Counted from the first letter of the stretch, positions 1-11,398 are shown. The stretch is DNA of 11,398 nt from Candidatus Heimdallarchaeota archaeon (GCA_016839945.1 JAEOTE010000012.1:1-11398); one strand, 5' to 3'. Numbers and translations are program-made. Notes: generated by a model not told the origin, from the letters alone.

Positions 1-2
1 AC

Positions 3-155
3 AGTAAGCTTGTGATTGAAATGTCTGCAGCAATAGGATTGAATGAGGATGGCTATTCAAATGAAGAATTCCACACAGTGCCACATGTTTATTATGAAAG
101 TGCAAAAGGGAATTGGACAGAGTTAATAGATTATGTTCTAAATAACTTAGACTAG
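3..155 (+). CDS. 3' end of a CDS truncated by the window edge (hypothetical protein)
   Basis: Frame 3 is open from the window start to TAG at 153-155: SKLVIEMSAAIGLNEDGYSNEEFHTVPHVYYESAKGNWTELIDYVLNNLD*. Protein-like composition; absent from the ORF track. Confidence 0.7.
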   Translation, partial: SKLVIEMSAAIGLNEDGYSNEEFHTVPHVYYESAKGNWTELIDYVLNNLD

Positions 156-167
156 AAAATCTTAAAA
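155..167 (+). promoter_or_regulatory. Putative BRE/TATA promoter of the GYD gene
   Basis: GAAAATCTTAAAA resembles the other boxes in this window (e.g. AAAAACTTTAAAA at 5797-5809). It would place the transcription start near 190, just before the GGTGA SD at 192-196. Confidence 0.45.
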
Positions 168-201
168 CTGAATAAATATGATTATATTTTTGGTGATTAA
201 T

Positions 202-495
202 ATTCCAGTATTCGTATGTTTAATGAAATTAACAAAACAAGGAATATCCTACATTAAGGACGCTCCAAAGCGTATAGAAAATGCATCAAAGATTTTAGAA
301 TCGATGGGTGGTAAAGTTTTAGCTGCTTATCTTACAATGGGTGAATACGATAAAGTAGTAGTTGTAGAAACACCTAATGATGAAATTGCCATGGCAATGT
401 TAGCTGCTGTAGGTTCTTGGGGAAATGTGAGAACTACAACTCTGAAAGCTTTTACAAAGGATGAATTCGCAAAAATAGTAGAAAATCTTCCATAA
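202..495 (+). CDS. GYD domain-containing protein (probable ATT start at 202; ORF track uses ATG 178)
   Basis: Family-like features: (M)PVFVCLMKLTKQG N-terminus, 'YLTMGEYDKVVVVETPN' G-x-YD motif, and 'GNVRTTTLKAF' C-terminus; about 97 aa. Confidence 0.9.
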   Translation: MPVFVCLMKLTKQGISYIKDAPKRIENASKILESMGGKVLAAYLTMGEYDKVVVVETPNDEIAMAMLAAVGSWGNVRTTTLKAFTKDEFAKIVENLP

Positions 496-507
496 AGAAT
501 AAACAAT

Positions 508-771
508 TTGGAGGGAGTTTTTATTTTTTTAGATCTTGAATTTCTTTACCTTCAAGATTCATTCTATACGCAAGATGAAGTACCAGATTCTGTACAATTA
601 CTATTAGAAGACGGAATTCTTAGATTATCTTGGACTAACTTCGTTCTTCAACCAATAAGTCATACTGAATTGATTATTCAAAGTGGAGCTTTTGAAGGAG
701 AAACAATGTTTAGAGATCCAAACACAGGTTTCCTTTATTGGGGAAGTAGAGTTTTCAAACCTTCCACTTAA
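508..771 (+). CDS. Hypothetical protein or orphan C-terminal domain fragment
   Basis: 87-aa ORF with a TTG start and a T-rich 5' end. The 3' part (VLQPISHTELIIQSGAFEGETMFRDPNTGFLYWGSRVFKP) looks like a real beta-rich domain, reminiscent of C-terminal domains of large serine hydrolases (from recall, unverified). Confidence 0.5.
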   Translation: MEGVFIFLDLEFLYLQDSFYTQDEVPDSVQLLLEDGILRLSWTNFVLQPISHTELIIQSGAFEGETMFRDPNTGFLYWGSRVFKPST

Positions 772-840
772 TTTGTTCTTTTTCCTTTATTCAATATTTT
801 TCTTAGATTTTAAAAACAGAGAGTAACCAATCTTAAGGAC

Positions 841-853
841 GGAACTTTTAAAA
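841..853 (+). promoter_or_regulatory. Putative TATA box for a leaderless GH3 transcript
   Basis: GGAACTTTTAAAA; the TATA begins at 846, 30 nt before the GTG at 876. No SD is visible. Confidence 0.55.
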
Positions 854-875
854 TGCTAAAACTACTACTACAATC

Positions 876-2936
876 GTGATTTCAGAAAACCAAATTGAAG
901 AAAAGGTTGAGGAGTTATTGGAAGAGCTCACATTAGAAGAAAAGTTCAAACTAATGGTTGGGTTCTTTAGATTTCAGACAAACACTATCCCAAGATTAGG
1001 AATTAAAACATTCAAAGTGACCGATGGACCATTAGGAATTTCTCAACATTCTAGCATGCTTAGGAAAAATACTAAATTCCCTGCGGGGATTAACCTAGCT
1101 GCTTCTTGGAATCGAGAATTAGCTTATGAATGTGGGGAAGCTATAGGTAGAGAAGCAAGAGCAATAAACAGATTATGTGTCCTCGGTCCAGGAATCAATA
1201 TTGGTAGAACACCTCTAAATGGAAGAACTTTTGAGTATTATAGCGAAGATCCTCACTTAACTAAAGAGATAGCAATACCATTCGTAAAAGGGATTCAAAG
1301 TCAAAGAGTAGCTGCATGTCCTAAACATTACGTAGCCAATAACCAGGAAACAAACAGACGAACCATCGATGTTCAAATAGATGAAAGAGCATTACAAGAA
1401 ATCTATCTTAGAGCTTTCAATGATACTGTTGAAGAAGCAGATCCATGGACAATAATGAGTTCATACAATTTGATTAATGGTGAGTATGTACATGGAAGCT
1501 ACAAGCTGTTAAAAGAGACATTAATGGACAAGTGGGGATTTAATGGTTTTGTAATGACAGACTGGTGGGCAACACAAAACTGGGGGGTAACACAACCAAC
1601 AACAGAAGAAGCTATTAAAGCTGGTTTAACTCTTGAGATGCCTGTACCTATCCTTTATGATAAAGAAATTCTTCTTGAAAAACTCAATAAAGGGAAATAT
1701 ACTGAAAAAGAGGTTAACAATCTAATTCGAAGATTATTGCGTGTTTACGTTCAGGTAGGGATGTTTGAAAATGAGAAGGATTTACCCATAGGAGAAAGAA
1801 ATTCTAAGAGACATCAGGAATTAGCAAGAAAGATGGCAGAAGAAGGTATTGTTTTGTTAAAGAATGAGAAACAACTTTTACCTCTGAATATTGATGAAAT
1901 TAATACTATCGCTGTCTTAGGCCCTAATGTTAAACGAAAATTTGGAAAAATTCTACTTGGAGGAGCAGCAGCTGTAACTCCACCCTATGAAATCACCCCC
2001 CTTAAAGGATTAAAAGAAAAATGTAAAGAAAAAGTAAGGATAATTAAAGATGCTTCCAAAGCAGACGTTGTTCTTTTATTCATGGGTCTAAATCATGATT
2101 CCAATAAAAAATTAACGTCTGACAAAATAACTAAAGACAAACCCGAATATGGAAAAGAATCTGAAGTTGTAGATAGGACAGAATTTGGGTTACCAACTGC
2201 GCAAGTTGAACTAATAAAGAAAATCTTAGAGATTAATCCAAACACTATTGTTGTATTAAATAATGCCAATCCAATATCTATGGAAGAATGGATTGAAAAT
2301 GCACACACAATCTTAGAAGTCTGGTATCCAGGAATGGAAGGTGGAAGAGCAATTGCTAATGTTCTTTTTGGTGATGTTAATCCTTCTGGCAAATTACCTT
2401 GGACTTTTCCAAAACAATTGAAAGATTCTCCTGCACATAAATCAACTAAAACCTTTCCAGGTGAAAATCTCAAAGTTTTCTACGAAGAGGGGATATATGT
2501 GGGTTATAGATATTTTGAGAAAGAAAACATAGAACCATTATTTCCTTTTGGTTTTGGTTTATCTTATACAACATTTGAAATTACGAATGCTATTTCAGAT
2601 AAAAACAAATTGATCTCAAAAGAAGATTCTCTGACAATTACTACTGAGATTGCCAATATTGGAGAGAGAGCAGGAAATGAAGTAGTTCAAGTCTATTCAG
2701 AAGCTCCAGCTAAAGCAATCGATAGACCTTTGAAAGAATTAGTTGGATTTGAAAAAGTCTTTCTTAAGAAAGGAGAAAAAAAGAGCGTAGAAATTCAAAT
2801 TAAAGCAAAAGATTTAGCTTTTTATGATACTAAGAAAGCTGAATGGAGCATTGAAAAGGGTAAGCACATTCTACATATTGGAAACTCTTCAACTAATATA
2901 TCGGAGAAAATAGAAGTAGATTATAAACAAAAGTAG
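876..2936 (+). CDS. Glycoside hydrolase family 3 beta-glucosidase/beta-xylosidase (GH3-N, GH3-C and FnIII-like domains), cytoplasmic
   Basis: Motifs 'TDGPLG', 'LGPGINIGRTPLNGRTFEYYSEDP', 'CPKHYVANNQE', nucleophile 'GFVMTDW' (Asp codon 1560-1562), 'IVLLKN', 'ESEVVDR', 'WYPGMEGG', 'GYRYF..PLFPFGFGLSYTTF', 'EVVQVY'. No signal peptide and no PA14 insert. Confidence 0.95.
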   Translation: MISENQIEEKVEELLEELTLEEKFKLMVGFFRFQTNTIPRLGIKTFKVTDGPLGISQHSSMLRKNTKFPAGINLAASWNRELAYECGEAIGREARAINRLCVLGPGINIGRTPLNGRTFEYYSEDPHLTKEIAIPFVKGIQSQRVAACPKHYVANNQETNRRTIDVQIDERALQEIYLRAFNDTVEEADPWTIMSSYNLINGEYVHGSYKLLKETLMDKWGFNGFVMTDWWATQNWGVTQPTTEEAIKAGLTLEMPVPILYDKEILLEKLNKGKYTEKEVNNLIRRLLRVYVQVGMFENEKDLPIGERNSKRHQELARKMAEEGIVLLKNEKQLLPLNIDEINTIAVLGPNVKRKFGKILLGGAAAVTPPYEITPLKGLKEKCKEKVRIIKDASKADVVLLFMGLNHDSNKKLTSDKITKDKPEYGKESEVVDRTEFGLPTAQVELIKKILEINPNTIVVLNNANPISMEEWIENAHTILEVWYPGMEGGRAIANVLFGDVNPSGKLPWTFPKQLKDSPAHKSTKTFPGENLKVFYEEGIYVGYRYFEKENIEPLFPFGFGLSYTTFEITNAISDKNKLISKEDSLTITTEIANIGERAGNEVVQVYSEAPAKAIDRPLKELVGFEKVFLKKGEKKSVEIQIKAKDLAFYDTKKAEWSIEKGKHILHIGNSSTNISEKIEVDYKQK

Positions 2937-2951
2937 AATTCCAGTTAAAAC

Positions 2952-3923
2952 TTAATCTATGTCAATTCTGTTTGCTTTTTTTAAAATATAAAGTGAATCT
3001 ATAGTTACCCATTCATTCATTTTTTTATTATTAACACCTTTCCAGTCCGCTGGACTAAAATAACGAGCATTTTGGTTTGATGATTGACAATATTTTGCTT
3101 CCTTTGGAAATCCACCATCCTCCAATCTCTTAGATTCGAGTAAATCCAAAGCTTCTTTACATCTCTTATCCTGAAGCTTATCAGCTTCTCCTAGAACCTT
3201 TAGTGCCATTAAAACATCATAATGCCAATATGGAGGATAATGAAGCATTAACCATTTTTGGTTTATCACATTGCCGTCACTTATTCTTCTATAAAACTTC
3301 CTTTTCAAGAAAAGTTCAGCAGCTTGTTCTACTGCCTTCTGAACTAGTGGATTCTTTTCTACTTCTAAATAGTGAATAAGTGCTCTTAAAGGGATTAAAC
3401 TCTCATGATATGACGAATTTCTAGCTTCAGGTTTTCTATCGCAATTCCACCCCCCATCTTCCCATTGATGATCAACCAATCTCTCAGCTAGAAGTCTACT
3501 TCTATCATCAAAGAAACCTAATGAAATTGCGGAATATAATCCATTACCATCTTGAGAAGCGCAAAAACGTGTTCTTCCAGCAATTACAAGTTTAAGCTTT
3601 CTTCCTAACAACCATTTCATTTCTCTATTAATGCTTTGGACAAGATCGTTATCTCCAGGAGGATAACCAATATCAGCTAGGTGTGACATTATCCAATGAG
3701 CTCCTTGCCATTTTGTATAGACATGAAAGGTTTTGCTGGAATCATCTTTCGGTAAATATGAAAATAGGTTTTTAATTACAGGTGATTTTTTCTTCAAATT
3801 AGTTGTTAACTTCTTAACTTCTGAAGTCTCATAATCATGATTTAAGAGACGCAAATAGGTCTTCAACTTAACTGCTGGTTCATTTGAACCAAGTAGTGCA
3901 TCAATTACAGATTTATTATTCAA
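2952..3923 (-). CDS. Prenyltransferase/squalene-cyclase-like (alpha/alpha toroid) hypothetical protein
   Basis: QW-like motifs 'HQWEDGGWNC' and 'KRLEDGGF', plus 'YTKWQGAHW' and 'HYPPYWHYDVLMAL'. TTG start. No DXDD cyclase motif. Confidence 0.7.
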   Translation of the reverse strand: MNNKSVIDALLGSNEPAVKLKTYLRLLNHDYETSEVKKLTTNLKKKSPVIKNLFSYLPKDDSSKTFHVYTKWQGAHWIMSHLADIGYPPGDNDLVQSINREMKWLLGRKLKLVIAGRTRFCASQDGNGLYSAISLGFFDDRSRLLAERLVDHQWEDGGWNCDRKPEARNSSYHESLIPLRALIHYLEVEKNPLVQKAVEQAAELFLKRKFYRRISDGNVINQKWLMLHYPPYWHYDVLMALKVLGEADKLQDKRCKEALDLLESKRLEDGGFPKEAKYCQSSNQNARYFSPADWKGVNNKKMNEWVTIDSLYILKKANRIDID

Positions 3924-4077
3924 GCTTAACGCCTATTTATATTAAGCTTTCAACAAAAAAAAGTTTTTCATTTTCTGTAACCATTAATAATCTTCAACTA
4001 TAACACTCCTCTCCAATGAAAACAAATTTCTGTTTATATGTAATACAGAGATCAAACACAAAAGACTCAGTTTCTAG

Positions 4078-4095
4078 AAAAAAAAGAAGTAAAGT
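4078..4095 (-). terminator. Putative archaeal oligo-T terminator after the beta-helix gene
   Basis: On the minus strand, ACTTTACTTCTTTTTTTT contains a T8 tract (4085-4078) about 20 nt after the stop at 4107. Confidence 0.45.
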
Positions 4096-4106
4096 TATTT
4101 CTTTCC

Positions 4107-5642
4107 TCATAGATGAGATTTTTTCTTCTTTCTATAGAGTTTACAAAGAATAACTAAAAGAGCAATTGAAGATACAAACATTATCAATTCATATCTTGTT
4201 CTTTCAAGATCTTCATTCAGTGGATAAAGGTCTTTAGATTCAGCATCACCATCGATAGGATAAGGATCCTCACTATCCCACTCATTCCAATAGTTGCCTT
4301 CTTGAATTGTTGCTTCATACCATGTACTATTTGTTCCTGCATCATAGGCTTGGGAAGTACCTCCTAGATTATTGTCTATGAAAATGTTGTGGTGAATAAT
4401 GTTGTTATCAGAATTTGAATCTAAGAAAATCCCATACTCATTGTTGTTACTACAAGTATTATTTGTCAAGGTCGCACCAGAGGAAGATTCCAGTCTGAAA
4501 CCAGCCAAGTTTTTACTGCAAGTATTATCCATTAAAGTCACACCAGATGAACCAAACAGTTCGATACCATAATCATTATTGTTACTACAAGTATTATTTG
4601 TCAAGGTCGCACCAGAGGAAGAAATCAGTCTGATACCAAACCCATTGTTACTACTACAAGTATTATCCGATAATGTCGCACCAGAGGATTGATACTGTTT
4701 AATACCATATTCATTGTTGTTACAAGTATTATTCGTCAAGGTCACACTAGGGCAAATATCCAGTCTGATACCATGAACATTGTTGTAACTACAAGTATTA
4801 TCTGTTAATGTCGCACCAGAGGAATCATACAATCTGATACCATAATCAATGTTGTTACTGCAAGTATTATCCATTAATGTCAAACCAGAGGAAGATTCCA
4901 GTTCGATACCAAACAAATTGTTACTACAATTATTATTTGTCAAGGTCGCACCAGAGGAAGAAGCCAGTTTGATACCATAATTTTTGTTGTTACTAAAAGC
5001 ATTATCCATTAATGTCGCATCAGAGGAAGAAGCCAGTGAGATACCATAATCATTATTGTTACAAGTATTATTCGTCAAGATCAAACCAGAGGAAGATTCC
5101 AGTCTGATACCAGAGGCAAAATACATATGGAGACCAGGAATAGTATTGTTACTACAAGTATTATCCGTCAAGGTCGCACCAGAAGAATAAGACAGGTGGA
5201 TCCCATCATAATCATTGTTTCTAACAATGTTGTTTATGATTGAAGCTGTTCCTTCAGCAATATGTGAAATATAGATACCATTAATTGTTGCATCAATATA
5301 ACAATTCTGAATAACAAAGTGCTTAGTTGTACCATTAATATATATACTTCTTTCACTTGTTGTAGTAATATTGTAATCTTCAATAAGGAATGGAATTTCA
5401 GCAGTTCCTGAACCTAGAAAGCCATAATCTGTGAAATTTCCATCATTAATAATTTCAATAGGTCCATGTGTTGTTAAAGATAAATCTAGTAATTTATGTG
5501 AAGTTGTTGATAAAGCTGAATTTAGCTGATCTTCTTTCTGATTATCTGAACTTAACAGAGTAGTTATTGATTGTGCTTTAATGACCAAAGCAAATAGAAT
5601 TATTCCAAAAACAAATATTCCCAATAATATTCTTTTTCTCAT
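4107..5642 (-). CDS. Secreted, C-terminally membrane-anchored right-handed parallel beta-helix (NosD/CASH-like) surface protein
   Basis: Signal peptide MRKRILLGIFVFGIILFALVIKA; N-cap 'THGPIEIINDGNF..GFLGSGTAEIPFLIEDYNI'; repeated 'GIxLxxSSGATLTNNTCSNN'; C-cap 'GNYWNEW..PYPIDG..DLYPL'; TM helix followed by an RKKKK tail. Confidence 0.92.
   Translation of the reverse strand: MRKRILLGIFVFGIILFALVIKAQSITTLLSSDNQKEDQLNSALSTTSHKLLDLSLTTHGPIEIINDGNFTDYGFLGSGTAEIPFLIEDYNITTTSERSIYINGTTKHFVIQNCYIDATINGIYISHIAEGTASIINNIVRNNDYDGIHLSYSSGATLTDNTCSNNTIPGLHMYFASGIRLESSSGLILTNNTCNNNDYGISLASSSDATLMDNAFSNNKNYGIKLASSSGATLTNNNCSNNLFGIELESSSGLTLMDNTCSNNIDYGIRLYDSSGATLTDNTCSYNNVHGIRLDICPSVTLTNNTCNNNEYGIKQYQSSGATLSDNTCSSNNGFGIRLISSSGATLTNNTCSNNNDYGIELFGSSGVTLMDNTCSKNLAGFRLESSSGATLTNNTCSNNNEYGIFLDSNSDNNIIHHNIFIDNNLGGTSQAYDAGTNSTWYEATIQEGNYWNEWDSEDPYPIDGDAESKDLYPLNEDLERTRYELIMFVSSIALLVILCKLYRKKKKSHL
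4431..5204 (-). repeat. Intragenic tandem array of 11 beta-helix units (mostly 66 or 69 bp)
   Basis: The DNA cores are near-identical: the 44-mer ttgttactacaagtattatttgtcaaggtcgcaccagaggaaga is exact at 4444-4487 and 4579-4622, and matches 43/44 at 4918-4961. Confidence 0.95.
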
Positions 5643-5724
5643 CCGTTTATACTTCCTTTATCGATTTTTTTTAAGAGATAATGTTTATAATTTAGTCCTT
5701 CTATTTTCATTTTAAATCCCATTT

Positions 5725-5752
5725 TATTATTAGTAATAATACTTTATTACTA
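5725..5752. promoter_or_regulatory. Two overlapping AT-rich palindromes in the divergent intergenic region
   Basis: TATTATTA-G-TAATAATA (5725-5741) and TAGTAATAA-tact-TTATTACTA (5731-5752). Confidence 0.4.
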
Positions 5753-5776
5753 CTATATTGTGTTCTTTTTAATATA

Positions 5777-5809
5777 TAAAATTTTTGTATAGATACAAAA
5801 ACTTTAAAA
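5777..5809 (+). promoter_or_regulatory. Inverted repeat (candidate operator) overlapping the BRE/TATA of the AT-hook gene
   Basis: TAAA-A-TTTTTGTAT-AG-ATACAAAAA-C-TTTA (5777-5806), with 13 of 14 arm positions paired. TATA TTTAAAA lies at 5803-5809. Confidence 0.55.
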
Positions 5810-5841
5810 TAAACAGTGAGAGTACTATCATGTGTAATATA

Positions 5842-6465
5842 ATGTCTGAAGTAAAGAGTAAACGTGGAAGACCCAGAAAGTACCCTAAGGAAGACACATA
5901 TGCTAGACAAAAAGCATACTATGAACGTAAAAAGAAGAAAATAAAAGAATTGGAAGAAAAAGTGAAAGCACTTCAAAAAGGCAGAGATTTATCCCCAGCT
6001 CAGAAAAAATTACTTAAAGATCTGGATTTACCAGAGTATGAAACTATTAGTTGGATTAAGATTACACCGAATGAAATAGCTTTAATGGGTATACAAGAGT
6101 TAGAGACAACCATTGAGGATTTTAAGAAAATTGCAGATTATAACGTCCAATTGCGATATTATATTCTCAACCTTATAATAAAAACAATTAGTATAGACTA
6201 TTTACATTCCTCAGATGATTTATCTACAAAAGATCTTTCGAAAATACTGAAAGAAGATGTTAGTAGTATCCTTGATGCAGGATACGAAACAATTCAACAA
6301 CAGATGCTTCTTTATCTTATGGAAGCAGAATTATCAAGCAGAGAAAGATCCTCCACTAGAGAGAAGAAACTAGATATTTTTGAAGCAAAAGTAGAGGAAT
6401 TAGAAAGAGAAGTAAAAGTGAAAGAAAAAGATATTAAGAAGATTGAAAAGCTCACTGAGCAGTAA
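5842..6465 (+). CDS. Putative DNA-binding protein: AT-hook, basic region/short leucine zipper, helical core and C-terminal coiled coil
   Basis: KRGRPRK (5860-5880) is followed by ARQKAYYERKKKKIKELEEKVKALQ; the C-terminus is LDIFEAKVEELEREVKVKEKDIKKIEKL. The start is likely ATG 5842 (or 5830), because the track's TTG 5785 lies upstream of the TATA box. Confidence 0.75.
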   Translation: MSEVKSKRGRPRKYPKEDTYARQKAYYERKKKKIKELEEKVKALQKGRDLSPAQKKLLKDLDLPEYETISWIKITPNEIALMGIQELETTIEDFKKIADYNVQLRYYILNLIIKTISIDYLHSSDDLSTKDLSKILKEDVSSILDAGYETIQQQMLLYLMEAELSSRERSSTREKKLDIFEAKVEELEREVKVKEKDIKKIEKLTEQ

Positions 6466-6519
6466 TATTTCTCCTTTCTGAATAACGTTTAAGAATAGTA
6501 TAGGGAATCCTTATTTTGT

Positions 6520-8376
6520 ATGCTTGGTGGTAACAGTACTACTTTACTTGAAATCGAGGAATTACTAAGACACATGAAAGTAGATGAAGTTGCTACTAGG
6601 CTAGTAGAATTTGAAAAACAAGATAATATTACAAAAGAAGAATCTCATAGAGCTAAATTACTTAGAATTAAATTATTATTTGATACAGATAAATGGGGAG
6701 AAGGCTTAGATATTTTAGAACAGATTTTATCTGTGTGCGAGAAAGTAGACAATAAACTAATTTACCTTGATGTTTTGTTTTTAAAGAGCATCTATTACAC
6801 TGAACTTGCATTTCATAATGAAGGAATCAAAAATTCTGAAAGAGGTTTAGATTTAATTAAAGAGCTCAAAATTTTTGATGATGTATTTATCTTAAGAGAA
6901 GCTTGGTTTCTAGTATATAAAGCATTGAATCATAAAATCATAGGCAATCTCAACATAGCAGAAGAAATAATCGAGAAATGTCTAAAACTAGCTAGAAAAT
7001 TAAATGATGAGTATCTTCTTTTTGCAATTTATAAATTCAAAACTAATACACTTTGGGGCATTCGTAATATTCACCAGATTTTCGAATTGTACTTAGAAAT
7101 GTTTGAATTAACAAAAAGGATGAAAAACGATTATCTAATAGCATGGAGTTGTATTTATGGAGCTGAGATTGCACAAATAGTAGGCAGAGGTGATGTAGTT
7201 AAGAAACTTTTAGATGAAGCAGAAGAAGTAATAAAGAAACAAAAAAAGTTGAATACACCATATGAGTGGCTGGAAATTCAAAAAGCTACCATATATTATA
7301 GTCGAGGAGAAATAAGTAAGGCAATATCAGTTTGGAGAAGATTTATTCCTAGACTTAGAAAAAAAATTGTGGATCCCGATAGAGTAGGGGTTCTATTAAC
7401 GTCAGAAAGCATTATAGAACGTTATGAAGGGAATATAGACAGATCAATTGAATTAAGAGAACAACTAATTGCAATGTTCACAAAGATTGGAAGCAAACAT
7501 CGAATCCCTCAGCATAAAGCAAATTTAGCCAGGTGTCTTCTTGTTGCAGGACAATATAATCATGCATTAAGAATATGTCAAGAAATTTTGGAAGACTATA
7601 GTGAGTTCTCAAATGAACTATTGAACAGGTTGATTTTCTTCATTATTGGTAAAATTTACCAAATCCAAGGAGAGTACTATCTTTCCTTGGATTATTTCAG
7701 AAAAAGCCTAAATTTAGGCAAAAAAATACCAGGTGTTGGAATCTTTATAATTCAAAGTCTCTTTCATTCAATTCAACTATTAGTAGAAAAAAACCAAGAA
7801 GAAAAGAGTTACCAATATTTGAGAGAATTGGAGGAGACAATTGAAAAATATCCATCAAAACTTAACAAAAAGTACTATCAAGCAGCAAGAGCAATAATTT
7901 TGAAAGCTAGCTCACGCCCAAAAAACTGGATTCAAGCCTTAATTATTTTTGAAGAAGTAATAGAAGAAATATGGGAAGGAAAGATTATAGATCAAGAGCT
8001 TATCATAGTAGCACTCATCAATCTTTGTGAACTGTTAATGAATGAATTCAGCATTTCAGGAGAAAAAGAAGTAATGGATGAGCTTGAAAAGCATACAGAC
8101 AAATTAGAAGAAATAGCTAATAAGCAAAAATCATTATCGTATATTCTAAGATTAGAAGTGAAGAACATTAGGCTTCATACTATCTGGTTAAAAACCGTCT
8201 ATTCTTTAGCTGATGTAGATTTAAAGAAAGCTAAAGCACTTATAGAAGAAGCAAGAGATATGGCTGGTGAAGAAGGATTAATTCAACTTGCAGAGAAAAT
8301 TAATCAACAACAATCAAAGCTCTATAACCATTTACTTCAATGGAATGAATTTATTCAAAAACAAGATATTATCTAG
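6520..8376 (+). CDS. Tetratricopeptide repeat (TPR) alpha-solenoid protein
   Basis: TPR-like helical pairs such as 'ANLARCLLVAGQYNHALRICQEIL', 'IIGKIYQIQGEYYLSLDYFRKSLNL' and 'KATIYYSRGEISKAISVWRR'. TTTAAG at 6488, about 32 nt upstream of the ATG. Confidence 0.85.
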   Translation: MLGGNSTTLLEIEELLRHMKVDEVATRLVEFEKQDNITKEESHRAKLLRIKLLFDTDKWGEGLDILEQILSVCEKVDNKLIYLDVLFLKSIYYTELAFHNEGIKNSERGLDLIKELKIFDDVFILREAWFLVYKALNHKIIGNLNIAEEIIEKCLKLARKLNDEYLLFAIYKFKTNTLWGIRNIHQIFELYLEMFELTKRMKNDYLIAWSCIYGAEIAQIVGRGDVVKKLLDEAEEVIKKQKKLNTPYEWLEIQKATIYYSRGEISKAISVWRRFIPRLRKKIVDPDRVGVLLTSESIIERYEGNIDRSIELREQLIAMFTKIGSKHRIPQHKANLARCLLVAGQYNHALRICQEILEDYSEFSNELLNRLIFFIIGKIYQIQGEYYLSLDYFRKSLNLGKKIPGVGIFIIQSLFHSIQLLVEKNQEEKSYQYLRELEETIEKYPSKLNKKYYQAARAIILKASSRPKNWIQALIIFEEVIEEIWEGKIIDQELIIVALINLCELLMNEFSISGEKEVMDELEKHTDKLEEIANKQKSLSYILRLEVKNIRLHTIWLKTVYSLADVDLKKAKALIEEARDMAGEEGLIQLAEKINQQQSKLYNHLLQWNEFIQKQDII

Positions 8377-8451
8377 CTTTTTCATAATCTGTATTAAACA
8401 ATCATAAATAATGAAAATTCATTCAAACTTGAACTTATTGAAGAGAGGTAG

Positions 8452-8610
8452 ATATTAATAATTCAAAAAGGATTCACAGAAGAAGAAGTTCTTGAAATTG
8501 CTAGAAATGCTTATGAAACTGGTCAAGCTAATTTTCCAATTATCAAGGAAAAAACAGTCTTAGGTGACAAATTATTGAGAATCTACTCTCTTTTGAGGAA
8601 GAGAAAGTAA
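8452..8610 (+). pseudogene. Cryptic small ORF or gene remnant without an ATG
   Basis: ILIIQKGFTEEEVLEIARNAYETGQANFPIIKEKTVLGDKLLRIYSLLRKRK* has coding-like composition. It follows an in-frame TAG (8449-8451) and GAGGT (8445-8449). Confidence 0.45.
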
Positions 8611-8652
8611 CCACAGCTCTAAGTTTAGAACAGAAAAGAGAGTGAATGTCAA

Positions 8653-9528
8653 TCAACCATCCAAATCAAAATTCCTGACTGCAAGCAAACTTAGAGCTGT
8701 CACTCCCAAATGACATGTTATGGAATTACCCAAAAAGAATAGTTCAACTCTTTTGATTTTTGGTTTCGTAGTTCTCTTGATCATCTCTATAAACGCATCA
8801 TTCTCCTTTCTAGGAATTGTTTCAGCTACCCAAATGAACAACTCATCTTCTGGTTCGAAACATTTCCACAATTCTTCAAGCAGTCTTCTACAGGCTTTTT
8901 TTACACCAAATTCTTTGGTTACAGGCTTTATCTCTCCATTTACTAGAGCCATAATTGGATAGGCTTTTAGAATATCTGCAAAGAAGTACATTATACGGCC
9001 GATTCTACCACTTTTATAGACATGAGTTAAGTCAGTAAGGGTTGTGAAGTTTTGAATATCATTATCTCTAAAATGTGTAAGTTGTTTGATAATATTCTCT
9101 AGCTTTTCTCCTTTATTAAGTAGTTGAGCAGCTTTAATTGCTATTGTTCCTGTATAAACCGAAGCTCCTTTAGAATCGAAAATAGTTATTTTTGGTCCAT
9201 TTGGATTTTCTTTTTGAAACTTTTTTGCAGTATTACTTACAACATTCATGGTTCCTGACAGTTTCTCAGAAATATGTACCATAAATAAGTGATCAAAATC
9301 CATGTTATTCACTAAAACCTCCCAAACATCACTAGGGGTTGGTTGACTGGTTTTAGCTGATTTAGCATTTTGAATAAGTTCATAAAATTCTTGAGGAGGA
9401 ACACTGTAATCATCACGATAGTTTATTTCATCAATAATAGCATAGGCATGAATAATGTCTATATTGAATCTTCTTGCTAATTCAGGATTTAGATTAGAGC
9501 CTGAATCTGTAATGATTTTGATTTTCAT
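8653..9528 (-). CDS. DegV/FakB family fatty-acid-binding protein (start ATG 9528)
   Basis: Motifs 'MKIKIITDSGSNL', 'KTSQP', 'HISEKLSGT', 'FDSK', 'SGRI', 'CHLG'. TTATATAA at 9556-9549 begins 28 nt before ATG 9528, consistent with a leaderless transcript. Confidence 0.93.
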   Translation of the reverse strand: MKIKIITDSGSNLNPELARRFNIDIIHAYAIIDEINYRDDYSVPPQEFYELIQNAKSAKTSQPTPSDVWEVLVNNMDFDHLFMVHISEKLSGTMNVVSNTAKKFQKENPNGPKITIFDSKGASVYTGTIAIKAAQLLNKGEKLENIIKQLTHFRDNDIQNFTTLTDLTHVYKSGRIGRIMYFFADILKAYPIMALVNGEIKPVTKEFGVKKACRRLLEELWKCFEPEDELFIWVAETIPRKENDAFIEMIKRTTKPKIKRVELFFLGNSITCHLGVTALSLLAVRNFDLDG

Positions 9529-9816
9529 ATACTGAATCTTCGAGAAAATTATATAATCATTTGTATATTTCGTCAAACAGATTTGAAGGTTTAAGACATT
9601 TTCATTTTACTGCAAAGCAATTCTCCTTCCAGTAAGGTCGAGCTTCCAAAAACACACCCTTTTAGAAGGCACTACTTTTATTTAAAATTTATTCAAAAAA
9701 AACTGAATGTTTCTATTTTTATTCAAATTTATCATATCTGAAATAAAATTCTAGAAACATCGAACCTTGAACTAGGTCTAGTACTAAGATTAGAACCATT
9801 ACTAGCTATAATTTGT

Positions 9817-11004
9817 TCAATATTCTAAATTCAACTCCCATAGTAATCTTCGATATATGTCAAACCAAAATGGTTTATCCTGGAAGAAGGTTCTTGCTCC
9901 GAAGTTAGAGAAGAGTATAAACCCACATTTGCTATCTGGGTCAAACAATGCTAATGTTGAGATTCCCACATCTCCACCTGAATGTGAAGGATAAAATGGT
10001 TTAATATTAGCAGACCTCTCTGTGTAATACCACCCTAAAGCTTGCCCTTCATCTATCTCAGGATATTGTACAGTAAGAACCTCATCTACAGTTGTCTCAT
10101 TTAGAATTCTTTCCGTACCAAGAATTCCTCTATTCATGTACATCTGAATAAACATACTATAATCTAGAATGTTTGTTTTGAGTGATCCGTCAGGATAAGT
10201 AGGAAATCCGTAGTGATTATATTTGATGTAATCACCTTTAGAATATTCATAATTATAAGTAAGCAAACTCTCATTTATTTCCGAAATAAACCAACCTGTA
10301 GCATCCATATTGAGGGGAGTAAAGATATTATCTTTACAGTATACATTGAAGGGAATACCTTTAATCACTTCAACTAAATAACCTAGTAGTCCAAATCCTG
10401 TATTACTATAGTAATTTGTCTCTCCAGGAGCATGTTCTAAGAAGTTAATTTCAGGAAAATAAAACTGACCATTTGGTGAGAAAGTCTCGTTAAGAAAGTC
10501 CCCTAAACTCCAAGGGGAATCTCCTCCAGCTGGAAGAGTGTAAGTACTGTCAAGAACATCCCAATTATCAATAATACTTGAAGTATGAGTTAAGAGCATT
10601 CGAGCAGTGATTGGCATGGAAGGATGATTAGGATTTCTAATGGAGAATGGAAAGAAAGTATCCAAGTCCTCATCAAGATCTAGGAGACCTTCATCTACTA
10701 ATCTCATAACAGCTGTTGATGTTACTGGTTTAGATACAGAAGCAACCATAAACAGAGTTTCATTTGTTACAGGAATTTCATTTTCTAAATCAGCGTATCC
10801 ATAATAACCCTCCCATGTTAGCTGACCATCTTCTATTAATCCAATTGCCATACCAACATAATGACCATTGTTCATTTTTCTTTGAATGAATTTATCAAGA
10901 TCTGTCCATGTGTTAGTAATAAAATAATGGCACAGTAATGGCGTTATAAATGCTACAAGAATAACAGGTATTGAGACAAGAATGGTTTTTGTTCTTTTAT
11001 TCAT
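9817..11004 (-). CDS. Beta-lactamase/AmpC (class C-like) serine hydrolase with an N-terminal membrane anchor or signal
   Basis: SxxK 'FMVASVSK', 'ITARMLLTHTSSI', YxN 'PGETNYYSNTGFGLLG' and HxG 'SHSGGDVG'. Hydrophobic N-terminus ILVSIPVILVAFITPLL. Confidence 0.92.
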   Translation of the reverse strand: MNKRTKTILVSIPVILVAFITPLLCHYFITNTWTDLDKFIQRKMNNGHYVGMAIGLIEDGQLTWEGYYGYADLENEIPVTNETLFMVASVSKPVTSTAVMRLVDEGLLDLDEDLDTFFPFSIRNPNHPSMPITARMLLTHTSSIIDNWDVLDSTYTLPAGGDSPWSLGDFLNETFSPNGQFYFPEINFLEHAPGETNYYSNTGFGLLGYLVEVIKGIPFNVYCKDNIFTPLNMDATGWFISEINESLLTYNYEYSKGDYIKYNHYGFPTYPDGSLKTNILDYSMFIQMYMNRGILGTERILNETTVDEVLTVQYPEIDEGQALGWYYTERSANIKPFYPSHSGGDVGISTLALFDPDSKCGFILFSNFGARTFFQDKPFWFDIYRRLLWELNLEY

Positions 11005-11072
11005 AAACTTCTAGTAGTTCACTTTTATATTTAAGGATATGCAGTTTTTCTGATTAATAGGTTTTTATACAT

Positions 11073-11384
11073 CTACTCAATTTTTTCAAGTTTAAAGATT
11101 ACAGGTCTTAATCCATCTGGACATACACCAAAAGATATTCCTTCTCCAATTGTTTCTGGATATCCTCCTCCCCAAGTAAGTAAATGTACATTCTTGAAAA
11201 TACTATTCCATGCATGAGGACAAAATCCTTCTGGCTTATTTCCTGATCCATCTGAAATAAATTCACTTCCTGCCTTCATTGAACAATTTGATACTGTTTG
11301 CCCAGACACAAGAGTATATTCATGTCCGAAAATATCTTCTGGCAAGAATTGCTTTACAACAGTTATTTTAACTTTACTTCTCAT
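11073..11384 (-). CDS. TIGR04076 family protein (start ATG 11384)
   Basis: 'KVKITVVK', 'PEGFCPHAW' and C-terminal 'CPDGLRPVIFKLEKIE'. SD AGGTGA (11395-11390) lies 5 nt before the ATG. Confidence 0.88.
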   Translation of the reverse strand: MRSKVKITVVKQFLPEDIFGHEYTLVSGQTVSNCSMKAGSEFISDGSGNKPEGFCPHAWNSIFKNVHLLTWGGGYPETIGEGISFGVCPDGLRPVIFKLEKIE

Positions 11385-11398
11385 AATAATCACCTACT

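Follow-up and report, generated by a model that had tools for sequence, protein, structure and literature searches.

bZIP factors are generally regarded as a eukaryotic invention, and their known binding sites are built from abutting half-sites of 4 to 5 bp. ParR-type adaptors couple DNA to a partner and also autoregulate. Eukaryotes have their closest known relatives in the Heimdall-group archaea, and the gene we describe comes from this group (Candidatus Heimdallarchaeota archaeon, GCA_016839945.1, JAEOTE010000012.1:1-11398); the whole stretch of DNA that was analyzed, hereafter the window, is 11,398 nucleotides long and has a G+C content of ~30%. The original prediction saw in the gene product a dimeric chromatin or transcription factor with a eukaryote-like architecture, possibly a proto-bZIP. 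Our analysis favors, with a probability of about 0.7, a dimeric autoregulator whose bZIP-like head would bind an 18-bp dyad in the gene's own promoter. In its proposed working the protein resembles a bZIP with added AT-hooks, and membership in the bZIP family is not demonstrable.

Gene and protein architecture

The gene and the parts of its product are listed below, with the basis for each in parentheses.

5842 to 6465, + strand: gene for the AT-hook/basic-helix/coiled-coil protein, 207 amino acids, stop codon included (open reading frame and translation)
5860 to 5880, + strand: AT-hook-like core KRGRPRK, residues 7 to 13 (conservation, Pfam AT_hook)
5896 to 5940, + strand: basic helix resembling a bZIP basic region, residues 19 to 33 (conservation, AlphaFold2, alignment to 7aw7_D)
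5941 to 5979, + strand: short zipper I34/L37/V41/L44, residues 34 to 46 (conservation, GCN4 alignment)
6052 to 6462, + strand: helical body, residues 71 to 207, with a long C-terminal helix (conservation, AlphaFold2)

The coding part of the 207-residue protein spans 5842 to 6462 on the + strand, with residues 1 to 45 corresponding exactly to 5842 to 5976; an in-frame ATG lies upstream at 5830, in a frame that is not kept in the paralog. The translation bears out the KRGRPRK core, the basic stretch, and the I34/L37/V41/L44 heptads of the original prediction. It also bears out two reservations made there, namely, that Thr and Tyr (T19 and Y27) occupy the places of the invariant bZIP Asn and Arg and that the zipper extends for only about two heptads, a length set in the window protein by G47 and P53 beyond L44 and matched by a predicted helix end near residue 48.

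An AlphaFold2 model made from a 55-sequence alignment (mean pLDDT, 80) leaves residues 1 to 18 disordered, including an unstructured AT-hook core (pLDDT, 53 to 68), and continues with a single helix from 19 to 48 that has no break (pLDDT, 86 to 91), a short helix at 52 to 60, and body helices at 76 to 121 and 129 to 206. The body carries the conserved motifs W71-x-KITP-x-EI and QQQ-x-LLYL-x-EAEL, and neither Foldseek against the PDB nor VIA-align wide assigned a fold to residues 71 to 207: the former returned only generic helical hairpins and coiled coils (E ≥ 0.12), and the latter only generic helical matches with Z scores up to 8.8, which is within the noise for helical models. For residues 1 to 60, the best ESM Atlas scores (0.76 to 0.84) were at chance level. 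Runs of a full-length homodimer prediction with the alignment scored 0.48, 0.11, and 0.02, against a mark of 0.42, a spread that favors neither a dimer nor a monomer.

The R-G-R-P core at residues 7 to 13 is flanked by basic residues, as expected of an AT-hook. Against the Pfam AT_hook model, the window protein scored 12.4 bits, below the cut-off of 17.4, and two relatives passed it (19.0 and 17.8 bits). Half of the family has G-G-R-P at this place, indicating that the first Arg is not required.

Conservation and distribution of the family

A word-indexed search of 5.8 billion proteins recovered homologs in 72 clusters at 90% identity, nearly all of them 195 to 225 amino acids long and with E values down to 1e-104. 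Named homologs were all labeled Heimdallarchaeota or "Asgard group," with the exception of one labeled Thorarchaeota, and the guess from the sequence that the host was an Asgard archaeon was thus right. An exhaustive HMMER search of 1.84 billion representatives returned 31 matches at E ≤ 1e-3 that share one architecture, and a scan of 185,579 species genomes yielded 31 loci, every one of them in the Heimdall group. The family is present in 37 of the 400 genomes of the phylum and is limited to three GTDB families; by genus, it was found in 21 of 24 genomes of the window's own genus, in both genomes of the sister genus (2/2), and in 3/22 and 9/11 genomes of two further genera. Copy number reaches six per genome, with some copies in tandem, and the window genome encodes exactly one paralog, on contig C133, with 60% identity.

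NCBIfam gave no match, and no Pfam or NCBIfam model scored above its cut-off for the family. PHROGs matched only coiled-coil stretches (E ≥ 0.055), and the full-length profile found no match among viral contigs, giving no sign that the family as a whole is viral. In the literature searched, bZIP-like or AT-hook proteins of Asgard archaea were the subject of no paper, and neither were the motif strings. Judged by these sequence comparisons, this is a family of small putative regulators (~200 to 300 amino acids) restricted to Heimdallarchaeia and undescribed in the literature searched.

Across 55 relatives with identities down to ~21%, residues G9, R10, A25, and K31 are invariant, and P11, R12, R22, Y26, E28, R29, K30, L37, and L44 are at least 90% conserved (P11 and R12 in 54/55, L37 in 51/55, and L44 in 50/55), with Val, Leu, or Ile at position 41 in 55/55. 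The GRPR arm, the basic helix, and L37/L44 constitute the most conserved portion of the protein, and conservation across the 55 relatives indicates that the motif is not a chance feature of a single sequence. The original prediction had made itself depend on the RGRP core and basic helix being conserved in homologs, and on this point it survives, since the head is the best-conserved region.

Short open reading frames that comprise the head alone (~50 to 75 amino acids: AT-hook, basic helix, and short zipper) were also observed in several genomes, G085, G087, G088, and G084 (for example, G087:C13:12356-12514 and G085:C166:10256-10402); at least one of these has its own copy, at -60, of the dyad described below, and a 50-residue head-only version is recorded under a "Zixibacteria" label (P0154).

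A candidate operator in the promoter

The region upstream of the gene contains two palindromes.

5783 to 5800, no strand: proximal 18-bp dyad TTTTGTATAGATACAAAA, candidate operator (genome pattern scan, conservation in relatives)
5725 to 5741, no strand: distal palindrome TATTATTAGTAATAATA, uncertain candidate site (inverted-repeat scan)

The proximal dyad lies 42 to 59 bp upstream of the ATG, at a perfect 9+9 palindrome (5782 to 5801), with AT-rich TATA-like boxes on either side (5772 to 5781 and 5803 to 5813). A shared dyad, TTTYGTR-N4-YACRAAA, was derived from the upstream regions of 13 loci, where it is present in 13/13 at ~60 bp before the start and is usually accompanied by a second copy 47 to 57 bp further upstream. 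The exact pattern occurs at three sites in the 3,003,036-bp genome, one at the window gene and two before the paralog on C133; as controls in the same genome, the reversed pattern gave 1 match and other spacers gave 0 to 1. Elsewhere, the dyad is found in most of the 31 loci from other genomes, including those of relatives at 25 to 35% identity, in which it reads T(A/T)TTGTC(T/C)CG(G/A)GACAAAA. In genome G087, five of eight loose-pattern sites lie ≤161 bp upstream of its four gene copies, and genomes G084 and G032 are alike in this respect.

The distal palindrome lies ~57 bp upstream of the proximal dyad, where relatives place their second dyad; the paralog and loci L023 and L024 have a consensus dyad at about -118. 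It is itself perfect (TATTATTA-G-TAATAATA), with a TT/AA core in place of the consensus GT/AC, and it may have decayed from the consensus or acquired a different specificity. We also considered a wider regulon, which is rejected for now because one-mismatch dyads outside genes show no excess: they number 5, not counting the three exact sites, against 4 for the reversed control.

That a private palindrome stands in the promoter of this gene, and in those of its relatives, suggests that the conserved head is very probably the DNA-binding part of the regulator, and the dyad symmetry of the site suggests that the regulator is probably dimeric. Of the original notion of a dimeric chromatin or transcription factor, this palindrome lends weight to a dyad-binding, probably dimeric regulator, and the chromatin role found no support.

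Protein and site also appear to vary together. The outer TTTT/AAAA tracts and the GT/AC positions are constant across loci, as are GRPR and R22/A25/Y26/R29/K31 in the protein, and the outer T4-5/A4-5 tracts are consistent with a predicted minor-groove contact of the AT-hook type. The inner bases of the dyad track residue 27: subfamilies with Tyr or His at this position have GTA or GTG with an AT-rich center, and those with Arg have GTC-(T/C)CG(G/A)-GAC with a CG-rich center. This association, which comprises one or two independent lineages only, fits a bZIP-like docking in which residue 27 would lie nearest the dyad center.

Another factor could instead bind the dyads. One alternative holds that the protein does not bind DNA and is a structural coiled-coil protein with a basic N terminus arisen by chance, the palindromes belonging to another regulator. 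The model does consist mostly of long helices with generic coiled-coil structure matches only, and the K/E-rich helices weakly match many coiled-coil families. We nevertheless regard this as highly improbable, given that the invariant residues are GRPR and the basic positions and not the heptad core alone, that the dyad accompanies the gene from paralog to paralog and across genera and families, with no further occurrence in the genome, and that the same head recurs on small bacterial and phage proteins, a few of which have a zinc-ribbon or ribbon-helix-helix-like part.

Relationship to bZIP factors

The profile comparison on which a bZIP assignment would rest went against the window protein, whose Pfam bZIP_1 score of 8.3 bits lies below the cut-off of 27.6 and which gave no match to bZIP_2. 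The best relatives scored 22.1 bits on bZIP_1 (versus 27.6) and 20.8 on bZIP_2 (versus 22.3), and no member of the family reaches either cut-off; bZIP_1 and bZIP_2 are still the Pfam families matched by most relatives (15/27 and 12/27), all below threshold. The Asn-x7-Arg/Lys signature of the basic region is missing from the window protein, with T19 and Y27 at its two places. At the corresponding positions of the 55 relatives, Asn is found in 31 and Arg in 26, showing that some other subfamilies carry the bZIP signature. The fixed distance that separates the first zipper leucine of a bZIP from its basic region (R-x9-L on an unbroken helix) is kept as residue 27-x9-L37-x6-L44, equal to that between the GCN4 Arg and its first two zipper leucines (HMMER alignment and textbook numbering), and the zipper aligns to MKQLEDKVEEL at the start of the GCN4 zipper. 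A bZIP zipper runs for about four or more heptads; the window protein falls short of this, and the actin-paired relatives have about four.

Comparison with solved structures gave a similarly divided result. The best PDB match of the window protein alone was a Yap/Pap-type bZIP, 7aw7_D, at an E value of 0.2 to 0.47, which is not significant; there are 9/24 identities to 7aw7_D over the segment that the original prediction had aligned to Yap, in the register it had proposed, and the basic regions correspond as A25=A, Y26=F, E28=E, and R29=R. Family profiles matched 7aw7_D with E values of 1.2e-3, 2.8e-4, and 5.2e-4, with Pap1, GCN4, and CREB lower in the same register. The generic coiled coil of ABIN1 scored nearly level with the bZIP (E = 0.0035 with a family profile), which implies that part of the signal is that of a generic K/E-rich coiled coil, in line with the warning in the original prediction that such coiled coils match easily by chance.

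These results bear on whether the family is a true evolutionary relative of the eukaryotic bZIPs, either as a proto-bZIP retained in Heimdallarchaeia or as a bZIP acquired from a eukaryote. In favor of kinship, a Yap/Pap-type bZIP is the top solved structure for the family profile (E = 2.8e-4), with Pap1, GCN4, and CREB next in one register; the signature Asn and Arg are present in 31/55 and 26/55 relatives with the R-x9-L spacing kept; bZIP_1 and bZIP_2 are the commonest subthreshold Pfam matches; and the zippers of the actin-paired subfamilies reach about four heptads. We nonetheless consider kinship unlikely, because all members fall below the Pfam bZIP cut-offs (the window protein, at 8.3 bits, having neither signature residue), the score of the ABIN1 coiled coil comes close to that of the bZIP, no more than three GTDB families and 37/400 genomes of the phylum carry the family, zipper-less bacterial and phage proteins are closer to the head (17/25 identity and profile E values of 1e-5 to 1e-3; see below), and the geometry of the candidate operator is unlike that of bZIP sites: it is a dyad, but its conserved blocks are separated by 4 to 6 unconserved base pairs. 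What stands of the proto-bZIP proposal is the architecture, a hook core followed by a basic helix and a short coiled coil; bZIP membership and a specifically eukaryote-like origin are not supported, in view of the scores below cut-off and the closer bacterial and phage arms.

Bacterial and phage proteins with a similar head

A profile of the head alone (A4) recovered many bacterial proteins of 41 to 97 amino acids with E values of 1e-6 to 1e-3 in 5.8 billion sequences, as well as three IMG/VR phage contigs with 55 to 59% G+C, on which GRPR-x-Y...AYRERKK closes a small protein that has no zipper. Named bacterial carriers include proteins of Laribacter and Vogesella. The window head is identical to an 81-residue Vogesella protein at 17/25 positions (68%), spanning the hook and the basic stretch, and the relative at locus L033 is identical to the same protein at 17/24 positions without gaps; in many of these bacterial proteins, [TS]-[ND]-A stands at the position of the signature Asn. 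Some bacterial head carriers reach the Pfam AT_hook cut-off, some run on into a ribbon-helix-helix-like tail, and a few small ones have a zinc-ribbon. Precomputed annotation placed a RepB-RCR_reg (PF10723) match in 4/120 bacterial proteins among the matches listed; in our own Pfam scan of two, P0184 scored 15.8 bits on RepB-RCR_reg against a cut-off of 21, and P0161 gave no match. A tblastn search with the 50-residue head against phage and plasmid collections returned no match, and the low-complexity filter probably masks this K/R-rich query.

The arm of the bacterial and phage proteins is marked by GRP-x2-Y followed at equal spacing by A-x-R-x2-A-Y-(R/Y)-x-R-K, and the window protein has this pattern. 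These proteins are also small and have no coiled coil past the arm, whereas the arm of the window protein leads into a zipper and a 140-residue body. The 17/25 identity to zipper-less arms indicates that the closest sequence relatives of the head are prokaryotic and viral. On sequence grounds, the head is thus one instance of a basic-arm motif, "GRP...AYRERKK," that is shared more widely among prokaryotes and phages, and the apparent peculiarity of the Heimdall family lies in the attachment of this arm, in bZIP register, to a predicted coiled coil and helical body. One may speculate that a prokaryotic and phage "GRP...N-x7-R...RKK" arm was the evolutionary source of the bZIP basic region, with the Heimdallarchaeial family as a surviving intermediate toward the eukaryotic bZIPs and some members already controlling actin genes; we think it quite improbable that events took this course.

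Gene neighborhood and the link to actin

Two neighbors flank the gene and its upstream region.

6520 to 8376, + strand: downstream neighbor, 618-residue TPR protein (Pfam TPR_12, E = 8e-13)
4107 to 5642, - strand: divergent neighbor, 511-residue membrane-anchored right-handed beta-helix (NosD-like) surface protein (Pfam Beta_helix, E = 7.5e-72)

The beta-helix gene and the regulator have a common control region of 199 bp, and the divergent arrangement is also seen at the paralogous locus and at L013, L016, L021, L023, and L024. At the paralogous locus, too, a TPR gene directly follows the regulator, as it does in relatives whose regulators are as little as ~43% identical. The three-gene module (beta-helix protein, regulator, and TPR protein of ~610 amino acids) is duplicated in the genome, the copies being 33%, 60%, and 33% identical, respectively, and it recurs in relatives. 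The 54-bp gap between the regulator and the TPR gene contains a conserved T-rich stretch and a TTTAA-type (TATA-like) box, suggesting that the TPR gene may have its own promoter. A regulator-TPR operon was also considered and is doubtful for the window subfamily, owing to the T-rich stretch and the TATA-like box in this gap. At the TPR start codon lies a TTTTGTA half-site, and it shows no conservation.

Further features of the surroundings were observed. The beta-helix protein carries a signal or anchor at its N terminus and ends in a hydrophobic tail, and it has a paralog at G000:C133:42059-43267 on the - strand; beta-helix genes are found near distant family members too (L036, L039, L041, and L046). 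At loci L017 to L022 (for example, L017:3261-3791, - strand), a conserved gene for a protein of 166 to 177 amino acids with no Pfam match separates the regulator, in close relatives, from a beta-helix or oxidoreductase gene; the window has no such gene. The window also encodes a TIGR04076-family protein (11073 to 11393, - strand; E = 4e-18), a GYD-domain protein (178 to 495, + strand; E = 1.8e-27), and such ordinary neighbors as a GH3 glycosidase, a DegV protein, and a beta-lactamase-fold protein.

Loci L034 to L046 hold two deeply diverged sister subfamilies that lie on the same strand as, and directly upstream of, two actin-family genes (for example, L044:4779-5969, L035:4913-6049, and L040:4635-5846). 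Regulators at actin-linked loci are ~250 to 315 amino acids long, have zippers of about four heptads, and are 25 to 35% identical to each other; the two actins, of 378 and ~402 amino acids, are ~37% identical (Pfam Actin, E = 5.8e-130). At eight loci, the gap between regulator and actin is 26 to 36 bp and contains a strong AGGAGG-type ribosome site, and paired TTGTC-N4-GACAA dyads lie upstream in the actin-linked loci.

This linkage raises the alternative that the protein is a DNA-tethering adaptor and not a transcription switch, with dyads that act as anchors in the way that parC does for ParR and couple DNA to the TPR protein or to actin. Such a role is favored by the finding that the regulators of two deeply diverged sister subfamilies immediately precede two different actin-family genes, by the paired upstream dyads 47 to 57 bp apart, and by the occurrence of bacterial head carriers with a ribbon-helix-helix-like tail or, in 4/120 among the matches listed, a RepB-RCR_reg match. 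It seems improbable to us all the same, since each locus has no more than one or two dyads, which lie on the core promoter of a chromosomal gene, the window has no actin partner, and the full-length profile finds the family absent from viral contigs. Because ParR-type adaptors autoregulate too, the two roles would in any case be compatible.

Proposed function and significance

The reading that we prefer remains a dimeric autoregulator. Its head would combine a basic helix with an AT-hook-like GRPR arm, predicted to be unstructured, in front of it and a short coiled coil behind it (two heptads in the window subfamily), and it would bind as a dimer to TTTTGTA-N4-TACAAAA, an 18-bp site within the core promoter of its own gene. 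The location of the dyad in this core promoter leads us to propose that the protein controls its own transcription; the divergent surface beta-helix gene, which shares the control region, is probably controlled as well. In the geometry that we envisage, the invariant GRPR arms would occupy the minor groove at the outer T/A tracts, which are likewise invariant, and the basic helices would read the inner bases, which are those that vary between subfamilies, and the helical body (residues 71 to 207) probably adds dimerization or partner contacts. Weighing against this proposal, a two-heptad zipper is too short to hold a classical bZIP dimer alone, the operator blocks are 6 bp apart in a site of 18 bp in total, unlike abutting bZIP half-sites, and the distal site of the window is off the consensus core.

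If correct, this would be a rare case in which both the binding site and the targets of an Asgard transcription factor are predicted, the targets being its own gene, the surface beta-helix protein, and, for the sister subfamilies, actin genes. An archaeal regulator that combines a bZIP-like layout, an AT-hook, and a testable, private candidate operator, in Heimdall archaea, offers a concrete system for asking whether such heads have a pre-eukaryotic origin or arose by convergence. Should the protein be only a look-alike, it would still represent a new lineage-specific family of archaeal regulators with a defined candidate operator.

Comparison with known systems

The likeness to ParR/parC (type II, ParMRC) applies to the sister subfamilies only, in which a small autoregulator, predicted to bind dyads, is found with an actin-family gene behind repeated palindromes. 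The window module has no actin, the gene order differs, the fold of the family is not ribbon-helix-helix, and the actins are of the eukaryote type and not ParM. With the HMGA-type AT-hook (PF02178), the window protein shares R-G-R-P with Lys/Arg flanks in a region predicted to be unstructured, and the candidate operator ends in T4-5/A4-5. It has a single hook, however, which scores below the Pfam cut-off, and its arm is fused to a helix that would read sequence, unlike an architectural factor.

The Yap1/Pap1-type bZIPs (PF00170 and PF07716; 7aw7 chain D, "BZIP domain-containing protein"; 1gd2, Pap1) provide the best solved-structure match of the family profile, and in common with them the family has a basic helix that passes directly into a coiled coil, the register of the A-(Y/F)-(R)-E-R-K core, x9 from residue 27 to the first zipper Leu, and a probable dyad target. 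The window protein differs from these factors in its Pfam scores below cut-off, its Thr and Tyr in place of the signature Asn and Arg, its two heptads, the AT-hook-like arm that precedes the helix, and the 140-residue helical body that follows; the candidate site, at 18 bp with an unconserved center of 4 to 6 bp, is also different, and the family is archaeal and present in few lineages only. In the bacterial and phage proteins with the "GRPRKY..[TS][ND]A..R..AYRERKK" arm, which has no name, the zipper is absent, the motif either forms the C terminus or precedes a small domain of ribbon-helix-helix-like or other type, and none has the W-x-KITP/QQQ-x-LLYL helical body; what they share with the window protein is the AT-hook core, the spacing, and the basic stretch.
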